Source of the DNA: a phage
Length of the DNA: 64,000 nt
Reading direction: 5' to 3' (one strand)
Sequence record: OZ346228.1
Shown piece after piece: positions 1 to 64,000 of the stretch. How positions within the stretch are numbered: position 1 is the stretch's first letter; each line of letters opens with the position of its first letter. Under the pieces are notes generated by a model. The model saw only the letters and a list, made by a program, of their open reading frames with translations, searched no databases and was not told the DNA's origin. The translations under genes and the position numbers were made by a program.

Positions 1-1
1 G

Positions 2-1261
2 GGCACCTCCACACCACAACCTTTACCTAAAGAGCTGATGGATCAGGCAATAAGCGATCTGCAACAGAAGCGAATGCCTGACTGCAAGATACCTATGAAA
101 ATCAGCAATCAGGACGACATTAAGCGATACCTGATCAGTGCTGGTTGGCTTCCGACAATGTGGAGAACTAAGGATGTAACTAAGGACAGCAAGAAGAAAG
201 CTCTACCTGATGCAGATGTTGATGCACGAGTATATGCATACATGGACGAGCTTTTAGAGTCAGAGTATTGTGACCTAATTATCAACTTCTGGAACAAAAC
301 TGATGCTAAGTTTCAGACAACAGTGCACAAGTTCCGAAGCTTTCCTAACTCCGAAAGGATTAAAAAGGAAGTGTTCGGGAAAATACGCAGAAAAGCCAGG
401 GCACTTATTACTTCTCCGCAACTGAAAGATACGTTTGGACACCTATGTCCGAATCTTGAAAAATTGAACGGAGAGATGGCTAAAGATATCGTCTTGTGGT
501 TATCATTGCGAAACCGCAGATCGGTCCTTGATCCAATCAAGGAGGATAAGGTTGATACTGGTCTTCTTAATCACCCACGTTTGAAGATTGACCATAAGCT
601 TCCTGCTAAAAGCTCTGGATTAACAAACACTTCCCGACAGAAACACAGTATTTGTGCAAACATGCCTAAACCATCTCCTAAAGTGGTTATGGGTAAAGAG
701 ATGCGTAGCTTGTGGGGTGTTCCTCCTGGATACTTTGAGATCGGTATTGACGGGTCCAACTTAGAGCAGCTTATCGGGGCTTGGGGTGCCTTTGAGTTCG
801 ACAACGGCTTGTACTATGATGTTGTAAGTAACGGGGACGCACACCAAAACAATGCTGAGGCATATACAAAAGTAGCAGGCAGAGAGGTGTCTCGTAACGA
901 CGGTAAACCTATCACGTATGGGGTTATGTACGGGGCACAAAAAGATAAAGTTGCAGATATGCTGGATATCTCCCCAGAGTTGGGGCAAAGGGTGATCGAT
1001 GCACTTTGGGATGCCAACCCAGGTCTTAAGGGGCGCAAAGAGGATCTGGAGAAATTCTGGGAAGCAACAGGTAAGAAGTTTATCTACTCTTTTGATGGTC
1101 ATGCTATCTGGACCCGATCTAAACACTCTTTACTTAATGCATACCAACAAAATGGCGGCGCATCGTTGTGTGACTTAGTTGGGATACTCATGCACCATCA
1201 AATGGTGAAGCGTGGGTGGTACGATGAAGGTGTTCGTCGTATTATCTATTACCATAAATAA
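2..1261 (+). CDS. DNA polymerase family A, fingers/palm portion; 5' end lies outside window; frame stops just before motif C
   Basis: Frame open from window start. Motif A-like IDGSNLEQL, motif B RNDGKPITYGVMYGAQ, and colinear similarity to T7/PolI through ...LLNAYQQNGGASLCDL...KRGWYDEG; ends ...IIYYHK* where HDE motif C is expected. Confidence 0.85.
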   Translation, partial: GTSTPQPLPKELMDQAISDLQQKRMPDCKIPMKISNQDDIKRYLISAGWLPTMWRTKDVTKDSKKKALPDADVDARVYAYMDELLESEYCDLIINFWNKTDAKFQTTVHKFRSFPNSERIKKEVFGKIRRKARALITSPQLKDTFGHLCPNLEKLNGEMAKDIVLWLSLRNRRSVLDPIKEDKVDTGLLNHPRLKIDHKLPAKSSGLTNTSRQKHSICANMPKPSPKVVMGKEMRSLWGVPPGYFEIGIDGSNLEQLIGAWGAFEFDNGLYYDVVSNGDAHQNNAEAYTKVAGREVSRNDGKPITYGVMYGAQKDKVADMLDISPELGQRVIDALWDANPGLKGRKEDLEKFWEATGKKFIYSFDGHAIWTRSKHSLLNAYQQNGGASLCDLVGILMHHQMVKRGWYDEGVRRIIYYHK

Positions 1262-2300
1262 CATTGTGGCTTCGTGCAGTGATGCACGTCGAAAACCTCT
1301 TTAATTGACGGGAAGGCTAAGTTGACTTTTACACCTAAACATGGTAAAAGCTCAATATGCTAATCCGCAGCGAAGACTAAAGGGGTGTAGTTAAAATGGC
1401 TAGATCAGTTGAGTATCACGGATATACCGTGTTTGATGATGGAACAATACCTTTATCGAAACGTGATCATACAACAATGTTTTGTTTTGATAATGGTCGA
1501 GGTTACCTTTGCGTAACCATGTTCATCGAGGGGAAGCAGTGCACAAAAGGTGTCCACCACTTGGTTGCTGAATGCTTTGTATCAAACCCTGATCCTGAAA
1601 GGCTCACATGGGTGAACCATAAGGACGGAAACAAATACAACAATGCATACTGGAACCTTGAATGGACCACCCCTGGTGGAAATATCAAACACGCTTATGA
1701 TAATGACCTCAGAGTAAGGCCAGTCGGTGAGTATAATGCCAACGCTGTACTGACCGAGGATGAGGTAACGGAGATTTGCGAACTGTTACAAAGTGGTTTA
1801 CGACAATGCGAGATTAGGGATCTTGGGTATCCTTATGAGACGGTCAGAGCCATAAAGCAAAGAAGACAGTGGAAACATATCTCTAAAAACTACACCTGGT
1901 AGTAACGTTCAGAGACTATCGAAAGCATAGCGCCAACATAAATTGGTGCGAAGAAGCGAGTAGAGTAGACCAGCAAGTGCGGTCGAAATGGGAGGTGCCT
2001 TGGTAACAAGGTAGTGAGATAGTCCGATCCATACAGGAAACTGTATGGCTGTGCACGTAATGGTGCGGGGTAGCTTAACGACCTACCTGAACTATTGGAT
2101 GAGTACCAACTTCAAGTCCCTGACACACCGAAGTATAAGACTGTGTACACCTTCGACACAATCGAAGAACTGGAAGCATTTAAGGCAGAGCAGGAGGCCA
2201 AACTTCATGTGTTCGACGGTCATAAGTACAAAAAGGCACGCAAGGATGAGGACGGAAACGAAGTGGTTGACAGAGACGGAAACACGGTGTACGATCCTAT
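1256..2300 (+). mobile_element. Putative self-splicing intron (group I-like) carrying an HNH homing endonuclease, inserted at Pol A motif C; boundaries approximate
   Basis: Polymerase frame broken at motif C; HNH ORF inside; C-terminal polymerase residues resume in ORF 2095-2451; GNRA-capped hairpin ccatacag-gaaa-ctgtatgg at 2029-2048. Confidence 0.45.
1396..1902 (+). CDS. HNH homing endonuclease (intron-encoded)
   Basis: HNH motif region WVNHKDGNKYNNAYWNLEW; RBS-like aaagggg upstream of ATG; sits between the polymerase segments. Confidence 0.8.
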   Translation: MARSVEYHGYTVFDDGTIPLSKRDHTTMFCFDNGRGYLCVTMFIEGKQCTKGVHHLVAECFVSNPDPERLTWVNHKDGNKYNNAYWNLEWTTPGGNIKHAYDNDLRVRPVGEYNANAVLTEDEVTEICELLQSGLRQCEIRDLGYPYETVRAIKQRRQWKHISKNYTW

Positions 2301-2451
2301 CCTGAACGATGACGGAAAGCTTGAACTTATCTGGAGCCCTGTGGGTGAAATGGTGGTGCATTGCTTCTGGCAAGCTTCTAAAATGATGGGCGTCCCGTTC
2401 CAGATCACGGGTGAATACCTGTGTGGTCGTAATTGGGGTGATTGTCACTAA
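2095..2451 (+). CDS. DNA polymerase A C-terminal segment (exon 2 lies within this frame, roughly 2300-2451)
   Basis: C-terminus ...VPFQITGEYLCGRNWGDCH matches the PolI/T7 C-terminal tail (GENWDQAH / GPNWAICH); no RBS at the listed start. Confidence 0.55.
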   Translation: MDEYQLQVPDTPKYKTVYTFDTIEELEAFKAEQEAKLHVFDGHKYKKARKDEDGNEVVDRDGNTVYDPILNDDGKLELIWSPVGEMVVHCFWQASKMMGVPFQITGEYLCGRNWGDCH

Positions 2452-2500
2452 TGTAAACTATCAACACATGGAAGTGTTGTTGAGCAAAGAGGAGACTTTT

Positions 2501-2785
2501 ATGGTAGTAGAACCAACAAAAACATTTACATCCATGACTATCCCTGTTATTATGCAGGTGGAGTGTGTTCAGGTATCTCAAGTGTGGCCTGGCACCAAAA
2601 TCCCGACAGGGCCTGATTTCTTTCAGGTTGGCAAAGTGTACAATGTCTGGAAGGCACCAGATTGTTACCCTTTCATCAAAGATGACCGTGGGATGCTGTG
2701 GTATCTTGGAAATGATTTGACACTGCACCTTGGGAATGCTATTATTGCAGTATTCAGACTTAACAAGAAGGAGACTGATCAATGA
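2501..2785 (+). CDS. hypothetical protein
   Basis: RBS agaggag before internal ATG (MVVEPTK...); stop overlaps next start (ATGA). Confidence 0.5.
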   Translation: MVVEPTKTFTSMTIPVIMQVECVQVSQVWPGTKIPTGPDFFQVGKVYNVWKAPDCYPFIKDDRGMLWYLGNDLTLHLGNAIIAVFRLNKKETDQ

Positions 2786-3009
2786 CGACTTTGGTTAAAG
2801 CTACCTTTGTAGAAGAAAAGATGACAGACCTGTCATTCTTTAAAGAAGGAAAGACCTACGAGGTTTATTACGATAAAGCTCGTGCAAATAAAATGATTAA
2901 AGACGAGGAAGGGGTTGCCTGGTTTATCTCCCATCTGGCAAACGGTGAGTATCATATCTACGGAACCACCCTGCTTGCCAAGTTTGTAGCTGTTGAAGAG
3001 GACCTATGA
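2782..3009 (+). CDS. hypothetical protein
   Basis: RBS aaggagac; ATGA overlap with upstream ORF. Confidence 0.6.
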   Translation: MTTLVKATFVEEKMTDLSFFKEGKTYEVYYDKARANKMIKDEEGVAWFISHLANGEYHIYGTTLLAKFVAVEEDL

Positions 3010-3200
3010 AAGTAAAGTATCTGGCTGAGGGTATGAGTAGGTATTTCACCCTTGGTGAAGAATATTGGCCATTTACAAGCAACGGCGATGTCTACGTGAA
3101 AGATAATTTCGGCACGCCATGGTTTTTGCACCCTAACGGGTTAGGGTATTCTATTTATCGCAGTGCAATGAGCGACACAACCCTTGCAGAGTTTGTATAG
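3006..3200 (+). CDS. hypothetical protein
   Basis: Start overlaps upstream stop; RBS gaagagga. Confidence 0.5.
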   Translation: MKVKYLAEGMSRYFTLGEEYWPFTSNGDVYVKDNFGTPWFLHPNGLGYSIYRSAMSDTTLAEFV

Positions 3201-3210
3201 AGGAGGTAGA

Positions 3211-3582
3211 ATGTTAGTAAAAGGTACTCACACAGTCAAACAACGTATCGAAGTTGAGATCGATGACTGCGAGCTGAAGCATATTTTACGGTCATGTTCC
3301 AACGTTTTGCTCCTTAGTATTCTCCAGGAGCGAGCGGAGAACGAGTTCTTAAATGCACTGGCAGGCCGCCCTGGTGATTTCTGTGTGCGTAAGCGTGGTG
3401 ACAACAAGTCATGGCTGTGGGAGATAGACGCAGAATGGGATTACCATAAAAATGAGGGTATAGATGAACCTATTCGTGAATTGACGGACAACGAGGTTCA
3501 GATGTACAATGAAGTTTGTCAGTGGGCAAAAAGTCAACAAACTTATCTTGATCCTTGGTGGATGATCGAAAATAGTCGTTGA
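3211..3582 (+). CDS. hypothetical protein
   Basis: RBS gaggaggt before ATG at 3211 (MLVKG...). Confidence 0.55.
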   Translation: MLVKGTHTVKQRIEVEIDDCELKHILRSCSNVLLLSILQERAENEFLNALAGRPGDFCVRKRGDNKSWLWEIDAEWDYHKNEGIDEPIRELTDNEVQMYNEVCQWAKSQQTYLDPWWMIENSR

Positions 3583-3658
3583 CAGGAAGTAAGATTAGAT
3601 ATAAGATGCTTCACACAAACAGAGCGTTGATTGTTTAACACTTAAGGAGACCGCTAAG

Positions 3659-3913
3659 ATGAAAATTACTCTGAAGCCAGAATGCGTTGAAAATGACCGA
3701 GCTTTTAAAGATTGCACAATCGGTGCAATTTATGAAGCAGAGTTTTGTGAGAACCCTTTGGTAAAAGCCCTTCTGGAAGAAGGAGCTCCTCTATCACAGG
3801 AAGAGCTTGATGAGTTGGAAAACTCAGCACAGTGCCTTACCTTTAAAGATGATGAAGGAGACTCTGTCTGGTGCACTGTTAATGAAGTAGTTTTTGTAAA
3901 ACCTGAACATTAA
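3659..3913 (+). CDS. hypothetical acidic protein (paralogue of 3977-4249)
   Basis: RBS aaggagac; KPECVENDRAFKDCT... parallels KPDYLEKDSAFRDCT... in the next gene. Confidence 0.6.
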   Translation: MKITLKPECVENDRAFKDCTIGAIYEAEFCENPLVKALLEEGAPLSQEELDELENSAQCLTFKDDEGDSVWCTVNEVVFVKPEH

Positions 3914-3976
3914 TGCTTGACAACAGTCATAGGGCCTACTATAATGGCCCTATCAAAACGAAAGGGGACCACAGCA

Positions 3977-4249
3977 ATGACCAAACAATATCAACGAATT
4001 AAAGCCAAGGTTAAGCCAGACTATCTGGAGAAGGACTCTGCTTTTCGGGACTGCACAGCTGACAAAGTTTACACAGGGGCCGTCCTGTTGAACGATGAAC
4101 TTGAAGTAGATATTCTGGGTAAAGAGGCCACTATTAAGGACGACCAAGGCGATTATGTTTGCTGCACCACACGTGAGCTAGAAATCTTAGAATACTTCGG
4201 TGAAATCTTCACCTCTCTTGATGATTACTTAGATGATGAGGAAGCGTGA
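3977..4249 (+). CDS. hypothetical acidic protein (paralogue of 3659-3913)
   Basis: RBS aaagggga before internal ATG (MTKQYQ...); shared motif with preceding ORF. Confidence 0.55.
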   Translation: MTKQYQRIKAKVKPDYLEKDSAFRDCTADKVYTGAVLLNDELEVDILGKEATIKDDQGDYVCCTTRELEILEYFGEIFTSLDDYLDDEEA

Positions 4250-4638
4250 TGAAAAATATTTGGGATATCGATATCTTTGAAGCCTCTAAGCTTGATGGTG
4301 CTGATGGAGTGATTATGGTGTCTGATGGCAAAGCAACACTAACTTCCGGAGATATCATCTATGCCTTGGACGAGCTGGCGCTTCTGAAATCTACCGGTAA
4401 CACTTTAGAGGAGCGTCTTCAAGGCTTCGCCTTCAAAGAAGGCACAAATACCGCCATGATGTGCACCACACGGACAGTTCAAGTTGGTAACGGTGTCTAT
4501 ATGATCATTGCTGTGTGTCCTAAATTCAGCAACGTCAACAAAGATGATGCTGACGCTGTCAACGATGTGGTTGTTCTCTTCGTGGGTGACGCTATGGCAG
4601 ATCTGATGAATGCAGGAGAAGCAGCAAATGAAGACTGA
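4249..4638 (+). CDS. hypothetical protein
   Basis: RBS gaggaagc; start overlaps upstream stop. Confidence 0.55.
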   Translation: MKNIWDIDIFEASKLDGADGVIMVSDGKATLTSGDIIYALDELALLKSTGNTLEERLQGFAFKEGTNTAMMCTTRTVQVGNGVYMIIAVCPKFSNVNKDDADAVNDVVVLFVGDAMADLMNAGEAANED

Positions 4639-4930
4639 AAACATCACCCCCGCAGGGTTCTTAAAAGTATACCGTGAACTGCTATATACTACAGAGGACA
4701 GTGTTCTAGAGTATCCAGAATATCTTTTGCTGTATAAGTATCTGCAGGAGGCTGGTGAAAATCTGCCAGTTAGTGCAGAAGGTGGTCCGAACTGGATATA
4801 CAGCGCATGGAGAAAGGTTGACATTCTCCCAGATCCGGGTAAAGATATGGTAGTTTGGCAGCTTATCAACAACATCGGGATTCCAATCTTTGATGAAGCT
4901 GTTAAAATCTATTTTGAACTTGACGATTAA
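4628..4930 (+). CDS. hypothetical protein
   Basis: RBS caggagaag before ATG (MKTEN...). Confidence 0.5.
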   Translation: MKTENITPAGFLKVYRELLYTTEDSVLEYPEYLLLYKYLQEAGENLPVSAEGGPNWIYSAWRKVDILPDPGKDMVVWQLINNIGIPIFDEAVKIYFELDD

Positions 4931-4947
4931 TATCAGGAGACCTTAAG

Positions 4948-5193
4948 ATGGCTGAAGTAGTTGCTCGCGCAGGACAGAAAGTACGTTGTGTGGAAGTAGG
5001 TTTTGGTGGCAAAGGGTGTCAAAACTTGACTCAAGGTAAGGAATACGCTGTTATTTCTGGTGGTGGCGACGAGAGTATTGTGTTCGAGGGCCACATCCTG
5101 GATGCTGAAAACTTTGAAATCTTTGACGACGATGGAGATCCGATCACCTGCCTGCTGGACGGGAATTGGGGAACTTTCGAAGTGATTGGCTAA
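4948..5193 (+). CDS. hypothetical protein
   Basis: RBS caggagac. Confidence 0.6.
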   Translation: MAEVVARAGQKVRCVEVGFGGKGCQNLTQGKEYAVISGGGDESIVFEGHILDAENFEIFDDDGDPITCLLDGNWGTFEVIG

Positions 5194-5276
5194 CAAATAC
5201 CTATTGTAATTTACAGAAGGGGATGCTAAAATAGTGTCTCCTTCTATGTTGTTCAAATAAAATCGGAGATTCCATA

Positions 5277-5642
5277 ATGGAACAAATGAACGATCAAGCG
5301 TCGGTTGCGATGAACGAGCAAGAACAACCTCAAGAATTTTTCTTAGGGTTAAGTAAAGATCAAGTGTCTCTTCTGCTAGTGCTTTCTTCTTTCATGGGAA
5401 GACTTCAGGAGCTCACACAACAGCCAGAGGCTGAACAATTATTCCAAGCTTTGCGTGAAGAAGAAAAATATCGTCGTTTGGACTATGCCTTAGGTTGGGT
5501 AGCTCAACAACGAGATATGCTGATGGCCCTCTCTGGGACCACAAGTTTTGCAATGGGGCTGTTGGCTCAAGTTCAGGACAAATTAATTCAAGCAGGGTTT
5601 GCACACACGGCAAACACTAACGAAGAACAAGGAGACAAATAA
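5277..5642 (+). CDS. hypothetical protein
   Basis: RBS aatcggagat; TAATG overlap with next gene. Confidence 0.6.
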   Translation: MEQMNDQASVAMNEQEQPQEFFLGLSKDQVSLLLVLSSFMGRLQELTQQPEAEQLFQALREEEKYRRLDYALGWVAQQRDMLMALSGTTSFAMGLLAQVQDKLIQAGFAHTANTNEEQGDK

Positions 5643-6868
5643 TGAGCGTTATTCAACAATTCGCTAACCCGATGAATCCGCGTGAAACTGTTTTACTGGC
5701 TCACGGCATGATTAAACGTGTCAGCATCAAGCCTATCAAAGGTGCTGATCCTACAACAGGTATTAAAACCACTGTGTGGCAAGGTAAGAAAATTGAATCC
5801 AGCCACACCATCTCTTTACTGATTTCTGAACTGGATTCCTCTGATAACCTGCTTCAAGGTGGTGAAGAAGTTTGGATCAGCATGGGTGATAAGCTGCTTA
5901 AACCTGGTCATCAAGACTCTGTCTCTGTTAAAATTGATGACAAGTGGGAAACCGTAACGCCGGGATGGATCGTAAATATTCCTTTGAAGGCAAACGAGCA
6001 TAACGGTAAGACCTATTACAAAGGCTCACTGGCTAAGATGGTCAAGCTGGGTGCAGGAGAGGCTCCAGCAGCGACTCAGCAGCAAAAACAGCAACAAGGT
6101 GCACAATCACAAGGCCAGAAGCAGAAACCTCAGCAGAATGCCAATCAGGACGTTTTACGCATCTATGGTGATGTGACTCAGATTGTTGGCAACGTGGTTA
6201 CTGTTAATGACCACAAGATTGGCGAAGGTGCTATGGTTGTAACTGATGAGCAGCTTAAAGACCTGGTGGTAGGTGGTCGTGTTGCAGCCATTGTTGACAA
6301 AGACACCGGAAACATTATCAGTGGTTTCAAGGCCTATCCTCCTAAGGCAGAGAACGGCACTCAAGGCTCTGGTGGCAAGCGTAAATCCTCTTACGACCCT
6401 ATCGGTGTGGAAACGGGGCATAGCATCAATGCGTTGCAGATCATCCTGGATCGCGGGTTTAAGGTAGACGACCCACTGGGCGTGGCTAAAACACTGCACG
6501 TAGTCACCATTGAGCTTAAGAAAGAGTATGCTCAAGCCACCAACCGAGCTGAAGATGAAGTAGGTGCCAGTGTCGGTAATGCGGTGTTGAACGCTTGTCG
6601 CCGTATTGACAAGAAAACGAAAGTTGATGATTTTGCAGTGGCAATTACTGCAGAAGCAAAAGATGTCTTGACTAATCTAGCTGAGCCGTTGTACGATTGG
6701 ATCAAGAACGGTGCTGAGTCCACTGACCATCAAGAACCTCAGGCTGCCAAACAGGAAGCAGCTCCACAGCAAAACACTGTAGACGCTCCTCCTGTAAATG
6801 ATGCGGAAGATGACCCAATGGATCAGAATCCAGCACAGTACGTCTTTGATGATGACATCCCATTTTAA
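5642..6868 (+). CDS. SSB-like protein with Gln-rich linker and acidic C-terminal tip ...DDDIPF
   Basis: C-terminus VFDDDIPF identical to the bacterial SSB C-terminal tip; Q-rich low-complexity linker (QQQKQQQGAQSQGQKQKPQQNANQ). Confidence 0.55.
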   Translation: MSVIQQFANPMNPRETVLLAHGMIKRVSIKPIKGADPTTGIKTTVWQGKKIESSHTISLLISELDSSDNLLQGGEEVWISMGDKLLKPGHQDSVSVKIDDKWETVTPGWIVNIPLKANEHNGKTYYKGSLAKMVKLGAGEAPAATQQQKQQQGAQSQGQKQKPQQNANQDVLRIYGDVTQIVGNVVTVNDHKIGEGAMVVTDEQLKDLVVGGRVAAIVDKDTGNIISGFKAYPPKAENGTQGSGGKRKSSYDPIGVETGHSINALQIILDRGFKVDDPLGVAKTLHVVTIELKKEYAQATNRAEDEVGASVGNAVLNACRRIDKKTKVDDFAVAITAEAKDVLTNLAEPLYDWIKNGAESTDHQEPQAAKQEAAPQQNTVDAPPVNDAEDDPMDQNPAQYVFDDDIPF

Positions 6869-6930
6869 CATTTAGTTAACATAGCCCTGCCAGAAAGGGT
6901 GGGGTATTTTTGTATAAGGAGATCTAAAAA

Positions 6931-7347
6931 ATGACATTAGAAGATATCATTGTTAAACCTGAGAACTATGACCAATACAACCTGTCAACTCAATCTGTAG
7001 ACCTTGGATGCGCCACGGTCAGTGCGTGGCTGGTTAACGGAAAAGAGCTGGATAAATGCTTAGAAGCTCACATGTCTATTAACAAGTTTCTGGATGAAAA
7101 TACTCACTGGCTTGAGGGTGCAGGAGTATATGCTTCATGGTTGGAAAGTATGGGATTCGACTACCAATCTGAAGAAGGGTGGTGGAGCTATTTAGCTATC
7201 TGCCCAGAGACGCTGCAATGCTTCATGAAATATTCTGAAGATTTGGAGTACCGGGCGGTGGTTGATAGTGCTATTGCCCGTTATAGCCGTAAACCTTTTT
7301 CCCACGACATTAAAACTGTGGAAGAGTTTGTTGAAGTTTTCTGTTGA
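6931..7347 (+). CDS. hypothetical protein
   Basis: RBS aaggagat; 138 aa ORF. Confidence 0.6.
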   Translation: MTLEDIIVKPENYDQYNLSTQSVDLGCATVSAWLVNGKELDKCLEAHMSINKFLDENTHWLEGAGVYASWLESMGFDYQSEEGWWSYLAICPETLQCFMKYSEDLEYRAVVDSAIARYSRKPFSHDIKTVEEFVEVFC

Positions 7348-7443
7348 CACAGGTGGAAAGGTGTGCAATTATAACTTCATAGAACGGGAGGACGTGATGA
7401 ACGAAGAAAACTGGGATGTATAACTAACAGGAGGCCACTGCCC

Positions 7444-7641
7444 ATGATTTATCGAATCCGTGTAAGAGAAGATGCACCAGGCTGTTACTTTGACTGGCGT
7501 GGGTGGTGGTTTCTCCACCCAATGGATGGACTCACAGATAGAATGCTGGATGCTGCCCTTTATACAGATACCGACATAGAATATAATCTCTATCTGAAGG
7601 ACGGTATAGATAACGGCCTGTTTGAAGCAATTCCTGTGTAA
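7444..7641 (+). CDS. hypothetical protein
   Basis: RBS caggaggc. Confidence 0.5.
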   Translation: MIYRIRVREDAPGCYFDWRGWWFLHPMDGLTDRMLDAALYTDTDIEYNLYLKDGIDNGLFEAIPV

Positions 7642-7709
7642 GAGACTGTAATAGCTATGTTTTATGATCTTCCTGTAGCACCACCACCTGTTGAACCCGG
7701 AGAACTAAG

Positions 7710-8135
7710 ATGATCTATGAAATGCCAAAACTGATTCGTGACGATGCCCAAAACGCCCACACCTTTATCATGGGCAAGCGCATGGATATTATTTGTCATA
7801 AAGATTTCTGGGAAGGTAGTTACTTCACAGAATATTTTGGTAAACTGGATAATGGTCTGCTGATCCAGTTCTACACCGATGCGGAAAACAATATCTGCTG
7901 GGAGTTCGAAACTGAAGATATCCATAAACTTTTCACCTTCCTAGGTATTAAGGTTGAGGCCAAGTTTGAAGAAGGCGAGTGCGACGATTGTGGATTCTAC
8001 GAGGTAACAGATTTCTATCTCCCAAGTGGTGAGAACCTTTACTATGAAAGCCACTTCGGCAACTCAAATATGCCACAAGGTTGGGATGAGTTTTTTGAAA
8101 TTGCGGAAGAGGAGCTGACATACCGTGATTATTGA
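7710..8135 (+). CDS. hypothetical protein
   Basis: 141 aa ORF in same-strand array. Confidence 0.5.
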   Translation: MIYEMPKLIRDDAQNAHTFIMGKRMDIICHKDFWEGSYFTEYFGKLDNGLLIQFYTDAENNICWEFETEDIHKLFTFLGIKVEAKFEEGECDDCGFYEVTDFYLPSGENLYYESHFGNSNMPQGWDEFFEIAEEELTYRDY

Positions 8136-8583
8136 TACTGTAGCGGGAGATTTAATCTCCCTTTTTAAGAGCGGTGCTGGTCACCTGATCCACGGTTGTA
8201 ACTGCTTTCATACAATGGGTGCAGGCATAGCGAAAGATATTGCCCGTGAGTTCCCTCAAGCACTGGCAGCCGACAAAGAGACTGCCTATGGTAATCTGGA
8301 CAAGCTGGGTATGTTTTCTTGTTGGGAGCATTTTGCCAAGAACAGGGTCGTATATGGAATCAACCTGTATACCCAGTTCTACCCAGGGCCCAATGCTGAA
8401 TACTTCTCAATAATGAAAGGTTTTGAGCGAGTCAACGAGGTATTCAAAGGTGTGTCATTGCCGTTCTACATTCCTAAAATTGGATGCGGTATTGGCGGTC
8501 TAAAGTGGGAACATGTAGAAGATGTAATTAATCTTGCAACCACAGATATTGATGTGGTTGTAGTAGAGTACAAAAAGTGTTGA
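8125..8583 (+). CDS. macro-domain-like protein (ADP-ribose binding/processing family), tentative
   Basis: GAGHLIHGCNCFHTMGAGIAKDI and IGCGIGGL resemble macro-domain nucleotide-binding loops; GTG start overlapping upstream stop. Confidence 0.45.
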   Translation: MIIDTVAGDLISLFKSGAGHLIHGCNCFHTMGAGIAKDIAREFPQALAADKETAYGNLDKLGMFSCWEHFAKNRVVYGINLYTQFYPGPNAEYFSIMKGFERVNEVFKGVSLPFYIPKIGCGIGGLKWEHVEDVINLATTDIDVVVVEYKKC

Positions 8584-8834
8584 CGACCATCTTCTGAGGT
8601 GATATAGTTTCCACAACAACTAAGAGAGGAGAGCACTGTGGAGACTAAAATCTTAATTCTTGCTGTGGTAGATACAACCGAAGGAGCTATATTCGAATCT
8701 GCAGGGGGGTATTTCTACCTACCATACGGAAAAAGAACTTCCGAGCCAAGTAAAGATTCAATCCTCAAGGTGTTCCCGTGTGCTTTCTGGCTGGAGATTT
8801 TGGTATAAGATTGCAGAGGATTTGGGAGAGAATT

Positions 8835-9029
8835 ATGAGAAACAAGAAAGAGCTTTACTCTGGTGAGTGGATCAACGATCAACAGGTGGGAGAGGTAACC
8901 TGCTTCCGATGTTTTACCAGGTACAATCTTAAAACTGCACCAAAAAGTGTTCCAAAGACTGACGGTTATTACATAAAAGAACCTCATTGCCCAAAATGTA
9001 AATGCCGATTATACTGGAGTAACCTGTAA
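8835..9029 (+). CDS. small Cys-rich (zinc-ribbon-like) protein
   Basis: CFRC...CPKCKC; RBS gggagag. Confidence 0.45.
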   Translation: MRNKKELYSGEWINDQQVGEVTCFRCFTRYNLKTAPKSVPKTDGYYIKEPHCPKCKCRLYWSNL

Positions 9030-9092
9030 AAGATTGACATCTGAAAACTGCAGTGTATAATATATGCATAAACTAACAGAGAGTGATGTATT

Positions 9093-9284
9093 ATGGTAAT
9101 TTTTAACCGGGATGGTATCATAGTTAGACAGCACCCGTTCCTTGAATACTATCAAATTGAGCAATGGTGCTACGGGGATTGCAGTCACTCCTATGGGCAA
9201 AGTTGGGGATATCGTACAGTTTTTGAATCCACAGACCTTGACAAAGTAAAACAGAAAGTTTTAGAACTTCTTAACAACAAGTGA
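9093..9284 (+). CDS. hypothetical protein
   Basis: 63 aa ORF; weak RBS. Confidence 0.4.
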   Translation: MVIFNRDGIIVRQHPFLEYYQIEQWCYGDCSHSYGQSWGYRTVFESTDLDKVKQKVLELLNNK

Positions 9285-9294
9285 GTATCGTGCC

Positions 9295-9627
9295 ATGGTA
9301 ACATTGGAAAGACGTAAAGCTATTGCCGCCACACTGGCAGACATCTTTTGGGATTGTAATTTAAAATCTACCCGAAATTGTGGTGCATCTGTAGATGTAT
9401 TATTCCCACGGCCTACTATTGTTGCAATGGGCAACCTGCTCGATGTGGTATATGGAGCATGGGACAAGGAAGGTGGATTCTATATCTGGCAACCTGACTA
9501 CGGGACTTGGAAAGAGGTTAGTGGTTCTTCGGACTTCACTCCTGCAGTGGCTAAAATGGATGGCTGGAAAATCTATGTCGGTAACGACATGGAACTGAAA
9601 GGCGAAATTGTTTACTGGTTACCTTAA
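9295..9627 (+). CDS. hypothetical protein
   Basis: 110 aa ORF; weak RBS. Confidence 0.4.
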   Translation: MVTLERRKAIAATLADIFWDCNLKSTRNCGASVDVLFPRPTIVAMGNLLDVVYGAWDKEGGFYIWQPDYGTWKEVSGSSDFTPAVAKMDGWKIYVGNDMELKGEIVYWLP

Positions 9628-9648
9628 GAAAGTCCAGGAGATAAAGTT

Positions 9649-9894
9649 ATGAACAAAGGGTGGACATTTGTAGACGGCGTTAAAAACATGCCTCTAGGAA
9701 AGTATATTGTAGCCATGGCAGATGAGAATGGCAAGGTTGATTTCGGAGTTTGCGAGGTTGTTCTTGCAGGATCTGGTGACTATGCTCACAAAACTGGGAT
9801 AATTAACGGTCATTTCTACTTTGATTACAACCCTGTTGTGGCGTATATGGCTATGCCAGAGTTCGAGCTCCCAAAGGAAGGTGCAGATGTTTAA
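9649..9894 (+). CDS. hypothetical protein
   Basis: RBS caggagat. Confidence 0.55.
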   Translation: MNKGWTFVDGVKNMPLGKYIVAMADENGKVDFGVCEVVLAGSGDYAHKTGIINGHFYFDYNPVVAYMAMPEFELPKEGADV

Positions 9895-10084
9895 GCTTAA
9901 ATCTGCATGGAACATCGCTGTGGGGGACGAGATCCGTATCCCAGGTGGAAAGACCATTATGAAAATATCTCGTATCGAGTACGAAGGTGATCGTGTATTT
10001 CATATCTTTGCAGAAGATGGTCGAGAGATTTATATACAGGCAGGATCTCACATCTATATTCGTAAGAAAGGGGAGGACAAATGA
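9888..10084 (+). CDS. hypothetical protein
   Basis: RBS aaggaaggtg before ATG (MFKLKS...). Confidence 0.45.
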
Positions 10085-10410
10085 CAGAGATCATCATTTC
10101 AACTGCAGGGTATGTATTCCTGACAATCATTGCACTGGCTATTTTGGTGACAGTGTATGGGTTTGTTATCCTTCCTATCCTTGAGACATTTAGTTTGTGT
10201 CGGTGTTGGAGAAAAGCTTACGGTCCACAACCATGGAAGGACTGGCCCCACCTGGTGCGCTTAGCGTTCTCTTATGCTTACGATCACTCCAGTAGTGCAT
10301 GCATAACCGGATACCACGCCCACAACTGGAGCTGGGAAGGGTTGAGGAAATGGAATGTTACAAAGACCATACCTCTGCGCATGTACAAACCTAAAAACAA
10401 AGACAACTGA
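10081..10410 (+). CDS. hypothetical membrane protein
   Basis: RBS aaggggagga; hydrophobic segment IIISTAGYVFLTIIALAILVTVYGFVILPIL. Confidence 0.55.
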   Translation: MTEIIISTAGYVFLTIIALAILVTVYGFVILPILETFSLCRCWRKAYGPQPWKDWPHLVRLAFSYAYDHSSSACITGYHAHNWSWEGLRKWNVTKTIPLRMYKPKNKDN

Positions 10411-10990
10411 TACTTGAAAATTCCTGGCATATCAAGTATAAGGGGGATTTCTAAAATGGATTTCCTCCTTTTGATATTTCACCGGGCTGGATATTTTAAA
10501 ATTCTTAGAAAATCAGAAAATGGATCGAAAACTAAAATGGATTTTTCAGAGTAGGCGCGACAAGCTGAATAACTCATCCTATCGTTTGCACCATATTCCA
10601 GGCCACCATTATAGATTTCCCACACATGCTAACCTCTCCCTACTAGAACTTCCTCCACTTACCCTTGACCTTCTATGGTAACAATCTAACCGCTATCTTG
10701 AAGTTGCGGTGCAGCTTTCCAGGTACTCGATCTACTTTTCATTTCAGGGCTTGGATTTTCTGAAAATTTTTCTCGATAAATTTCTCAGTACTCGATCTGT
10801 TTTTCGTTTTCTGAATCGGATTTTCTGGAAATCGTTCCGGCTCTCAACCTGAAATTTTTGGGGACGAAATCGATTTTTCGTTTTCAGAAATGGATTTTTA
10901 AAATTTCTATATGGGAATATTTTAGTGGATACTGTTTTATAGGAAATTGTTACGGAGGGTAATTAGCATGCTAATTAAATTTATTAAATG
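10411..10990. repeat. iteron-like non-coding tract with several short direct repeat families
   Basis: aaaatggattt (about 4 copies), ggattttctg (2), gtactcgatct (2), cgatttttcgttttc (2); no credible ORF. Confidence 0.6.
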
Positions 10991-11009
10991 CGAGGAGTTC
11001 TCATTTAGA

Positions 11010-11240
11010 ATTTTGAATGATAATCATTCTCGTTTGCAGAATAACGGGCAGGCCCGGTGATTGTCTCCCGGCCCCTGTTGCCCCGGCTTGTTATTATAGT
11101 ATCACACAGGACAAAGAAAGCAAGGACTTTTTGCATAAATTTTTAAATGATAATGATAACCGTTCTCATTTTATGCAGCGCCCATCCCCGGTGGTTGTCT
11201 CCCCCGTCACCGGTGCCTGCCGTCCTTTCGATATGTATAT
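11010..11240 (+). promoter_or_regulatory. two Fur-box-like sequences, each heading a conserved GC-rich element
   Basis: gaatgataatcattctc at 11015-11031 and aaatgataatgataacc at about 11145-11161 resemble the Fur box GATAATGATAATCATTATC; each followed by tgcag... and a GGTGRTTGTCTCCC hairpin-like element. Confidence 0.45.
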
Positions 11241-11594
11241 TGTGCCACCTGGCGGGGCCGCTGTCAACACTTTTCAAAAAATTTTTCTAACCTGGTGCGC
11301 TAACCGTTGCAACCTGGCGGGGCCAGCCTGGCAGGACCTAACTGACCAGGTAGGGGAGAATGAAGGCTTGTAAACCTGGTGGGCCTATGCTACAGGATAG
11401 GTAACAATTGAAGAGGAGGTACAAAAATGATATGATCCCCCTGGAAAATGTAGCTATTAATGACTCTGAGGCTATCGCCCTGGTTGAAAAGGCTATGGCG
11501 GGAGCGTTGGAACATAAAGAAGAGTACGAAAATGGTGGTTAACCTGGCGGGGGCGGCAGGTGGATTCTATCATAAAAATAATTTAAAATAGTAG

Positions 11595-11623
11595 TTGACA
11601 ACAAGGTTAATCATGGTATTATT
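11595..11623 (+). promoter_or_regulatory. sigma70-type promoter
   Basis: TTGACA at 11595-11600, 17 nt spacer, -10-like ATTATT. Confidence 0.5.
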
Positions 11624-11672
11624 ACCCTACAAGGTGAACAACACCGCACTAACCAGTAAAGAGGATAAATTT

Positions 11673-11870
11673 ATGAACGCATACGGGATCAAAGTACGTC
11701 GCAACACTCGCCAGGTGGTCACCAATCAAGTGATTTGCCGGGTGGATGTAACCATCAACAACGGGCAAGGCCTTTATAAATTTCGTCGCGGTCATAGCTA
11801 TACCCTGCAACAGCTTAATCGTTGCGCCCTGACAAAAGGTCAGATCAACCACTGGTTTAATAAAAAATAA
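11673..11870 (+). CDS. hypothetical protein
   Basis: RBS aaagaggataaa before ATG; promoter upstream. Confidence 0.5.
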   Translation: MNAYGIKVRRNTRQVVTNQVICRVDVTINNGQGLYKFRRGHSYTLQQLNRCALTKGQINHWFNKK

Positions 11871-11873
11871 GTA

Positions 11874-11902
11874 TTGACATACAGTCAGACACCAAATACA
11901 CT
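11874..11902 (+). promoter_or_regulatory. sigma70-type promoter
   Basis: TTGACA with -10-like TACACT about 17 nt downstream. Confidence 0.5.
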
Positions 11903-11934
11903 AAAAGCACAAAAGACACTAAGAGGATAAAATC

Positions 11935-12120
11935 ATGAAAACCACTACCTTTAATTTTGATAATGCAGACTTTTCTTTTTCTGATGTCAAGAACTGCCGC
12001 CGTGATCGTGGATTTTACAAGGCTTATAATCTGGTGGGCCTGGACGATGACAATAATTTGCACGAAGTAGCTGAGATCCAGCTTGACAGATTGGACGGGA
12101 AAGTACTAAAAACTTATTGA
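11935..12120 (+). CDS. hypothetical protein
   Basis: RBS aagaggataaaa. Confidence 0.5.
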   Translation: MKTTTFNFDNADFSFSDVKNCRRDRGFYKAYNLVGLDDDNNLHEVAEIQLDRLDGKVLKTY

Positions 12121-12121
12121 G

Positions 12122-12167
12122 TTTATTTTTAGATGGCCTTGACACCAGGGCCATCAATAAAGTAAAC
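12122..12167 (+). repeat. repeated promoter/palindrome element, copy 1
   Basis: tttatttttagatggccttgacaccagggccatcaataaagtaaac; inverted repeat GATGGCC...GGCCATC enclosing TTGACA; directly follows a stop codon. Confidence 0.7.
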
Positions 12168-12320
12168 TAACCACAGTTGAGCGGAAAAGGAGGCTTAAAG
12201 ATGAGCACTACACGCCAGCACACAAAGGTAACCATCATCGTTTGCATCATTGGGTACATCCTGGCGCAAATGTTGATGGGTAGCGCCAACGGTGTCGCAA
12301 AATTTTTCTTAAACTTTTAA

Positions 12321-12348
12321 TTGACAAGCTAACTTAAATCGATATAAT
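12321..12348 (+). promoter_or_regulatory. sigma70-type promoter with AT-rich upstream tract
   Basis: TTGACA, 16 nt spacer, TATAAT. Confidence 0.7.
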
Positions 12349-12399
12349 AAGCACATAAACGGGAAAACTTCCCAGAACACACAAAAGGAGAAAAACACC

Positions 12400-12741
12400 A
12401 TGACTACTATGACCGCCTCAGAAAAAGCTATGCAGATCGCTGAACTGAAAAAACAGATCGCAGACCTTGAGAATAAGATCGATAACTTTGAAATCGACGA
12501 GGACAAGTACGACGAAAACTATGATGAATGGTTAGACGAGATCTACGGCGAAATTATGATCGGAAACATTTCTTTTCTTCCGTCGCGTATCCTCAAGGAG
12601 CTAGATCCTATCGCTTACCGCTGCGGATTTAGCGACTACATCGACAGCCTGGATATTGAGGACGATGAAGAATACCAGGAATTACAGACAGAGTTAGAAG
12701 AAGCAAAAGAAGAGCTTGCGGAGCTGGAAGAAAACGAGTAA
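12400..12741 (+). CDS. hypothetical acidic coiled-coil protein
   Basis: RBS aaaaggagaaaaa; promoter upstream. Confidence 0.6.
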   Translation: MTTMTASEKAMQIAELKKQIADLENKIDNFEIDEDKYDENYDEWLDEIYGEIMIGNISFLPSRILKELDPIAYRCGFSDYIDSLDIEDDEEYQELQTELEEAKEELAELEENE

Positions 12742-12742
12742 G

Positions 12743-12788
12743 CTTATTTTTAGATGGCCTTGACACCAGGGCCATCAATAAAGTAAAC
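12743..12788 (+). repeat. repeated promoter/palindrome element, copy 2
   Basis: Identical core to 12122-12167, immediately after a stop codon. Confidence 0.7.
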
Positions 12789-12830
12789 TTTATACTGTTA
12801 ACACTGAACTAATGCATAGGAGTTAAAACC

Positions 12831-13076
12831 ATGGCAGCACTAATCACCAAATATTATGCCCCTACCAACACCAAAAGCGCCCGTATCATGGTAAAAGGCT
12901 TCGGACGTAAAAAGGTGTACACCTGGGATTATGCCTTAGACACGGAAGACAACTACACCAACGCAATGACCGATTTTATTAATGAACTAAATAAGCAGAT
13001 CTTGACAAGTTATAAAGTGACCGATATTGCTTATATAGGTGAAGGCGGGATCTGTTTTGTAGGCATTGTGAAATAG
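12831..13076 (+). CDS. hypothetical protein
   Basis: RBS ataggagtt. Confidence 0.55.
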   Translation: MAALITKYYAPTNTKSARIMVKGFGRKKVYTWDYALDTEDNYTNAMTDFINELNKQILTSYKVTDIAYIGEGGICFVGIVK

Positions 13077-13150
13077 TTATTTTTTCGGTGGTCCTGGTTG
13101 CAGGGCCATCTATAAAGATAATTTATTAACACCATGAAAGGAGAAAGTAC

Positions 13151-13504
13151 ATGATCAGCGGGGCAAGTTTTATTATTGGCGCTATTGCTACGGCTTTAAT
13201 TGTAAATAAGATCCAGGATAAAAAGGAAAGAGGAAGTACCGCCCTTGCAGAATATCCATTTTGGGCATTCAACGATAACGAAGATTATATTATAAAGTAT
13301 AAAAATAAAGAAGGTGACCAAGTAACACCGCGACCGATCCCGGCTTACAAAATGCAGGAAACACTATACCGCCTGGAGGCGGGTGGCGCAAAAATTGTAG
13401 ACTTTTGGGGATACGACCACACAGATCAGGAAGTTATAAAGCGCCGTATCCGGGCTATTCAGGCCAATATTGAAGTTAGCAAGGGGGGAATATATGAAAA
13501 TTAA
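13151..13504 (+). CDS. hypothetical protein with N-terminal hydrophobic segment
   Basis: RBS gaaaggagaaag. Confidence 0.55.
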   Translation: MISGASFIIGAIATALIVNKIQDKKERGSTALAEYPFWAFNDNEDYIIKYKNKEGDQVTPRPIPAYKMQETLYRLEAGGAKIVDFWGYDHTDQEVIKRRIRAIQANIEVSKGGIYEN

Positions 13505-13691
13505 TTTCGAGAAAATTGTAAAGCGCCCTCATGATTCCGAAGAGCTGCCAGAACGCCGCCAGCGTAACAATAAACTGAATAAGCCAAAAAGGTTTGGGAA
13601 GATCTGGCGTAATCATTATGATCGTAAATTGCCCGGCCTACTTTTGGAACGTGAACGACAGGCAGAACGATACCGCCATAAAGACAAATAA
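13494..13691 (+). CDS. hypothetical basic protein
   Basis: RBS aagggggg before ATG (MKINFEK...). Confidence 0.45.
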   Translation: MKINFEKIVKRPHDSEELPERRQRNNKLNKPKRFGKIWRNHYDRKLPGLLLERERQAERYRHKDK

Positions 13692-13699
13692 CAACCAAC

Positions 13700-13730
13700 G
13701 CCCCGCCATTGTGCGGGGCTTTTTATTTCT
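13700..13730 (+). terminator. rho-independent terminator
   Basis: gccccgcc-attgt-gcggggc followed by ctttttatttct. Confidence 0.8.
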
Positions 13731-13848
13731 ATCCTACGAATAGCGCCCCTGGTTGGCCCTGTAAGCGCCAAAAAGGCCCCCACCTATGCAATCGCCCCTT
13801 TAACCTGAAAACATCGCCCAGGGCCGTTTCATGGCGTTAAAAATATCA

Positions 13849-13876
13849 TTGACATCGTCAACAGGTTAGCTATACT
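13849..13876 (+). promoter_or_regulatory. sigma70-type promoter
   Basis: TTGACA, 16 nt spacer, TATACT. Confidence 0.65.
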
Positions 13877-13908
13877 AACCACATCAAAGAGAGAAAGGAG
13901 TAAACGCC

Positions 13909-14169
13909 ATGCGTAAATTAAAAAATTTTGATAAAGTTGATGTTATCCTGAATAATTTTTACTACTGCAACAACAAGGCTATTTGGTGGCGTGATAGTTC
14001 CACCGATAAAGTCAGGGCGCGCTTTCTTCAGGGGCACTGGCAAGGCCGCCCAGTGATTAAAATCATGGGGCAATCGGTAGCGTTTAAAAATTGCCGCCGT
14101 GTTGATGACGTTGAGGAGATTTTAAACATTTTGCGCCACAATAATTTAAAAAATAGTGTTGACAAGTAA
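13909..14169 (+). CDS. hypothetical protein
   Basis: RBS gaaaggag. Confidence 0.5.
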   Translation: MRKLKNFDKVDVILNNFYYCNNKAIWWRDSSTDKVRARFLQGHWQGRPVIKIMGQSVAFKNCRRVDDVEEILNILRHNNLKNSVDK

Positions 14170-14186
14170 GCCTCAATAAGTATACT
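14159..14186 (+). promoter_or_regulatory. sigma70-type promoter (overlaps end of preceding ORF)
   Basis: TTGACA, 16 nt spacer, TATACT. Confidence 0.6.
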
Positions 14187-14243
14187 TAAACACACAGGCG
14201 GGAAAACTTCCCGCCACTAACAAAGAAAATAGGAGAAAATATC

Positions 14244-14867
14244 ATGACCACCGTTAACATTACCGCAGGTTACAATTTATCTTTCGACGTGCTGACCGAC
14301 GAACAAAAAGAAAAAGCCGTTGAAATGGTCCGCGAAAGAGAAGAACACAGCGGGGATAACTTTTTTGCAGAAAGTGTAATTGAATACTATAAAGAATATG
14401 TTTTTCCAGAGTATGGCCTTGAAGATACCGAAGTACATTGGTCAGGCTTTTGGTGCCAGGGTGACGGCGCGTCAATCAGTGCTGAAAACGTGGATTTAGA
14501 AAAATTTTTACGTAAAGTAAAGGCCCTGACCAAGTTCCGATCAATTCGTCACTTGTTCGGCACAATGCACGATGGCGAGTTATCAGCCAGTGTTGAACGC
14601 GACAAGTACAGCCATTACAGCCATGAAAACACTGTAAGCGGGTACATTGATACCACTTGGCTAGATCTGACCGCCAAACAAGAAAACAAAGTGGAAGACC
14701 TGGAAGAACTGATCACCGAGACGGTACGGGAGCTATCCCGCAAGGTTTACGTAGACCTGGAGGAGGCCTATCTAGAACAGTTCACCGCAGAAAACCTGAT
14801 CGGCCTTATCGAGGCCAATGATTGGCGGTTTGATGTCGATGAATATGGTGAGATGACTTTTTCATAA
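14244..14867 (+). CDS. hypothetical protein
   Basis: RBS aataggag; 207 aa. Confidence 0.6.
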   Translation: MTTVNITAGYNLSFDVLTDEQKEKAVEMVREREEHSGDNFFAESVIEYYKEYVFPEYGLEDTEVHWSGFWCQGDGASISAENVDLEKFLRKVKALTKFRSIRHLFGTMHDGELSASVERDKYSHYSHENTVSGYIDTTWLDLTAKQENKVEDLEELITETVRELSRKVYVDLEEAYLEQFTAENLIGLIEANDWRFDVDEYGEMTFS

Positions 14868-14957
14868 ATAAAGTGTTGCAATAACCTAAAAACCTGCTAT
14901 ATTAAAACTCAAGGGGGCAAGACGTTTGCCCCAACACAAAACAAAGAGGATAACATC

Positions 14958-15338
14958 ATGAAAAACACTACCAAGGCTATTGACACCGTTATGTTTAACC
15001 TGGTTACATTCCGTGAAGATATGAAAGATCTTCCTCGTGAAACAGTGTGCGACCATATCGAAAACTATCGCAAACTAATCAAAGAGTTGCCTTTAAAACG
15101 TGATCAATATGCGGCTAACGCCATGCTTAATGCCATGATCAAAAAGATGATCCAGTGTGATTTAACCCTGGCCTATGATTATGCAGGCGGTCGTTTTGCA
15201 GTATACAATCAGCCCGTGCCCGGTATGAGCACCACCGAAGAATTGCACGCGCTCAATCTAAAACAAGACGTGTGGGATAGTATGCCTCGCGTGGTGGTAT
15301 GGGTAGAAAGCGGAAAGATTTACGGCGATAATTTTTAA
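14958..15338 (+). CDS. hypothetical protein
   Basis: RBS aaagaggataa; promoter-like TTGCAA...TATATT upstream. Confidence 0.55.
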   Translation: MKNTTKAIDTVMFNLVTFREDMKDLPRETVCDHIENYRKLIKELPLKRDQYAANAMLNAMIKKMIQCDLTLAYDYAGGRFAVYNQPVPGMSTTEELHALNLKQDVWDSMPRVVVWVESGKIYGDNF

Positions 15339-15402
15339 TCAGGTAGCAGGCGGCATATTTGCCGCCTTATTGTTAATCAGAACTGTAAAAGAGGTACATA
15401 GA

Positions 15403-15774
15403 ATGGAATTTATTATTTTGGCTGTATTGGTTGCCTTGTTTAACGCCTGGATCGCTGGCAAGATGGGAAGATCCGCCTTTTTATGGTTTATTATATCTAT
15501 TTTCCTGGGGGTGGTTGCAACTATTGTATTGGTTATCCTTGCAATTGTTGACAAGGGGAATAATAGAAAGGGTAAAGTATTTTCAGACCTGTACGACGCT
15601 CAAACGTTTGTCAACGCCTATTATAGTGATCTTCCAGTCTCCCTACGTTGCAGCCTTGCACAACAGGTTTTCGATGAAGCTAAAACCAGAGATCACGCCC
15701 ATGAGATTTGTTTAACTGAGGCGGATCGCCTATTTGAGAGGAATAGAAAATATGTGGACCAGCCGTTTAAATAA
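15403..15774 (+). CDS. hypothetical membrane protein
   Basis: RBS aagaggtac; two hydrophobic segments. Confidence 0.5.
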   Translation: MEFIILAVLVALFNAWIAGKMGRSAFLWFIISIFLGVVATIVLVILAIVDKGNNRKGKVFSDLYDAQTFVNAYYSDLPVSLRCSLAQQVFDEAKTRDHAHEICLTEADRLFERNRKYVDQPFK

Positions 15775-16117
15775 TGCCACGTTAATTAACCCCTTTAGTA
15801 AAGATTTGAAGCCAGCCGCCTGGCGGGATGGATTCAATAACGAACGCTTTATTTTCAGGCCTGATCTTGAGGAATTTTATAACAATGGATCGAACAACAG
15901 CGGAGATAATTTTTCTTGTGGTGTGTGTCGTGATAGGACTCCTGGGGGGCCATTGTAGATCGCGTCACTACTACCAGAAGGAAAGGGGAGACGATGACAA
16001 CCAAGGATAAGCCCCGCACCGATAAGGTGCGCCGTGTTATGGTATGGCTTGAGATCATCGCCCTTGAAATATTGTTAGGCGTAGGGATGTATTTTATCTC
16101 TGTAAGTAACTGATAAC

Positions 16118-16150
16118 GGCCCCCGATCCCTGGGGGGCCTAACTTTTTTC
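16118..16150 (+). terminator. rho-independent terminator
   Basis: ggccccc-gatccct-ggggggcc followed by a T run. Confidence 0.8.
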
Positions 16151-16256
16151 AAAAAATTTTTCTTCCGGGGTGTTGCAATCCGGTCCTGAATATGGATAAT
16201 AACAATCAACGGGGAAACATCCCCACCAACACAAAAACCAGAAAGGAGAAACAAAA

Positions 16257-16457
16257 ATGAGCAACAATATCCGCGTTATTAACTTCAAAAAAGAAGAAAA
16301 AATTGCCGTGCTGATTGACGGTCAAGAAATCTTCAAGGGCGACTATGAAGATCATCAAACGGCGATTAGTATCACTCGCGTGATTGGTTACCATAATTTT
16401 TACCCCCAAGGCGCTGAGGCGGCGGTTAAACGAATCAAAGAGATTGTAGGCCTGTAA
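16257..16457 (+). CDS. hypothetical protein
   Basis: RBS aaaggagaaac. Confidence 0.5.
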   Translation: MSNNIRVINFKKEEKIAVLIDGQEIFKGDYEDHQTAISITRVIGYHNFYPQGAEAAVKRIKEIVGL

Positions 16458-16461
16458 AATT

Positions 16462-16505
16462 TATTTTTAGATGGCCTTGACTCTAGGGCCATCAATAAAG
16501 TAAAT
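16462..16505 (+). repeat. repeated promoter/palindrome element, copy 3 (variant)
   Basis: ttatttttagatggccttgactctagggccatcaataaagtaaat, immediately after a stop codon. Confidence 0.7.
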
Positions 16506-16550
16506 TTAAACCCTGTTAAAATACCACGCAGTTAACAAGGAGTAATGATC

Positions 16551-16850
16551 ATGTTTATCCAGGCTAATAATCTTTATTTCTTTGATGGTCAGATCGTAGA
16601 TGGTGTGGAAGTGGAGATCACTGGGTGCCCTGGTGGTCAGGCTATGACTTTTCGGAATAATGCCTTTGATGATTCTCATATCGTTATGAGAATGGAAGTT
16701 ACAAAGCTGGACGACAAGAAAACGCTCATTGACTATTCCGTGAAAGATCATCCAGACTACCACATGATCTATGGTGATTTGTGCATTGTTGACCGTGACA
16801 AGGTGGGCGGCATTGTGATCGCTATTGTGAACGATGTTTTCTCTGTATAG
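16551..16850 (+). CDS. hypothetical protein
   Basis: RBS aaggag 8 nt before ATG. Confidence 0.5.
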   Translation: MFIQANNLYFFDGQIVDGVEVEITGCPGGQAMTFRNNAFDDSHIVMRMEVTKLDDKKTLIDYSVKDHPDYHMIYGDLCIVDRDKVGGIVIAIVNDVFSV

Positions 16851-16907
16851 TTCCGCAAATGATGCAAAAGAAGGCCCCTAGCAGGGCCTACAGCGATATA
16901 ATCACAT

Positions 16908-16941
16908 AAAGGCCATGCAACCGCATGGCCTTTATTATTTT
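16908..16941 (+). terminator. rho-independent terminator
   Basis: aaaggccatgc-aacc-gcatggccttt followed by attatttt. Confidence 0.85.
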
Positions 16942-17073
16942 GGCGTTACAGCGGCCCCAAGGCGCTTAAAAATTTTTTAAAGAAGTACTTGCATCAAGCC
17001 CTACAATATGGATAATAGGACGTGTCAGGGGGGGAGGCCCCAATCATTAACCGGATAGATAGGAGTTAAAACC

Positions 17074-17358
17074 ATGGCTATTGTTACCGCTGGCGATGTA
17101 GTAGAAATGGAAGCAAAATACTTAAAAGCGGGTATGCATATCCTACGCAACGATCTTGAACTGGTCCTGACAATGGTTGACTATAACCCAGGGCAAGATT
17201 ATCCAAGTGTTGACTACTTTTTTGAGTATGTTGATGAAGAGTTGAAAGAGGATGAGGCCTATTGCGGTGAGTTCTGCAACTTCTTTTGTCCTGATGAGGT
17301 TGTAAAGGTTATCTATCAACCTGGCGTAGCTTTCCCGCTGCACGCTATCAATAAATAA
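17074..17358 (+). CDS. hypothetical acidic protein
   Basis: RBS ataggagtt. Confidence 0.5.
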   Translation: MAIVTAGDVVEMEAKYLKAGMHILRNDLELVLTMVDYNPGQDYPSVDYFFEYVDEELKEDEAYCGEFCNFFCPDEVVKVIYQPGVAFPLHAINK

Positions 17359-17420
17359 ACCTGGCGGGGCCGAAAAGGCCCCCGCCTGAAATTATGAAAA
17401 ATAAAAAGAGGCAAACTATC

Positions 17421-17654
17421 ATGATGGAACAAATTAAACGCGCTGAGGCTATTAATGGCAATGTAATCTATTTTGTCAGCAAAAACGAAAAAGGCGTACC
17501 CTATGCGGCGGTAATAGTACAGCCTGACGGCGATTATTGGTGCACTGTGTACGGCGCTTATTCTTTTGGGCGTCCAGTGCATGATAAAATTTTGAAAGTA
17601 GCGAACCCTACCGGGAAAAATATTACAGCAGAAAAATTTTTTGAAAAAAGTTGA
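17421..17654 (+). CDS. hypothetical protein
   Basis: RBS aaagaggc before internal ATG (MMEQIK...). Confidence 0.5.
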   Translation: MMEQIKRAEAINGNVIYFVSKNEKGVPYAAVIVQPDGDYWCTVYGAYSFGRPVHDKILKVANPTGKNITAEKFFEKS

Positions 17655-17683
17655 CATGACCATATAAAACTGTAGTATATAAA
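17651..17683 (+). promoter_or_regulatory. sigma70-type promoter
   Basis: TTGACA followed by TATATAAAT-type -10 region; precedes a 59 aa ORF at 17731-17910. Confidence 0.5.
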
Positions 17684-18002
17684 TCAAAAGGGGGCAACAA
17701 GCCCCACCAACCACAAAGAGGATAAAAAATCATGGCTATTATTGCAAAGACCGAGATCGTAGGCTTAGATTCTATTCTCCTCGCATATGAGGAAGCTATA
17801 GAAATGTATGTGGTTTCCTATGGTGAGTATATCCGTGAATATGAATCTATTGATCTAGCTTTTGAATGTTATATTCGCCAGGTTAATAAAGCGTACGATG
17901 ATTATCGTTAAAATAGTTTGACAACAAACAACCATCTAACAAAGCATAATACATAAGGTGGTAGAATGATCCGCCACCCGGAACAAAGAAGAGGTAAACA
18001 CC

Positions 18003-18248
18003 ATGAAAAGCAATAAAGGTTATAACGGTTACAAAAACAAAACTCATTGGAATGTAAGCCTTTGGATTAATAACGATGAGTCATTGTACCGGTTGGCCCA
18101 AGGATTTATTAACGCTAATGCTAATCGTAATGATGCGGCGCGGGATATGATGCTTTTTCTGGAGCTAACCGGACAAGATAAGACCCCGGACGGCTTCAAG
18201 TACAGCACTACGGCGATCCGTGCCGCGATGGTTGGAATGAAACACTAA
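18003..18248 (+). CDS. hypothetical protein
   Basis: RBS aagaggtaaa. Confidence 0.5.
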   Translation: MKSNKGYNGYKNKTHWNVSLWINNDESLYRLAQGFINANANRNDAARDMMLFLELTGQDKTPDGFKYSTTAIRAAMVGMKH

Positions 18249-18399
18249 AAGCACATAGCCGCCAGATCTCAGAATTTACGTACGCTCACCAGTCTATAGC
18301 CTGCTAAGTATTTATTCCAACCATAGAATAACGGAATAGTCAATACCTGCATAAAATAATTATTCGTGTAAACTGCATAACATAAATCGGCTAGGATGT

Positions 18400-19150
18400 C
18401 AACATTTTTCGTAAACAGCTCGAAATTATAACGGTGAGTTATAATAAACAGAGAAATCTTTAGTCGTCTAATGTTTACTGTACATTACTATACTGACTGG
18501 AATCATTAGATGACTAAGAGAAAGATAAGAAATCATTAACAATGCAATTGTTTTATTCGTAACAATAAGGCAACTATGCAAACGGATGGCATGGCGCGAC
18601 GGAGTCGCGACATAATATAAAAGCAGTAACCATCACCCCCGTGATAGTTTGTCTGCAAACTATTAATCAGATCATAGTTGCCTTGTATTTAGTTAATCAT
18701 GACATAACAAGCAAGGCAACTATAGATCTGCTAATAGTTGCCCTGCTTTTATATTATGTCATAGATTATTAGCCTGTTAATTGTTAGTCAGTCAAATCAA
18801 CAACGTTATCATTTCAGTCTTTATTGTTGTTGATCGTTATTGTTATCATGCAAACGAATGGCATGGCTTATCATTTTTGAGTAAACAATCTATACGTGAA
18901 CAGTGAGGCATGCAATAGTAAGGGCGGGAATAATGAGAGTGTAAACTGTCAGGCATGTCAATTATATCAATCGTGTCAGTTATGTCACCATTATGTCAGA
19001 CAAGTTTTTCTCCTCTTTGTCAAGTGCTGCATGAAAAATTTACAATCTTGTATGGTAGCATTTTTGCGGCCCTGTTTACATTCAGTATTGTATGTATAAT
19101 CCTTGTTGTGTGGGCGTTTAGACGTCTAGACGGTCAGAAGTCTGCAGGTT
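18400..19150. repeat. palindrome- and repeat-dense non-coding region between convergent transcription blocks (candidate origin or packaging/regulatory region)
   Basis: 18 bp inverted repeat gacataatataaaagcag / ctgcttttatattatgtc; aaggcaactat / atagttgcctt inverted repeats; direct repeat atgcaaacgRatggcatggc (2 copies); hairpins gcgcgac-gga-gtcgcg and atagtttg-tctgc-aaactat. Confidence 0.55.
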
Positions 19151-20435
19151 AATATCTAATCTATCGGCTGCTAACTATATCCCACACAAATAGTAAGAAA
19201 TATAATTGTTATGTGCGTAAACAGTAACTCATGTTATCAATCCCTGTATGTATCGCCAGTGGTGCGCATAATGGGTATTATGTTAAATTGCCCGTAATGA
19301 TAATGGTTCTCACAATGATAGGTATTCTCATTCCCCCACACAAAATAGATTGCAAATGTTGTGCCACTATGTGAACGGCCTCACCTATTAATTTGCCTCA
19401 CTGCCTCGATATTTGAGAATTATCATAAGAATGAGAAGTATTCCCATTTCGTCCGCCTGGCAGCACTCCAGTCGCTACGGCTCAGAACAGGGCAGAATTG
19501 TGTCCATTCAGATATTTCTGTCTGGCTCTTCAGGTCTGTGTGGGAAAAGTCCACCTCTCTGGCGGGGCATGGGGTCATGACGGGAAAATTGCAGGTCAAT
19601 TAAAAAATTTACGTGGTGTATGAAGCGCTCTTCAGGTAAGGCATGTATTATGGGATGAAACCCTCTTCAGGCAATGATATTTGTGGGTGTGATATTTGCT
19701 GGAAAGCCAGATATGACGGGACTCCCGGCGGGGCAGGGGTAGTACAGACAGGGGAAATATGGAGGATGTGGTTAGGTGAATTGATCAGACAGGTAGAGTA
19801 TGGAATATGTTACAGGTATGTTAAATAGGGCGGCTGAATATCTGTAGGATTTGTGTGTAAAATCAAAGACTTAAGTGGTGTTGTGGTATTTTCTATAAAT
19901 AATTCAAGTTTAATAGGTAATATTTGTCTCTATTCGCTTTGTGTGGTAAACAGATTCAGATGAGATTGGTTTACAAGCGTATACATAATATACAAATTAA
20001 AGATACAAGAAACCCCCCTCCCCCTTCGGCTACCATTCACCTTTTCCTCTGACTGGTACTTAAACACTTATTCAGACTCTTCAGGTTATCACCCATATAT
20101 CATATGGCAGTGACTGGTGTCCTCCGGCCCCTCTTTCGTCACCCGTCCGCTTCGCCATGCTAATGCCATAGCCAATGGTTCGGTTGTTCACCCTGTTCAC
20201 TCAGGTGTATCTCCATACCCCTTCAAAACGAAGAGAACAGAAAACCCGAATTACTCGGTAAAAGAAAAGAGAAGAACTTAATTTTATCAGGATAGGCAAG
20301 AATGTCAAGGCATGACTGCTCACTAAACAAGCAAACAGTCATGTGTGGGAGGTAAGTGATTGTGGTGGTAGGAAATTTAGTTGAAAGATGTGTTATAGGT
20401 GCTTCCAGCACTTTAGCCGGGCAGCTAATTGTGTG

Positions 20436-20651
20436 TCAGTCCAGCGGTTCATCCTCTACTTCACTGAAATCAATGTTCATGGTCTCTTCCCAACCATCGA
20501 TCTCAGCACAAGAGTGGAGTTCTTTAGGGTTTACTCCTAAAGCCTCAGCAACAGAGTCTATATTTAACACCTCTGGCAGGTATGATTCATCAAATTCAAG
20601 GTAAATCAGGCCACGAGTGTTGTCAGCTCCACCAAATATTTCTATCTTCAT
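20436..20651 (-). CDS. hypothetical acidic protein
   Basis: RBS gaggag upstream of ATG; last gene of leftward block. Confidence 0.5.
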   Translation of the reverse strand: MKIEIFGGADNTRGLIYLEFDESYLPEVLNIDSVAEALGVNPKELHSCAEIDGWEETMNIDFSEVEDEPLD

Positions 20652-20772
20652 AAAATCTCCTCTGGAAATGAGAGTGTGAACAGGGTTTTATACGTCCCAA
20701 TGCACAGGAATTATGCACGTTTTCCTCTTCAGGCCATGCTTTAGCATGAGGAACCTGTGTGGGCTCGGTGCT

Positions 20773-20985
20773 TCATAGTCTACCACCTCTGAACTCTTCG
20801 TGCTCAGGCATAATAGAGAACCAGATATCTACGATGTCCTCCCACGTCAGGTCATCAGCCTCAGGATCTGTCTGGGACGAAGATGAAGAGTCCTCAGAAT
20901 CTAAGTTTTCCTCTTTAACTGGCTCATCCAAGGGACATATGGTCACTCCTTCGGATGTCTCTTCAGATGCATGTGTGTTGATCAT
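20773..20985 (-). CDS. hypothetical acidic Ser-rich protein
   Basis: ORF in leftward block. Confidence 0.4.
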   Translation of the reverse strand: MINTHASEETSEGVTICPLDEPVKEENLDSEDSSSSSQTDPEADDLTWEDIVDIWFSIMPEHEEFRGGRL

Positions 20986-21345
20986 GTTCCACCCGTGAGT
21001 ATTCCGGCAACAGCTGCTATGGACGTAATGATCATCAGGATCACCACTAAAACTTCGGACAATGTTCTCATTGTGTACTCCATATTCTACAAACTATGTG
21101 TGGATACTATCACTGGATCGGTAATGTGTCAACAGAAACGCCGCGAGGGTTTGGTTAAAATCCGAGCGTATGGTGATTTGGGTCAAAACGGACGTGCGTT
21201 CTCGCTACGCTCGAAAGAGAGATTTGTTTGTAGGAAGCTCTTAAACGCTCTGTAATGAGATTATCTGTCCAAGGTATGCAATCGTGCACCAGATAAAGAA
21301 AAGGACGCCACAGAGCGTCCTAGGTGTCTTAAATTTGATATTTTG

Positions 21346-21657
21346 CTATACCCATGAGGGCTTATCAAGGTTGGAGTAGCTGAAAGGTGTCAAAAGGTGA
21401 CTGTCAAAATCTCTCAAACTATCTAAATCTTTTTCCTCGTCCTGACACCATCTGTGCCTACATTTATTGTTGTAGTGCATAGAATGCATAGCGTTCTGCA
21501 ACTTAACAGGTACAAGTGATTCAGGAGTAGATAGTATTGTTGGGTATGCCAGAATCACCTCAAACAGTGGAAACACATCGAAACTAAAGTCTACCTCTGC
21601 AGAGGTTGATGGCATATAGGAGTATTTAGCCGCCTTTGTAGACATAATCCACCTCAC
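21346..21657 (-). CDS. hypothetical protein
   Basis: ORF in compact leftward array. Confidence 0.45.
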   Translation of the reverse strand: MRWIMSTKAAKYSYMPSTSAEVDFSFDVFPLFEVILAYPTILSTPESLVPVKLQNAMHSMHYNNKCRHRWCQDEEKDLDSLRDFDSHLLTPFSYSNLDKPSWV

Positions 21658-21980
21658 ACAGGTTTGATAATACCTTTACCGAATAATTCTTCGTATCTAA
21701 TCTTATCCGGATCCCACTCTTGGATAATTTCGAAGACAATATCCAACCCAGGGATAATCACTTCTCCAGTGTCAAGTTTGGCAAGAACAAAACCAGAAGG
21801 CTGAATGGTTTCCCAGTTGCGCCGATTGGAATAGAAGACCTCGAAAATATCGCCGACCTTTATCTGTTGATCAAGATGTTCAAGATTCTCTTTCATATAG
21901 ACGCAGCGGATTTTTCGTGCAGGCCATAGACCACCTGCATCACGTTCATTTAGCTCTTTTACAGTAATCGGTATACCCAT
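21654..21980 (-). CDS. hypothetical protein
   Basis: ORF in compact leftward array. Confidence 0.5.
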   Translation of the reverse strand: MGIPITVKELNERDAGGLWPARKIRCVYMKENLEHLDQQIKVGDIFEVFYSNRRNWETIQPSGFVLAKLDTGEVIIPGLDIVFEIIQEWDPDKIRYEELFGKGIIKPV

Positions 21981-21996
21981 CTCAAATCTCCTTCAT

Positions 21997-22028
21997 AGAT
22001 AGTAAAAAGAGGGGCCCAAGCCCCCTCT
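21997..22028 (-). terminator. hairpin terminator/attenuator within leftward block
   Basis: agaggggc-ccaa-gcccctct flanked by A/T runs on both sides. Confidence 0.55.
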
Positions 22029-22034
22029 TTGTCA

Positions 22035-22340
22035 TCATTCTACAGAGCGTTTGAACAGAATGTCTGCCTCAGACATGTGCTCAACCTCTTCTTCGATTTT
22101 AGCGCGACGTTTTTCAGCCTCATAGCGAATATCGAACTCGGTAGCCACCAGAGATTTGATGAATTTAGGAGAATACAGGTGATCCTGCTTCTCAACGAGA
22201 ATGATATCCTTAATGGCATCTTTCAGATCTTTAATCTGAAGTTGGAGTTCTACCAGTTCTTCGATTGTTTTGCGAAGGCGATCACGCTCTGCAGTGTCAG
22301 AAGGAAGAGAGGTGAACAGTTCAACTTTAGATTTAGCCAT
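22035..22340 (-). CDS. hypothetical coiled-coil protein
   Basis: ORF; charged heptad-like sequence. Confidence 0.5.
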   Translation of the reverse strand: MAKSKVELFTSLPSDTAERDRLRKTIEELVELQLQIKDLKDAIKDIILVEKQDHLYSPKFIKSLVATEFDIRYEAEKRRAKIEEEVEHMSEADILFKRSVE

Positions 22341-22368
22341 AGTAAGAGTCTCCTTATGTTGTTTTAAA

Positions 22369-22686
22369 TTAACGTTCTACAAAAATACCGTTCAGTTCAA
22401 TAACCAGGAATTTCTGGTCTTCACTATCGTCTCGTGCCAGCACCTCACAGACGTATCGGTCATCCCCATCATCATCGCAGTCAAATACAAGACTGAGGAC
22501 TTTATCATGGTAAACCTTCGCCACTACCGCCTCGTAAGTATTGCCGATTGTGAATCCAAGATAATCTCCGATGCATTTGACAACAACATGGTCTCCAGCA
22601 TTTAAGTCAATCTTCGTCATTACTGCGCTCCTTGGGTAATAATACTGTATGTAAAACTTTAACCAGAGATGTGAATAACGCCCCAA
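22369..22686 (-). CDS. hypothetical protein
   Basis: ORF in compact array. Confidence 0.5.
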   Translation of the reverse strand: MGRYSHLWLKFYIQYYYPRSAVMTKIDLNAGDHVVVKCIGDYLGFTIGNTYEAVVAKVYHDKVLSLVFDCDDDGDDRYVCEVLARDDSEDQKFLVIELNGIFVER

Positions 22687-22775
22687 AACACACCGATAGC
22701 GCTAAAACAGACAAGGCCATCATTAAAGCTTCAGTAAAATCAGTCATTCCTCACCTCTTGTTAGCCACTATACTA

Positions 22776-23039
22776 TCATTTATCCTTTTCGTCAAGAACT
22801 TTTTTAAATCTTTCAGGGATATCTCCCGTTCTTAGATAGTTCATGACCTCGCAAGGTTCCCACTTGAATTTCTTACAGAGCAGGGCGGCTGAGATTGTTT
22901 CATTGCGAAAAGAAAGGATATTAATATCCCACTCTGAGAACCCCAACTTCCGAAGGGTAGCTACAGAAATCCTCACCGCAACCCAGCAGCAAAAACATGC
23001 AACAAACGCCACTGCTACAACCCACATCAGGATGTTCAT
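22776..23039 (-). CDS. hypothetical membrane protein
   Basis: N-terminal hydrophobic segment MNILMWVVAVAFVACFCCWVAV. Confidence 0.45.
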   Translation of the reverse strand: MNILMWVVAVAFVACFCCWVAVRISVATLRKLGFSEWDINILSFRNETISAALLCKKFKWEPCEVMNYLRTGDIPERFKKVLDEKDK

Positions 23040-23128
23040 ATAAGCACCTTACTGAAATACAAGACACAGTGTTAAGGTTACTGACCAGCAAATAATTAGC
23101 AGGACCATTGCAACCTTGGCAAGATTTA

Positions 23129-23416
23129 TCATAGTGCCTCTAAGATTTCATATCCTTCAGGTCGAAATACAAGCCACTCCGTGGCTCCGTTTGGTCGATA
23201 CGCTTTATACAGAACAACCTGATCTCGGCACATGCACATGGCTACATAGTTTTCATCCACACCTGCAGCCTGCATTGCATCTTCTTCTCCGGCAACTGCT
23301 TTGCTTACAACTTCCTTGGTAGGTAGGTGTGCGATCAGCTCGTCACCATCATTAATTCCAAAATGACTGAGTTCTCCATTGGTATCTTTAATCTTAATCT
23401 TAACCAGATCTTTCAT
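23129..23416 (-). CDS. small-protein paralogue array member
   Basis: MKDLVKIKIK... start; adjacent to related ORFs. Confidence 0.5.
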   Translation of the reverse strand: MKDLVKIKIKDTNGELSHFGINDGDELIAHLPTKEVVSKAVAGEEDAMQAAGVDENYVAMCMCRDQVVLYKAYRPNGATEWLVFRPEGYEILEAL

Positions 23417-23745
23417 TAGTCTTTCTCCAGGTTCAAAGGTCCTAAGATTTCATATGCCAGATTAGAAGTTACCAGAGGGTCTTCTGCATCTTTAGTATTG
23501 TACCACCCGTGAATAACCAGAGTCCCACTTTGTTTCATATCCAACTGGAACTGTTCTGCAGTTTCCTCATCCAGCTCCAAGATTTCCATAAGGTATTTGA
23601 TGTTAGGAAGGTATGCAGCTGTTACAGTTCCCTCCACCAAACCTTCGGGCCAACCTACATCCGGATGACAAGTAGGAACCAGGTTGGTCAACTTAATGGT
23701 GTACGCTTTTTCTGCACGAGCCTTCAGTAACGGGTCAATCTTCAT
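23416..23745 (-). CDS. hypothetical protein
   Basis: ORF with ATGA-type overlap to neighbours. Confidence 0.5.
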   Translation of the reverse strand: MKIDPLLKARAEKAYTIKLTNLVPTCHPDVGWPEGLVEGTVTAAYLPNIKYLMEILELDEETAEQFQLDMKQSGTLVIHGWYNTKDAEDPLVTSNLAYEILGPLNLEKD

Positions 23746-24095
23746 TATTCGTCCTCCTCTTCGGTGCCTGCTTCCAGTAATAAGTTAAGAATATCTTCTG
23801 CACAAGGCTCATAGAACTCTTGGCCTTCATTATCGATGATTTTGTAGTCATCTCCACGAATAATCAGGGGATCACTCTCAAAATTATCGAGACCTTTAAC
23901 AACGACAACACGATCGATTGCCATCATTGTAAGAACTTTATCGACATCTTCCTCTGCTACACCATACTGCAGCAGAATGTCTTTGGTAGGAGGAACAGCA
24001 TCCACCACAACGCCGTTACCAAAACCTTCTGGAAGTTTAGCTAAAATATCTTCCGGAACCACATTCACATCAAAACCGGTAATTTCTACTTTCAT
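23745..24095 (-). CDS. small acidic protein (paralogue array member)
   Basis: MKVEITG... start; acidic C-terminus. Confidence 0.5.
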   Translation of the reverse strand: MKVEITGFDVNVVPEDILAKLPEGFGNGVVVDAVPPTKDILLQYGVAEEDVDKVLTMMAIDRVVVVKGLDNFESDPLIIRGDDYKIIDNEGQEFYEPCAEDILNLLLEAGTEEEDE

Positions 24096-24356
24096 TTACA
24101 GCACCTCTTCGTCAACTACTTCATAAAAATGGCCTGGGATTGCAATAGCGTTCTCACCTTCACCTGCAAACACAGTTCCGTCAAGAATCAACATCATAAG
24201 AATTTCTGTAATATCCTCTTCCGGAACGTTGCCAAAACCTTTAATCAGCTCGTAGGTTGGAATATTTACATCTAAGATGTCACCATCTTTAGAACGGAAA
24301 TCAACACCGTCCTGAATCTCTGCCGTTTCAAGGTTTTTCAATTTAATCTTCATCAA
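24096..24356 (-). CDS. small acidic protein (paralogue array member)
   Basis: MMKIKLKNL... start; ...YEVVDEE C-terminus. Confidence 0.5.
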   Translation of the reverse strand: MMKIKLKNLETAEIQDGVDFRSKDGDILDVNIPTYELIKGFGNVPEEDITEILMMLILDGTVFAGEGENAIAIPGHFYEVVDEEVL

Positions 24357-24432
24357 TCGGTCTCCTGTCTTGTTAAGATGAAGGTATTATTTCACACAGG
24401 GTTGGCGTTGTCAACACCTGTGTGCAAGAAAA

Positions 24433-24828
24433 TTACTGAAACAGTGCGGATAAATTACCTTCTGGTGGGAACTTATCTGCCAAAAACGGTGTTAGCACAG
24501 TAGCCTTCTGAAGATCTGGGGTCCACTCGTTGTTCAGAACATCCCAGTAGTACGCAATGTTGCTGTGTGGGTGCCGCATTACGAACTTTTTCCCTTCGTA
24601 GTCGTCTGAAACCTCTACAGAAGAAATAACAACAGAATCTTCAAGGGTTTCTTCATAGAAAGATCCCCCTTCAAATTTCCAACGAGATGCAAGAGCCCCT
24701 GCCTTGAACGCTGCAGATAACGGACTGTCGGCAAGAACATACATTTCTTGCACTCTGTCGCTGCGATCTTTGCTTCTTACGTTGTATACAGTATCTGAGC
24801 TATACTCAACACGGTATAGGCTTACCAT
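24433..24828 (-). CDS. hypothetical protein (paralogue of 26640-27038)
   Basis: Shared HPxS...YW...WTP...ATxL motif pattern with 26640-27038. Confidence 0.55.
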   Translation of the reverse strand: MVSLYRVEYSSDTVYNVRSKDRSDRVQEMYVLADSPLSAAFKAGALASRWKFEGGSFYEETLEDSVVISSVEVSDDYEGKKFVMRHPHSNIAYYWDVLNNEWTPDLQKATVLTPFLADKFPPEGNLSALFQ

Positions 24829-25187
24829 TACCGCACCTCCTCAATAACTTCCACATCTGAACCTACCACAAATGCAAAAGGACAGGTTTCATGAAAGACA
24901 TCTGGATCGCCGCCAAGCTTGCTAACAATCTCTCCACCACTAATAAACACAAGCTCACCGATATTCATCAGATTGCTGAAATAGTACCCATAATGATTAA
25001 AGAATGCAGCAGGGTCAGGTAGACTGGTAGCCTCAAGCACTACATCGGTTGAGGTTACTTTCTTATCATAACCTCTCGCCTTTTGAGATGCAAGATCTGC
25101 AGAATCCTCAGGAGACCGGAGATGCACAGGAATTGTTTCACCAATAAAGCGTACTTTCATATTATCACCCAACAACCATAGCTTCAA
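24828..25187 (-). CDS. small protein (paralogue array member)
   Basis: C-terminus VVGSDVEVIEE resembles other array members. Confidence 0.5.
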   Translation of the reverse strand: MKLWLLGDNMKVRFIGETIPVHLRSPEDSADLASQKARGYDKKVTSTDVVLEATSLPDPAAFFNHYGYYFSNLMNIGELVFISGGEIVSKLGGDPDVFHETCPFAFVVGSDVEVIEEVR

Positions 25188-25428
25188 AAGGAGTCATGAA
25201 CGAATAAACGGCATCATCATCTGCTTCAGGGAATGCTCCCAAAGACTTCATATCTGAACCCTTGACAAATACAAGGTTTTGATCAAAGGCTTCTTGGGGG
25301 TCAATCCGATACATATTTCGTAGAATATCGCTTACCTCCTCATCAAGAGGTGAGTATGCTGTGCACGTTTTTCCGATCAAGCTTTGAGAATCAGGGTATC
25401 CACCTGAAGTTTTAAAATAAACAATCAT
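25165..25428 (-). CDS. small protein (paralogue array member)
   Basis: ORF; C-terminus ...FEAMVVG. Confidence 0.45.
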   Translation of the reverse strand: MIVYFKTSGGYPDSQSLIGKTCTAYSPLDEEVSDILRNMYRIDPQEAFDQNLVFVKGSDMKSLGAFPEADDDAVYSFMTPFEAMVVG

Positions 25429-25519
25429 ATAGTATCACCTCTGGTAAGAGATTGGGATTCCTTTCCCACAAATAATTACAAATCTTCCTTATCGAGGAAG
25501 TATGCTAATCCAAGCAGGA

Positions 25520-25789
25520 TTATTCCTCTACAATCTCATACACATCAGGAGTTACAATCAACTCTTCTCCGTTACCCGGTGCAACAAACACCACCAAACC
25601 TTCAGGTGTGTGCTTTTTAGCCATCTCGATAACATCTTCTCGCAGAGCTGGCTCCATCAGATCAAAACCTTCACCCAGGGCATCACGAACCACCTTCATA
25701 TAGTCAACTGGTTGTGCTTCAACAATCATGCCTTCAACCAGTCCACAGTTTTTGTCTGCCAGCTCAGTTTTGAATAATTTAATTTTCAT
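25520..25789 (-). CDS. small acidic protein (paralogue array member)
   Basis: MKIKLFK... start; ...YEIVEE C-terminus. Confidence 0.5.
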   Translation of the reverse strand: MKIKLFKTELADKNCGLVEGMIVEAQPVDYMKVVRDALGEGFDLMEPALREDVIEMAKKHTPEGLVVFVAPGNGEELIVTPDVYEIVEE

Positions 25790-25926
25790 TTAGAGGTCTC
25801 CTCAATTATTTGATATTAATAGCCGTAACCTAACACATTAACTACAACTGCGATTGCAAACATAATTTCAAAGCATGCAATCTCTACATTTGGGACTAAT
25901 TTCTTAATCACACCCATTGTAGCACC

Positions 25927-26247
25927 TCATTCTCCAAAGTCAATCTTTACTTTGCCTTTCCCCTTACCTTTCTTTCCACCGCATTTAGCCAGCTGACGTG
26001 CTGCAACATCTACCATACGGTCAGTTGCCTCGTAAGCATCACTGCCTTTAGCCTTGGCAATAACTTCTTTTCCAGAATTGTCAAAAATGAACGCCATAAC
26101 TTCCTGGTGATCATTTTCAACTTTTACACTTACACGTGCATAGTTAACAGAGGGATGTAAACGCTCCAGCTTGGACATTTTGCGGGAAATAAAAGATACC
26201 ATACCTTCTGTGATTTCTACATTGTTGCCAGTGATTTCAATTTGCAT
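25927..26247 (-). CDS. hpf: ribosome hibernation promoting factor / RaiA (YfiA) family homologue
   Basis: MQIEITGNNVEITEGM...KLERL...VSVKVE...ARQLAK is colinear with bacterial HPF (MQLNITGNNVEITEAL...KLEQY...VVLKVE...ARQLTK); Lys/Gly-rich C-terminal tail. Confidence 0.8.
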   Translation of the reverse strand: MQIEITGNNVEITEGMVSFISRKMSKLERLHPSVNYARVSVKVENDHQEVMAFIFDNSGKEVIAKAKGSDAYEATDRMVDVAARQLAKCGGKKGKGKGKVKIDFGE

Positions 26248-26331
26248 AACGTGTTCCTTTTAAGGAAGAGGGAATAACTATCTCTCTTTGAAAACAATGA
26301 TACTAAATCTGAAGCGTTGTGTCAACAGTTT

Positions 26332-26622
26332 TTACAGCTTGTTGTCGATAGTTTTTAAAATATCCACAGCAAGATCTGCCATTTTTCGAACATACTCTGC
26401 AAACTCAACAGGATCCTTGATCAAAGAATTCACAGGGTCGTACCCTAGAGCGTTTAAAATGGCTGCAGCATCTACAACCTTCTCATCATTTGCGAAGATC
26501 TCTCCGTCAAACTTGTAGGTCCATTTTGAGTCAACCTTAGCAGAGCAGGGTTTGTCCATGCTTGTTACACCATCGTCTTTAAACTCTCCTGCGTTATCAA
26601 TATTTAGAATTAAATCCATCAT
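26332..26622 (-). CDS. hypothetical protein
   Basis: ORF in compact array. Confidence 0.5.
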   Translation of the reverse strand: MMDLILNIDNAGEFKDDGVTSMDKPCSAKVDSKWTYKFDGEIFANDEKVVDAAAILNALGYDPVNSLIKDPVEFAEYVRKMADLAVDILKTIDNKL

Positions 26623-26639
26623 GGTGACACCTCACTGTT

Positions 26640-27038
26640 TCAGTTTAGCTTTTCTTCAACAACCCCATAACTTGGGGCAGAGTCAAGAGCTTTCTGGTTT
26701 AAAAGTGGCGTAGCAGAATCTGCAAACGGTGTCCAAGTTTTTGTTCTGGAATTCCAGTAATGCTTCACTCTGGAATCTGGATGCACTATAACAAAAACTT
26801 TTTCACTTGTCAACACATTAATTTCTTCTACACCCTTGCTGATAATTTCTCCGTCATAGCCCCCAGTCTGGTATCCTTCGTACCAGGTTCTTGCATAGGC
26901 ATAGCCAGCCTGCCAGCATGCAGCCTCCTCCGAGGTGGAGACTACGTAGAAGTCTTTCTCAAATTCCGGAATACGCCCTTGCTTTACGCTCCAAGCTCCG
27001 CGAATTTTCATTGTTACTTTGAAAAGCTTGTTCTTCAT
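26640..27038 (-). CDS. hypothetical protein (paralogue of 24433-24828)
   Basis: Shared motif pattern with 24433-24828. Confidence 0.55.
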   Translation of the reverse strand: MKNKLFKVTMKIRGAWSVKQGRIPEFEKDFYVVSTSEEAACWQAGYAYARTWYEGYQTGGYDGEIISKGVEEINVLTSEKVFVIVHPDSRVKHYWNSRTKTWTPFADSATPLLNQKALDSAPSYGVVEEKLN

Positions 27039-27039
27039 A

Positions 27040-27294
27040 CTACCGCTCTACAATCTCTACGTCTGTTCCTACACCGAAGGCATAGTAATGTTCTTCCCCA
27101 AAGTAATACTTGGGGACACCCGCTTTGATCAGATCTAACCCGCGAATAAATACCACACCGTGTGATACAGTGGAATGCTTCTGACGCACAGGATCGTTGT
27201 CAGGCAACCATTCAAAGTACACCGCAGGTACAACCTTTCCCTTCAGGAAGGATTGTCCCAAGTAGACGTTAGAATCAAGAATTTTAACCTTCAT
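27040..27294 (-). CDS. small protein, MKVK-family paralogue
   Basis: MKVKILDSNVYLGQSFLKGKVV...GLDLIKAG...DVEIVER; clear paralogue of 27284-27511 and 30934-31167. Confidence 0.6.
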   Translation of the reverse strand: MKVKILDSNVYLGQSFLKGKVVPAVYFEWLPDNDPVRQKHSTVSHGVVFIRGLDLIKAGVPKYYFGEEHYYAFGVGTDVEIVER

Positions 27295-27511
27295 TCTCGT
27301 CCTCCACTATCTCTGCATCCTCACCAAGGGCAAAGTTGTAGGTCCACTGGCTGTCAAAGCAGTCTTGAGATGCACCAGCGGCAATAAGATCTGCACCTTT
27401 TATTTTTAAAAGGTCAGGATAATCTTCGTTAGGGATAGCGGTAAACACTTTCCCCACTAAGGGCTCCTGACCAATATAGAAGCTTGAATCTAAAACTTTA
27501 ACTTTCATCAA
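27284..27511 (-). CDS. small protein, MKVK-family paralogue
   Basis: MMKVKVLDSSFYIGQEPLVGKVF...KGADLIAAGA...AEIVED. Confidence 0.6.
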   Translation of the reverse strand: MMKVKVLDSSFYIGQEPLVGKVFTAIPNEDYPDLLKIKGADLIAAGASQDCFDSQWTYNFALGEDAEIVEDENEG

Positions 27512-27795
27512 CGGTCTCCCTCAGGCGGTTGTGGGACGTAAACACTGTTACGAATATCGTCAGCAGTGTAGTAATAAGTGGTTCCAACCCTATCTCGGGC
27601 TGCAATGTACTCTGCTATACCAACAAGTGCCATTGATTTGGTGGCGTATCTTCCCCACTCGTTAGCTCCCCAGTAGAATTTAGACCAGTAGGGAATAAGA
27701 CCGAACAAATATACCTTTTGACGAACTTCCCAGTAAGTGCCTTTTCCGACAAGTTTAAACTCTACTTCACTACTGTTAATCTTTTTCATTATCAA
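27508..27795 (-). CDS. hypothetical protein
   Basis: ORF in compact array. Confidence 0.5.
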   Translation of the reverse strand: MIMKKINSSEVEFKLVGKGTYWEVRQKVYLFGLIPYWSKFYWGANEWGRYATKSMALVGIAEYIAARDRVGTTYYYTADDIRNSVYVPQPPEGDR

Positions 27796-28088
27796 TCTCC
27801 CTCTACCGTGGTCGGATTGTCAGTAAGAAATTGAGCATTGGCTGGAGGCACGCCTGACATTTTCCACACAACCATAAGTTTATAACCAGGCACTCTATTA
27901 AGTGCAGATCGAGTAGAGTTTGTGCACGTATACTTTCGCTTTCCAAACCCGTTCTCCATCATAATCCAGTACCCAGTATCTTTGTCACCAGGTATCGGTA
28001 GACCACCTTCATCAACCCACTGAATTGACCACGGCACGATGGCTACAGCTTTATATTTAAACTTTTTAAACCACTCAAAAAGTTTCAT
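27792..28088 (-). CDS. hypothetical protein
   Basis: ORF in compact array. Confidence 0.5.
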   Translation of the reverse strand: MKLFEWFKKFKYKAVAIVPWSIQWVDEGGLPIPGDKDTGYWIMMENGFGKRKYTCTNSTRSALNRVPGYKLMVVWKMSGVPPANAQFLTDNPTTVEGD

Positions 28089-28388
28089 AATTCAGCCCCG
28101 CATAGACATAATCACTATAAATAGGCAAACAATGAATCCGAATGCCACGCCACCCATAAACGTTAATATTGATGCAATCATAGTCAATCAGCCTCGCCTG
28201 GCAACTCTTCTACCTTAACATGCCGAAAAGTGTTACCGTAATGGTTGATCCATGACATCAGCTCACTTTCTTGCTCTTCCTCTGGGATGAACTCTCGAAT
28301 ACTGACAAGTTTTAAGAAAACCTAATCACAATCTGCACCCATTCTACCAGACAGACAATAGTGCTTCATAAAAACCCTCCCGCCCGGT

Positions 28389-28583
28389 TTAGAATATTGC
28401 TTCTTCCATTGCGCCTGAGAGCAACAAAGAGGTGATCTGGCTAACATTCATCTCAGACTCTACTTCCTCCCCTTTGAAAGGTTCGCGGCAGAATAGGACT
28501 GTTTCAGGACTTTTACTTCGAACAATATAATACAAATCATTCAATGTGTTGTAGTAATAAGTGTTAAAACGTAAGTTTTTCAT
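28389..28583 (-). CDS. hypothetical protein
   Basis: ORF with ATGA overlap to next. Confidence 0.45.
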   Translation of the reverse strand: MKNLRFNTYYYNTLNDLYYIVRSKSPETVLFCREPFKGEEVESEMNVSQITSLLLSGAMEEAIF

Positions 28584-28867
28584 TTTCTAGTCCTCTTCTT
28601 AGATTTTTGGGGAGAAACGCTTTCTGCAATACGAGACAGACGTTCTTCTGAAGCCTTACCTACTCCAGGTTTTTTGAGTGGATTATCTTTATGACCACAA
28701 TCCAACTGGATATTGGATACCTCTCCAACTTTGTAAGTCAATTCTAGCAAAAGGTTGTCGTCCTTGTCAAATGTTTTTACGATAAATTTTTTATCGTTCT
28801 CCTGAACTTCATATCTGGTACCTGCAGTATACAGCATGGTGCCATCAGCATAGGATATCCAGATCAT
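28580..28867 (-). CDS. hypothetical protein
   Basis: ORF; basic C-terminus. Confidence 0.5.
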   Translation of the reverse strand: MIWISYADGTMLYTAGTRYEVQENDKKFIVKTFDKDDNLLLELTYKVGEVSNIQLDCGHKDNPLKKPGVGKASEERLSRIAESVSPQKSKKRTRK

Positions 28868-29211
28868 TGAGCCTCCTTTTGCTGCAACAGCATTAACTCT
28901 TTGTTAGAGATCTTTACTGCTGTTTTTATTGTTCCATCTTCACGAAACCACGACCAGAACTCTACAGTGTCACCACTATCAAGTAAAGCATGCCCATGGT
29001 AAAAATCTTTGTCCTTAGACAGTTTCTCATCTATATCTGCATCAACACATTCGTGATCCAGAGCATTTTGCCTGAACGCATCGGTTATGCCAATGCACGC
29101 CTTGCTCTCAAGACTGGTATATCCGATATCTTTTAATTCAGTTTCCCAAGTCCAGTACCCTATAAAAGCTAAAACAGCTACCCACAGTAATAACGTTTTA
29201 ATCTTTGGCAT
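28864..29211 (-). CDS. hypothetical secreted/membrane-anchored protein
   Basis: N-terminal signal-like hydrophobic segment LLLWVAVLAFIGYW. Confidence 0.5.
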   Translation of the reverse strand: MPKIKTLLLWVAVLAFIGYWTWETELKDIGYTSLESKACIGITDAFRQNALDHECVDADIDEKLSKDKDFYHGHALLDSGDTVEFWSWFREDGTIKTAVKISNKELMLLQQKEAQ

Positions 29212-29273
29212 TCTCTCTACCTCTTTCTTAGTTTATTTCACTATGGCACATCCTTTGTGCCATATCTCAACTA

Positions 29274-29744
29274 CTACTTAAATAGTAGTTCAAAATAGTG
29301 CAAAATTAACAGAAGTTGAACTACACCTAGTGCAACGGCGAGTATGTTAATCTTAGAATCGAAAAACTTCTTAACTTTTACTCTAAAAGGTTCCTTAATG
29401 TCCTTTACGATCCTATCTATAGATGACCTCATATCTCTGATTACCATCCTGAACATTAAAGACGGATGCTCCCCCATCTCCGTAACGGAATCGAAAACAT
29501 ACTCTCTTCGGTCATAAGGGCCGCCAGCTCTGCGTATTAACCTCTCCACAGAGACCTCGAACGTCACACCTGTAACGTAATCATCTATAACAAGTCGTGA
29601 CGGGTCTTTACCTTTACTATCAAGAGGTATCAAAGTTATCTTTCCAGATTTTGTTAAAATTTCCCCTTTTTCAAGCAAGGTGTACCAATGCTCTCTGCCA
29701 AGACTGTTGAGGCACGTTTTTACATATTTAACAAACATCGTCAC
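29274..29744 (-). CDS. hypothetical protein with C-terminal transmembrane segment
   Basis: C-terminal ILAVALGVVQLLLILHYF. Confidence 0.5.
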   Translation of the reverse strand: MTMFVKYVKTCLNSLGREHWYTLLEKGEILTKSGKITLIPLDSKGKDPSRLVIDDYVTGVTFEVSVERLIRRAGGPYDRREYVFDSVTEMGEHPSLMFRMVIRDMRSSIDRIVKDIKEPFRVKVKKFFDSKINILAVALGVVQLLLILHYFELLFK

Positions 29745-29944
29745 CCCTCATCGCACGTCTGATATAACCACTCTATAAAATCTTGATACCATTCGCCCTC
29801 TGAGCGCTCCGTAGGCCAATAATCTTCACCCTCTCGTGCATTAAAATCTGAGTATTCAACTTTCCACTCCTTTACCAGCTCGTGGAGAAGGTTTTCAGCC
29901 TGCTCTAAAGATTTATTTTTTACCATTGCTGTCTCCTTTTTCAA
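29741..29944 (-). CDS. hypothetical protein
   Basis: ORF overlapping neighbour start. Confidence 0.45.
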   Translation of the reverse strand: MKKETAMVKNKSLEQAENLLHELVKEWKVEYSDFNAREGEDYWPTERSEGEWYQDFIEWLYQTCDEG

Positions 29945-30145
29945 GATAGTTATACATCAGAACTGCACCACCTAAGATGGCTACCAGTAACAATATCCCA
30001 GATAGCATCTCAATAAACATGGCTTGAAACACTGGAAGGTCTCCCTAAATTAACGCACCATTTTAAATACATGCTCTTTTCCCATAAAGGTGCCTGGCTA
30101 AGATCTGCGTAGAACGCAATCTCTTTAAGAACAGTATAGATAGTT

Positions 30146-30373
30146 TTAGGTGCGGTCTCCATCCCTACTCTCCTTCCTGATATTCTTGTAGTAATCAACT
30201 AGGCACATTATTACGATGAAGATAACAACAGGCCAAAAAGGTGCAGCAGTGATGATGGTGATAAAATCATCAAACTTCACCCTTCGTCTGGACACGATGC
30301 ATACACCTGTCAAGAATACCGCTGTTATAACGGACATTACCAGGTAACCTATTAGCACAACATTTATACTCAT
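30146..30373 (-). CDS. hypothetical small membrane protein
   Basis: Two hydrophobic segments. Confidence 0.45.
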   Translation of the reverse strand: MSINVVLIGYLVMSVITAVFLTGVCIVSRRRVKFDDFITIITAAPFWPVVIFIVIMCLVDYYKNIRKESRDGDRT

Positions 30374-30403
30374 TGGTCCTCCCTTTGTAGGTTAAATTGT
30401 ATA

Positions 30404-30937
30404 CTACAAATGGTCGCTGAGGGTGTCAAGAAAATTATCCCGTTCTTTCTCAGAGTTTTCATGTGTGTAGCTGAAAAACATATCGAGAATAACCTTATTG
30501 ATATATTCCAGCTCCTCTGTGTTCAGATGCTTAGCAGGATCTACAATGACATCCCAAATATCATACAGACCGCACTCATGATACCCATAACGCCACTCAA
30601 TTGTCAAGCTGAGCGGCAAATCTTTACCTTCACAAACAACCTTCCATCTACATATGTTGGTATCTGGTCGTACCTGTGCACGGTACACCTGCACAAAATC
30701 CAATTTGAATTTGAGGTACTCGTCATACAATTTAAGCACAAAGCTCTCGATTTGTGGAGACACTTTTGCAGCAAACTGTGCGTATTCGTACTTGCACTGG
30801 ATGATCTTTCTGCGTTTTGCAGTTAAATTTTTTGCCGCCAGTTGTTCTTCAGTGTATCTCCACCTACGATCAACAAACGCAACAGGGTCTTTGTCCCCAT
30901 AGAGGTCTTCCCAGTTAATCAGAAGCATACCTGTCAC
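30404..30937 (-). CDS. hypothetical protein
   Basis: 177 aa ORF; ATGA overlap with upstream gene. Confidence 0.55.
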   Translation of the reverse strand: MTGMLLINWEDLYGDKDPVAFVDRRWRYTEEQLAAKNLTAKRRKIIQCKYEYAQFAAKVSPQIESFVLKLYDEYLKFKLDFVQVYRAQVRPDTNICRWKVVCEGKDLPLSLTIEWRYGYHECGLYDIWDVIVDPAKHLNTEELEYINKVILDMFFSYTHENSEKERDNFLDTLSDHL

Positions 30938-31167
30938 TCCTCCACAACTTCAAGGCCTTTACCGCCTCGCTCTGGCAGATTACTTAAAGATAGGTAATAC
31001 ATATAATCAGGAGAGATCCTGCCAGACTCTGCACCTGCAGCTAGTAAATCCTTCCCTTTAACCAGGACAACATTCTCGTTTGCAGATAGCCGTTTTGCTT
31101 CCACAATTTTACCAACACAGTCAACCAAGGAAGGGTACCCTAAATCTGTAAGAAATTTAACTTTCAT
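30934..31167 (-). CDS. small protein, MKVK-family paralogue
   Basis: MKVKFLTDLGYPSLVDCVGKIVEA...KGKDLLAAGA...LEVVEE. Confidence 0.6.
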   Translation of the reverse strand: MKVKFLTDLGYPSLVDCVGKIVEAKRLSANENVVLVKGKDLLAAGAESGRISPDYMYYLSLSNLPERGGKGLEVVEE

Positions 31168-31204
31168 GCTACCTCCTACCTACCGTCCCTGGTAAGATAA
31201 ATTA

Positions 31205-31603
31205 TTACTGAACAGAGCGCGGTGCTGGGAAGGATAACTCTTCTAAAGAGAAGATTTCATTTCCTACCACCCAAGTTGCTGGGTCATCTGGATCAACAGG
31301 TTGGATAATCATTACCTCATCCGCCTCGCACACACGTTTCCCACCCATAGTAGCGTCAGCCACTAACATACGCGGCTCTTCAGAAATGCACAGGTAGCCA
31401 CCTCGGCCCACTGTTCCTTCCACGGGATCCTGCCCTTTGACCACAATGAATACCTTCTCTCCTGTGGCGATATTACTTTTCACACTAACAGTTTGACCAA
31501 CTTTAGATGTACCGATCTTGGTGGCTTCAAACATTAAATCCCGAATTACTGTTGCATAGTTGCCGGACACTTTCTTACCTTCTTTAGTAATCTCAATCTT
31601 CAT
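31205..31603 (-). CDS. hypothetical protein
   Basis: MKIEITKEG... start; 132 aa. Confidence 0.5.
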   Translation of the reverse strand: MKIEITKEGKKVSGNYATVIRDLMFEATKIGTSKVGQTVSVKSNIATGEKVFIVVKGQDPVEGTVGRGGYLCISEEPRMLVADATMGGKRVCEADEVMIIQPVDPDDPATWVVGNEIFSLEELSFPAPRSVQ

Positions 31604-31872
31604 AACCTAGGCTCCTTAAATGAATCTATGTAATCAATTAAATCCCAAGCATCGCGATGGGCTGTCAGAGGGTATACTTCTCCGAGAGGGATCATAGCAA
31701 TAAGTCTATCAAAAACCCAGTCTGGACGCAACATTTTATGGTGATATTCCCACTCACCTTCCACAGATTTTTTCTGAGTGATCAGGATCTCTGTGTAGTG
31801 TTTCGCCTGTCTTGAGTAGATTGAAAATGACTTGTACATAAAGACCCCCTCTTGTTGAAAACAACAATACAC
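31600..31872 (-). CDS. hypothetical protein
   Basis: ORF overlapping neighbour. Confidence 0.45.
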   Translation of the reverse strand: MYCCFQQEGVFMYKSFSIYSRQAKHYTEILITQKKSVEGEWEYHHKMLRPDWVFDRLIAMIPLGEVYPLTAHRDAWDLIDYIDSFKEPRL

Positions 31873-31874
31873 AA

Positions 31875-32189
31875 CTACCAGGTTACTGTCAAGTAGGCAA
31901 CCGTATTATTTTTCTCTGGGGAGATGCCAACAACATCTACCTGCAGACCTCCTGCCCTTAAATCTCCAACAATGTGCGGGAAGTAATCTGAGAGATGCGA
32001 GGGTAGATTTATCGAAAATCCGCACCCCAGAAAGCCTGCTAACGCTTTATTTTGTATCTCCCCTACAATCGCATCATAAATGGAGTTAAGCTCGTCAGGG
32101 AGCGTTACAGGACGTTTTAGCGCTAACTGGTGTAATTTGTCCTTAGCACTCATTTTCATTTCAGGTCTACCTCTGGTGGTGCCAACCAC
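31875..32189 (-). CDS. hypothetical protein
   Basis: ORF. Confidence 0.45.
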   Translation of the reverse strand: MVGTTRGRPEMKMSAKDKLHQLALKRPVTLPDELNSIYDAIVGEIQNKALAGFLGCGFSINLPSHLSDYFPHIVGDLRAGGLQVDVVGISPEKNNTVAYLTVTW

Positions 32190-32689
32190 ATAAATGGCGG
32201 CAAGCCTAAACGGTTTTTCTTATCCCACACAAAATATGCATATGCTTGCCCGTCAGTTCTGCCATTTGATTGAAAAGATGGACGCTTAGATATTGTGATC
32301 ACAGTGGTAGGTGCATTATCAAGCCACCATTCAAATCTGGCTTTGCTTTCCAGAAAATTAAGACGCAAAAGCATAATAACTACGTCAGCATCTTTCAACG
32401 CCTTGTCTACAAACTCACGAGCCAAACTGTATGGTGGGTTGGTGATAATACAGTCAACATGGTTGTATTCTGTATTCAGATAGTCAACACCTTCTTGGAT
32501 TTCTCCCCATGCAGATCCTAACGGCATACGGGAGTAGAACACACCTGAGGCACTATTCCTGCAAGGCTCTAAGTAGGTCCAGTCTTCTGGGAACGGAATA
32601 AGGTCATACAGCCCTTCTGCACACCACTCCGGTGTCACATACTCATCGTAGGCGTTACGTTGTTCATCAGGTTTTCGAGCACAAGTCAT
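32156..32689 (-). CDS. putative DNA N6-adenine methyltransferase (small, DPPY-type)
   Basis: Catalytic motif IV CIITNPPYS. Confidence 0.6.
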   Translation of the reverse strand: MTCARKPDEQRNAYDEYVTPEWCAEGLYDLIPFPEDWTYLEPCRNSASGVFYSRMPLGSAWGEIQEGVDYLNTEYNHVDCIITNPPYSLAREFVDKALKDADVVIMLLRLNFLESKARFEWWLDNAPTTVITISKRPSFQSNGRTDGQAYAYFVWDKKNRLGLPPFMWLAPPEVDLK

Positions 32690-32740
32690 GCAAATCTCCA
32701 GATCATAAAAGCCCTCCGAAGAGGGCTTTAGAATTAATGT

Positions 32741-33790
32741 TTAAGCTTCTTCGACAATTCCTGCACCCAGGATTTTTTCATTGAGCTCTTTTGCTGTTTT
32801 AATAATATTGTCCACCAGACGCTTGCGAGTCTTATCTTTTACCTTAACCTCTTCACCGCCGTTCAGGGTTGTCTTCAATTGGGACAGAATGTCTTGAAGT
32901 TCAACGACAGAGAATCGCTGCAGATCTTCTGAGGTAATCTCGCCTAAGGCAATCTTAACGGTCTCACCACTTTCCATCTGCAGGTTCAGGAACACAGTGT
33001 GAACATCACCTTTCGAACCACCCGCTTTTGCAGATTCAACAGCATGAACTAGCTCATCTAAAGAGGTGCACTGGTGAATCTCCGGAAGACCTGCTTCACC
33101 TAGCACACCTTCTTCATCACCTTTTGCCAAAAGCTTTTTAGGTTTTTGTCCGTTCTGGATGCGTTGTATGTTGCCTTCATCCAGAATGATAGCTCCAGTT
33201 CGAGCTGCCAGCTCCTCTCCGTCCAACCACACTTCGCCACCCGCTGTGATGGATGCGATCTCATCTTCTGTCAGCACCCAACCGTAGTATTTTTCGATCA
33301 GGCGTTCGAAACGTTTTTTCCAGTAGCTGACCTGAGTATTCATGTTCACACCATTGCCATAAGTGCCGCCTTGATAGTAGTGGAACATAAACTCTGTGTC
33401 CGGAGCCACAGTGCGTTCTTTGCAACCCAGCCATAGGATTGTTCCAGCAGAGCAGCACATCCCTTCAGCATGTGCAACAACGCTTGCCTGAGACTCGCGG
33501 AATGCCTGTAGATAAGCCATTGCAATGTGCACGCAACCCCCAGGGCTATTGATGATCACACGAATGCTTTCTTCCGGCTGAGCCATACGGATCGTCTGCA
33601 GACGAGACATATGATCCTGCAGGTCCTCCAAATCGTCGATATAAAGAACGTGGTCAACAACAGGTGTTGGGTAGCTGTATGTTTCCATAATACCACCCGG
33701 CATACCAAACATTTTATTACTCATAGGTTCGAAACCGTTCTGTTTTTCTTTCATGCCGTGTACCATGGTTCTGCGAGGTGTTAAATTCAT
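32741..33790 (-). CDS. ClpP-family serine peptidase (S14) with extended C-terminal domain
   Basis: INSPGG and GMCCSAG match ClpP signature regions. Confidence 0.75.
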   Translation of the reverse strand: MNLTPRRTMVHGMKEKQNGFEPMSNKMFGMPGGIMETYSYPTPVVDHVLYIDDLEDLQDHMSRLQTIRMAQPEESIRVIINSPGGCVHIAMAYLQAFRESQASVVAHAEGMCCSAGTILWLGCKERTVAPDTEFMFHYYQGGTYGNGVNMNTQVSYWKKRFERLIEKYYGWVLTEDEIASITAGGEVWLDGEELAARTGAIILDEGNIQRIQNGQKPKKLLAKGDEEGVLGEAGLPEIHQCTSLDELVHAVESAKAGGSKGDVHTVFLNLQMESGETVKIALGEITSEDLQRFSVVELQDILSQLKTTLNGGEEVKVKDKTRKRLVDNIIKTAKELNEKILGAGIVEEA

Positions 33791-33850
33791 GAGAAATCCT
33801 TAATATTGGAAGTTGAAAGCTATTTATTTAAACCTGATTCACATTTACCT

Positions 33851-34162
33851 TTATTTAGCAATCACTATGGAATACTTACGATTGTCAGAAGCATCACAAC
33901 TCAATGATTGCCAGTCTACCACATACCACGTATCATTGTCAACAATTACTTTATCGCCTGTTCTGTAGCAAGTGCTGCTTTCAATAATTCGAGACTCGAT
34001 AAAGAATCTGTGTCGGCGCTCACGTAGCAACGCTAAGTTAATTATATTACCACCGCTGTCCTTGGTCCACACATTCTTGGATCCCTTATTTGCCAAAATT
34101 GTCTCGCCGTTATAGACAAACAGGCAGTATATTTTATTCAGTTTCTCTTGTATTGTAGCCAT
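33851..34162 (-). CDS. hypothetical protein
   Basis: ORF. Confidence 0.45.
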   Translation of the reverse strand: MATIQEKLNKIYCLFVYNGETILANKGSKNVWTKDSGGNIINLALLRERRHRFFIESRIIESSTCYRTGDKVIVDNDTWYVVDWQSLSCDASDNRKYSIVIAK

Positions 34163-34263
34163 ACTGTCCTTCTCTCTGTTTTGTCCGATAATAATATCTA
34201 AAGCTTACCTATTTGTCAACAACTGTTTTAGATATTTAAGGGTGGAATAACCACCCTTCTGTA

Positions 34264-35052
34264 TTACTCGGAAACAGGGGTCCAAATATGATTTGCACGA
34301 TCCTCAATAAGATTGAGTGCGATCTGACGACCCAACCCAGAACGAACGACATCGTCTGGACTATCAAAGCTGATCATTCCAACCTCAGGATCTGGATGAC
34401 GAGTAAAGAAATCCGTCACCCATGCAAGGCCAGATTTACCAGGGATGTCACGTTGGCTATTATCACCCATAATTACAAGGGTGGCTTGATCAGAGATCCT
34501 TGTGATAATTGACAACATTTCTTCAGGGTTAGTTTGCTGTGCCTCGTCAATCAGGACAAAGCATCGCTCATCGAAACTACGACCACGAATGCTTTCAACT
34601 TCACAAATCTCGATACGGCTGTTCTGACCGTCTCCCAGCATTGCGGCAAAAGCACCTTTGCCAACACGACGACAAATCGTGTCCATCATGCTTCGAAGAT
34701 AGGGCCACAGTTTCTGCATTGCATTTCCAGGTTTAAATCCTGAAGTCTTTCCTGTCTGAACGTAAGGACGTGCAACAATAATCTTATCAATCTCGTTCTT
34801 ACGCAGAAGATCACCTGCATATGCAGATGCCATGAATGTCTTACCGGATCCAAACACACCGTTTACAATAATAATCTTACGTGACCCTAGATAATCAAGA
34901 TACTTTTGCTGCTTCTTATTCATTGGTCTGAGAGCTGGAGCGGTGTGCTCTCTTTCGTCAGCAAATTTCTCAGCAGCCTTACGCAGGCGATCAGATTTGC
35001 GAGCCTCTCTAGCTTCATCACGCATGCGTTTTGTTTCTTTAGCTCGACCCAT
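34264..35052 (-). CDS. phoH: PhoH-like ATPase
   Basis: Walker A GVFGSGKTF; PhoH-like colinear sequence (...IVNGVFGSGKTFMA...LIDEAQ...). Confidence 0.8.
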   Translation of the reverse strand: MGRAKETKRMRDEAREARKSDRLRKAAEKFADEREHTAPALRPMNKKQQKYLDYLGSRKIIIVNGVFGSGKTFMASAYAGDLLRKNEIDKIIVARPYVQTGKTSGFKPGNAMQKLWPYLRSMMDTICRRVGKGAFAAMLGDGQNSRIEICEVESIRGRSFDERCFVLIDEAQQTNPEEMLSIITRISDQATLVIMGDNSQRDIPGKSGLAWVTDFFTRHPDPEVGMISFDSPDDVVRSGLGRQIALNLIEDRANHIWTPVSE

Positions 35053-35090
35053 GTTGGGACTCCTTTCAGATTGAGATGTGCCAAGTACTT

Positions 35091-35441
35091 TTACTGCAAC
35101 AGTTTTTCAATAGCCGCTTCCATGCTGCTTGCAACAGCCTGAACTCGGATATTCATCTCTTCTTGGTGGATCAGCTCCTTAAGCTCTTTAATGGTAAATT
35201 CTTTAGAGAAACCTTCCACCATAATCTTGTGCAAGGCTTCTTGCGTGTCTACTTGCAAGAACTTTTCCAGTTTGTTGGCAGAGGCTTCTAAATCAGCCCG
35301 AATACGAGGGTCATCTGTGCGATTCAGCATTAGGCGTAAGCCATCAAGATTAGTAGAAATAGCATCTGCATGTTGAGTAACTAACCGTGGCAAAATGAGA
35401 TCTACAAACTTATTAGCCAAATCGATACGTTCTTGTGTCAC
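35091..35441 (-). CDS. hypothetical alpha-helical protein
   Basis: ORF. Confidence 0.45.
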   Translation of the reverse strand: MTQERIDLANKFVDLILPRLVTQHADAISTNLDGLRLMLNRTDDPRIRADLEASANKLEKFLQVDTQEALHKIMVEGFSKEFTIKELKELIHQEEMNIRVQAVASSMEAAIEKLLQ

Positions 35442-35613
35442 TGTTGCACCCCCTCTTCATCTTCATGATGTTTCTTTTCACGCTTGTGTTTTTTCTTAAG
35501 CTCAAGCGCAATCTCTTTCTTGTACGCCTTCTTCAAGGCTTTTTTAGCCATTTGGCACCTCCTCTGCTTTCATTACGGCAATTATAACCAACTCAACAAA
35601 GCTTTGTCAACAA

Positions 35614-36087
35614 CTAGTCTACCTGAACCCAACCGCCTGATACTTTTTTAAACATTCTTTGGTTATCACTGCCTCGGAACGGTTTCTTGGTTGGTAAATC
35701 TTTTACATACTTACCGTCAATGATGATATCAGCCAGTTTAATAACATCACTAGAGATATGGTCAAATGTGAACCCAGTATATACAAGAATAGTTTTCTTG
35801 TCACCAAATTTTTCCTTAATTTTCTCCATCAGGCTAATAATATCTGGCTCATTATAGTATGCTAAGGGTTCTCCACCCAGTAGAGAGATACCGCACACAG
35901 ACGGGTTATCTAAATCTGACAAGATTTTTTGCAAGTCTTCTTCAGTGAACTTCCTCCCCTTATCTTTTGACCAAAATGCCTGATTAAAGCAACCAGGGCA
36001 AGCGTGTGGGCACCCAGATACCCACAAGGCAGTTCTAATACCTGGTCCTTCGGTGTAAGATATTTCTGTGTATCCAGCAATGTTCAT
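35614..36087 (-). CDS. nrdG: anaerobic ribonucleotide reductase activating protein (radical SAM)
   Basis: Cys cluster CPHACPGC; adjacent to nrdD. Confidence 0.8.
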   Translation of the reverse strand: MNIAGYTEISYTEGPGIRTALWVSGCPHACPGCFNQAFWSKDKGRKFTEEDLQKILSDLDNPSVCGISLLGGEPLAYYNEPDIISLMEKIKEKFGDKKTILVYTGFTFDHISSDVIKLADIIIDGKYVKDLPTKKPFRGSDNQRMFKKVSGGWVQVD

Positions 36088-36200
36088 AGATACTCCGCAT
36101 CACATTTAGGGCAATGCCAAATAAAATCGTCTAGTGCCTTGCACCAACGAAGATTACAACTACAGCCGCACTTGCAAATTTTATAAATACCTGATGACAT
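36084..36200 (-). CDS. small Cys-rich zinc-ribbon-like peptide (38 aa), translationally coupled to nrdG
   Basis: Not in ORF track (below length cut-off); RBS aggagg; MSSGIYKICKCGCSCNLRWCKALDDFIWHCPKCDAEYL; stop overlaps nrdG ATG. Confidence 0.45.
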   Translation of the reverse strand: MSSGIYKICKCGCSCNLRWCKALDDFIWHCPKCDAEYL

Positions 36201-36263
36201 ACTGCACCTCCTAGCTCACTGTGTGTCAATAATATGCCACATCCTTGTGGCTTTTGTCAAGAA

Positions 36264-37472
36264 TCAGCAACCACAACTTCCGTAGTGCTTAACTCGCTCG
36301 ATAACTTCCGCTTGCTTACCTTTATTGTAAGGACGGGAGTTAGGACTGGAAAGGTATCCAGACACACGTCGAATTACACTGATCGTTCCCTCTTCATGGT
36401 TTCCACACTCTGGGCATACAAAGCCTTTAGCTGTTGCACTGAACTCACCAGAGAAACCACACTTGAGACATTTATCCACAGGTTGGTTAATACCAAAATA
36501 CATAATGTGTTTATACCCGAAGTCAACAAGAGCCTCTAAAGCATCCAGGTTGTTTTTCAGGTTAGGTGTTTCTACGTATCCGATGTTGCCACCAGAGGAT
36601 ATCATAGCAAAACCTTCTTCATACTCCCACTTATCAAAAGGAGAGCTATTGATCCATACTGGCTGATGGAAACTGTTGGTGAGATATTCATGCTCGTGCT
36701 TCAACACTTCAGGATATTCACGATCCAGACAGGTTGCAGCTTTATAGCATAGACTCTCAGAAGGGGTGCCGTACAAACTAAACGCTAGTCTACTTTTCTT
36801 CTTGTATCGCTCACAAGCATCTCTCATGTGCTGAAGTATTCCAAGAGCTAAAGCCTTGTCACCCTCTCTGCCCAAAATCTGACAGGTTTCATACACACCA
36901 ATATACCCAATACTGATGGAAGCGTACCCGTCATAGAAGAGTTTATCAATACTCTCTTCAGGATCCAGGCGAGCAAGAGCGCCTTCACACCACATGATAG
37001 GGTTCTGCCCTGCCTTAGTGCCTTTCAGACGGTTAACCCTTACAAGGTGAGCTTCATATGCCAAATCCAGATACTCGTCAAGAACGGAAAAGAAATCAAC
37101 ACCTTCCGTCTTAGCTTTTGCCGCAATCATTGGCAGGTTAAGACTAACAACACCCAAGTTGAATCTGCCGAGGTATTTCTCCTCACCTGTTTCCAAGTCA
37201 TTGTATTTGCTAAGAAAACTCCGGCAACCCATGCTCGTTACTTTACCATCTGTCGAGCCTGTCACTTTACGATTTAGTGGAACAGAAACAAAGTCAGGAT
37301 AAATCCGCTCTGCAGAGCATTCCAGAGCTAATCGTTTCAAATCATAGTTAGGATCTCCAGGGTTCATGTTGACACCCTCTTCTAGGAAGAACAACACTTT
37401 AGGGAACACAGGTGTGATACGTTCTTCACCAAGACCCATTTTGTGGACTTTCAAGTAGTTTTTGGTAATCAT
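36264..37472 (-). CDS. nrdD: anaerobic ribonucleoside-triphosphate reductase, C-terminal part (glycyl radical domain)
   Basis: C-terminal glycyl-radical motif RVSGYLS and terminal Cys pair; N-terminal part is in separate upstream ORF. Confidence 0.8.
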   Translation of the reverse strand: MITKNYLKVHKMGLGEERITPVFPKVLFFLEEGVNMNPGDPNYDLKRLALECSAERIYPDFVSVPLNRKVTGSTDGKVTSMGCRSFLSKYNDLETGEEKYLGRFNLGVVSLNLPMIAAKAKTEGVDFFSVLDEYLDLAYEAHLVRVNRLKGTKAGQNPIMWCEGALARLDPEESIDKLFYDGYASISIGYIGVYETCQILGREGDKALALGILQHMRDACERYKKKSRLAFSLYGTPSESLCYKAATCLDREYPEVLKHEHEYLTNSFHQPVWINSSPFDKWEYEEGFAMISSGGNIGYVETPNLKNNLDALEALVDFGYKHIMYFGINQPVDKCLKCGFSGEFSATAKGFVCPECGNHEEGTISVIRRVSGYLSSPNSRPYNKGKQAEVIERVKHYGSCGC

Positions 37473-38320
37473 TCTACCAAAGACTGAGGTGTCCAGACCT
37501 AAACTTAATGTGATGAATGGAGTCTGCTGTCTCCTCCCTGTGTTTCCACAGGGCCAGACTATCTCTTACTCTACTTCAATAAGATAATAACCCTTTATTG
37601 TGAGATGCTTACCTTCGGCATTTCCTTCGATAGCCCTATGAACGTTACCTACGTTCAAATTTAAGGCTTTTGCACAGGCATAGAGTGAAGGATATTCACC
37701 CACCAAGGTTTTACCTTTGTATGCCTGCACTTTCCTATAGCACTTACCTGGACAAAGTCCTGTTCGGAAAGCATGTCTCTTATTATCTTCCGGCAAAACC
37801 CACTCTAGGTTAGACGGATGATCATTCAATGTATTGCCATCTTTATGATTCACTTCCCAGTTTTCAGGGTCTTCTGGGACATCCGGCAAACAATACAAGG
37901 CAACAATCCTTGAGGTTTGGATTCGAATCTTTTTACCTTTGTGGTTGAAAGAGTACATATAACGGCGTTTAACATGCTTGTTACCTTTTCCATAACCTCC
38001 CCACAATATTGGGTGTAGCATTCCACGTTTTCCGTATACGTTTCCAACCTCATCAATCACATAGTTTGATTCTTCACCATTAAGAATGATCTTTTTCATA
38101 GAGCCTCTCCATTTCGAAGTTAGTATTTCAACTAACCCCTACACTACTTGGTTCAGAAATGTTTGTCAAGCATTTCTGCCTTTCGTTAGTCGTTACAACC
38201 GTTCCAACTCCTGTAAGAACTAGTCACGGGATTGGCATAGCTTTCGCCTTAGCGTTCCCCGTTAGCCGGATTTACCGACCCCTCTTATGAGGTTAGGAGA
38301 GTTTTACAACGGCCAGTTTG
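37473..38320 (-). mobile_element. intervening sequence in nrdD (intron-like) carrying HNH endonuclease; bounds approximate
   Basis: nrdD reading frame split into two ORFs flanking an HNH ORF; about 220 nt of ORF-free hairpin-rich sequence at 38100-38320. Confidence 0.45.
37566..38099 (-). CDS. HNH homing endonuclease
   Basis: WEVNHKDGNTLNDHPSNLEW HNH motif; paralogous to 1396-1902. Confidence 0.8.
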   Translation of the reverse strand: MKKIILNGEESNYVIDEVGNVYGKRGMLHPILWGGYGKGNKHVKRRYMYSFNHKGKKIRIQTSRIVALYCLPDVPEDPENWEVNHKDGNTLNDHPSNLEWVLPEDNKRHAFRTGLCPGKCYRKVQAYKGKTLVGEYPSLYACAKALNLNVGNVHRAIEGNAEGKHLTIKGYYLIEVE

Positions 38321-39184
38321 TTAACCGTTGACAGAAGTTAACGTGTTGATTTGATAGAGCAAAGTCTGCATGCTGTCAAATACGTCTTTATCTGTCATTT
38401 GCATTGCAACAGTTTCAGCATCCGGCAACCAATGTTCCTGGCAAAATTTAAGGTTCTTCTCATAGGTTGCTTCAGCATACTGTGCCAGATAATGATCAAT
38501 ATGGCTCATAGTCTGACCACCATATTGAGCACTAGCTACCGCACTAGAGATTTGGCTAAGGATTGTTGTTGCAACCCCTATTGACTTCGGCTTACTGACA
38601 TGGGCGTTACCAATGTTGAATCCGTTTTCCAACATATCTGGATAATTTACCAAACAACAGTTTGTTAACGGACTGATCAAGTAGTCAAGATCATGCACAT
38701 GGATGAATCCTTTATTGTGCTCTTCGGAGACACGGTCTGGCAGGATCTGTGTTGATGCAAGGTGTTTGCTAAGAATACCTGCAAGCAGGTCGCGATGAGT
38801 GTGTACATGATTAGTAGGCTTATTTGCGTTTTCTTTTGTAAATTCATCACAAGTTCGATCCAAGAAGCCACTAATATCTGCAAGCAGTTTTCCACCTGCC
38901 TCTCTGTTATTATCTCTTGTCTGTCTATACTGGATGTATTCTCTGGCTGCACATTTTAAACCCATATCCATAAGAGCATCTTCAACAAGGATATGGATAT
39001 TTTTTACAGAGATCGTGCACTGGTCGGTTGGTAGATTGTTAGCAACAACTTCATTAACCGCGCAGGCGATCCGGTAAGCTTCTTCTTCAGTATGTCCAGA
39101 CTCAAGTAAGGCGGACTCTGCCGCCTTGATCACCTTAATTCCGTTATAGAACTCTTCTCTACCGTCCCGTTTTACAACTTTCAC
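38321..39184 (-). CDS. nrdD: anaerobic ribonucleoside-triphosphate reductase, N-terminal part (ATP-cone)
   Basis: N-terminus MKVVKRDGREEFYNGIKV ATP-cone-like; continues in 36264-37472. Confidence 0.75.
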   Translation of the reverse strand: MKVVKRDGREEFYNGIKVIKAAESALLESGHTEEEAYRIACAVNEVVANNLPTDQCTISVKNIHILVEDALMDMGLKCAAREYIQYRQTRDNNREAGGKLLADISGFLDRTCDEFTKENANKPTNHVHTHRDLLAGILSKHLASTQILPDRVSEEHNKGFIHVHDLDYLISPLTNCCLVNYPDMLENGFNIGNAHVSKPKSIGVATTILSQISSAVASAQYGGQTMSHIDHYLAQYAEATYEKNLKFCQEHWLPDAETVAMQMTDKDVFDSMQTLLYQINTLTSVNG

Positions 39185-39459
39185 TTTTTCTCTCCAAAAC
39201 CATTCTTAACAAAAGAGATGAAATCGTCGGCACCGCCTATATGGACACTGTCAAGATCGCTTTCTAAGAAGATCTGCGGCAACGTTCTGGGGACAATTGG
39301 ACTGCACTTCTCAATAAGCTCTTCTTTTGTGTAGCCCTCGCCAAGTGTCTTATATACAAAAGGCAGACCTTTGCTGATTGCAAATTCTTTTGCTCTGACA
39401 CAATGTGGGCAGTTATCATTACCGTAAATGATGATGAAAAAAGATTTTTCGCAGCTCAT
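39181..39459 (-). CDS. glutaredoxin/NrdH-like redoxin
   Basis: CPHC active-site motif; sits between nrdB and nrdD. Confidence 0.7.
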   Translation of the reverse strand: MSCEKSFFIIIYGNDNCPHCVRAKEFAISKGLPFVYKTLGEGYTKEELIEKCSPIVPRTLPQIFLESDLDSVHIGGADDFISFVKNGFGEKK

Positions 39460-39462
39460 ATA

Positions 39463-40552
39463 TTAAAACTCCCAAATTTCTTCTTCAGCGTCGTTAACAG
39501 TTGTGTTGACGCGGTAGTCAGTGTTCGACATTTCTTGGTTCGCCGTCTGTTGTAATGAAGGTTTCATCCACACCTGCATAAACGGTAGCGGGTCCTTTGT
39601 TGGCGGCACAAAGTCTTTGTCGATGTCGTAGTAATCATAAATCGGTGAGCAGTTATAGTCAACCCACTCTTTAAGCAACGGTGAGTTAAGACCTATAATC
39701 GCTCTTCCTTCGCTGAAAATATAGTCACTCCAACCGTACTCTTTGGTTCGTACTTCATCAAGAATCTCTTTTAACTCCCCCTTTATCTCAAGGAAGCTTT
39801 TCTCCCATGCGGGATCATTAAGCAAGATATCAATGATGGCAAAATCACCTTTCGAATGTAGCATTTCGTCAAGCATGATTTTTTGAACAAGCTGCGCCAC
39901 CTGAACAAAGATACCCTGTTCAGCTACTGCGAAAGTGCATGCAAAACTTGCAATAAACTCAATACTTTCCAGAGCTAAAAGTGCAAAAAGCGCTCTAAGA
40001 ATGCATTTCCGCACAACATCTTCTTCAACACTAGAAGGATCCAGTCGGTATTTTGCACCAATAACCTCAAGCTCTTGCATGTATTTGACAATAACGCCAG
40101 ATCTGCTCAGAACGTTTTGGTTTTCCTGAATCTCTTCTATAATCTCACGGGCATTGGGGAGGCATTGTCTAACAATCTCTGAGTAAGTTAGTGCGTGAAG
40201 AACTTCAATCTCTGACTGTTTCATCAATAGAGTGAAAAGCTCACTATTAGTGATGAATGGTGAAAAGAGGCAGATGATCGATCTTGCCGCAACGCTATCA
40301 GCCTCCCATTGCCACATCAAGGTCTGCACCATCACGTCATAAGTTGACTTTGAGCATGTTACAAAATCTGAAATAGATTGCGACAAATCCACTTCATCCT
40401 CTGCCCAATCTTGCTCTTTTTGTTTTTTGTATAGTTCAAACAGTTGTGGATATTTTTTGTTGATAGAGTCGTACATACCCATTTGCTGTCCCAGAAACAG
40501 CGGATAGTCACCAGTTTTATGAGCGGTGTTCTCAGCATTAAATACAGCCATT
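39463..40552 (-). CDS. nrdB: ribonucleotide reductase class Ia small subunit (R2)
   Basis: Colinear with E. coli NrdB (LFLGQ, WAEDEVD, ALESIEFIASFACTFAVAE, DEMLHS, DYIFSEGRAIIGLN); start set at ATG after RBS agaggtag. Confidence 0.85.
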
Positions 40553-40565
40553 ATTCTACCTCTAA

Positions 40566-40586
40566 AATGGGGCCGAAGCCCCTTTA
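40566..40586 (-). terminator. intercistronic hairpin between nrdA and nrdB
   Basis: aaaggggcttcggccccatttt on the - strand. Confidence 0.4.
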
Positions 40587-40589
40587 AAA

Positions 40590-42905
40590 TTATAGTGCAC
40601 AGCTTTCGCAATACGGATCTTCAACTGAACTATCTGCAATCAAAGGATAGTTCTTTCTGGTTTCATCTTCAGCCTGTTTCTTGGCATGGAGTTCCTCTGC
40701 CAAGGAGTCACCAGCACCAACCCTAGAGTTTAAATAATACCATGTCTTCATCCCGAATTTAGTGGCACGGATAAGGTACCCTAGCTGCTCCTTCATTGAA
40801 ATTTTACCATCTTTCAACTTGGTGTAGTCTATGTATAAATCCGCGCTGATTGCCTGACCTGTGAATTTTTGAATCACAGCATACATATCGATCATGTCGT
40901 TAGTATCAACGTCCCAAGCCGAAGTGTAATACTCTTTCAACTCATCGTATTCAGGAACGATAAACAGCACCTGCCCTTGTGGCGACTTTTTAAAGATAAT
41001 GTGCTCACGGACAGGATAAACCCCGTTAGTGGTGTTTGTTGCCAGCGAAGAGCTTTCATTAGGCATATATGCTTCAAGAACGCTATTACGTAGCCCACCA
41101 TTTTCAATGATTTCTTTACGTAACCCTTCCCAATCCTGTTTAAGAGAAGGATCTTTCACCACACTATCGACCTCTTTGTTATAAGTGTCGATTGGTAACC
41201 AACCTTCTGGATATTTTGTTTTATACATCCACTCGCAGACACCACGCTCTTTTGCCAACCGTAAACTTGCCTTATGCAAGCTGTAGCTGTGAAGTTCTGC
41301 AAGATCGTGAACAAGCTGTTTACTTTCAGGAGATCCGTAAGTAACCTTGTGGCTGGCAATAAAATGTGCAACATTGGTAAGGCCAACCCCGATGGATCTG
41401 CGTTTTTTAACAGTACTCTCCATGTTTTCATACGGATATGCCATGATTTCCATAACATTGTCAATCATAAGCACCGTGTAGTATGCAACATCCTCATACT
41501 CCTCTGGGGTAACCCTTCCAGCTACAAGAGATGACAGGAAGCACAATGCAACCTCACCATCATCAACATCGTACTTGAAGATATTACGCATATCTGAATA
41601 GCCTTTTGTCGGGAGGGCTATTTCTGCACACAGGTTGCTTGAATAGATCACATCTTTAAAAGGTGTATGTCTATTCATCTCATCTGTCCAGTATACGTAC
41701 AGCCTTCCCACCTCAGTACGCTGCGTGATCAGCTCAACAGCAAGATCTCTAGCCCGGATCCATGTCTTAGGAATACTGTCATCTTTAGCAATACGCTCAA
41801 CCTCTGCATCGAACTCCTCCATAGACATGGTGAAGATACCCTCATACAGTTGAGGAGCGTGCTTATAAGAAACAAGCATCCAATCTAAATTCTTAGCCAC
41901 ACGGTTGATAAACGACCTATTAATACCGATGGAGTAGTCCATGGTGTTGATTCTTTTTGAAGCAACAGTCATAGGGTTTCTCAAACGGATTAGCTCATCA
42001 ATCTGCGGGTCCAGTGCAAGGAATGATACTGTTGCAGAACCGCCACGTGATTGTTGTCTGTTCTCCTTAACACCAGCATCAATACCTCGATAATATGGAA
42101 TCTTACCCATGTGTTTAATAGTGTTACCGCGAACACCATCACCTGCAGATCTTGATGATAAATAGTAGCCGATACCTGCTTGGTTAACCGTCATTGTGTA
42201 CGCAACTTCACGTGCCACACCAATAGATTTTGCTGTATCGTCAGCTTTTATTACACAACAAGATGCATACCCTGTCTTACCTGTGCGCAGCCCGTTTAAG
42301 TACGGTGTCGGGGCATTGATCTTTAAGTCGGACAGATAAGTGTATAATTTTACAACATCGTTGATACGACGTTCTTTCGGCATATTCTTCATGACAGCCA
42401 TTGCTATCCCCATAAACATCATCTGGGGAGATTCAAACAAGGTGTCTTTAAGAGTATCCTTGATCCCGTATTTGTCGCGAAACTGTTTAAGGACTGCATA
42501 GCCATAGCCGAGATCTTTACTGTGGTCAATAACAGCGTCTAAAGTGTTTAGCTCGGTAAAGCTATATCCCATATCCTCCCAATACCCTTTCTCAACCATG
42601 TCGTTGTAAAATGATGGTAAGGAAGGGATCTTTGTAAACCCTCCAAAAGCCTCTTTATAAATCTGACCAATAAGAACACGACCAGCCATACGGGAATGTG
42701 CTTCGTCTTTACGGCTAACACAGGAGTCTATGATAGCTTGGTTAACTTCTTTGGTTGTACATCCATCATACAGTCGTTTGTATGCATCCAGTGCAATATG
42801 TGACCAATTGCCGTTACCGTCGTCACCGAAAATAGCTGCCTTATTTAAACGTTCTGGATCGAATGCCACTTCACATCCGTTGCTTTTAATTACCTTGGTG
42901 ATCAA
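40590..42905 (-). CDS. nrdA: ribonucleotide reductase class Ia large subunit (R1) with ATP-cone
   Basis: N-terminal ATP-cone (VIKSNGCEVAFDPERL), 771 aa, C-terminal Cys pair ...CESCAL. Confidence 0.85.
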   Translation of the reverse strand: MITKVIKSNGCEVAFDPERLNKAAIFGDDGNGNWSHIALDAYKRLYDGCTTKEVNQAIIDSCVSRKDEAHSRMAGRVLIGQIYKEAFGGFTKIPSLPSFYNDMVEKGYWEDMGYSFTELNTLDAVIDHSKDLGYGYAVLKQFRDKYGIKDTLKDTLFESPQMMFMGIAMAVMKNMPKERRINDVVKLYTYLSDLKINAPTPYLNGLRTGKTGYASCCVIKADDTAKSIGVAREVAYTMTVNQAGIGYYLSSRSAGDGVRGNTIKHMGKIPYYRGIDAGVKENRQQSRGGSATVSFLALDPQIDELIRLRNPMTVASKRINTMDYSIGINRSFINRVAKNLDWMLVSYKHAPQLYEGIFTMSMEEFDAEVERIAKDDSIPKTWIRARDLAVELITQRTEVGRLYVYWTDEMNRHTPFKDVIYSSNLCAEIALPTKGYSDMRNIFKYDVDDGEVALCFLSSLVAGRVTPEEYEDVAYYTVLMIDNVMEIMAYPYENMESTVKKRRSIGVGLTNVAHFIASHKVTYGSPESKQLVHDLAELHSYSLHKASLRLAKERGVCEWMYKTKYPEGWLPIDTYNKEVDSVVKDPSLKQDWEGLRKEIIENGGLRNSVLEAYMPNESSSLATNTTNGVYPVREHIIFKKSPQGQVLFIVPEYDELKEYYTSAWDVDTNDMIDMYAVIQKFTGQAISADLYIDYTKLKDGKISMKEQLGYLIRATKFGMKTWYYLNSRVGAGDSLAEELHAKKQAEDETRKNYPLIADSSVEDPYCESCAL

Positions 42906-43210
42906 TTTGCTTCCTCCACTTCATCAACGTATTTATCAAGGCAGGTATCAGTATCTTGCTGGATAAAGGTATCCTCTTCTACAGAGATATTTATAATTTT
43001 GCCTGTATACTCGTCATAATAAACATCATCATACATTTTAATATCGTTTGTCAGGCCGTTGAACCAAAGCCAACCAACATACTCTGACCGACTTGCAAAA
43101 CCAAGATCCTTCCACTTGGAGTTATGACTCATCTTCACCACCTTAGCTTTCAATACCGAATAATTTTTCCAGGCGATGCAGATCTTCAAAATTGAAAGGT
43201 TCATCAACAA
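42902..43210 (-). CDS. hypothetical protein
   Basis: ORF. Confidence 0.45.
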   Translation of the reverse strand: MLMNLSILKICIAWKNYSVLKAKVVKMSHNSKWKDLGFASRSEYVGWLWFNGLTNDIKMYDDVYYDEYTGKIINISVEEDTFIQQDTDTCLDKYVDEVEEAN

Positions 43211-43643
43211 TATGAATATCTTCAGCCTTTTCAGATTGTTTTGTATACTTTCTTACATTAACACGATCCTCTACAGGAATATCATACGGAAGATCTTGAA
43301 CAAGCATTGCCTCACCAGGTGCTTTATCCACATCTAAAATATCTACACCGTTATACATTTGCGGGTATCTAAAGTCTGCACGCATGACACCAGCAAATAC
43401 ATCTGCCTTTCGATAATGTGTTGGCTTATTTTTGCATCGAACGTTTTTTCCACGAAGAACATCAATACTTTTTAAATCAAACCCTACGGCAAAGAGTGCA
43501 GCTCGGAGACCGTTTCGTGTGCGAACGTTAAACCCGGGAACGGTAGATAGGAAATCCAAAGTAACTGAAATAAATGTCTTTTTAGGAATCATAACATTAC
43601 TCATATCTGTCTCCATTTCTGGCTCACCAACAAAGTGAGCCAT
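43143..43643 (-). CDS. hypothetical protein
   Basis: 166 aa ORF. Confidence 0.5.
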   Translation of the reverse strand: MAHFVGEPEMETDMSNVMIPKKTFISVTLDFLSTVPGFNVRTRNGLRAALFAVGFDLKSIDVLRGKNVRCKNKPTHYRKADVFAGVMRADFRYPQMYNGVDILDVDKAPGEAMLVQDLPYDIPVEDRVNVRKYTKQSEKAEDIHIVDEPFNFEDLHRLEKLFGIES

Positions 43644-43702
43644 TATTATAGATTATCTAATACTATTAGTCAACACAAAAGTTACCTATCGCTGTGATAG
43701 GA

Positions 43703-44686
43703 TTAACCTTTCACGAAGTGGTTATTAAGCAGTTGTCTGTGCTGAACCCACCCACAAAAGTTGGCAGACCAGAATTTACCATCACGGTCTTGATGGGTTA
43801 CACCTTCCTGCCAAGTACTGATGTCTTGTGTGATTTCACATGAAGACAGGTAGTAGTTTAAACGTTCCATTGCGTTATCGTGATCCATAGGTGTTGCCTG
43901 GTGCTCGTAAGGGCTTGCATGAATACGATCCCCACCAATCAATTTTTTAGCCACACTGTCTGCCTTTTCAAACGTGCTGTCAATATTTCGATAAGATACT
44001 TGTGCACAGCAACTAGCACTGATAGACAGAGCTTCTTTAGTATCGAGAATGCAGAGCTTTCCTTCTGTGTCACGTACAGCGTAGTTAAACTCCCCGTCCA
44101 AATAAACGTGCTCTACATATGGAGTGTGCCATTGACCCGGTTTAAGGATTTCAGGAGTGCTATTCACAAGAGCCTCCCACATACAATTAGCTAACATCTG
44201 AATCGTAGGATCCGCATCGTGCCAGCAACGGAGGTGGAAAAAATTATTCCACTCGGTGCTTGTTACAACTGTTTTCATGCGCTGAAAAGGCTCCACTAAG
44301 CGGTTACATACTTGCTTATGGTAACCAGCAAGGGCAAACTTCTCTGCATGCCAAGCGGCGTTTTTTGCAGCTTCTTTCCAAAACTCTTCCGGAGTTAGCT
44401 CCATATCAGTGTACTCTACACGGATCTTTTGATCGTGTTCCCCACCATCTTCCATTCCTCGCTTATTTACACCGAAGCGAACTGGCATTGCCGGATTCTC
44501 CACAATCTGTTGCAGCATCTTTCCGACAGGCACTGCACGGGAAGACATGGCGTTTCGGCTGAACACTCGGTGCGTCATAAGCTCTGAGTGAATAATTCGA
44601 GGATACTCTAGCTCAAAAGTGGTGATGCGCTTACCTTTCTCGGAAATGCTGTCAGCAATGATCTTTGCAGTGCACAGTTTTAGCAT
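43703..44686 (-). CDS. thyX: ThyX-like (flavin-dependent thymidylate synthase family) protein with variant signature
   Basis: THRVFSRNAMSSRA parallels the ThyX signature RHRxxSxNExSxR with T in place of the first R; 327 aa, longer than typical ThyX. Confidence 0.6.
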   Translation of the reverse strand: MLKLCTAKIIADSISEKGKRITTFELEYPRIIHSELMTHRVFSRNAMSSRAVPVGKMLQQIVENPAMPVRFGVNKRGMEDGGEHDQKIRVEYTDMELTPEEFWKEAAKNAAWHAEKFALAGYHKQVCNRLVEPFQRMKTVVTSTEWNNFFHLRCWHDADPTIQMLANCMWEALVNSTPEILKPGQWHTPYVEHVYLDGEFNYAVRDTEGKLCILDTKEALSISASCCAQVSYRNIDSTFEKADSVAKKLIGGDRIHASPYEHQATPMDHDNAMERLNYYLSSCEITQDISTWQEGVTHQDRDGKFWSANFCGWVQHRQLLNNHFVKG

Positions 44687-44886
44687 TATTTAGCTCTCCT
44701 TGTTTTAATTTTGGAAATTTCGTCTGGGTTTATGTTGGCCTTAAATGCAAGGTATCTGTTGAACATATCGGAGCACATGTCTTGGGTGATCCTGGAGGCA
44801 TACACCAGCTTACCTCCCAGATCATACACCTCTAGCCAGTCACCGTATCTGACTACAGGATCGCCACCTTTAGAACATCTGCCCAT
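44686..44886 (-). CDS. hypothetical protein
   Basis: ORF. Confidence 0.4.
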   Translation of the reverse strand: MGRCSKGGDPVVRYGDWLEVYDLGGKLVYASRITQDMCSDMFNRYLAFKANINPDEISKIKTRRAK

Positions 44887-44887
44887 T

Positions 44888-45481
44888 TCAAATACCTTCT
44901 AAAAACTTTCCTATTTTATACCAGCTATTAGCGGTATAGTCAACACTGACCTTTAACTCCTCAAATTGCTCATAAGGCGTATCTTTTAGGATTTTAATAA
45001 CTTCAGGGCGTGAAGCGAATTGGTTCAGGTATTCATGCCTGTCGTCAATTATAACATCTACAGCCACATTTCCCTTGAAATGCGTGGCGTAGAAGCCGTG
45101 ACCCTGGGTGTGATCGTCCAGATCCATAAAATCACTAGTCCAACGCTTTAAGAACCTTGATTTAGATGCAAGGTGACCTTTCTTGCATACCGAGATAAAT
45201 GCAAGCTTGTGACCACGAGCCACCAAATCTTTCATAACCTCAATAGCCCCCTCTTCAGGCTTAAGAAAGTCGTAGAGGAACGGGTCACTCCAGAAATCAA
45301 AAGGCCCTATGATGTTTTCTTTGGGGCGATCAGGCCAATACTTTGACAGATCGTAATACATTAACCCATTAGAAGGTTTAGTGACTGTCTTACTGGCTGG
45401 ACCATATAAACGCTCCAACCACTCCCACCATGCTGTTCCTGAATCTACCAGTGTCAAATCTACATCAATACCGATTAACAT
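44888..45481 (-). CDS. HAD-superfamily phosphatase/5'-nucleotidase-like
   Basis: N-terminal DxDxT-type motif IGIDVDLTLVDS. Confidence 0.5.
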   Translation of the reverse strand: MLIGIDVDLTLVDSGTAWWEWLERLYGPASKTVTKPSNGLMYYDLSKYWPDRPKENIIGPFDFWSDPFLYDFLKPEEGAIEVMKDLVARGHKLAFISVCKKGHLASKSRFLKRWTSDFMDLDDHTQGHGFYATHFKGNVAVDVIIDDRHEYLNQFASRPEVIKILKDTPYEQFEELKVSVDYTANSWYKIGKFLEGI

Positions 45482-46092
45482 TCTTCTTGGGCCTCTTTAG
45501 CATCAATATACTTGCACACAATCTCCGATGCACATTCCCAAGGTGCACCTTCAGGGTTTACAACATCGAACTCAATTCCTTTTATTCCGTTCTTTTCCAG
45601 ACTTAGATAGGTTCTGGAATCATTTCCCCAGTCATATCCGACACGGTGAATACGGAACAACAACAGATCTCCACCTGTGCTGTACGCGTACTCGCTAAGG
45701 CATGCCAGCTCCTCTTTGAATCCACCATCGGAGTAAACAACAACCCCTTTACCTTTAGGGAAATCTTTCTTCAAAGATGCGACTGCGGCTTTACCGAAAG
45801 CATCTTCACCAAAGATAGGTTTAATCAGATTTTCACTACAATGGATCATCCATTCTCGCGGAGAAACATGCTTGCCGTCTATCATTAAGAAAGGGCAAGG
45901 CTCTTCTTTGTAGTGGCGGTCATAAAGTGCATTCCAGAGTTGAGGAGTTACACCAGCTGCCTTAATTGCCACACTGAAGAGCATCTCCTTAACCTCACGG
46001 TGGTGTGAGTTAGGAATAGCTTCCAACAAGAGATCTGCAATGTGATCCTTACCACTGCTGGGTGGGGCGTTAAGAACAATAATATCCATCAA
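45475..46092 (-). CDS. deoxynucleoside monophosphate kinase (T4 gp1-like)
   Basis: N-terminus MMDIIVLNAPPSSGKDHIADLL resembles T4 gp1 MKLIFLSGVKRSGKDTTADFI. Confidence 0.65.
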   Translation of the reverse strand: MMDIIVLNAPPSSGKDHIADLLLEAIPNSHHREVKEMLFSVAIKAAGVTPQLWNALYDRHYKEEPCPFLMIDGKHVSPREWMIHCSENLIKPIFGEDAFGKAAVASLKKDFPKGKGVVVYSDGGFKEELACLSEYAYSTGGDLLLFRIHRVGYDWGNDSRTYLSLEKNGIKGIEFDVVNPEGAPWECASEIVCKYIDAKEAQEEC

Positions 46093-46292
46093 AAACCTCC
46101 GTGGTATTCTTCAACTGCATCAATAATACTTTTACACTTATCTACCAGCTCGTTAGCCACTACAGCATCGTCTTCCCAAACAGCTTCCTCGATCTGATCA
46201 AGCAATGATCGCATCTTACCCATCATTTCTGGGATAAAGTCTTCTGAAAAGCTGTCTGGAATTGTTAACTTTAGTGTCATTGCGTTCTCCAA
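46089..46292 (-). CDS. hypothetical acidic protein
   Basis: ORF. Confidence 0.4.
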   Translation of the reverse strand: MENAMTLKLTIPDSFSEDFIPEMMGKMRSLLDQIEEAVWEDDAVVANELVDKCKSIIDAVEEYHGGF

Positions 46293-46307
46293 TCATACTA
46301 TGCGTTA

Positions 46308-46766
46308 TTAGAAGTTTGTTTTTACACGTCCCTTTTCATCAACCTCGTTGTTGGCTAGAAGCGTTACAAAGTCTGTGAAACGGACATGAAGAACTCTTTT
46401 CTTATCAAGGTATCCTAAAGCCACCCCTGAGAAATTTAGCATCAAAGGGGCTAAAGAAGCTCTGGCACTGAAATGCTGTTGTTCTACCCTTCCAACACCC
46501 TTAGTGTAGGATGGGTTAAGATTGTAAGTTCTGAATCCCAGTTTTGTTGGAGCTTTAGAATTAAAAACAACTTTATAGCGTTTCTTACTCAACTTATGCT
46601 CCAGGATAAGCATTCCCTTATCACCCTTGATAAGTTGAAAATCTGTAAAGTGCTCTTTTAATACGAAAGGTAGTGCCAGTCCCATCGCCTGCCCCCTTTG
46701 TACCGCTGTCTCACCAAAAGCTTTTGCATCAGTAAGTTCTTTGGTCAAGTCTATGCTTTTGATCAT
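46308..46766 (-). CDS. hypothetical protein
   Basis: ORF. Confidence 0.45.
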   Translation of the reverse strand: MIKSIDLTKELTDAKAFGETAVQRGQAMGLALPFVLKEHFTDFQLIKGDKGMLILEHKLSKKRYKVVFNSKAPTKLGFRTYNLNPSYTKGVGRVEQQHFSARASLAPLMLNFSGVALGYLDKKRVLHVRFTDFVTLLANNEVDEKGRVKTNF

Positions 46767-47577
46767 ACCTAGTCTCCAAAATGTATTGTAGTTCTTTCTT
46801 ACCTATACTCTTCATTCCGGCAGTCTTACCTGCTTCTTCTTGAAAAGAAGAATAGCATTCAGCAAACACTCTGTCAACACCGTCAACTAAAGATTTTATG
46901 AAATATGTTGATTCTTCAGATTTTGGGTCATCCTCCCCCAATACTTTTCCAGCATTATACCCAACACGTCTTACACAGAAGTCGTAGTCATCTGGAGTGC
47001 TAAAAGAAAATAACTTATTCTCCCCAATCTCTACAGGATCCCTGTTGCACGCCTTTTTCTCCCAAATTTGGAAAACACACGGCACGTCATAAGGTTTGCC
47101 ATTAAGTAGAAACGAGTTCTTAGGGCACCTTTCACTGTAGACAAGGTGCATCGACATGTCCAGTTTGTTTGCAAAAAATATTTTTTCAAATGTCCGTGGC
47201 AAGATGAAGGCTATAGCCCCTCCAAGCTCTAGCAATGATGCACAATGGTTAAAGAATTTGCAAGCTAAAGATGAATTCTTGCCAAATGGTGGGTTACCTA
47301 TGAAGACATCTGCCTTGGGATGCACCTCCAAGAAGTTTGCCTGAATGCACGGTGTTGGTCCTTCAAATTCAGGATCTGGTACTAGATCGTAAGACAGTAT
47401 CTCTGAAAATAGTTTTGAAAAAGAACCCCTTCCAGCAGAAGGCTCAACGTATGCACAATTTCCATACTTATCTTTTACTTTACCAACAAGATATTCTGCA
47501 TACTCAGGGTTTGTGTAATATTTGTCGTTGGACTCTTTCTTGCTCAAAGTGCCTCCAAAAGGAAAAGGGAGGCGCAA
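46729..47577 (-). CDS. DNA methyltransferase (amino-MTase, NPPF motif)
   Basis: Motif I-like EPSAGRGSF and motif IV GNPPFG. Confidence 0.7.
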   Translation of the reverse strand: MRLPFPFGGTLSKKESNDKYYTNPEYAEYLVGKVKDKYGNCAYVEPSAGRGSFSKLFSEILSYDLVPDPEFEGPTPCIQANFLEVHPKADVFIGNPPFGKNSSLACKFFNHCASLLELGGAIAFILPRTFEKIFFANKLDMSMHLVYSERCPKNSFLLNGKPYDVPCVFQIWEKKACNRDPVEIGENKLFSFSTPDDYDFCVRRVGYNAGKVLGEDDPKSEESTYFIKSLVDGVDRVFAECYSSFQEEAGKTAGMKSIGKKELQYILETRYDQKHRLDQRTY

Positions 47578-47593
47578 GCCTCCCTATACTTGA

Positions 47594-48583
47594 TTAGATT
47601 ATCTGAATCAGGGTGTTTTTCATTTCTTCTCTGGTACGGATGTTGTTACGGTCACGAACAACAGATCCACAACCTTCGCAGCGATATGTTTTAAATGCAC
47701 TCAGTTGAGTATACGCCAAAGCTTCTTCCTCGTGAAGGTGTTCTCCACCGCAGCGTGGGCAACGAACTTTTGGCTCCTCATCCTGGTAGTACAATGACAT
47801 ATTGGGGTGCTGCTTAGCAAACGGGCGTGCCAGCAAATACAGGCCTTCCAGAGATAGGATATCACCAACATTGTACTCCCGCATCTGTTTAAACGCCTCA
47901 AGATCACCATGAACACACTTGATCCACATTTCAAATGTGTGGTCAATCAGTTTCTGTCGGGCAAGTTGGAAGTATTTGCATGCATACTCCAAAGTGTTTG
48001 CATTCAAACGGAATGCCTTCTTGATCATTTTAAGGGTGTCAACCTCTTTGTATGGGCTTGTTGGAGGCAACCCGTGAAATGCAAATCGTTGGTTTGCCCA
48101 CCCACAGTCAAAACCTGAATTGTGGGCTACTGCGACATCACATTTATCCAGATAATACCACAAGTCCTGAATCAATTCGAGGTCATTGTGAATATCCTCA
48201 TCCCACATTTTGTAATCGGGAAGAGCGCAGTCAACCACACTAGGACTGTCTAACCACTTACCTGCGAAAGTTAGCATATAGGGCATAATTTCAATACCGC
48301 AGGTTTGAATGTTGGTCTTATAGTGCCCAAAGAACCAGCCGTTTGTTGGTGATGTTTCTGTATCATACACCCAAACTTTAGCTCCTTTGTGTTCTTCAAG
48401 GAAGCGCTCAGTTGCTTCTCCTACAATCTCTGACATATTCTCTTGTGCACGTTTAAGCTGTAGTCGGATCCAACTCTCACGTGACTCACGGCCTAAAAAT
48501 TCACGAGCAATTTGTCTATTAGTGTATCCCTGCTGCTTTAGTGTTAAAATTTGCTCAAGAGTTAACTTTGTCATCATCGTCAA
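47594..48583 (-). CDS. DnaQ-like (DEDD) 3'-5' exonuclease with N-terminal HTH-like and C-terminal zinc-ribbon segments
   Basis: Exo I VYDTET, Exo II VAHNSGFD; C-terminal CPRCGG...CEGCG. Confidence 0.6.
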   Translation of the reverse strand: MTMMTKLTLEQILTLKQQGYTNRQIAREFLGRESRESWIRLQLKRAQENMSEIVGEATERFLEEHKGAKVWVYDTETSPTNGWFFGHYKTNIQTCGIEIMPYMLTFAGKWLDSPSVVDCALPDYKMWDEDIHNDLELIQDLWYYLDKCDVAVAHNSGFDCGWANQRFAFHGLPPTSPYKEVDTLKMIKKAFRLNANTLEYACKYFQLARQKLIDHTFEMWIKCVHGDLEAFKQMREYNVGDILSLEGLYLLARPFAKQHPNMSLYYQDEEPKVRCPRCGGEHLHEEEALAYTQLSAFKTYRCEGCGSVVRDRNNIRTREEMKNTLIQII

Positions 48584-48749
48584 AATTCCTTAGTAAAACT
48601 GAAGAATGTCTTTTAAAGCGAAGTCACGATATTCGCCCTTGTCTACATCAAAGGCATGCATCAACCACTGCTCTTCTTTATGATACTCTGTAGAGCCAAA
48701 CCATAAATTAGGCTCAGTAACGCAGCGATCTGCAACAACACCTTTCCAG

Positions 48750-49355
48750 TTACGGTATTTCATCCTGATCAGGACTGAGTCGCAAGGATTGAATACCTTT
48801 TTCATCCCCATAGAAATCTCTCTCCTCAGTTTTCTTTATAAACTCCTGCATGTAGGACTCAATAGCCTCATGCTTGGTGCACTCTGGATTAATGACAAGA
48901 TTGAGATCTGATTCTGCTCGTGCAATAATCGTAGCTTTAGAGCATCTCCTCAAGAACTTTGTCATATCATCTCTGTAGTTTTTGTGGAGCGGGAAGTCGC
49001 TGTAGTCTTTCTCCAGATAGTCAGCCATCCGGCGCAACGCCTCTGATAAACTGCAATCTGTATACTCGTTACAGTATTTCATCCAGTATTTAAGCACATA
49101 CCCCTCAAAGGTATTAGTGCACTGAGACAAAACACCCCTGCAACGACCAGTCAGATGATCATGATCTAAACAAGGCTTACGAAGTGGCTCGCACAAGATC
49201 GGATCAAGACCATCCTGCTCCTCTGACAATTCTTTTCGAAAGTTGGCTATGTCCTTAGAATCTTTTAGCCACCCGCTATGAACGGGGGCTTTGACAGCTT
49301 TCTTTCTTATTTTACGCTTTGCGATAACCCCTCCAGATGCGCCCTGCCTATCCAA
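48750..49355 (-). CDS. endonuclease VII-family junction-resolving nuclease
   Basis: CLDHDHLTGRCRGVLSQC matches the T4 endo VII zinc/HNH-like signature. Confidence 0.7.
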   Translation of the reverse strand: MDRQGASGGVIAKRKIRKKAVKAPVHSGWLKDSKDIANFRKELSEEQDGLDPILCEPLRKPCLDHDHLTGRCRGVLSQCTNTFEGYVLKYWMKYCNEYTDCSLSEALRRMADYLEKDYSDFPLHKNYRDDMTKFLRRCSKATIIARAESDLNLVINPECTKHEAIESYMQEFIKKTEERDFYGDEKGIQSLRLSPDQDEIP

Positions 49356-49936
49356 TAAGCATCTGCGAGATCGGCCTTACCTTGTACCAAATTGATCCCA
49401 TCTAGGAACCCAGGTTCAGATACTTCGCAGGCCTTAACCATCAACTTTTTATCCATCGTAACAGGTTTCTTCACAGTATGCTCTTTACCTGTCTTTTTGT
49501 CAAGCTTTTTCTTCTCCTCAAAAGCAAGTTCCTCAGGAAGATGACTACGAGCAAACTTTTTGGCAGTTGTTGGTGTCACAGTGTGGACCTTAAACAGGCC
49601 GTCATTTTCACAATCAGCTAAAGCATCCCAAAGCATAACTTCAAGACCGTAAAACAACCCAGCCAGTTCGCGTGTGGCATCCCCGCGTGATCCAAAGGAA
49701 AGCCCTTCCATAACCACGGTGTCAACGCCGTGCGTGTGGATGTAATATCTGACCTGTTTGCAGATCCAGTCAATACGCTCAGCAGCTGTTGCAAAAGAAA
49801 CCGTCCCTGGTTTCTTCTCTTTTGCAGATGAGCTTTGAGTTCGTAACACAACCTTATGAACAGGCTTTCCATCGTCCCATACAACGCAAGCTGTGTGTGT
49901 CAACGACTGGTCTATGGATAATAGACGCTCTCTCAT
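49307..49936 (-). CDS. RuvC-like Holliday junction resolvase, tentative
   Basis: N-terminus LLSIDQSLTHTACVVWD resembles the RuvC first beta-strand/Asp motif. Confidence 0.5.
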   Translation of the reverse strand: MRERLLSIDQSLTHTACVVWDDGKPVHKVVLRTQSSSAKEKKPGTVSFATAAERIDWICKQVRYYIHTHGVDTVVMEGLSFGSRGDATRELAGLFYGLEVMLWDALADCENDGLFKVHTVTPTTAKKFARSHLPEELAFEEKKKLDKKTGKEHTVKKPVTMDKKLMVKACEVSEPGFLDGINLVQGKADLADAYWIGRAHLEGLSQSVK

Positions 49937-50265
49937 GCTTCCTCGTCCTCCTCTCCTTCATCAGGAGCATAAGCCTTATCTTTGAACAAGACGAGAGAGC
50001 AAAGCTTAACATCTGTTTCCACACTGGTGAACATGCATAACCGCTCGCCCTCAATCAGCTCACAATCCTCTTTTAAAACAGCAGACCATACACGGTCATC
50101 TGCGTAATCATCCGTGTACAGGATGTATGAAATGGTGTCATCTTCATACAACCGCCACATACCTGTGGCAACAACGAATGTATTTTTTGTTTTAAGTGTC
50201 CCTGTTGTGTGATCATCCTCAAAAACAGCTTCCATAATTGCGTTATCTACAGCATTTTTAGTCAT
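49933..50265 (-). CDS. hypothetical acidic protein
   Basis: ORF. Confidence 0.45.
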   Translation of the reverse strand: MTKNAVDNAIMEAVFEDDHTTGTLKTKNTFVVATGMWRLYEDDTISYILYTDDYADDRVWSAVLKEDCELIEGERLCMFTSVETDVKLCSLVLFKDKAYAPDEGEEDEEA

Positions 50266-51404
50266 CAGATTGCTCCAACATTTCTAAGAACGTTAACAAG
50301 TTTTGTCTGGTCATTAAATGTCCGCTTCATATACAAACAGTCAAAAATTATACTCATCCATTGACCTACGGAAATTCTACGATCAATACCATTGAAGTCA
50401 GTATACTTAACAACACCTTTCGGGAACCACTTCTTGTACTGATCAATAATAGCCACCCACATCTCCTTTGGAGTGCTGCACTGAGACAGTAGGTAGAATG
50501 CTGAGGCATCCCCGAACTTACCCTTACCGATAAGTCCTTGATACGGCTTGATGTTGTCAGCAGAGTCACCACACAGCATTTGGTATCCGAAGAACAGCAT
50601 CCCGTAACCGCCAACCTCTCCATTGGGCTTCATGAAGATGTTCCCCATACCGTTATCGATCAGCATAGGGGTTTCCCTTACAAAATCTCCCTTATCGTTT
50701 CGCATGGGATCGAACACAAGCCCCGGTAGTGTTCTTTGGTCCTTATCAATAGAGATAATAAACTTGTTGAACTTACCTGTTTTTTGGTAGTGGTTCCAAC
50801 CTTCAAATTGCTGGATAGCTAACCAGTCGTCAGCCTCGATACCGTTGATCACTTGAGCATTATACTGCTTTTGGAGATACTGTCTTGCATCTCCAAGCAG
50901 CAGTGGTCGAAGAGTATTGTTACGGTTGGCTTTATATCTTTCCGGCATGGGAAGATCTAGTCTGAAATTACCTGTGCCTCCAAGTACCCCCACGCACCGA
51001 TCTTCCGGAATACCGAGATAATTAAGGACTGCATTAGCTTTACACTTAATTGTGTGCAAGCAGTTCTCTACAGGATCAGGGGTTTGGATATCCAAGACAT
51101 CGAAATCTTCTCGTGTCCACGGAATAAACTCCTTGCCAGCCTTTTTACATGCAGCTTCACGGTTGGTATTCTCAGCTTTTAACCAACCACCAACGGTGTT
51201 CTTCTGCCGCCCCCAGAACTCTGTTCGTGTTTTAAACATCTTCTTACGTCCGGAGGCTTTGTGTGTTACCTCAATTGTCCTTTTTTCACAACTTGCTGCA
51301 GCTTGATATGCAACCTGATCGAAGTCATAATAAACTATAGCGTCAGGTTCAAGAAGATCAGCCAGACAATCTATGGACTCAATAAGTGGATATTCTCTAC
51401 TCAA
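50265..51404 (-). CDS. 5'-3' exonuclease / flap endonuclease
   Basis: CGDSADNIKPYQGLIGKGK resembles the FEN/5'-nuclease GDxSDNIPG helix-three-turn-helix motif. Confidence 0.65.
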   Translation of the reverse strand: MSREYPLIESIDCLADLLEPDAIVYYDFDQVAYQAAASCEKRTIEVTHKASGRKKMFKTRTEFWGRQKNTVGGWLKAENTNREAACKKAGKEFIPWTREDFDVLDIQTPDPVENCLHTIKCKANAVLNYLGIPEDRCVGVLGGTGNFRLDLPMPERYKANRNNTLRPLLLGDARQYLQKQYNAQVINGIEADDWLAIQQFEGWNHYQKTGKFNKFIISIDKDQRTLPGLVFDPMRNDKGDFVRETPMLIDNGMGNIFMKPNGEVGGYGMLFFGYQMLCGDSADNIKPYQGLIGKGKFGDASAFYLLSQCSTPKEMWVAIIDQYKKWFPKGVVKYTDFNGIDRRISVGQWMSIIFDCLYMKRTFNDQTKLVNVLRNVGAI

Positions 51405-51705
51405 AGACCCTCCTGTTAGTTATTCTGCAAGATGGTTGGATGCTGTAATGGAATGCATCATCACTCTCTGCAATAAGTGACTCAACATCCCAATACTTTT
51501 CAAAAAGGAACGGATTAGACCCCCAGTGGTGGGTTATTTTCATCAAGGAGTCTGGTATCATATAACCACAGATCTTAATTACATCGCCAGGTTGAATTGT
51601 GTTTTCATGAAGGTTGCTTGCCTTCTTCAGAATCATACCTTTATGATTCTCGTTTGCATACAACTGGACAATATCTTTATCTTCAACAATAAAAATTTTA
51701 AGCAT
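51397..51705 (-). CDS. hypothetical protein
   Basis: ORF. Confidence 0.45.
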   Translation of the reverse strand: MLKIFIVEDKDIVQLYANENHKGMILKKASNLHENTIQPGDVIKICGYMIPDSLMKITHHWGSNPFLFEKYWDVESLIAESDDAFHYSIQPSCRITNRRVFE

Positions 51706-51764
51706 ATCTAGTTCTCCTAGTTTATAGATATCTGACCGATAATATCAGATTAATAACACTTTTG

Positions 51765-52058
51765 TCAAGACTTTTTAGTCTTTCTTGGAGAGCTTTTTGT
51801 TGATCTTTTCCTTTTGTGGTAGATTCCAAGTGCAGCGTTTTCTTGGGCGCACGTTTTAACAGTTCTCAGAGAAGAACTTTCAGCTTTAGGCAGGTTTAAC
51901 TCCCACCAACCGAGCCAGTAAAGTTCTGATTCCGACAGCTGCTCAGATTCAGCCTTCCGATACAATGATTGCATACCTCTAATGATGTCGTCCAGAGGTG
52001 TATCGAATACAAAAGCTGTCTTATCGAATTTCTCTTTTACAGGTCTCTTAGCCATCAA
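51765..52058 (-). CDS. hypothetical basic protein
   Basis: ORF. Confidence 0.45.
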   Translation of the reverse strand: MMAKRPVKEKFDKTAFVFDTPLDDIIRGMQSLYRKAESEQLSESELYWLGWWELNLPKAESSSLRTVKTCAQENAALGIYHKRKRSTKSSPRKTKKS

Positions 52059-52563
52059 GGTAACCCTCTATCCACGAAAAGTCAGTCTTCCATTCTGGAA
52101 CTTTACTAAGCTCACGCCACTCTGCAAAGCAGTCTCGGTAATACGCCTCTGCCATACTCTTGGTGATCTTATTCACCTTAGCCAACTGATTAACTGCCTG
52201 AGCATACTTTCCACGGATATTTGCTAACCCAGGATGCACCGATGTGTGACAATCCGGGCACAGTGCTATCAGTCCGACAAGCCGGATCACTCCCTCTTCG
52301 AAAGTGTAAAGTTCATGACACTCCACTGGGTGTTTGCTGCCTTTACCGCCGCACACCTCACAAGTGTAGTTGGCTTCTCTATAGCACTTCTTACGTATCT
52401 TATCCCACTCACTCTTCTTCACAGCGTTTCGGAGGTTATTATACCAAGCTGTTTCTGGGATCAGTTGCACAATAAGCCTGCGTTCAGACTTCATTAAACG
52501 TCCGTCTTCCACGTGTTCTCCCTCATTCAAAGAAATGGGTGCGAGGGCAGGAACCTGCCTCAC
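52048..52563 (-). CDS. putative HNH-type zinc-binding nuclease
   Basis: CEVCGG...H...CPDCH arrangement. Confidence 0.45.
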   Translation of the reverse strand: MRQVPALAPISLNEGEHVEDGRLMKSERRLIVQLIPETAWYNNLRNAVKKSEWDKIRKKCYREANYTCEVCGGKGSKHPVECHELYTFEEGVIRLVGLIALCPDCHTSVHPGLANIRGKYAQAVNQLAKVNKITKSMAEAYYRDCFAEWRELSKVPEWKTDFSWIEGYLDG

Positions 52564-52729
52564 CTTGTTTCACAAGCTCGTAGAGCTCACCTTGACTTGT
52601 CTCATAAAGGCAAATACGTTTACCATTGTCCCGATATACATCGACAAGATACGCTGTTTCACCTGCAAACACGACACCACAGGCCAGACATGCTACCATG
52701 AACAAAATTGCCAATAGAAAATCTTTCAT
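52523..52729 (-). CDS. small secreted protein / possible lipoprotein
   Basis: Signal-like N-terminus MKDFLLAILFMVACLACG. Confidence 0.4.
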   Translation of the reverse strand: MKDFLLAILFMVACLACGVVFAGETAYLVDVYRDNGKRICLYETSQGELYELVKQGEAGSCPRTHFFE

Positions 52730-52792
52730 GGTTAAGCCCTCCTAAACATTTTATGAGGTAACAATACCACGTCCGTGTGGTTATGTCAATGA

Positions 52793-53263
52793 TCAATCAA
52801 GGACAACACCGCCTGCCTTTTTAAACACCTCGATCAACTTCTCGATCTTCTGTTCATGCTGACCATATCCAGCACCAGGTAACGAAGCCCAGCGGGAACG
52901 GCATTTATGGATAGCCTCGTGGATACGCCCTTCGTCAATGTCGGCGAGAGCCTTGCACTCACGGATCAGTTGCAACGCAATCTTGTCCTGACTGGCGGGG
53001 CCAAAATCTGGCAATCCTAACTGTTCCATGTAGTGTTTAGCAAACTTCTCCAAAACCTGGTAACGACCAGCAGCGGAGGAGGTAAGTTTAGCATTTAGCT
53101 TAACGTACACACCTGGATGCTTGCTGTAATCGCTAAACAGCTTGCCACCAACTATGACATCGTATCCCCGATCCTTAGTGGGTTGCCTACCATTATCTGT
53201 GCCTTCCGAATATGCGATCATGTCCAAGAAAGCTTTTCGTTGAACATTTTTATCAAGTTTCAT
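52793..53263 (-). CDS. endolysin, lambda R-like lytic transglycosylase
   Basis: QRKAFLDMIAYSEGTDNGRQPTKDRGYDVIVGG...RWASLPGAGYGQ closely parallels lambda R. Confidence 0.9.
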   Translation of the reverse strand: MKLDKNVQRKAFLDMIAYSEGTDNGRQPTKDRGYDVIVGGKLFSDYSKHPGVYVKLNAKLTSSAAGRYQVLEKFAKHYMEQLGLPDFGPASQDKIALQLIRECKALADIDEGRIHEAIHKCRSRWASLPGAGYGQHEQKIEKLIEVFKKAGGVVLD

Positions 53264-53386
53264 TTTTCATACTCTCCAGTTTACTCATAACTAACACGAT
53301 CAACAACACTACACAGTGTGGTTATGTAGGTGCCGATTGAAAACCATCATTCAATTGGCTACCGTTACCTACTGAACCTTCCTACA

Positions 53387-54670
53387 TCATTCAAGCACCT
53401 CCCAAGTGTCTGGGTTAACATTTCGGACGCAGATACCGACAGGGAATTGGTAATTGTTGTCTTCTGTCCTTGCTTGGTATTTGAAGGTGACAAACTTGCC
53501 GATCATTTCCTGCATCCTGTCATAGCTACGCTCCTCGTGCGTGCCTTTCATCTTCATTTTAACAACAACACCTTCCTTGTCAACACAGATAAGAACACCT
53601 TCATCATTCTTATCTTTCTCAACGTCAATAACTTTCACCTCTGCGTCGTTGAACTTTTTCCATTTCAATGCTTCAGATGTTCGCTGACCATACTCATATT
53701 TACCGCAGAAATTACGCATGATAGTACCTTCATATCCTTCGGACATGAATATACCAACAGATTCTTCGCAATGATCAACTGTGTACGCAAGCTCTGCGTC
53801 AACAACCTTGATATGATCAAGCATCAGAGTGGTAACGGTATCCTCTGCATCCATAAGATCCTTGCAGCGTCCAGACTCTGTTTCTGGATCCCACCACACC
53901 TTGTCGCTAGGAATATCAAAAATGTGATACTCCAGATCGTAGCTACAGTATCCACCGTAACGCAAATCATCACGAACAGGCTCAACATCGACAGGAATAT
54001 CTACCTTGTTGAAGTTTTTGTATGTTGATAAGCCTGCCTTAATTGCTGCATGACGGCGTTTTTTATCTGCCTCATAGTCTTTATCGATCTCGGCCTGAAT
54101 CTCTTCCTGTGTGCGCCACCGTTTAGCAAGAGACACTATTTTCTGCAAAGGAAGACCATGAATGTATAGTTCCCCATCAAGTTGTTTAATCCCAGTGGTA
54201 GAATGGAAAGAACGAAGTTGCTCTAAAAGCTTTCCTTGAATAGGGTAGGACTTATTACCACGGGAAATAAATTTAGGCTCACCATTTTGGAAAACAACAA
54301 GCAGACGAAGGCCATCTAACTTACGCAAGATCCAGCAAGGTAATTTAAGTGCCTTGCCACGCTTCAGGTAGTCATGCACCAGCATAGGTAAAAGATCAAC
54401 ACCCTGCTCGCAATCTTCCATGTTTTCAACATACCCCAGACGGACTTGTTTTTCCCACTTGCTGATAGCCTCAAGCTCGGCCTGTTGCTCAGCTGTAGTC
54501 TCGTTGGCACGACCTACGTTTTTAGGTGTACATACCGTCTCTTTGTACTGCAATTTACCGTCAAGCTTGCCAAACTCTACGATAACCTTTTCGCCATCAG
54601 TGAATACTTTCCACTGTTGGTAGCTGCCATCTTTGTTCAGTGCGTACAGTGTTGTTTTGATTTGATGCAT
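53387..54670 (-). CDS. ATP-dependent DNA ligase
   Basis: Motif I KLDG, motif IV-like EGTIMR, motif V-like KWKK; 427 aa. Confidence 0.7.
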   Translation of the reverse strand: MHQIKTTLYALNKDGSYQQWKVFTDGEKVIVEFGKLDGKLQYKETVCTPKNVGRANETTAEQQAELEAISKWEKQVRLGYVENMEDCEQGVDLLPMLVHDYLKRGKALKLPCWILRKLDGLRLLVVFQNGEPKFISRGNKSYPIQGKLLEQLRSFHSTTGIKQLDGELYIHGLPLQKIVSLAKRWRTQEEIQAEIDKDYEADKKRRHAAIKAGLSTYKNFNKVDIPVDVEPVRDDLRYGGYCSYDLEYHIFDIPSDKVWWDPETESGRCKDLMDAEDTVTTLMLDHIKVVDAELAYTVDHCEESVGIFMSEGYEGTIMRNFCGKYEYGQRTSEALKWKKFNDAEVKVIDVEKDKNDEGVLICVDKEGVVVKMKMKGTHEERSYDRMQEMIGKFVTFKYQARTEDNNYQFPVGICVRNVNPDTWEVLE

Positions 54671-54939
54671 TACTCGGCCTCTTCCTTAAAAATTTTAAAC
54701 ATCTCTTCTTTACTCATTACCAACCAGTCTCCCATAAAGTCAACTAACCAATCTCCCTGGTACAAAACCAAGTTGCCAAACGGCTCAACAAGCTCACACA
54801 TGCGACGAATATCTCTGGTCCGAACAGGTGACGATGTAAACACACCTGTATCAATCCACCGTTGCAGATCAGATACTGATGAAGAGCTTCCATCAAACTG
54901 GTGTGCTTCTACAGGTTTAGCAAGATTAAATAACGGCAT
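54670..54939 (-). CDS. hypothetical protein
   Basis: ORF. Confidence 0.45.
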   Translation of the reverse strand: MPLFNLAKPVEAHQFDGSSSSVSDLQRWIDTGVFTSSPVRTRDIRRMCELVEPFGNLVLYQGDWLVDFMGDWLVMSKEEMFKIFKEEAE

Positions 54940-55234
54940 TGCAGTCCTCCTTCTGTAGTAGGTCTTTTATAGGATAAACAAGTAAGTGTGGATCGGAATA
55001 ACGTATAGTCCTATTCTGCCACACTATGAACTTTATTACAACCAAATTTACAATATCTTTATCACCATGTAGCCCAACACACACATTTGTCCATATTTTG
55101 TGGTTGAAGATCTTGCTATCGATGTAGATTTTAGTGTCAAACTTATCTTCCATTCTACCTATAAGTTTGATCAGCTCCTTCATCTGGTCGCCAAACACAG
55201 CATCTTTTTCAAGATCTCTGGAATGCTTGTACAT
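54926..55234 (-). CDS. hypothetical protein
   Basis: ORF. Confidence 0.45.
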   Translation of the reverse strand: MYKHSRDLEKDAVFGDQMKELIKLIGRMEDKFDTKIYIDSKIFNHKIWTNVCVGLHGDKDIVNLVVIKFIVWQNRTIRYSDPHLLVYPIKDLLQKEDCNAVI

Positions 55235-55296
55235 AACTAACTACCTCACTGCATACTTTCCATAATAAGTAAAGCCGGGTAATCCCGGCTATGTTG

Positions 55297-56010
55297 TTAA
55301 ATATACTCTGTTACATCCTTGAAGCTCGAAGGCTTCATAATCTTACCTTTACTGTCAAGGAATATAATAACTTTATTACCGTTGTAGAACTCCTCTTTAG
55401 CAACGAAACCTTCGTAGCGACCACCAAAACGACGCTCAAGATCTTCAATCTCTAACTCTATGAGCAATTCAGTAGACATATCTGCACTGGCACCGTGAGA
55501 ATATCGTAGATGGTTGATCCGTGCAAACTTGCTGTCATTAGATTTGAGAACCTTCCGCATCATCCCACACACATCGCCGCGAAGCTGGAACAGCAAAGCT
55601 GTTGACAACTCCGCTAAGCGGTAAGCTGACGCTCTTTGCTTGGATGTGTTTTTCGCAGCGATCAGTGTATCATAGAACTCACCGATCTTGAACTTAAGAC
55701 CTCGTGGATTATCAAACAGGTTTGACCACTTTTCGTGATTATCATTAACAAGATAAGCGGCATAACTTGTGACAACGTGAAGATCGCAGGCCTCTTTTAG
55801 CAGGTGATCTCCACCATCACCTTTCTCCAGCTCTTCCAAAACCTCATTGAACTCTTCCTCAATGAAGCTAAGCTGTAATTCGAATGGTGTGTATGATTTT
55901 TTCACTTTAGCTGCCACACGGTTCCAGTTTTCCACCCAGTTGGCAGACCAAAGGTAGTTTTCAGGCTGAGACAGTTTTTCCAGGTTGTCGATCAGTTTAG
56001 TATTCAGCAT
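55297..56010 (-). CDS. MazG-like all-alpha NTP pyrophosphohydrolase, tentative
   Basis: FIEEEFNEVLEELEKG...EACDLHVV resembles the MazG/dUTPase-like EExxE...D metal-binding motif. Confidence 0.4.
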   Translation of the reverse strand: MLNTKLIDNLEKLSQPENYLWSANWVENWNRVAAKVKKSYTPFELQLSFIEEEFNEVLEELEKGDGGDHLLKEACDLHVVTSYAAYLVNDNHEKWSNLFDNPRGLKFKIGEFYDTLIAAKNTSKQRASAYRLAELSTALLFQLRGDVCGMMRKVLKSNDSKFARINHLRYSHGASADMSTELLIELEIEDLERRFGGRYEGFVAKEEFYNGNKVIIFLDSKGKIMKPSSFKDVTEYI

Positions 56011-56023
56011 TAAAGGTCTCCTT

Positions 56024-56785
56024 TTAAAGTTCCATAAAGTTTTCTACAGTTTCAATAAATGCTTTATCAGAGAAAGCGTCAACAGCACCGTTAAACCATA
56101 CAGGGATCCCGCGATCCTCATATTGATAAAGGTCGCTACGTGAAATGCCACTCCCATCTGCACTCTGCGAGTCATACTTGTTTACAATCAGCAGTTTTGT
56201 GCCTTTACAAGTAGCAGGAAACAATTCCCAGTTAAAATTAATAACTGTGTTAGAACAACCTACTAGGATCACCATATCATTGCTTGTGAGAGATGTCAAC
56301 AGGTCATACATGTCTGTATACTTAGGAGCAACCTCACCGAAGAACACTACATTGGGCTTAACCCAGGTATACTTGCCTGTATCTACCTCCGTGTATCCGA
56401 TATTTTTAATTACATCATTACCTTCAGCATCTTCGTAGGTGATTTCAGGCAAATACCCGTGGACATGTAAAATATCTTCATGTTTTACACCAGCACGCTC
56501 CAGCAAATCATCTACATTGGTGGTAAGGTTGATCACACGACCAGACCAGCGGGAATACCACTCAGCGATCCGAAGATGTGCAAGGTTAGGATCAACACTG
56601 CCCAGAGCTACACGACGTGCATTGTAAAAGTCATGCACCTTATAGTAGTTCTTGGCAAAGGTGTGGATGTTGCACACCTCATCGATGCTGAAATTCTCCC
56701 ACATTGCAGTGCTACCAGATCGGAAAGTGGGAATACCAGATTCAGCGCTCAAACCAGCACCGGAGATAATAATCAGTCGTCGCAT
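56024..56785 (-). CDS. Sir2-family (sirtuin-like) NAD-dependent protein
   Basis: N-terminal GAGLSAESGIPTFRSG matches the Sir2 NAD-binding signature. Confidence 0.7.
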   Translation of the reverse strand: MRRLIIISGAGLSAESGIPTFRSGSTAMWENFSIDEVCNIHTFAKNYYKVHDFYNARRVALGSVDPNLAHLRIAEWYSRWSGRVINLTTNVDDLLERAGVKHEDILHVHGYLPEITYEDAEGNDVIKNIGYTEVDTGKYTWVKPNVVFFGEVAPKYTDMYDLLTSLTSNDMVILVGCSNTVINFNWELFPATCKGTKLLIVNKYDSQSADGSGISRSDLYQYEDRGIPVWFNGAVDAFSDKAFIETVENFMEL

Positions 56786-56793
56786 AAGTGTCC

Positions 56794-57144
56794 TCAGTAG
56801 ATGTTTTGTTTAATCTCTATTCCAAACTTCTTGAATGAGTCAGCAGCAAGCATAAATTTACGAGCTGCCGATGGATTAGAAGTATGCACGAAAATAATCA
56901 CGTTGTCAATAAGTGGTGGCTTTCCGAATACAAGTTTCTCCTCTAGCGCAGAGAAGCAGTCGTACCCTTCAAGCACTTCACCTAGATCATTGTCAAAATA
57001 CCACTCAGATACGCGTCTGTAGAGCTTTCTCTTATCATTAAGAAAATCCATAAACTCAGAAGAATTCTTTAGCCACAGAGCGTCTGGGAGTCCATAATCT
57101 GACGGATCTCTAAAATCATCAAGCCACACAATCCACTTCTTCAT
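56794..57144 (-). CDS. hypothetical protein
   Basis: ORF overlapping RNA ligase stop. Confidence 0.45.
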   Translation of the reverse strand: MKKWIVWLDDFRDPSDYGLPDALWLKNSSEFMDFLNDKRKLYRRVSEWYFDNDLGEVLEGYDCFSALEEKLVFGKPPLIDNVIIFVHTSNPSAARKFMLAADSFKKFGIEIKQNIY

Positions 57145-58076
57145 TGCATATAGTCCTCGTTGTGGAAATAGTAGTCCAGTATCTCACGACGCTCCTGCTC
57201 TAATAAGCAATTCCACACATCTTCTGTATAGTTGCTACGAATAAATTTTACCATACCGTAAAACTCTTCGTCAACACGTTTAAAGATATCATCATCCCAA
57301 ATCTTCCAAGCTTTACCCCTCATTACTGCCTTCCGTGCCAGATAGTATGGAGACTTGATCTTCAGCTGCAGATCATAAGGGTAGTAAGGCTTACGAATCA
57401 TATACCCTTCACCTCTTGTTTCTGCAGCTAATTCTTTTGCATAGCTGAACGGAATTTCACGCACAGTGTTAGGACGTTTTGCACCAAGGTATTTGGCAAT
57501 CCCATCTAAAGCTGCTTCTGGTAGCATTATTCCAGAATCATTATATCTGCAACCTATCAAATATGCGCCATGGTCTTCTTGAACAATATGCGGATCTGAA
57601 GGGTGACAAATTTCAAACATGAATGTCATGTTTTCATTGCCCATAACCTTCTTGATAAGATCTAAATTACCACATTGCTCTTGGATGGTTTCCTTTGCAA
57701 GGTTACAATATGGAGAATCAAGAGACCCGGTTGTTGAGAACAATAGGTCACCTTTATGAGATGATACCACACCAAGGAATCCGTTCTTTTTCTCTACCGC
57801 AGTCACAAGCTTATTGTCAGGCAGGTTGGTGGAGTTTTCTCCCAAGTTAAACACTTTTGTGAAGGGCCATGCCACAACATTTCCTTCATTACCTACAACA
57901 ATGCCTCGGCACTCCAGTAAACGAGGGGACAAATGCCATAAATTGTTGTAAAATACTTTTCTAGCATATTTATAGATCTTTAACCCGAGATCTGGGTAAT
58001 ACCTACTGGTTACAAGACCTTTGTCAACTAGGTCGTCTGCATTAAAATACTTCATTATATGTTCCTCATTTGTCAT
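57141..58076 (-). CDS. RNA ligase, T4 Rnl1-like
   Basis: LLECRGI, KVFNLGEN, motif I EKKNG, motif IV EGYMIRK, motif V LQLKIK colinear with T4 RNA ligase 1. Confidence 0.8.
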   Translation of the reverse strand: MTNEEHIMKYFNADDLVDKGLVTSRYYPDLGLKIYKYARKVFYNNLWHLSPRLLECRGIVVGNEGNVVAWPFTKVFNLGENSTNLPDNKLVTAVEKKNGFLGVVSSHKGDLLFSTTGSLDSPYCNLAKETIQEQCGNLDLIKKVMGNENMTFMFEICHPSDPHIVQEDHGAYLIGCRYNDSGIMLPEAALDGIAKYLGAKRPNTVREIPFSYAKELAAETRGEGYMIRKPYYPYDLQLKIKSPYYLARKAVMRGKAWKIWDDDIFKRVDEEFYGMVKFIRSNYTEDVWNCLLEQERREILDYYFHNEDYMQ

Positions 58077-58118
58077 TTTGTCAGTCTATCCTGCCACACA
58101 AATAACCTAGTGTCAACA

Positions 58119-58147
58119 CTTGAAATTAACAAAACAGTTAGGTATAC
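58119..58147 (+). promoter_or_regulatory. sigma70-type promoter in divergent intergenic region
   Basis: TTGAAA, 17 nt spacer, TATACT. Confidence 0.6.
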
Positions 58148-58176
58148 TACCGTTGAAATTAAAACGGAGGGTCGCT

Positions 58177-58587
58177 ATGTCTAAAATGCTATATATCGTG
58201 CGTGGTCTACCAGGGTCTGGCAAATCAACACTGGCAAATGAGCTATCTTTAGAGGGTCTGTATCCACATTTTGAGAACGACATGTTCTGGTATGACGATG
58301 ACGGCAATTACAACTGGGATGCAAGTAAAGTAACACTCGCAGCAAAATGGTGCAAAGATAACGTAGAAGATATGATGCGTATGGGATACGACCGTATCGT
58401 GGTAAGTAATACGTTTACAAAAGAAAAACATGTGCAGGAATATGTTGACATGGCAATCACTCACGGGTATAGTTATACCGTGATCGTGGTTGAAAACCGC
58501 CACGGTAATAAAAGCATTCATGATGTTCCAGACAAGGTTGTGGATCGTATGGAACGCCAGCTTAAAAACTGCATTAAACTTAAATGA
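58177..58587 (+). CDS. P-loop polynucleotide kinase-like protein (T4 Pnk kinase-domain-like)
   Basis: RBS ggaggg; Walker A GLPGSGKST; N-terminus parallels T4 Pnk MKKIILTIGCPGSGKSTWA. Confidence 0.6.
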   Translation: MSKMLYIVRGLPGSGKSTLANELSLEGLYPHFENDMFWYDDDGNYNWDASKVTLAAKWCKDNVEDMMRMGYDRIVVSNTFTKEKHVQEYVDMAITHGYSYTVIVVENRHGNKSIHDVPDKVVDRMERQLKNCIKLK

Positions 58588-58594
58588 GGAATGT

Positions 58595-59149
58595 ATGAAA
58601 TACTTTGTAACAAGCGACACACACTTTCTCCACCAGCGGGTCATGGAGTTTGATTCATGTCAAAAACACAGATCTCAGTATGATCACAATCTTGACAGTA
58701 TGAATGCAGGAATCATCGCCGAGTGGAACTCTGTTGTGTCACCTGCAGACACTGTGTTCCACTTGGGAGATATTGCGTGCACTAATGATAAGAATATCAA
58801 CAACTTACTTCCAGATATTCTAAATATGTTGAACGGACATATTATTCTTGTTCGTGGCAACCATGACACAAGGACGACTGTCAGAATTATGAAAGAGTTC
58901 GGTCATGAGGTTGTAGATTATTACGAGCTTCGCCACAACAAGAATTTGATCTGTATGAGCCATTACCAGTTTGCAAAGTGGAACAGAAAGCCTCACGGAT
59001 CAGTCCAACTGTTCGGTCATGCTCACGGAACCACACAACAGTTGTTTGGCAGGCAGCTTGATGTCGGTTGGGATGTGTGGGGGAGACTCTTACCATTAGA
59101 AGAGGCATACCGTATTGCAATGAGTTTTGATATTGACAGCAGGGAGTAA
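58595..59149 (+). CDS. calcineurin-like metallophosphoesterase
   Basis: SDTHF, GDIACTND and VRGNHD motifs; RBS gagga before ATG (MKYFVTSD...). Confidence 0.75.
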   Translation: MKYFVTSDTHFLHQRVMEFDSCQKHRSQYDHNLDSMNAGIIAEWNSVVSPADTVFHLGDIACTNDKNINNLLPDILNMLNGHIILVRGNHDTRTTVRIMKEFGHEVVDYYELRHNKNLICMSHYQFAKWNRKPHGSVQLFGHAHGTTQQLFGRQLDVGWDVWGRLLPLEEAYRIAMSFDIDSRE

Positions 59150-59196
59150 TCCCTGCTATTTTAAAGAAAATTGCCACACAAGGAGAATCAGGAGAT

Positions 59197-59547
59197 ATGA
59201 AAGATGGGGATAAGCTGCTATATCTTAAAGTCCCCCTTGAAATACTATCTATGTCAAAAGTTTTGAATGACACAACTGGGGAGGTTGTTGTTCTTGACTT
59301 GTATGACAAGATCGTATACTGCTACCTGCACAACTGGTATAAGCTTGGAGGAAATTCACGCTTCACACCAAGCACAAGGAAAATTGCAGCAGATGTTGGG
59401 ATAAAGAAAACAAAAGCAGCAGCGTGCGTTAAAACTTTAGAATGTGCAGGAGTGGTTGAAACATCCACACAAGGGAGAGGTAAAAGATGCACATTTTCCA
59501 AAGTTTTGCCACCAGAAGAAGTTATTCGGATGTCAACAACTGGTTAG
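59197..59547 (+). CDS. putative DNA-binding regulator (winged-helix-like), tentative
   Basis: HTH-like segment STRKIAADVGIKKTKAAACVKTLECAGVV; followed by palindromic operator array. Confidence 0.4.
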   Translation: MKDGDKLLYLKVPLEILSMSKVLNDTTGEVVVLDLYDKIVYCYLHNWYKLGGNSRFTPSTRKIAADVGIKKTKAAACVKTLECAGVVETSTQGRGKRCTFSKVLPPEEVIRMSTTG

Positions 59548-59619
59548 ACCAGTAAAAACTTAAATATCTGTACTATAAGGATTCGTATGTTTTATGTTCG
59601 CCATGGAACGGATACTATT

Positions 59620-59705
59620 AACTGTCCGTGATACGGACACTACTGTCCGTCACGCGGACACATCTGCCCGTAATACGGACACTAACTGTCCGTGATACGG
59701 ACACA
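59620..59705. promoter_or_regulatory. four tandem palindromic operator-like sites
   Basis: GTCCGTgatACGGAC (59624-59638), GTCCGTcacgCGGAC, GCCCGTaatACGGAC, GTCCGTgatACGGAC (59688-59702), centre-to-centre about 21 bp. Confidence 0.6.
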
Positions 59706-59825
59706 TAAAGAATATAACTAAAATAACTAAATAATAAAAAATAAAAGATCTAGTACTTATGGTACTAAGTACATATACTTAACTTATGTAGAATATACTA
59801 GATCCTAAGTACCATGTTTTAAATT

Positions 59826-60110
59826 TATTACTTACTATGGGCAGTGTCGGCCCTTCATTGGCACTCGCCTACGAGGGGGCGAGATGCCGGGCCTCCTTGG
59901 CGCACACAATAACAGAAGTTCATACATGCAGGTCTGTTAACATGTGTGGGAGCGAAGCGATAGCGCAGGCCAAAGGCCGAGCACTGATGTGGACCACCGA
60001 CGAAAGCTTGCCAGCGCCGTAAGGAGTCGGTTGAGAGTCTCCCGCGCGAGCTTGGATGAAGTTTATGTGTGGAAACTGACAAGAAGGCCCCTAAATCGCT
60101 CCACAGCTAT
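59826..60110. other. GC-rich non-coding island, candidate structured RNA
   Basis: Abrupt rise in GC relative to flanking AT-rich DNA; hairpins such as cgcc-tacgaggg-ggcg; no convincing ORF or RBS. Confidence 0.35.
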
Positions 60111-60208
60111 ATAAACTATACCAGGTAATGCAATCGCACCAGTTTGATAGAAAAGCTCGTTACAAAGCGATACAGTGAGTTTTTCTATAACTTGAAGAGG
60201 AGGCAGCT

Positions 60209-60787
60209 ATGGGTTCACGCAAAGATGACCGTGAAAAGATTGCAAAACGTTATCAGAATGAAGAACAGATGGAGAAAACTTTCAAGTGGAAGCCAGGTTT
60301 CCAGCGTAATCATTCTAACGCTCGTGATCGTAAGCATCCGGATAAGTGGCTAACACCGCCAAATGATGGCATGCAGGTTGGGGATGAGAAGGAGATGTCG
60401 CCTGGAAAAGATGGCAACTACATTCGCACTAAGGACGCTGGTCCAAAGGATGACAGCTATCTTGTAGATAAGGTTCTTGATGGTATCAATGTAGATGTTG
60501 ACACTGCACGAAACCTTTTTCTTGGGTGGTATCGCACAGGTTTTTTCGACATCAAGGCTATTCGTCGTGTTTGTGATATTAAAAAGTCTGCATATGATGA
60601 CGACTCGTTACATCGCACCCTGAGACAATATTCAGAAAGATATGGTCATCCGGTTATCACTCTTGACGATGTTAACGAAGTGATGTATCATGCAGAGGTT
60701 GTTGCAGGAAGATTCGGTGATGCATATCTTGATATCCTTTCTGCAAAGGATGAGGTAATGTTAAATAAGATTTACTATGAACGCTGA
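60209..60787 (+). CDS. hypothetical protein
   Basis: RBS aagaggagg; 192 aa. Confidence 0.6.
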   Translation: MGSRKDDREKIAKRYQNEEQMEKTFKWKPGFQRNHSNARDRKHPDKWLTPPNDGMQVGDEKEMSPGKDGNYIRTKDAGPKDDSYLVDKVLDGINVDVDTARNLFLGWYRTGFFDIKAIRRVCDIKKSAYDDDSLHRTLRQYSERYGHPVITLDDVNEVMYHAEVVAGRFGDAYLDILSAKDEVMLNKIYYER

Positions 60788-60797
60788 GGAGCGCTTA

Positions 60798-60986
60798 ATG
60801 AACAACCCGGTAGCAAAGAACTGTAATAAGTTCAACAAGTCTGCAATTCACACTGACAGGAAAAAGAGCTGGTCTCCTGACATTGACGAGGAGCTTGAGA
60901 GTTACTTTGAAGACCTGGTCACTAATGCAGATGAGGTTGCGATTAAAGAATACGCAGACAGGAAGGATAAGGCCGGAATCTGTTGA
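60798..60986 (+). CDS. hypothetical protein
   Basis: RBS gaggag before ATG (MNNPVAK...). Confidence 0.45.
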   Translation: MNNPVAKNCNKFNKSAIHTDRKKSWSPDIDEELESYFEDLVTNADEVAIKEYADRKDKAGIC

Positions 60987-61062
60987 CAAAAATAGTGTTA
61001 CCTGATAAGATCTGCAATATGATGTGATGCAATTTTAACTTACGAGGTCTACAGGTAATGCT

Positions 61063-61305
61063 ATGTTTAAGGTTAAGCTCGTTTTTCGTTCCATGAATGA
61101 GGATTATTTAGAAGATGAAGGTGAATTTCGTGCACTGGATGATGCAATAGATTTTGCCAACGACTTAGCTTGTATGAATACGGGTTATGGGCTATGCTGT
61201 TGGGATGGTGGTGTTCAGATCGGTGATAGCAAGATCTTCTACTTCTACCCTGAACCTGATAACAAACAAATTAAGTATGTTTTATTTATTTGTGCTTTAC
61301 AATGA
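61063..61305 (+). CDS. hypothetical protein
   Basis: RBS-like gaggt; 80 aa. Confidence 0.45.
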   Translation: MFKVKLVFRSMNEDYLEDEGEFRALDDAIDFANDLACMNTGYGLCCWDGGVQIGDSKIFYFYPEPDNKQIKYVLFICALQ

Positions 61306-61329
61306 GGTTGTTTTCGTGTATCATGATGA

Positions 61330-61590
61330 ATATCCAATTTAAAGATGAATTTGATGGCTTTATCTCCGGATGCTTTGAAACAGGGTTCGGAGAAGGCTGA
61401 GTTCCCCTTAGAGGGCTTGATAGTGCACCACACTTAAAATGGTAGGGGCAGCCAGCACATGACGATGTGACCCCAGCCAACCTGTAATAAGGTCGAGCCA
61501 AAGTGCGGTAATGGGCTCTGGTAACCCACTTGTTGGGTCTTGCTGGTCCAGGACGCTGGACAAGTCGCAGGGAATACCACCCTGCGGCGA
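61330..61590. other. second GC-rich non-coding island, candidate structured RNA or leader
   Basis: GC-rich, hairpins cgcaggg-aatacca-ccctgcg and gtccag-gacg-ctggac; overlapping ORFs on both strands lack RBS. Confidence 0.3.
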
Positions 61591-61592
61591 AC

Positions 61593-61621
61593 TTGACAAT
61601 CAGTATTTGCTATGATAAAAT
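61593..61621 (+). promoter_or_regulatory. sigma70-type promoter followed by 12 bp perfect palindrome TATCACGTGATA (61627-61638)
   Basis: TTGACA, 17 nt spacer, TAAAAT. Confidence 0.65.
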
Positions 61622-61649
61622 CCACCTATCACGTGATAATGGAGGAAAC

Positions 61650-61988
61650 ATGGCGGATACAACTAAAAAGCGTCGCCGTAGAGGCAGACCTCTGAAAGAG
61701 GAGTCCAACGCCATTCAGCTAGAGAAGAACATCCTTGATATGAAGGAATCTTTTATAGCGATGGTTCCAGAAGCTCACAAAGTTTTAAGAGAGCTGATGT
61801 TGGACCCGAAAACCAAACAAAATATTCGTCAAAGCATTGCAGAGTATGTTCTTGATAAGGCAGACCGAATGCAGGAAGAATATGATGAGATGTTTGGTGA
61901 AGAGGAAGAGGTGGTAGTAGAAGAGGCTGAAAAACCAGCACCTTTTATGCCATTCACCACAGAAATACAGCCTGTTGGCAATAGTTAA
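61650..61988 (+). CDS. small basic/acidic DNA-binding-like protein
   Basis: RBS ggagg; N-terminal KKRRRRGRPLKE (AT-hook-like), acidic C-terminus. Confidence 0.55.
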   Translation: MADTTKKRRRRGRPLKEESNAIQLEKNILDMKESFIAMVPEAHKVLRELMLDPKTKQNIRQSIAEYVLDKADRMQEEYDEMFGEEEEVVVEEAEKPAPFMPFTTEIQPVGNS

Positions 61989-61997
61989 AATATTTTC

Positions 61998-62026
61998 TTG
62001 ACAAACTTTGCTTAACAGTGTAATAT
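61998..62026 (+). promoter_or_regulatory. sigma70-type promoter upstream of tRNA cluster
   Basis: TTGACA, 17 nt spacer, TAATAT. Confidence 0.65.
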
Positions 62027-62084
62027 TGTAAACATGGTCTCCCACCTTTTCTGGCGGCTAAGGTGTAAAAGAAAGCCACCCAGT

Positions 62085-62159
62085 GCCCTGTTAGCTTAGT
62101 GGATAAAGCAGCGGCCTTCTAAGCCGTTGACACTGGTTCGAGTCCAGTACGGGGTGCCA
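62085..62159 (+). tRNA. tRNA-Arg (anticodon TCT)
   Basis: Manual fold: D stem GCTT/AAGC, anticodon loop CTTCTAA, T loop TTCGAGT, 3' CCA encoded; acceptor stem has two G-U pairs. Confidence 0.7.
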
Positions 62160-62163
62160 AATT

Positions 62164-62250
62164 GGGGAGTTATCCCGTAGAGGTAGCGGTGTAGACTGTA
62201 AATCTATTGTCATTGCGACTCGGGTGGTTCGACTCCACCACTCCCCACCA
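62164..62250 (+). tRNA. tRNA-Tyr (anticodon GTA), long variable arm
   Basis: Acceptor GGGGAGT/ACTCCCC, anticodon loop CTGTAAA, T loop TTCGACT, CCA encoded. Confidence 0.8.
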
Positions 62251-62364
62251 AATTTATATTTTTAGATGCATAAATAATACAGATAATGGCATTGATATTT
62301 ATCGTCGTTTATACTAGTCACTAACTGCTCGAAAATCAGTGTCATTATCAGTATTATTTATAAA

Positions 62365-62455
62365 GGAGGGTAGGGAGCAATGGTGCTCAATCGGTCTTGA
62401 AAACCGTCCCGTTGAGGATGACTCGATGATGGTTCGATTCCATTACTCTCCGCCA
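62365..62455 (+). tRNA. tRNA-Ser (anticodon TGA), long variable arm
   Basis: Acceptor GGAGGGT/ACTCTCC, anticodon loop CTTGAAA, T loop TTCGATT, CCA encoded. Confidence 0.7.
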
Positions 62456-62553
62456 CATTGTTGACCTTGTAATTAAGCGAAAGTCGGAAGCAGAACCGGA
62501 TTATCAAATGTTACAGTCGTCATCGCCGACTAGCAACATGGTCAACATACTGA

Positions 62554-62652
62554 GCTAGGTAAGCCCTTTGGCAAGGGCGAGGATTTTTAATCCTGAAAAT
62601 AGACGAGGTAGTCGTTGAATACATAGGTGGTTCGATTCCATCACCTAGCACC
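62554..62652 (+). tRNA. atypical tRNA-like gene; anticodon loop TTTTTAA (Lys-TTT-like), about 28 nt extra between anticodon and T arms; may be a pseudo-tRNA
   Basis: Acceptor GCTAGGT/ACCTAGC, D arm GCCC-TTTGGCAA-GGGC, T loop TTCGATT; variable region far longer than class I; CCA not fully encoded. Confidence 0.35.
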
Positions 62653-62657
62653 TTTTT

Positions 62658-62733
62658 GCTGATGTAGCACAATCGGTAGTGCAATTGATTTGTAATCAAT
62701 AGGTTGTAGGTTCAAGTCCTGCCATCAGCACCA
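62658..62733 (+). tRNA. tRNA-Thr (anticodon TGT)
   Basis: Acceptor GCTGATG/CATCAGC, anticodon stem-loop ATTGA-TTTGTAA-TCAAT, T loop TTCAAGT, CCA encoded. Confidence 0.8.
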
Positions 62734-62734
62734 A

Positions 62735-62809
62735 GGCCCTGTAGCTGGAAGGTTCAAGCAAGCGACTCATAATCGCCAGACGGTGGTTCAATTCCACCCA
62801 GGGCCACCA
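62735..62809 (+). tRNA. tRNA-Met/Ile2-type (anticodon CAT)
   Basis: Acceptor GGCCCTG/CAGGGCC, anticodon loop CTCATAA, T loop TTCAATT, CCA encoded. Confidence 0.8.
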
Positions 62810-62820
62810 AATAGTAAATA

Positions 62821-62897
62821 CTCCGCGTAGCTCAGCTTGGTAGAGCGCCTGATTTGGGATCAGGAGGTCGAGTGTTCGAATCACTCCGTGGAGACCA
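62821..62897 (+). tRNA. tRNA-Pro (anticodon TGG)
   Basis: C1-G72 acceptor, D stem GCTC/GAGC, anticodon stem-loop CCTGA-TTTGGGA-TCAGG, T loop TTCGAAT, CCA encoded. Confidence 0.8.
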
Positions 62898-62943
62898 CTT
62901 TCAGTTATACTTTAAACATATATAAACAAAAGGAACCTTTAAA

Positions 62944-63213
62944 ATGTATACACTTAAAATTGTAGAGCGTGTAAATCCAACTCATACCGTAGATTTTCGT
63001 GACGATTTCAATCCTCTGGCTGTAAATCTTCGAGAGTCATATCATGAACTCAGCTGCGATGCAGTGGTGGTCTTTTTTGAAGACAACTCTGAAGGGGCGG
63101 TAGCTTGTGTTGTTGATAGTGAGCAGAAGTTTTATATTTACAGAGATGTAGATGCATACTTGATGAATGAAAACGCAGTTACTGTTAGAATCATCCACCG
63201 AGTGCCTCGATAA
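62944..63213 (+). CDS. hypothetical protein
   Basis: RBS aaaaggaacc; terminator downstream. Confidence 0.55.
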   Translation: MYTLKIVERVNPTHTVDFRDDFNPLAVNLRESYHELSCDAVVVFFEDNSEGAVACVVDSEQKFYIYRDVDAYLMNENAVTVRIIHRVPR

Positions 63214-63265
63214 GTATTAGTCTCCTTTTAGTTAGTTTCGATCTATTTAGGTTACTCAATTTTAA

Positions 63266-63300
63266 CCCGCCCCGTTAGCTGTATAGCTGCGGGGTTTTTT
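63266..63300 (+). terminator. rho-independent terminator
   Basis: GC-rich hairpin ccccg...agctgtatagct...cgggg followed by tttttt. Confidence 0.8.
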
Positions 63301-63318
63301 CGTTTCTGGAGCCTTAAA

Positions 63319-63717
63319 ATGATTTCAGGTTTAACATGGCTGAGTAGGTATAGAGGGATCATAAAAGGTTTAGTTTTTGCAGCGGCTATAGGTACAGCTT
63401 ATCTTGGGGCCGTGTATTGGTTTAACTCTAAGCTTAATGAAGCCTACCAAGAAGGTGTGTTAGCAACAGAGTTGAAGTGGGAACGGATCCTTGATCAGCA
63501 ACAAAAGCAGGCCGACAAAATTAAAATGGGCCACGCAGAGGAGGTTAAAAACCTTGAAAAATCCCTTTCTGATCTACAGGATAAATTAAATATAGCTGAG
63601 AGGGCAGGTAGAGAAAAGCAGATTATCTACCTCCAATCACCTGAAGGTAAGAAGTCAACACTTCCTGATCAGCTTATAGATATTTATAATGAGAGTATCA
63701 ATCAGGAGGATCGATGA
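63319..63717 (+). CDS. i-spanin (Rz-like)
   Basis: N-terminal transmembrane segment followed by charged coiled-coil-like periplasmic domain; immediately followed by lipoprotein ORF. Confidence 0.55.
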   Translation: MISGLTWLSRYRGIIKGLVFAAAIGTAYLGAVYWFNSKLNEAYQEGVLATELKWERILDQQQKQADKIKMGHAEEVKNLEKSLSDLQDKLNIAERAGREKQIIYLQSPEGKKSTLPDQLIDIYNESINQEDR

Positions 63718-64000
63718 GAGTTGCCGCACTGTTTATTGCGTGCTTGTTATTATGTGGGTGTGCAACAAGCGTTGAGAGAGAATACAAGATTGACCCTCCG
63801 GATGTAGGAAGGTTGATTGTTAAACCCCCAGAAGGTGCCATGAAACCACCTGCTAAGGCTATGCCTTTGAAGAAAGGTGCGCCAGATGCAGTGAATTCTG
63901 GCATTATGAGGGATAATAATCTGTCTTGTAGCAATGATAGAGCTAAATTGATCATTTTGCAAGACTATATTAGAACACTGTTTCCAAAGGAGAGAGGTTA
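63714..64000 (+). CDS. o-spanin (Rz1-like) lipoprotein, 3' end beyond window
   Basis: ATGA overlap with Rz-like gene; signal/lipobox-like LLLCGC, Pro-rich mature region, ...PKERG reminiscent of lambda Rz1; no stop before window end. Confidence 0.5.
   Translation, partial: MRVAALFIACLLLCGCATSVEREYKIDPPDVGRLIVKPPEGAMKPPAKAMPLKKGAPDAVNSGIMRDNNLSCSNDRAKLIILQDYIRTLFPKERG

Follow-up and report, generated by a model that had tools for sequence, protein, structure and literature searches.

A 49-nt repeat in the early ORFan region of an rV5-like myophage (Vequintavirus) is probably a PeSL-type composite cassette located between cistrons, combining a promoter, an RNA hairpin and a recombination site. 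The window analysed, 64,000 nt of sequence record OZ346228.1, contained a single family with four members, which span 4.4 kb among the small early genes of this rV5-like E. coli phage. The hairpin is the conserved core of the element, because it is retained in the diverged copy 4, which has no promoter.

The repeat search of the window gave a unit of 49 nt rather than the 45 bp first proposed, although the repeat and its inverted repeat were both real. Pattern, 45-mer and repeat searches all recovered the three near-identical copies of the original prediction. The motif GATGGCC-N10-GGCCATC gave exact matches at 12132, 12753 and 16470 and a match with two mismatches at 13087; when up to three mismatches were allowed there were 6 matches against 1.4 expected, while the full 45-mer gave 3 matches against 0 expected. 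The genome-wide search for further copies that had been proposed was run with a covariance model, and gave these four copies and no more in the 64 kb. BLAST located the element at three places per genome in most of 60 sampled records and at two to four in a few, and the family was limited to one genus. All four positions were occupied in 14 of the 14 Vequintavirus genomes compared. One copy in phage Gotham carried a 5-nt deletion in the 3' arm. The gathering score in an Rfam scan of the window was reached by tRNAs only, not by the element, and at E values up to 10 the element region gave just sub-threshold chance hits.

The copies had been predicted to lie right after stop codons, and the hairpin was found to begin even within them. 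The first paired base of all four hairpins is 1–2 nt inside the stop codon of the upstream ORF (hairpin-to-ORF gaps of -1, -2, -2 and -1), and an ATG follows each hairpin 27–44 nt downstream, the position of the element being fixed relative to the stop codon and the next ribosome-binding site. The ORFs upstream of the four copies are annotated genes in relatives (rv5_gp189, gp187, gp186 and gp174), and the flanking genes encode hypothetical proteins of 40–117 aa. The gp190/gp189 fusion of the studied phage resulted from a 685-bp deletion at the microhomology GAGATCC. The coordinates of these features are given in the table.

Table. Positions of the element copies, their parts and neighbouring features in the window, and of comparable hairpins in other phages.
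Feature	Position	Strand	Remarks
ORF upstream of copy 1	11935-12120	+	in-frame fusion, gp190 N-terminus and gp189 C-terminus
Copy 1	12120-12168	+	covariance model 80.4 bits
Copy 1, lower stem	12120-12129 / 12159-12168		
Copy 1, T-tract	12123-12131		
Copy 1, internal loop			2x3
Copy 1, upper stem	12132-12141 / 12146-12155		
Copy 1, -35-like hexamer	12139-12144		TTGACA
Copy 1, tetraloop	12142-12145		ACAC
Copy 1, -10-like hexamer	12163-12168		TAAACT, N18
Cassette between copies 1 and 2	12169-12740	+	
40-aa ORF in this cassette	12201-12320		
Strong promoter in this cassette	12321-12348		TTGACA-N16-TATAAT
5' hairpin in this cassette	12360-12374		
113-aa ORF	12400-12741	+	copy 2 follows its stop codon
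Copy 2	12741-12789	+	98% identity; covariance model 78.9 bits; core same as copy 1
Copy 2, -35-like hexamer	12760-12765		TTGACA
Copy 2, -10-like hexamer	12784-12789		TAAACT, N18
81-aa ORF	12831-13076		copy 4 follows its stop codon
Copy 4 (diverged)	13075-13123	+	71% identity; covariance model 70.7 bits
Segment downstream of copy 4	13151-13719	+	ORFs 13151-13504 and 13470-13691
Canonical terminator closing the genes after copy 4	13700-13719		followed by TTTTTATTT
66-aa ORF	16257-16457		copy 3 follows its stop codon
Copy 3	16458-16506	+	92% identity; covariance model 78.2 bits
Copy 3, -35-like hexamer	16477-16482		TTGACT
Copy 3, -10-like hexamer	16501-16506		TAAATT, N18
phi92-like hairpin, L027	9708-9764		apical TTGACA
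phi92-like hairpin, L029	24685-24740		apical TTGACA
phi92-like hairpin, L029	8629-8578	-	apical TTGACA
Av-05 hairpins, L028	9326, 12377, 13551		-10 in loop

The whole 49-nt unit folded on the + strand into a 20-bp two-helix hairpin with the same 10 + 10 bp in all four copies, at energies of -21 to -25 kcal/mol and z values of -4.9 to -6.9. The minus-strand fold was much weaker, with values for copy 4 of -22.4 kcal/mol on the + strand and -8.1 kcal/mol on the - strand. What had been described as a 7-bp inverted repeat is a 10-bp upper stem with a tetraloop, carried on a 10-bp A/U lower stem. The predicted fourth copy exists; TTGACA is absent from it, but the hairpin is well preserved through G.U and compensatory changes, with GUUG as its tetraloop. 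Pairing was analysed over 30 distinct sequences from 14 Vequintavirus genomes, where 98.7% of pair cells were paired; the observed pairing values were reached by 0 of 500 shuffles, and slid controls gave 35–56% pairing. Changes on both sides occurred at four pairs, with compensatory double changes in the lower stem, while every one-sided change in the upper stem was G.U-compatible on the + strand and each copy contained at least two G.U pairs. Since the compared sequences are 92–98% related, the independent compensatory events number only about 4–5. Read from this alignment, the conserved fold points to a single-stranded structure of the + strand, most simply RNA, and not to a protein operator. 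The G.T pairs would add stability to a + strand DNA hairpin as well.

Copies 1–3 contain TTGAC(N)-N18-TAAA(C/T)T preceded by a T-tract, and TTATTTTTA sits 7 nt 5' of the -35. The sigma70 hexamer matches were 10/12 for copy 1, 10/12 for copy 2 and 9/12 for copy 3, so at the level of sequence the predicted combination of a hairpin with a sigma70-like promoter was confirmed. Inspection of copy 4 gave no -35 (CTGGTT is found there) and no promoter. The N18 spacer and TAAACT are suboptimal beside the neighbouring TTGACA-N16-TATAAT promoters. A search of the accessible literature found no transcript data for rV5-like phages (Vequintavirus). A pure RNA element, in which the hexamers are incidental to an intercistronic processing or stability hairpin (a T7-type RNase III site or a 3' exonuclease barrier), would explain the hexamers as a side effect of a GC stem that terminates in UUG and a basal stem rich in A/U, the -10 being necessarily complementary to the T-tract. 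It agrees with the T7 R1.1-like architecture set out below, with the compensatory changes that kept the hairpin of promoter-less copy 4, and with the frequency of promoter-like matches arising by chance in this A/T-rich region (61 against 34 expected). It is nevertheless unlikely in our view, as TTGAC was invariant in copies 1–3 of all 14 genomes while the rest of the loop drifted, loop positions 3–4 varying as A/T/G/C and C/T across these copies in all genomes. Unrelated hairpins of other genera also repeat the arrangement: in three long hairpins of phi92-like phages the apical loop contains TTGACA and a -10 matching 5/6 follows at N17–18, and the Av-05 and RB49 analogues contain near-consensus promoters, the -10 of RB49 PeSL 199/198 lying in the loop when its sequence was re-read here. 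Enrichment of TTGAC in hairpin apices was modest, with four independent cases after paralogues were collapsed, and other 5-mers tie with it.

The original prediction also made the element a transcript-end hairpin. An intrinsic or factor-assisted terminator or attenuator insulating adjoining cassettes, as proposed for PeSL stem-loops, would agree with a stable, GC-rich hairpin immediately after stop codons, and the RB49 PeSL211/210 stem-loop lowered reporter expression like rrnB T1 (PMC2839356). However, a U-tract 3' of the hairpin was absent in all four copies, both after the upper stem, where the tail is CAAUAAAG, and after the whole hairpin, where the A-rich tails are AACCACAG, UUAUACUG, UAUUAACA and UAAACCCU, and no copy is therefore a classical terminator. 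None of the 24 terminator-like sites of a terminator scan was an element copy, while the true terminators of the region, at 13700, 15348, 16118 and 16906, do have a U-tract. The two genes beyond promoter-less copy 4 have no usable promoter of their own and must therefore be transcribed through its hairpin. Termination is accordingly doubtful, and we consider it very unlikely as the function of the element.

Under the proposed operator control, early promoters would be shut off by a dimeric regulator, of phage or host, that binds GATGGCC/GGCCATC. The -35 is indeed bracketed by the inverted repeat, and a section heading of Fletcher et al. 2026 concerns terminator palindromes that double as transcription-factor sites. 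Protein half-sites, however, do not predict arm differences that are + strand G.U-compatible transitions, nor compensatory double changes in the lower stem. The paired region is 20 bp long and takes in a basal A/U stem well away from the -35, the supposed operator is retained in copy 4 though the promoter is absent, and the stronger promoters of the region are without any such repeat, all of which makes this account highly improbable.

The proposed comparison of flanking gene content in relatives revealed the loss of a cassette between copies. In phage magaca (L005) and IMG/VR contig L016, 621 bp are absent, corresponding to the copy 1/copy 2 cassette and one repeat copy, and a single hybrid element connects the sequence left of copy 1 to that right of copy 2. 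This is one exact recombination product of the kind expected from the suggested gene-shuffling hotspot, but because two further indels in the region have breakpoints outside the elements, the hotspot amounts to one module. A REP/MITE-like palindromic repeat, selfish or neutral, that recombination has spread and that has no regulatory role would suit a small family in one genus, its link to presence/absence polymorphism and the deletion in the Gotham copy, but is scarcely credible when four positions are shared by all 14 genomes with structure-preserving substitutions, placement is fixed against stop codons and the next ribosome-binding site, and no target-site duplications were seen.

We favour the composite cassette, which would act at three levels. 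At the DNA level copies 1–3 would provide a sigma70 promoter that restarts transcription for the next small gene; its T-tract is UP-like, its -35 falls in the apical loop and, after a spacer of N18, its -10 falls in the basal stem's 3' arm. At the RNA level, incoming upstream transcripts would fold the 49 nt into a two-turn hairpin starting at the stop codon, whose most likely role is to mark or stabilise the upstream cistron's 3' end through endonucleolytic processing; partial attenuation or a plain exonuclease barrier are possible alternative roles. Our preferred guess for the enzyme is host RNase III, for which the predicted cut, CCAUCAAU^AAAG, falls on the 3' side of the internal loop. We infer promoter activity, RNA cleavage and the identity of the enzyme. 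At the level of the repeat, the element would be a homologous recombination site by which a flanked gene cassette is removed or added. A bolder suggestion, made with little confidence, is a 'cut-and-restart' module in which a host promoter is folded into an RNase III-type hairpin; the module, a stop codon and then a two-turn hairpin whose loop contains the -35 or -10, would double as a cassette-exchange joint. If true, read-through RNA would be cleaved approximately 17 nt upstream of the new transcript start, each small early gene would gain a 3' end capped by the hairpin and a 5' end that is nearly uniform from any promoter, and the same design would have originated independently in four myophage groups, the rV5-like, Av-05-like, phi92-like and RB49-like phages.

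The early RNase III sites of T7 (R0.3, R0.5, R1, R1.1 and R1.3), among which R1.1 is a model substrate (Pertzev & Nicholson 2006, PMC1540722), resemble the element in being repeated hairpin families that separate early genes of a polycistronic unit and lack a U-tract, and in having an upper stem of 9–10 bp containing G.U pairs and closed by a tetraloop, an asymmetric internal loop and a weaker basal helix. E. coli RNase III hairpin substrates comprise about two helical turns of dsRNA (PMC1540722), the length predicted for the 10 + 10 bp of the element when coaxial over the 2x3 internal loop. The distal box of R1.1, placed here from the nucleotide numbering of PMC1540722 and the T7 sequence, shares with the element a U-A / U.G step beside the loop-closing pair (U26-A33 and U25.G34 in copies 1–3; a C-G replaces the U.G in copy 4). 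Three nucleotides make up the 3' side of the internal loop (UAU in T7 and copy 4, AAU in copies 1–3), which places the predicted scissile position 13 nt beyond the loop, the same distance as in T7 R1.1; the R1.1 site is CCUUUAU^G, and the same count leads to the cut predicted above. The optimal proximal box is G-C, A-U/U-A, A-U, A-U/U-A, with position 2 not G-C (PMC1540722). That of the element has an allowed A-U at position 2, suboptimal U-A and G-C pairs at positions 1 and 3, and at position 4 an A.A mismatch compared to the U.C mismatch of natural R1.1. The element differs from the T7 sites in its putative embedded host promoter, its regular 10-bp basal helix and its smaller internal loop, and has no sequence homology to them.

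Promoter-coupled terminators of bacteria, as described in a preprint (Fletcher et al. 2026, 10.64898/2026.08.19.745784), also lie between tandem genes with the -35 coinciding with the DNA of the upstream transcript's stem-loop. They have a T-tract in the spacer just 5' of the -10 and 3' ends approximately 10 nt before the start site, unlike the element, whose spacer is CAATAAAG and contains no such tract. Promoter/stem-loop cassettes of different sequence also fill the early region of the phage itself. These ordinary cassettes (TTGACA-N16-TATAAT, a G-rich 5' hairpin, a CA-rich leader and GGAG) share the region, the strand, the A/T-rich upstream tract and the pairing of promoter with stem-loop, but their stems are short (5–8 bp) and G/C-rich and are located 3' of the start site, within the promoter's own transcript, or over the -10 at 13864–13880.

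PeSL cassettes are found in the T4-type phages RB49/phi1, PST/T4 and nt-1/KVP40 (Arbiol et al. 2010, PMC2839356; Comeau et al. 2014, PMC4122927), and comparison with these reports and the re-read RB49 sequence upheld the resemblance originally noted. Both are located among small early ORFans, where they take up the gap between a stop codon and the next ribosome-binding site, and both have a sigma70-type promoter with a -35/-10 spacing of 16–18 nt, a predicted one here and lacking in copy 4, preceded by an A/T-rich tract (AAAAAGTTG in RB49) and overlapped by a stem-loop that contains G.T pairs. Each occurs as a repeat, and the gene enclosed by two copies is deleted when they recombine, which leaves one hybrid copy. 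The stem-loops of RB49 are 7–8 bp, G/C, and lie within the spacer or over the -10, whereas the bipartite hairpin of 20 bp described here encloses the entire promoter with the -35 in its apical loop. The RB49 promoters are consensus TTGACA-N17-TATAAT and the present one is weaker (N18, TAAACT); PeSLs occur in many copies across hyperplastic regions, compared to four copies here, one of them promoter-less. Promoter and terminator activity and mini-circles have been demonstrated for RB49, whereas the present element is known from its sequence, which is unrelated to PeSL and comes from a different phage subfamily. In our judgement the element is a composite cassette that resembles the PeSLs, differs from them in geometry and occurs in a new phage lineage.

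The region containing the repeated element (11000–17000) was searched using megablast, which matched 129 phage records, 109 of which covered at least 80% of it at 90–98% identity. All matches were Vequintavirus (rV5-like E. coli myophages), the best being phage Alma at 98%. Seventeen MG0656xx entries that carry the name 'Campylobacter phage' and give C. jejuni as host are 92–95% identical to E. coli Vequintavirus genomes over the region; the one opened, A147, is flagged UNVERIFIED, and these records are probably mislabelled or contaminant assemblies. The element is surrounded by densely packed hypothetical genes of 40–130 aa in the early region of the + strand. A repeat search revealed a single 49-nt family with four members. 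The original prediction of a repeated 45-mer was borne out, with three occurrences against none expected, as was the motif GATGGCC-N10-GGCCATC, present three times exactly and once with two mismatches. A covariance model of the hairpin (R1) gave these four matches only within the 64 kb, at 70.7–80.4 bits on the + strand and 33–44 bits on the − strand.

Coordinates of the element and of neighbouring features in the window
Feature	Coordinates	Remarks
Element copy 1	12120–12168	
Element copy 2	12741–12789	
Element copy 4	13075–13123	71% identity
Element copy 3	16458–16506	
Terminators with T-runs	13700, 15348, 16118, 16906	
81-aa gene	12831–13076	between copies 2 and 4
Fusion ORF	11935–12120	
685-bp deletion breakpoint	12073–12079	
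Second indel	16843–16862	roughly 365-bp difference
Second class of early cassettes	12321–12395, 13849–13880, 14159–14215, 16173–16231, 17651–17706	
Stretch lacking gene annotation	about 10410–11414	~1 kb, no annotated gene in relatives; 'non-coding' box in the rV5 paper; also contains G/C-rich hairpins
Three 47-nt repeats	10713–10898	spacing 65–74 nt, in the stretch lacking gene annotation
ACCTGGCGGGG motif	11247, 11312, 11542, 17359	4 occurrences, 0.4 expected
Long hairpin	18671–18766	21–23 bp, very stable on both strands (−21 kcal/mol on +, −25 on −); at the switch from + strand early genes to − strand genes; may be part of a divergent control region
Tandem array	59619–59704	four 21–22-nt units, each with GTCCGT-N3-ACGGAC (TAACTGTCCGTGATACGGACAC); 2.4 kb upstream of the tRNA cluster; looks like a binding-site array (iterons or operators)
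tRNA cluster	62085–62894	+ strand; six genes (Rfam RF00005, 29.9–76.8 bits)

Folding confirmed the inverted repeat but not its proposed extent of 7 bp, as the entire 49-nt unit forms a hairpin. An A/U basal stem of 10 bp is joined through a 2x3 internal loop to a G/C-rich upper stem, also of 10 bp, which is capped by a tetraloop; the free energy is −21 to −25 kcal/mol, with z values of −4.9 to −6.9. In all four copies pairing starts within the stop codon of an upstream gene. In Alma, gene 165 (L001 2411–2827) is frameshifted by 1 nt, so that its annotated stop falls within the element loop. Copy 4 folded at −22.4 kcal/mol on the + strand compared to −8.1 on the − strand, the latter being much poorer because several pairs are G.U. 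Some copies in relatives are degraded or altered: copy 1 of phage Gotham (L003 1544–1593) is missing 5 nt from the 3' arm of the upper stem, and copy 4 of Alma (L001 3756–3812) contains one additional base per arm.

Across 14 Vequintavirus genomes or contigs, the four sites yielded 30 distinct sequences; their alignment was scored against the 20-pair structure. Standard pairs occupied 98.7% of the 600 cells (20 pairs in 30 sequences), and this fell to 35–56% when the partner was slid by 1–3 columns; in 500 shuffles, pairing, covariation score and the count of double-changed cells all stayed below the observed values. In the basal stem, both partners differ at four pairs (G-C/A-U/G.U, U-A/C-G, U-A/A-U and A-U/U-A). 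Substitutions at the four variable pairs of the upper stem affect one partner only (A-U to G.U, C-G to U.G, U.G to C-G and G-C to G.U), each yielding a pairing that is wobble-compatible on the + strand. A hand tally of the pair table gave 78 G.U cells against about five A.C cells, the latter confined to the outermost two pairs in copy 2. Given how closely related the sequences are, the compensatory events number roughly four or five independent ones. Their direction is nonetheless consistent and indicates selection for a + strand structure that is single-stranded, RNA in the simplest case.

Copies 1–3 contain TTGAC(N)-N18-TAAA(C/T)T, matching 10, 10 and 9 of the 12 consensus positions respectively, with TTATTTTTA upstream. 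Taken alone these hexamer matches are weak evidence for a promoter; where 34 promoter-like matches would be expected the region has 61, and the clear-cut early promoters close by read TTGACA-N16-TATAAT. Positions 4 and 5 of the −35, the A and C of the loop, are invariant in copies 1–3 of all genomes compared, while loop position 3 is A, T, G or C and position 4 is C or T. In copy 4, which has no promoter, loop positions 2–4 vary and the first is always G. Long hairpins of similar design but unrelated sequence were observed in phages of other genera. The hairpin of the phi92-like phage EmilieFrey (L027 9708–9764) starts inside a stop codon, and its apical loop holds TTGACA, a 5/6 −10 following at N17–18; two hairpins of ESCO5 (L029 24685–24740 and, on the − strand, 8629–8578) share the apical-loop TTGACA and the 5/6 −10 at this spacing. 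Phage Av-05 has three stop-abutting hairpins in which the loop holds the −10 of TTGACG-N16-TATAAT-type promoters. R1 gave no match in the early regions of these three phages, so the analogues are not detectably homologous to the element. A hairpin scan with loose limits (17 bp or more, −15 kcal/mol or lower) gave too much noise within coding regions and was tightened afterwards. Because the TTGAC loop bases are invariant and unrelated hairpins repeat the design, the promoter predicted in copies 1–3 is probably real.

In copy 4 TTGACA is replaced by CTGGTT, with no alternative well-spaced hexamers. This copy is found at the same site in all genomes compared, with structure-preserving substitutions; since it keeps the hairpin without the promoter, the hairpin is more than a promoter part. 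Intercistronic two-turn hairpins lacking a U-tract are the hallmark of T7 early RNase III sites, and the five T7 sites were folded for comparison. The helix length of the element agrees with the two-turn requirement, its upper stem, like that of R1.1, is 10 bp with a tetraloop, and the 3' strand of its internal loop is 3 nt, being UAU in both copy 4 and T7. Cleavage is known to depend on a helix of two turns, a distance of at least 11 bp between cut and tetraloop, a distal box of UA/UG and a proximal box of G-C/W/A-U/W, with internal loops confining cleavage to one strand and leaving a protective 3' hairpin (Pertzev and Nicholson, 2006; PMC1540722). Copies 1–3 have U-A then U.G beside the closing pair, resembling the distal box. 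The proximal box departs from the optimum at positions 1 and 3. From the stem length, tetraloop, distal box and 3-nt loop strand, the cut would be expected at CCAUCAAU^AAAG. By this analogy RNase III is the favored enzyme, though at less than even odds; an exonuclease barrier or partial attenuation are the alternatives. A search of the literature found no transcript mapping in rV5-like phages.

A reading of the hairpin as an intrinsic terminator was rejected. On neither strand does a U-tract follow any copy, and the 24 terminator-like sites found in the region include none of them; genuine terminators with T-runs do occur there. Copy 4 lies within a unit running from the predicted copy 2 promoter through the 81-aa gene and two more genes to the terminator at 13700. 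Downstream of copy 4, the sole promoter-like match before the next gene coincides in part with the start codon of that gene. The genes past copy 4 thus lack a usable promoter and transcription must traverse its hairpin, which therefore cannot be an efficient terminator. The proposed protein operator is disfavored by selection on a + strand single-stranded structure and was rejected, as the arms vary through + strand G.U-compatible and compensatory changes, which speak against a symmetric site.

Phage magaca lacks exactly 621 bp spanning copy 1 to copy 2, and its single element joins the left flank of copy 1 to the right flank of copy 2. The same hybrid element is present in an IMG/VR contig (L016), and the loss has the same topology as that of ORFan192 in RB49/phi1 (PMC2839356). 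Two other indels relative to Alma and isim have their breakpoints away from the elements. The first, a 685-bp deletion relative to Alma, isim and rV5, is peculiar to this phage and has a 7-nt microhomology, GAGATCC, at its breakpoint; the ORF here is an in-frame fusion of the first 48 codons of a gp190 homologue and the last 13 of a gp189 homologue. The 81-aa gene has homologues of 43–46% identity in CAjan, Greed and slur01, unrelated siphophages of roughly 60 kb, with weaker matches in phages of Pseudomonas and Klebsiella, which suggests that this ORFan was exchanged across phage families. A tblastn search with it for intermediate relatives returned siphophage matches and nothing on the element.

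No Rfam family matched the element at gathering score or at E up to 10. It is not listed in the rV5 genome paper or its supplementary promoter and terminator tables, and the RefSeq rV5 record has no feature there; the Gotham record alone labels two copies 'promoter predicted by PhagePromoter'. The reference annotation lacks the three predicted promoters and four RNA structures flagged here. A metagenome scan with a gapped pattern gave Vequintavirus contigs only, plus two chance matches that the covariance model rejected; 18 of the 21 loci from an IMG/VR scan with YAGGGCCATCNATAAAG were likewise chance matches. Should this reading be correct, cassettes that pair a promoter with a stem-loop and that both regulate and shuffle early ORFans would extend beyond T4-type phages, as a solution reached repeatedly in large virulent myophages relying on host RNA polymerase. 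The element would also offer a natural joint for gene insertion or deletion in therapeutic rV5-like phages.

Such cassettes are known from T4-type phages as promoter-early stem-loops, PeSLs (PMC2839356, PMC4122927). When the RB49 sequence was re-read, the PeSL order was stop codon, AAAAAGTTG, TTGACA, stem-loop, TATAAT, CA-rich leader and GGAG, with a stem-loop of 7–8 bp G/C in the spacer or over the −10. Another class of early cassettes, with more members, is also present in the window. In these, TTGACA-N16-TATAAT/TATACT comes after an A/T-rich tract, and a short G/C hairpin of the GGGAA..TTCCC type lies either past the start site or across the −10 (13864–13880); a leader and GGAG follow. Its CA-rich leader (ACACACAAAA) is closely like that of RB49 PeSL193/192 (..CTCCCAACACAAAACAAAAGGAGA). 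Bacterial promoter-coupled terminators (10.64898/2026.08.19.745784) also have a −35 in the stem, but require a T-tract that is absent from the element. Like the PeSLs, the element is a composite of promoter and stem-loop with G.T pairs, intergenic, in an ORFan context and with a role in recombination; unlike them, its predicted promoter lies entirely within a 20-bp bipartite hairpin. It is the most compact form among those compared here, with UP-like tract, −35, spacer and −10 in one RNA helix, and this compactness makes it a test bed for separating DNA-level (promoter) from RNA-level (processing or stability) function. The element is a cassette of the PeSL kind with a different geometry, promoter strength, copy number and phage lineage.

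Follow-up and report, generated by a model that had tools for sequence, protein, structure and literature searches.

The described system closest to the locus analysed here is the concatemer junction of T7 and T3. T7 has fixed ends with a short exact direct terminal repeat (160 bp), short repeat arrays directly outside this repeat, hairpin-capable sequence within a few hundred bp of it on the unique side, and secondary origins near the genome ends, and its concatemer processing depends on the phage RNA polymerase pausing at the junction. The T7 hairpin was reportedly studied by Chung, Nardone and Hinkle in 1990. In lambda and SPP1, the R sites of cosB and the pacL/pacR boxes, respectively, are phased short repeats for the terminase. 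Phage T5 carries an injection stop signal, a large untranslated region with direct and inverted repeats and palindromes that is conserved in relatives and lies inside a terminal repeat of ~10 kb, around eight DnaA boxes, while rho-independent bidirectional terminators combine a dyad with an A-tract and a T-tract between converging units. According to PMC4281155, hairpin-ended DNA containing the terminal repeat is found in T7 infection. The DNA considered here (the window, 64,000 nt of sequence record OZ346228.1) comes from an rV5-like coliphage (Vequintavirus) and resembles T7 and T3 in a probable short exact direct terminal repeat (459 bp) with fixed ends, in short repeat arrays directly outside it, in a hairpin-capable sequence on the unique side, and in having a relative, KPP-1, that PhageTerm classed as T7-type. 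Unlike in T7 and T3, with which there is no sequence similarity, the structured element is much larger and branched, its hairpin is a predicted one, and the phage is a 137-kb myovirus with host-RNA-polymerase promoters; because its promoters are of this type, pausing of a phage RNA polymerase as in T7 is inapplicable here.

The locus is a gene-free stretch of about 2.2 kb (18249-20435) that splits two convergent gene blocks. A sequence-only reading of this DNA had recognised both the convergence and the lack of genes, which are borne out, but had given the gap a length of only about 1.1 kb. In rV5 the same locus is the gap between ORF163 and ORF164, marked by a box labelled 'non-coding' in the genome map of Kropinski et al. 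2013. No gene-like ORF was found in 18250-19350, where most ORFs are broken in relatives; ORF 19231-19374 stays intact in relatives but has no codon-position bias (9/7/9). All ORFs of at least 40 aa in 18250-20435 were rejected as hidden small genes, among them ORF 19643-19828, which shows third-position bias but has lost its ATG in nine of 16 relatives (AGG in eight, ATA in one) and varies in its end. Two conserved non-coding blocks frame the locus, neither of them containing a conserved ORF. The first (18255-18544) has 89-98% identity per 50-bp bin in 16 relatives (pi 0.071), and homology with all relatives starts exactly at 18255. The second (19605-20435; 89-99% identity per bin) ends at the stop of the first minus-strand gene, is G-rich on the plus strand, contains short direct repeats and has, on the minus strand, a terminator-like (20258-20246, terminator scan) and a promoter-like site (20308-20281, site scan).

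Between these blocks lies what is highly likely to be the direct terminal repeat of the chromosome (18999-19457, 459 bp), placed by homology to phages with mapped ends. For phage Gotham, fixed ends and a doubling of coverage defined 459-bp repeats; the Gotham record has them annotated at either end, and they map to 18999-19457, exactly 459 bp. The segment aligns end to end (459/459 nt, 93-98% identity) with the record termini of at least six phages: the records of EdH4, YN3, bov10K2, bov22_2, ECP2303 and HdK5 start or end at exactly 18999 or 19457, and EdH4, Gotham and YN3 have the segment at both record ends. Its identity per bin is 88-98% and its pi 0.054. The ends of the virion DNA at GACAAGTTTTT... 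(18999) and ...TTTCGTCCGCC (19457) are inferred from these relatives. KPP-1, which belongs to another genus, has a PhageTerm-confirmed 514-bp T7-type repeat in the equivalent gap, and its end sequences resemble those of the window. Published statements on the genome ends of the genus conflict, rV5 having been called circularly permuted and another Vequintavirus headful by PhageTerm. The records of pangalan and naswa contain a 34-bp 'repeat_region' inside the terminal repeat that looks like an automatic call. Since a boundary of the terminal repeat lies in the 18250-19350 interval, packaging cuts on concatemers would fall there, and the read-defined ends of relatives do fall inside it. Among the functions that had been suggested for the interval (replication origin, packaging site or recombination hotspot), a packaging site thus comes closest with respect to the interval, which holds one boundary and most of the terminal repeat, but not with respect to the palindromes themselves, which are 238 bp off the cut site.

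All the repeats on which that suggestion had been built are present. The 18-nt inverted repeat is perfect (GACATAATATAAAAGCAG / CTGCTTTTATATTATGTC at 18609-18626 / 18743-18760, 116 nt between the arms), the nested aaggcaactat / atagttgcctt inverted repeats were found (AAGGCAACTAT at 18567 and 18713, its complement at 18674 and, as ATAGTTGCCCT, at 18734), and so were several short hairpins (18596-18610, 18628-18649, 18644-18663 and 18709-18748). The direct repeat ATGCAAACGRATGGCATGGC occurs at 18576 and 18848 with a spacing of 272 bp, close to the reported ~270 bp, and is 20 rather than 22 nt long. The 18-nt inverted repeat is the longest perfect one in the 64 kb (loop up to 300); this length was reached in none of 1000 dinucleotide shuffles of 18500-18900 (longest shuffle arm 14), and the summed arm length was 119 versus 44 +/- 24 in the shuffles. 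The top five 600-bp windows of the whole sequence in inverted-repeat density all start between 18201 and 18601, and of the five GGCAACTAT sites in the whole window, four are packed into 175 bp with alternating orientation. The density of palindromes therefore exceeds chance.

The palindromes, although real, are not independent units: most nest in a single branched element of 152 nt (18609-18760), 238 bp outside the terminal repeat. Its perfect 18-bp outer stem (18609-18626 / 18743-18760) encloses a side hairpin (18628-18649) and a long inner stem, in which about 18655-18690 pairs with 18712-18742 and which holds three of the four clustered GGCAACTAT sites (18674, 18715, 18734). The element folds with -48.4 kcal/mol as single-stranded DNA (z -10) and with z-scores of -9.4 and -8.7 as RNA of the two strands. 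From outside, its left arm is adjoined by a small G+C hairpin (CGCGAC-GGA-GTCGCG, 18596-18610; -10.4 kcal/mol, z -3.0) that is invariant in relatives, and this in turn follows the first copy of the direct repeat (ATGCAAACGGATGGCATGGC, 18576-18595, plus strand). The element is single-copy in the window, has no match among 5,426 complete E. coli genomes and does not qualify as host-derived or mobile (REP/ERIC/MITE-like).

Within Vequintavirus the element is present in 118 of 120 records and nearly invariant, with a pi of 0.0195 compared to 0.05-0.07 for the flanking sequence and 0.30 for the array next to it. Eight of its 15 variable sites fall in unpaired positions, which make up 25% of the positions; loops and spacers are likewise almost invariant in the genus. 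Variation is concentrated in one loop, that of the 18709-18748 hairpin, whose mismatch is mended in naswa by an A>G change at 18714. The palindrome is very probably a folded element under selection and, judged by its substitutions, is under purifying selection for base pairing, although the perfect arms could reflect intramolecular gene conversion instead of functional selection. In the record of FV3, a propagated phage, the element is missing entirely owing to a clean deletion of 272 bp between the two 20-nt direct repeats, with copy 1 as the left endpoint, and no inverted repeat of more than 8 nt takes its place; unless this record is faulty, the element is dispensable in the laboratory. That FV3 lives without the element would suit a functionless palindrome, its symmetry arising by intramolecular gene conversion or by selfish insertion, and the flanking 20-nt direct repeats are readable as a target duplication. 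Such a reading is nevertheless very improbable: the element is the most conserved segment while its neighbours are hypervariable, synteny and structure are kept across at least four genera, the sequence occurs once in the window and nowhere in the E. coli genomes, the flanking repeats stand apart from the inverted repeat, and the ends do not have the form of terminal inverted repeats.

Homologues that keep the fold were found in other genera of the Vequintavirinae, namely Mydovirus, Seunavirus and Henunavirus. Those of the KPP-1 type are 72-93% identical to the copy of Klebsiella phage KPP-1; the Henunavirus copy is more divergent with the fold kept, and an Erwinia copy bridges the two element types. 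A perfect inverted repeat of 18-21 nt, its arms 150-215 nt apart, is present in the Henunavirus copy and in all KPP-1-type copies that are complete, 11 in number, which come from members of Mydovirus and Seunavirus and in part from unclassified phages; the homologues retain the outer stem (18-21 bp), the inner stem and side hairpins. In KPP-1 the palindrome lies on the same side of the repeat as in the window, at a distance of 308 bp compared to 238 bp. Among seven sequences, five of 51 pairs were compensatory and 98.3% of cells paired, with 10 double-change cells observed versus 3.2 expected; the covariation score was reached in none of 500 shuffles, and all slid controls gave 0. With 12 sequences, nine of 49 pairs were compensatory. 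The arms of the window match those of KPP-1 at 12 of 18 positions (chance ~4e-4) and all six differences are compensated, so that the arms are, by sequence comparison, homologous. On this alignment evidence the element is kept by compensatory mutation in at least four related genera and shows the covariation of a structured cis-element, albeit with few independent events (12 sequences). The symmetry whose loss in relatives was to have disproved the sequence-only reading is thus conserved with compensatory changes, FV3 being the exception. The GGCAACTAT motif is not conserved in sequence in the other genera, where only its pairing is kept.

These GGCAACTAT sites bear on the proposal of a replication origin. 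They could serve a phage initiator as iterons, with the hairpin used for unwinding or priming, and in favour of this are the four sites in 175 bp with their alternating orientation, the position of a non-coding site at the switch in strand composition and the precedent of the T7 secondary origins near genome ends. An origin is improbable, however, as the 'iterons' are paired stem halves and FV3 does without the element. Strict DnaA boxes are absent (one relaxed match lies 1.1 kb away), DnaA, IHF, Fis and Chi sites are not enriched or clustered, and no AT-rich unwinding element adjoins the site: strongly AT-rich sequence is first reached at a distance of 1.1 kb, and the lowest-GC stretch is at 19886. 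The skew shift reflects the switch in the direction of transcription, as the rV5 authors also concluded. The origin that had been suggested from the sequence was accordingly not borne out.

The absence of DnaA boxes likewise bears on a possible ejection-pause or entry signal like the injection stop signal of T5. Such a signal would fit the clustering of the repeats at no more than a few hundred bp from a chromosome end, and both loci are large untranslated regions at a terminal repeat with direct and inverted repeats and palindromes that are conserved in relatives; but in T5 the signal is internal to the terminal repeat and built around eight DnaA boxes, whereas the element lies outside the 459-bp repeat and has none, which leaves this reading extremely improbable. 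We know of no report of two-step ejection in rV5-like phages.

Both strands of the element in the window carry features of intrinsic terminators. On the plus strand, a hairpin with a 15-bp stem, one mismatch and a 10-nt loop is followed by TTTTATATTAT (18709-18756; -25.3 kcal/mol, z -6.1); on the minus strand, the terminator scan found a hairpin that runs into the same T-rich 18-mer (18612-18655; -18 kcal/mol), the hairpin itself (18655-18624) being weak (z -2.6). The element could therefore be a bidirectional intrinsic terminator, possibly also an RNase III or 3'-end stabilising structure, with the 18-nt repeat as its A-tract/U-tract pair, and like rho-independent bidirectional terminators it has, in Vequintavirus, a dyad with A-tract and T-tract between converging units. 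In line with this, a terminator is annotated at the site in the Murica record and another under the same match in the Alma record, the rV5 authors found no bidirectional terminator where they had expected one, between genes 163 and 164, the scan detected no other plus-strand terminator after the last gene in the window, and the variation in the 18709-18748 loop is accompanied by a change that repairs the mismatch. As an explanation of the element, termination is nonetheless unlikely. A structure of 152-210 nt with conserved side hairpins and an inner stem far exceeds what a terminator needs, being five to ten times larger than rho-independent terminators, and the near-invariance of its loops and spacers in the genus is unlike ordinary terminators. 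Moreover, the Mydovirus and Seunavirus elements have the fold without a U-tract after either arm and lie between canonical terminators that end both blocks; in KPP-1 these follow directly after the last gene of each block and bracket repeat and palindrome, and the annotators of Mydo and PVP-SE1 put terminators before the element. Because homologues without U-tracts lie between separate terminators, termination is not the conserved function. In Vequintavirus the element is probably also a bidirectional intrinsic terminator, shielding the end region from convergent transcription. The bracketing terminators of KPP-1, the terminators before the element in Mydo and PVP-SE1 and the lack of a U-tract in KPP-1-type arms suggest a role as DNA rather than as RNA, while the good terminator features on both strands and the lack of another terminator between the last plus-strand gene and the element may point to a role at the RNA level.

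Covariation like that of structured RNAs would be expected from a gene for a structured non-coding RNA whose promoter sits immediately beyond the terminal repeat and drives transcription away from it, as far as the minus-strand terminator. A strong sigma-70-like promoter (minus strand, 18988-18961; 11 of 12 matches and an extended -10) faces the element, and a weak promoter-like site upstream of the element is conserved in KPP-1 and PVP-SE1. We give this reading little probability, however: the strong promoter lies inside the hypervariable array with a -35 that is not conserved, the transcript would have a hypervariable leader of ~190 nt, and a perfect palindrome, which folds alike on either strand, is needless for an RNA gene. 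Rfam has no matching family either, Rfam 15 covariance models giving no match in 17500-21500 with E up to 1 and, in the KPP-1 locus, no more than two matches of chance level, both away from the element.

The array (18763-18998) fills the 236 bp between the palindrome and the terminal repeat, has a pi of 0.30 and varies in length from 95 to 323 bp among 17 phages. It contains the second copy of the direct repeat (18848-18867), GTAAAC-type units of 15-16 bp, which correspond in period to the tandem arrays (period 15-16) of typing phage 4, and TGTCA repeats (18947-18998) that abut the cut position with spacings of 9, 18, 9 and 11 bp. The only two copies of ATTATGTCA in the 64 kb bound this array, one at the palindrome edge (18753) and one at the cut site (18990); in KPP-1, a different motif, TTATCATTTG, is common to the cut-site flank and the element. 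Beyond the other boundary of the terminal repeat lies a second variable segment (19458-19604) with an insertion point after 19478 (594 bp in I29), so that copy-number changes and insertions affect both the 236-bp interval and the first ~150 bp past the other boundary. The idea of a recombination hotspot consequently holds for the flanks, given their hypervariability, the FV3 deletion and the homology break at 18255, but not for the palindrome core, which is the most conserved piece. In abutting the cleavage position, the short repeats are like the cosB R sites of lambda and the pacL/pacR boxes of SPP1, from which they differ in varying in number and sequence between close relatives and in that binding of the terminase is putative.

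Taking these observations together, a quite plausible, if tentative, reading is that the interval belongs to a region controlling the chromosome ends in a phage which, like T7, packages its DNA with direct terminal repeats that are short and exact; the palindrome would be a cis-acting structure of this region. On this model the element possibly acts at the DNA level in end processing or replication. It would do so in cis, most likely as a snap-back hairpin on a displaced strand or as an extruded cruciform, while concatemer junctions are replicated or processed, and would help to give every daughter end a complete terminal repeat again, in analogy to the hairpin-ended intermediate reported for T7. 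The TGTCA-type repeats running up to the cut site would be likely recognition sites of the terminase or of a putative nicking enzyme, the same 9-mer, ATTATGTCA, marks the cut site and the outer edge of the palindrome, and the arms would have become an A-tract and a T-tract in Vequintavirus. It is conceivable, if doubtful, that the palindrome represents a new class of cis packaging or replication signal for short-terminal-repeat phages: located 240-310 bp in from the end, a DNA hairpin or cruciform would be bound or nicked at the same ATTATGTCA-type motif that marks the terminase cut and would be needed to duplicate the repeat at concatemer resolution, perhaps via the endonuclease VII-like enzyme of the subfamily. 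If this were true, rV5-like phages would offer the first sequence-defined, covariation-supported handle on T7-type repeat regeneration.

Phages of the rV5 type, which find use in typing and therapy, are among the coliphages isolated most often, and the 2-kb 'non-coding' gap in their genomes had never been explained. While the terminal repeat was known before, the conserved folded structure appears undescribed: no description of a conserved palindromic element was found in the literature searched, and the papers on rV5 (Kropinski et al. 2013), Gotham and KPP-1 do not mention the anatomy or function of the gap, a palindromic element, its conservation or the variable arrays. Repeat and element together are a concrete, mutable target for the question of how short terminal repeats get duplicated, which is incompletely solved even for T7. 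They also indicate to annotators where to open these genomes, with caution in the indel-prone repeat flanks; in engineered or rebooted genomes the element should be kept, or dropped deliberately as a test (cf. FV3).

Two neighbouring genes were considered as companions of the locus. ORF165 of rV5 was rejected as a conserved DNA-binding partner of the element, having no Pfam domain and only an unrelated gene of the same length in KPP-1; no homologues were found outside the genus, and the last plus-strand gene of the window encodes an unrelated DUF7249 protein. Some records label ORF165 as FtsK-like. The gene at 22035-22340 was rejected as a marker of the junction, since it is widely conserved yet, in GAP31, CR8, an Erwinia phage and TH18, is not near the junction but midway through a block of genes that all run in one direction. 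In the folded element, wobble asymmetry (G·T vs A·C) was such that the two element types favour opposite strands, a count biased by the strand folded. An IMG/VR scan with a 28-mer of the terminal repeat gave no match, and scans with shorter invariant words gave matches.

A megablast search with 17500-20500 matched 279 phage records, the best of them rV5-like coliphages of the genus Vequintavirus (91-95% identity), and in every one of the 16 relatives compared the match started exactly at window position 18255. Genes on the + strand stop at 18248 and the first gene on the - strand ends at 20436, bearing out the convergence of two gene blocks proposed in the sequence-only reading; the gene-free region that it described is likewise real, but measures about 2.2 kb, twice the estimated 1.1 kb. 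ORFs of at least 40 aa in this gap were neither conserved nor marked by a coding substitution pattern, and Rfam and tRNA scans of it gave no match. In rV5, the stretch from ORF163 to ORF164 likewise has no annotated gene over about 2.6 kb; the rV5 genome paper drew this gap as a grey 'non-coding' box, looked in vain between genes 163 and 164 for the bidirectional terminator that it expected, and took the skew changes there as a mere consequence of transcription direction. The window has no equivalents of rV5 ORF164-170, which the relatives carry upstream of 18255; 17418-17955 matches pangalan genes 54-55, whose own position in that phage is about 2.5 kb farther upstream, and the last + strand gene (18003-18248), coding for a DUF7249 protein, has no counterpart at the equivalent position in pangalan, rV5, typing phage 4, Murica or ev147. 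By sequence comparison, 17418-18254 is a mosaic junction bordering the conserved non-coding block. In the MG0656xx series of GenBank, at least 18 records under the title 'UNVERIFIED: Campylobacter phage ...' hold Vequintavirus genomes that match coliphages at 93-97% identity across the region studied; they are probably mislabelled or contaminant assemblies.

The genome announcement of the Vequintavirus Gotham reports 459-bp terminal repeats and finds that every virion genome starts with the same sequence, whereas the phages sequenced together with it were permuted. This repeat is present at both ends of the Gotham record and maps onto 18999-19457 of the window, likewise exactly 459 bp. The same segment is carried at both record ends of EdH4 and of YN3, begins the records of bov10K2 and bov22_2 and ends that of ECP2303, and the HdK5 record has the sequence adjacent to the terminal repeat at positions 460-919. 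Because the Gotham repeat and independent record ends fall on the same bases, we place the putative ends of virion DNA at 18999 (GACAAGTTTTT...) and 19457 (...TTTCGTCCGCC); by homology, these ends lie within the interval for which a packaging site, among other functions, had been suggested. Published accounts differ: rV5 was described in 2013 as circularly permuted, and in 2026 PhageTerm assigned a further isolate to the headful class.

Segment boundaries and pi, both taken from an alignment of 17 genomes, divide the end region into a conserved block (18255-18544, pi 0.071), an almost invariant palindromic element (18609-18760, pi 0.0195), a hypervariable segment (18763-18998, pi 0.30) of 95-323 bp among phages, the conserved terminal repeat (18999-19457, pi 0.054), a variable segment (19458-19604, pi 0.126) and a further conserved block (19605-20435, pi 0.02-0.05). 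Conservation ends sharply at 18762, the end of ATTATGTCAT, two bases past the right arm of an 18-nt inverted repeat. The hypervariable segment consists of tandemly repeated short units, whose period is 15-16 in typing phage 4, with TGTCA-type repeats at 18947-18998 (spacings 9, 18, 9 and 11 bp). ATTATGTCA, which the window contains just twice, stands at both borders of this segment, once (18753) at the outer edge of the palindrome and once (18990) adjoining the cut site. In the variable segment, phage I29 carries a 594-bp insertion after 19478, 21 nt outside the terminal-repeat boundary; because other relatives also bear insertions there (1-50 nt), this position is an insertion hotspot. Beyond the terminal repeat, the roughly 830 non-coding bp of 19605-20435 are rich in G on the + strand and show 89-99% identity to the window per 50-bp bin, and no conserved ORF was found in them. 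Three copies of CTCTTCAGG (19628, 19663 and 20077; a fourth, at 19526, is in the variable segment just upstream) and a 25-nt repeat (19745 and 19786) occur here, and a strong sigma-70-like promoter (20308-20281) and a terminator-like site (20258-20246) are predicted on the - strand.

Most palindromes of the region are parts of one branched hairpin, which 18609-18760 is predicted to form on either strand. It comprises a perfect 18-bp outer stem, a side hairpin (18628-18649) and a long inner stem that takes in three of the four clustered GGCAACTAT sites (18674, 18715 and 18734), the fourth (18569) lying upstream of the element. The predicted fold reaches -48 kcal/mol (z -10) as ssDNA, and z -9.4 and -8.7 for the two strands as RNA. 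All repeats named in the sequence-only reading were found in the window, and its claim of an inverted-repeat density beyond chance is supported by shuffles and by window-wide ranking: the 18-nt inverted repeat is the longest perfect one of the whole 64 kb, 1000 dinucleotide shuffles of 18500-18900 never yielded one of that length, and the top five 600-bp windows by inverted-repeat density start between 18201 and 18601. GGCAACTAT and TTATGTCA each occur five times in the window, four copies of the former inside 175 bp and four of the latter at 18700-18998. Next in rank for inverted-repeat density is a second ORF-poor stretch (10410-11017 and 11243-11554), with three direct repeats of 47-57 nt at 10713-10898 (spacing 65 and 74 bp) and three copies of the G-rich 17-mer TGCCACCTGGCGGGGCC. 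Of 120 Vequintavirus records, 118 contain a 167-bp core of the element; 108 of these copies show 95% identity or more, and the remaining 10 differ by a 33-bp apical-loop insertion; in rV5 and C9 these 33 nt leave the stems intact. Eight of the 15 variable sites in the element are among its unpaired positions (25% of the element), three more are wobble-compatible, and the naswa variant at 18714 repairs the sole mismatch of hairpin 18709-18748. Neither Rfam nor a set of 5,426 E. coli genomes contained the element.

The Klebsiella phage KPP-1 (Mydovirus) has a T7-type terminal repeat of 514 bp, confirmed by coverage and PhageTerm, within a gap that holds few genes and separates convergent blocks, and its terminal-repeat ends are visibly related to those of the window. 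On the equivalent side, 308 bp outside this repeat, lies a perfect inverted repeat of 21 nt, its arms 164 nt apart, predicted to form a branched hairpin (z -11). Elements of this type are recognisable in Mydovirus, Seunavirus and unclassified relatives at 72-93% identity. All 11 complete copies examined (KPP-1, Mydo, PVP-SE1, 4MG, GAP31, FENT2, SPLA5a, KNP2, BIS47, Ro1 and one uncultivated genome) share with a more divergent copy, that of an Erwinia Henunavirus, a perfect outer repeat of 18-21 nt, its arms separated by 150-215 nt and varying in sequence from phage to phage. The consensus fold consists of four helices, namely the outer stem, two side hairpins and a 13-bp inner stem. When seven sequences were tested, 98.3% of cells were paired, double-side changes occurred in 10 cells (3.2 expected), and the covariation score was reached by none of 500 shuffles, slid controls all giving zero; with 12 sequences, compensatory change was found in 9 of 49 pairs despite the misaligned divergent Erwinia arm. 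The arms of the window and KPP-1 agree in 12 of 18 nucleotides at the equivalent position (chance about 4e-4), all six differences are compensated, and both share GTTAC before the distal arm and TGTCGC across its outer end; on this alignment, the arms are homologous. The Erwinia copy combines a KPP-1-type inner stem with a window-type outer arm (TATAAAAGCA), which links the two forms. Mydo carries a 53-nt palindromic insertion in the second side-hairpin loop with stems intact, and the insertions in rV5, C9 and Mydo all fall in loops of the element. Conservation of the symmetry in relatives had been named as a test, and the fold proved to be kept with compensatory changes, representing few independent events; identical arms could also come from gene-conversion homogenisation.

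In Vequintavirus each strand has a hairpin with the same T-rich 18-mer directly after it, an arrangement characteristic of two-way terminators that accounts for a repeat both perfect and A/T-rich; the Murica record has a terminator annotated at the element, and under the same match one is also annotated for Alma. We hold a terminator or RNA-level role to be unlikely. Homologues in other genera have no U-tracts, and both gene blocks of KPP-1 already end in canonical terminators (predicted at 2193-2215 and, strong and bidirectional, at 3916-3932) that bracket the terminal repeat and the palindrome, a placement with which the Mydo and PVP-SE1 annotations agree. Given these homologues and the separate KPP-1 terminators, termination cannot be the conserved function, and is probably a role added in Vequintavirus. 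The suggested replication origin found no support, as DnaA, IHF and Fis sites and an adjacent AT-rich element were not found and the candidate 'iterons' are stem halves of unconserved sequence. The element lies some hundreds of bp away from one specific boundary of the terminal repeat and shares a short motif with the cut-site flank (ATTATGTCA in the window, TTATCATTTG in KPP-1). Because fold, position and shared motif stay constant, we tentatively favour, over its rivals, the reading that it is a cis-acting structure tied to the chromosome end and to its processing. Hairpin-ended T7 DNA is reportedly part of models for terminal-repeat duplication (Chung, Nardone and Hinkle, 1990). T7 is the nearest precedent for such end processing, its infection yielding hairpin-ended DNA that contains the terminal repeat, according to PMC4281155. 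The remaining probability is shared among other rivals.

The main evidence against an essential role comes from FV3, which alone among the phages of about 120 records lacks the element. A clean 272-bp deletion between two 20-nt direct repeats, equivalent to window 18596-18867, takes out the entire element and leaves the left flank joined, through a single copy of the 20-nt repeat, to the sequence on the right of copy two; no substitute palindrome was found in FV3. Either the loss is genuine and tolerated by the phage, or the long palindrome gave rise to an artefact during cloning or assembly.

Earlier work had already documented the terminal repeat and noted that a non-coding gap exists; our literature search returned no description of the palindromic element or its cross-genus conservation, nor of the variable arrays or end-region architecture. 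We rate the element with the cis-elements beside phage terminal repeats. Elsewhere in the window, a cluster of seven tRNA genes (62085-62897) includes a 99-nt 'tRNA-???' at 62554-62652, to which ARAGORN assigns the four-base anticodon atcc.

Follow-up and report, generated by a model that had tools for sequence, protein, structure and literature searches.

Twelve 'hypothetical' genes of an rV5-like phage can be sorted into three families of small proteins (A, B and C), with a confident predicted fold for two of them. The array is dispensable on Escherichia coli K-12, and three adjacent members in the order A-A-B (A25165-A24828-B24433; genes are designated by family and first coordinate), and less so B26640, are required on the uropathogenic isolate CFE311, as judged from genome-wide transposon data in a preprint whose authors do not discuss this cassette. 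We consider it somewhat probable that the families are strain-specific counter-defence or host-range proteins, likely binding host macromolecules, and that their paralogues cover different targets or hosts. Phages of the rV5 type are therapy candidates with a broad host range for use against pathogenic E. coli, and for most of their genes no function is known. An anonymous cluster becomes a testable host-range or counter-defence candidate (phage Bas54, genes bas54_0150-0152 and bas54_0157, host CFE311). Confirmation of this role would extend the known counter-defence proteins by a new family, and would probably also reveal a new host barrier.

The window, i.e., the whole stretch of 64,000 nucleotides that was analysed (sequence record OZ346228.1), is from a Vequintavirus (rV5-like) and shares 99.4% identity with phage nomo (megablast). 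Between positions 23129 and 31167 it carries ∼28 genes on the minus strand, 12 of which belong to family A (five copies), C (five) or B (two). They form part of the extended leftward run of accessory genes in this rV5-like Vequintavirus, which is presumably transcribed early, a timing that we infer from predicted promoters only. The coding strand holds 14 of the 15 highest-scoring sigma-70-like sites, two of which match promoters annotated in rV5. The ORFs named in a preliminary description of this DNA were all found on the minus strand, with a probably slightly shorter start, according to PHROG alignments and GenBank annotations, for three of them (24828-25160 and not -25187, 24096-24353 and not -24356, and 27284-27508 and not -27511). 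ClpP-like and PhoH-like genes lie near the array. The non-member landmarks within it are:

25927-26247, minus strand: HPF/RaiA-like short ribosome hibernation factor (PF02482, E 4e-15), adjacent to array genes and predicted to share their operon
26297-26325, minus strand: predicted sigma-70 promoter upstream of the HPF gene, TTGACA-17-TATCAT (11/12 in a consensus scan), the counterpart of rV5 'P144' annotated in NC_011041; a prediction only
24386-24414, minus strand: predicted sigma-70 promoter that precedes the tandem run of four family C genes, TTGACA-17-AATAAT plus TG, the counterpart of rV5 'P150'; a prediction only

The HPF gene product scored 56.7 bits against PF02482 (gathering cut-off 23.7), and this model (Ribosomal_S30AE/HPF) matched no A, B or C protein. 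When the complete Bas54 genome (136 kb) was scanned end to end with HMMs, exactly five A, five C and two B genes were detected, all within 98.0-104.2 kb (6.2 kb), in agreement with the local amplification that had been proposed. The Bas54 proteins are 97-100% identical to their counterparts in the window, and nearly all of ∼120 sequenced relatives carry all 12 members.

Family A is predicted to be a ∼70-amino acid SH3-like β-barrel, and has five copies:

30934-31167, minus strand: family A, 77 aa, lying apart from the other four copies; orthologues bas54_0166 and rV5 gp122 (phrog_5009, E 8e-36; diverse family A HMM, E 3e-23)
27284-27508, minus strand: family A, 74 aa, pI 4.05; orthologue of bas54_0159 (phrog_5009, E 6e-37; 41% identity to 27040)
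27040-27294, minus strand: family A, 84 aa, short insert between strands 2 and 3; orthologue of bas54_0158 (phrog_5009, E 4e-27)
25165-25428, minus strand: divergent family A, 87 aa, helical insert; orthologue of bas54_0152, first gene of the A-A-B cassette (core-only HMM, E 5.5e-5; diverse HMM, E 6e-9)
24828-25160, minus strand: divergent family A, 110 aa, N-terminal insertion, C-terminal half like 27040; orthologue of bas54_0151 (core-only HMM, E 9e-6)

Similarities were scored by Smith-Waterman alignment against 300 composition-preserving shuffles per pair (496 pairs). The paralogy suspected for 27040, 27284 and 30934 was confirmed: the 27284/27040 pair gave a z of 24.9 (p 8e-15), 30934/27284 12.8 and 30934/27040 8.7, and all three match phrog_5009. 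Five neighbours had been placed beside this trio because of their MK[IV]K-type starts and E[IV]VEE ends; 24828 and 25165 do join family A, and 23745, 24096 and 25520 belong instead, with 23129 and 23416, to family C. Among the 919 stop-to-stop ORFs of the window, an HMM of the orthologues of the core trio singled out 24828 (E 9e-6) and 25165 (E 5.5e-5). With a profile made from 37 diverse relatives, 25165 and 24828 matched at E 6e-9 and 7e-6, respectively, and the reciprocal HMM of 24828 matched 27040 at 7e-5. By shuffling, 24828 gave z values of 7.6 against 27284 and 7.1 against 27040, and 30934/25165 gave 6.6. The phrog_5009 profile matches 25165 weakly (E 1.2e-4) and gave no match for 24828; PHROGs places 24828 in phrog_13661 and 25165 essentially in phrog_13920, apart from phrog_5009.

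The AF2 model of 30934 (pLDDT 95.2) is a five-stranded small barrel of putative SH3-like fold, which would place it near the SH3-like/KOW/PhnA-C small β-barrels, and its best structural matches in the PDB were SH3 domains, OapB, a PhnA-like C-terminal domain and Spt5 KOW. The CM1 orthologue of 25165 was the second BFVD structural match to the family A model. The predicted fold is also seen in short proteins of T4-like and other phages, namely RB49 (Q76ZG7), Merlin (A0A0K1LND4) and Sf20 (A0A2K9VNT9), and in A0A514CYF5, A0A514CYE9 and A0A514CYG1 (Foldseek TM 0.6-0.86), with E-values that are mostly marginal (1e-4 to 0.1); none of these proteins has a known function. The accession numbers of the last three are adjacent, which hints at a shared genome.

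Family B consists of the two genes that had already been noticed as a pair:

26640-27038, minus strand: family B, 132 aa; orthologue of bas54_0157 (phrog_7379, E 8e-74)
24433-24828, minus strand: family B, 131 aa; orthologue of bas54_0150, last gene of the A-A-B cassette (phrog_7379, E 2e-66)

The pairing stands, with 28% identity over 119 aa and a z of 16.1 (p 6e-10); both copies cover 131/131 positions of the phrog_7379 profile, and homologue searches returned matches in Vequintavirus proteins only. The five family C proteins would fold as small, acidic barrels interrupted by a helical insert:

25520-25789, minus strand: family C, 89 aa, pI 4.4; orthologue of bas54_0153 (leave-one-out HMM, E 5e-4)
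24096-24353, minus strand: family C, 85 aa, pI 4.06; orthologue of bas54_0149 (leave-one-out, E 0.034; z 7.2 against 23745)
23745-24095, minus strand: family C, 116 aa, net charge -21, acidic C-terminal tail; orthologue of bas54_0148 (leave-one-out, E 1.5e-4)
23416-23745, minus strand: family C, 109 aa, the weakest member; orthologue of bas54_0147 (leave-one-out, E 0.036)
23129-23416, minus strand: family C, 95 aa; orthologue of bas54_0146 (leave-one-out, E 1.5e-5; z 6.7 against 23745)

In the leave-one-out HMMs the omitted member ranked first every time among the non-training ORFs (of 919). The AF2 model of 25520 (pLDDT 91.8) has five strands and a three-helix insert. All C proteins are acidic (pI 4.05-4.7, net charge -7 to -21), whereas only some A proteins are (pI 4.05-6.8), and the models of both showed no fold or sequence likeness to a known DNA mimic of the Ocr/ArdA/Arn type. 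A blastp match of 24096 to the N6-adenine methyltransferase at 32156-32689 (p 1.7e-5 against shuffles) spans 49 aa, finds no support in any profile search and was treated as chance.

The block had been taken for a single expanded family. Instead, profile-profile comparison of A with C by hhalign gave a probability of only 7%, A profiles matched C members at E 0.8-9 and C profiles missed A; hence A, B and C are treated as three separate families, and a joint A and C superfamily was rejected. The AF2 models of A and C have their strand order in common and several weak shared BFVD matches (A0A514CYF5, TM 0.52/0.63, E 0.63), which is suggestive only of the same general architecture, with homology unproven. 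Pfam, NCBIfam and PDB sequence-profile searches returned no match for A, B or C, and no A or C member matched any Pfam model at E≤1, the curated SH3, SH3b and KOW models included. The end-to-end matches to phrog_5009 (30934, 27284 and 27040) and phrog_7379 (24433 and 26640), both annotated 'unknown function', mean that the paralogy of the core members was already implicit in PHROGs; that resource misses the full extent of A and C (the five C genes lie in five separate PHROGs) and the repeated A-A-B order.

This gene order is found twice in the block, which suggests that A and B probably cooperate. The closest relative of 24828 is 27040, and those of 25165 are 30934 and 27284, but 27284 and 27040 resemble each other much more than they resemble the genes in the matching positions of the other A-A-B, so that a single A-A-B segmental duplication would need gene conversion or independent duplications.

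The distribution of family A extends to unrelated phages: several copies are present in each of three lineages of unrelated phages, in a search for related loci run with a 9-sequence alignment subset, and a single copy lies between Q and the lysis genes in temperate mEp021/mEp554. Among 5,426 complete E. coli genomes, 23 carry mEp021-type prophages with a family A homologue, and a natural mosaic fuses a prophage family A allele with an rV5-type allele, which indicates that the two gene pools meet inside cells. In eight Vequintavirus genomes, pN/pS was 0.03-0.17 for 10 of 11 measured members (0.03 for both 25165 and 24433), with higher values in C24096 (0.43) and in the non-member 26332 (0.52). 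Positive or diversifying selection was discarded, since pN/pS is well below 1 in all measured members; contrary to the diversification that had been proposed, the orthologues are under purifying selection, and what varies is gene content, by deletions, fusions and mosaics. Bas59 lacks A27040 and A27284, and in rV5 the C23129 counterpart is split into two ORFs (gp148/gp149).

The transposon data for Bas54 on K-12 and CFE311 are held in the supplement of the HIDEN-SEQ preprint (bioRxiv 10.1101/2025.11.20.689424). On K-12, bas54_0146-0164 are non-essential or intermediate, with 0151-0153 classed as 'intermediate' and 0150 as non-essential (bioRxiv 10.1101/2025.11.20.689424). On CFE311, bas54_0150, 0151 and 0152 show log2FC values of -6.77, -6.17 and -7.16, with zero reads (q∼0), and bas54_0157 (B26640) is partly depleted (log2FC -2.14, q∼0); the flanking 0149 and 0154 are unaffected, the upstream 0153 is partly, not significantly, depleted, and HPF insertions are neutral in both hosts (bioRxiv 10.1101/2025.11.20.689424). 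These numbers come from one transposon-insertion experiment, and the sheet labelled CFE303 repeats the CFE311 numbers, its command line naming the '311' sample. Since polar effects are possible within a candidate 0152-0151-0150 operon, only B24433 is unambiguously implicated. An anti-defence or host-takeover role had been suggested for the whole locus; it gains indirect support for this one cassette, whose orthologues are tolerated on K-12 and lost on CFE311, and not for the other nine members (0157 counted among them), which are scored without phenotype in the comparison between K-12 and the isolate.

The need for the cassette on CFE311 could instead stem from differences in physiology or in receptors, and not from immunity. 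We hold it unlikely that the families are general host-takeover factors tuning conserved machinery (RNA polymerase, ribosome, nucleoid, proteases), with physiology behind the CFE311 need. The array and the hibernation factor gene do belong to a single predicted sigma-70 operon, with the ClpP-like and PhoH-like genes close by, the SH3/KOW-like fold is common among nucleic-acid and peptide binders, and on K-12 the genes 0151-0153 are classed as intermediate, not as fully non-essential. However, targeting of conserved machinery should matter on K-12, where insertions are tolerated, the depletion on CFE311 is all-or-none, and HPF has no phenotype. A role between phages, i.e., countering the genes by which resident prophages exclude superinfection or abort infection, or excluding rival phages, rather than acting on chromosomal defence islands, would accord with the homologue on temperate mEp021-type prophages and with the natural mosaic of prophage and rV5-type alleles. 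Recombination shows co-occurrence, however, not antagonism, and this role is largely a sub-case of counter-defence; as a separate explanation we regard it as improbable.

Finally, the genes could be evolutionary debris, duplicated ORFans without maintained function, with similarities and phenotypes that are artefacts of composition or of polarity on one real gene. The natural deletions, the split copy and the lack of a Tn-seq phenotype for most members would fit. Nevertheless, in the all-versus-all shuffles the similarities lay far above those of composition-matched random proteins, and this result together with pN/pS already largely refutes the debris explanation. The strong purifying selection on orthologues, the retention of all 12 members in nearly all relatives, the confident compact AF2 folds obtained despite shallow alignments and the conservation of family A across unrelated phages also speak against it, and we give it very little credence.

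Local duplication gave rise to three families of small cytoplasmic proteins that are specific to phages. Under the preferred reading, strain-specific counter-defence or host range, each paralogue would be directed at a different target or host, and the cassette would neutralise a strain-specific host barrier, of which defence is the putative nature. No conserved catalytic constellation was found in the families, the invariant residues being Gly, Tyr and Leu, so that stoichiometric binding of host macromolecules appears most likely. Small phage counter-defence proteins have been found through conditional essentiality, e.g., T4 Dmd and RIIA/B. No sequence or significant structural likeness links the families to any characterised anti-defence protein, and the literature on rV5/Vequintavirus early genes, the hibernation factor and anti-defence yielded nothing on these genes except the HIDEN-SEQ preprint. 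More tentatively, and with less confidence than in the reading just given, A and the Vequintavirus-specific B may form a widely scattered, hitherto unrecognised counter-defence class built on an SH3-like barrel, in which tandem arrays set each paralogue against a different immune protein, A-A-B acts as a three-protein inhibitor of the CFE311 barrier, and A genes serve as recombination joints that move alleles between virulent and temperate phages.

The same leftward block contains, 1.5 kb downstream of the array, bas54_0140 (window 21346-21645, 99/99 identical), a knockout-validated anti-DS-28 gene. Like the cassette, this gene tolerates insertions on K-12 but loses them on CFE311 in those transposon data. 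Its product has no sequence likeness to A, B or C, and for it a knockout and the cognate defence have been shown, whereas the case for the cassette is built on Tn-seq numbers. In the preprint, such tests were confined to bas54_0063 and bas54_0140, with DS-28 and Gao_Tmn as the opposing systems (bioRxiv 10.1101/2025.11.20.689424); the two CFE311 systems tested were thereby matched to genes other than those of the cassette.

The small MKVK/MKIK-start proteins had been described in the preliminary description as one expanded tandem family. We compared 32 translated minus-strand ORFs in every pairing (496), with a Smith-Waterman control of 300 composition-preserving shuffles for each of the 496 pairs. 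BLASTP alone set three groups apart among these ORFs, here families A, B and C; a gene is named by its family letter and its start coordinate. Against the shuffles, the core of family A scored z=24.9 (27284/27040), z=12.8 (30934/27284) and z=8.7 (30934/27040), A24828 scored z=7.6 against 27284 and z=7.1 against 27040, and A25165 scored z=6.6 against 30934. When an HMM of core-trio orthologues was run against the 919 stop-to-stop ORFs of the window, 24828 (E 9e-6) and 25165 (E 5.5e-5) were retrieved; reciprocal HMMs of these two matched family A core members, and a profile of 37 diverse relatives, with the 24828 and 25165 types left out, found them at 6e-9 and 7e-6. Because of these z-scores and HMM matches, family A is assigned five copies at the sequence level. 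Family B is the pair 26640/24433 (z=16.1; 28% identity over 119 residues). Three genes of the MK[IV]K...E[IV]VEE type (23745, 24096 and 25520) aligned convincingly with 23129 and 23416, the Smith-Waterman scores being z=7.2 for 24096/23745 and z=6.7 for 23745/23129. When each member in turn was left out of the HMM, it was always the top non-training ORF of the 919 (E-values 0.034, 1.5e-4, 1.5e-5, 0.036 and 5e-4), and by these alignments family C has five copies as well. The similarity among the small proteins is thus real, reaching z=24.9 over the shuffles rather than chance level. The paralogues are confirmed, but they form three families, and hhalign linked A to C with a probability of only 7%. 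In PHROGs, phrog_5009 contains the family A core and phrog_7379 the two B genes, each being of 'unknown function', and the remaining array members have one separate PHROG apiece; the core paralogy is therefore already implicit there. In order of transcription, the array reads:

A30934 (minus strand), family A; followed, after other genes, by
A27284 (minus strand), family A
A27040 (minus strand), family A
B26640 (minus strand), family B
26332-26622 (minus strand), acidic 96-aa ORF outside families A, B and C
25927-26247 (minus strand), HPF, ribosome hibernation factor
33-aa ORF
C25520 (minus strand), family C
A25165 (minus strand), family A
A24828 (minus strand), family A
B24433 (minus strand), family B
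C24096 (minus strand), family C
C23745 (minus strand), family C
C23416 (minus strand), family C
C23129 (minus strand), family C

HMM scans of 1,826 ORFs from the complete 136,346-bp genome of Bas54 (phage MaxBurger, MZ501093) found exactly five A, five C and two B copies. All 12 lay within 98.0-104.2 kb, which bears out the earlier suggestion of local amplification. The A-A-B order occurs twice in the array and may stem from a segmental duplication. In keeping with such an event, the copy nearest to 24828 is 27040, and 25165 comes closest to 30934/27284; against it, 27284 and 27040 resemble each other far more than their counterparts 24828 and 25165. The best sigma-70-like sites are on the coding strand in 14 of 15 cases, and two predicted sites (5' of HPF and 5' of 24096) match promoters annotated in the rV5 record. 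HPF, C25520, A25165, A24828 and B24433 would form one predicted transcription unit.

Rapid diversification, also proposed earlier, was not what we found. Among eight Vequintavirus genomes, pN/pS was 0.03-0.17 in 10 of the 11 members measured (A27040 was left out), with 0.03 for both B24433 and A25165; the exception was C24096 (0.43). Because of these values, the copies are regarded as old paralogues, each individually constrained. Within the stretch, constraint was weakest for the acidic ORF 26332-26622, with a pN/pS of 0.52 and, among 8 genomes, a mean amino-acid identity of 92%.

The array region also varies by gain, loss and fusion. Phage Bas59 (EduardKellenberger, L013 3135-3602; window ~26.7-30.9 kb) carries a natural deletion that joins the orthologue of 30404-30937, a 'putative glycosidase' gene, to the final 33 codons of B26640; A27040, A27284 and ~12 other small genes are lost, and the A-A-B cassette A25165-A24828-B24433 is kept. 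Bas54 (L016 9885-10439) lacks the block 27792-29744: ~7 genes are missing from the interval bounded by its 27508 and 29741 orthologues, one of them the orthologue (29274-29744) of the rV5 'virion structural protein' gp128; this block is a further presence/absence polymorphism. In rV5 (NC_011041, L012 8226-8496), the C23129 orthologue is annotated as overlapping ORFs gp148 and gp149, with two gaps in blastn, which reflects either a frameshift that probably inactivates the copy or an error of sequencing. In some phages 27284 and 27040 are fused in frame (70 aa). A mosaic gene of family A occurs on two independent ENA metagenome contigs (L017 210-428, L018 210-428; P0029, P0012, P0016); its surroundings are those of a Vequintavirus, and the gene upstream is unrelated. 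Over its 5' 130 nt it matches the allele of temperate mEp554/mEp021 at 90-100% identity, and over its 3' 100 nt it matches 27284 at 86-96%, with the junction at the conserved DLIAAGA motif. Family A genes would act as recombination joints.

Searched exhaustively with HMMER, 1.84 billion representatives yielded only 39 family A proteins at E<=1e-3, typically of 63-87 aa and a few with two or three repeats, with the consensus MKVKLLNDGGY-G...GKVVEA...I-G-ELI-AGA...F...Y-F-G-E-EVIEE. Temperate phages of the mEp021/mEp554 type carry one copy between Q and the lysis genes, and family A was present in 23 of 5,426 complete E. coli genomes. Multiple copies occur in three unrelated phages: a 44-kb IMG/VR contig, in which 4-5 copies flank the DNA polymerase gene (the fifth is marginal, E 0.014-0.026), a 48-kb contig with three copies in the interval from primase to lysis genes, and Proteus phage RS51pmB with two. 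Families B and C were seen only in Vequintavirus-like contigs.

No A, B or C member matched a Pfam family, an NCBIfam family or a PDB sequence; the sole domain match of the stretch was 25927-26247 (PF02482, HPF/RaiA-type protein). An AlphaFold2 model of family A (13-sequence alignment; pLDDT 95.2, pTM 0.82) is a small barrel of five strands and two short helices. In it the 'MKVK' strand at the N-terminus and the 'EVVEE' strand at the C-terminus are paired, which would account for the shared motif. In a Foldseek search of viral models the only matches were uncharacterised phage proteins, among them those of RB49, Merlin and Sf20 as well as the 25165 orthologue of CM1. In the model of family C (25520; pLDDT 91.8) the strands follow one another as in family A, and three helices are inserted between the second and the third, just where 25165 has its insert; the BFVD matches of the two families overlap weakly. 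By these models, families A and C share an architecture, which need not mean homology. Invariant positions are occupied by Gly, Tyr and Leu, neither a catalytic constellation nor a hydrophobic segment was found in A, B or C proteins, and most of the array proteins are acidic (family C pI 4.05-4.7); from this we infer that they are stoichiometric binders.

Bas54, which matches the window at 97-100% protein identity in this stretch, has been subjected to saturated transposon mutagenesis (HIDEN-SEQ, bioRxiv 10.1101/2025.11.20.689424). On K-12, bas54_0146-0164 were 'non-essential' save 0151, 0152 and 0153, which were 'intermediate' (Data S2). The resampling comparison is K-12 versus the uropathogenic isolate CFE311, the command line of the table naming the '311' sample. 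In that sample, insertions in bas54_0150 (B24433), bas54_0151 (A24828) and bas54_0152 (A25165) gave zero reads (log2FC -6.77, -6.17 and -7.16, respectively; q~0 for each), and bas54_0157 (B26640) was down 4-fold (log2FC -2.14, q~0). No change was recorded for 0146-0149, 0154, HPF, 0156, 0158 and 0159, and the value for bas54_0153 (log2FC -2.78) was not significant (bioRxiv 10.1101/2025.11.20.689424). Polarity inside the 0152-0151-0150 unit may lie behind part of the depletion; the authors make a case against widespread polar effects, and the neutral insertions in 0154, 0155, 0158 and 0159 agree with this. The main text mentions none of bas54_0150, 0151, 0152 and 0157; only bas54_0063 and bas54_0140 were pursued, against DS-28, which is a predicted defence system of strain CFE311, and a knockout showed that bas54_0140 is needed to overcome it (bioRxiv 10.1101/2025.11.20.689424). 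A 99-aa ORF of the window (21346-21645, minus strand), 1.5 kb downstream of the array, is identical to bas54_0140 at 99/99 positions and has no similarity to family A, B or C. In supplementary file 9 of that preprint the numbers of Data S6 and S7 are identical, and the console line of sheet 'resampling_K-12_vs_CFE303' gives the '311' sample as source; the CFE303 comparison appears to be absent from the deposited file. Since the CFE303-labelled sheet repeats the CFE311 numbers, CFE311 is the single usable clinical host.

We lean towards the reading that the array encodes accessory host-interaction proteins, with the A-A-B cassette as a candidate strain-specific host-range or counter-defence module. 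A part in generic host takeover is a less probable alternative. Anti-prophage or inter-phage competition, largely a sub-case of the host-interaction reading, seems less probable again. That the genes are functionless debris or an artefact is very improbable, given similarities that exceed those of the shuffled pairs and the low pN/pS of all but one measured member. Small early accessory gene arrays are familiar in large virulent phages. What is new here is the complete family assignments, the fold and the repeated A-A-B order, the finding that family A is multi-copy in unrelated phages too, and the link between the array and undiscussed conditional-essentiality data.

More than 100 rV5-like phages of E. 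coli (genus Vequintavirus) match 23129-31167 over its full length at 97-99.4% identity, phage nomo being the best match. Annotated relatives give 'hypothetical protein' for the whole stretch except the ribosome hibernation factor, the 'putative glycosidase' and one virion protein. Eighteen GenBank records titled 'Campylobacter phage' (MG0656xx) match rV5-like phages of E. coli at 95-100% identity in the same interval, which suggests mislabelling or contamination. From ~21 kb to 58 kb of the window the minus strand carries all genes, and the sign switch of the GC skew accords with this block. Divergently transcribed gene blocks are separated at ~17900-20450 by ~2.5 kb without long ORFs, which holds the GC minimum of the window (0.39) and, at ~18545-18760, iterated ATAGTTGCC-type repeats, direct and inverted. 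The matching Bas54 region tolerated zero transposon insertions, and the segment may function as an origin or as a regulatory hub. Seven tRNA genes are clustered at 62085-62897 (plus strand); for one of them (62554-62652) ARAGORN reported an anticodon of four bases and assigned no amino acid, and at roughly this place in the Bas54 cluster a tRNA-Lys is annotated.
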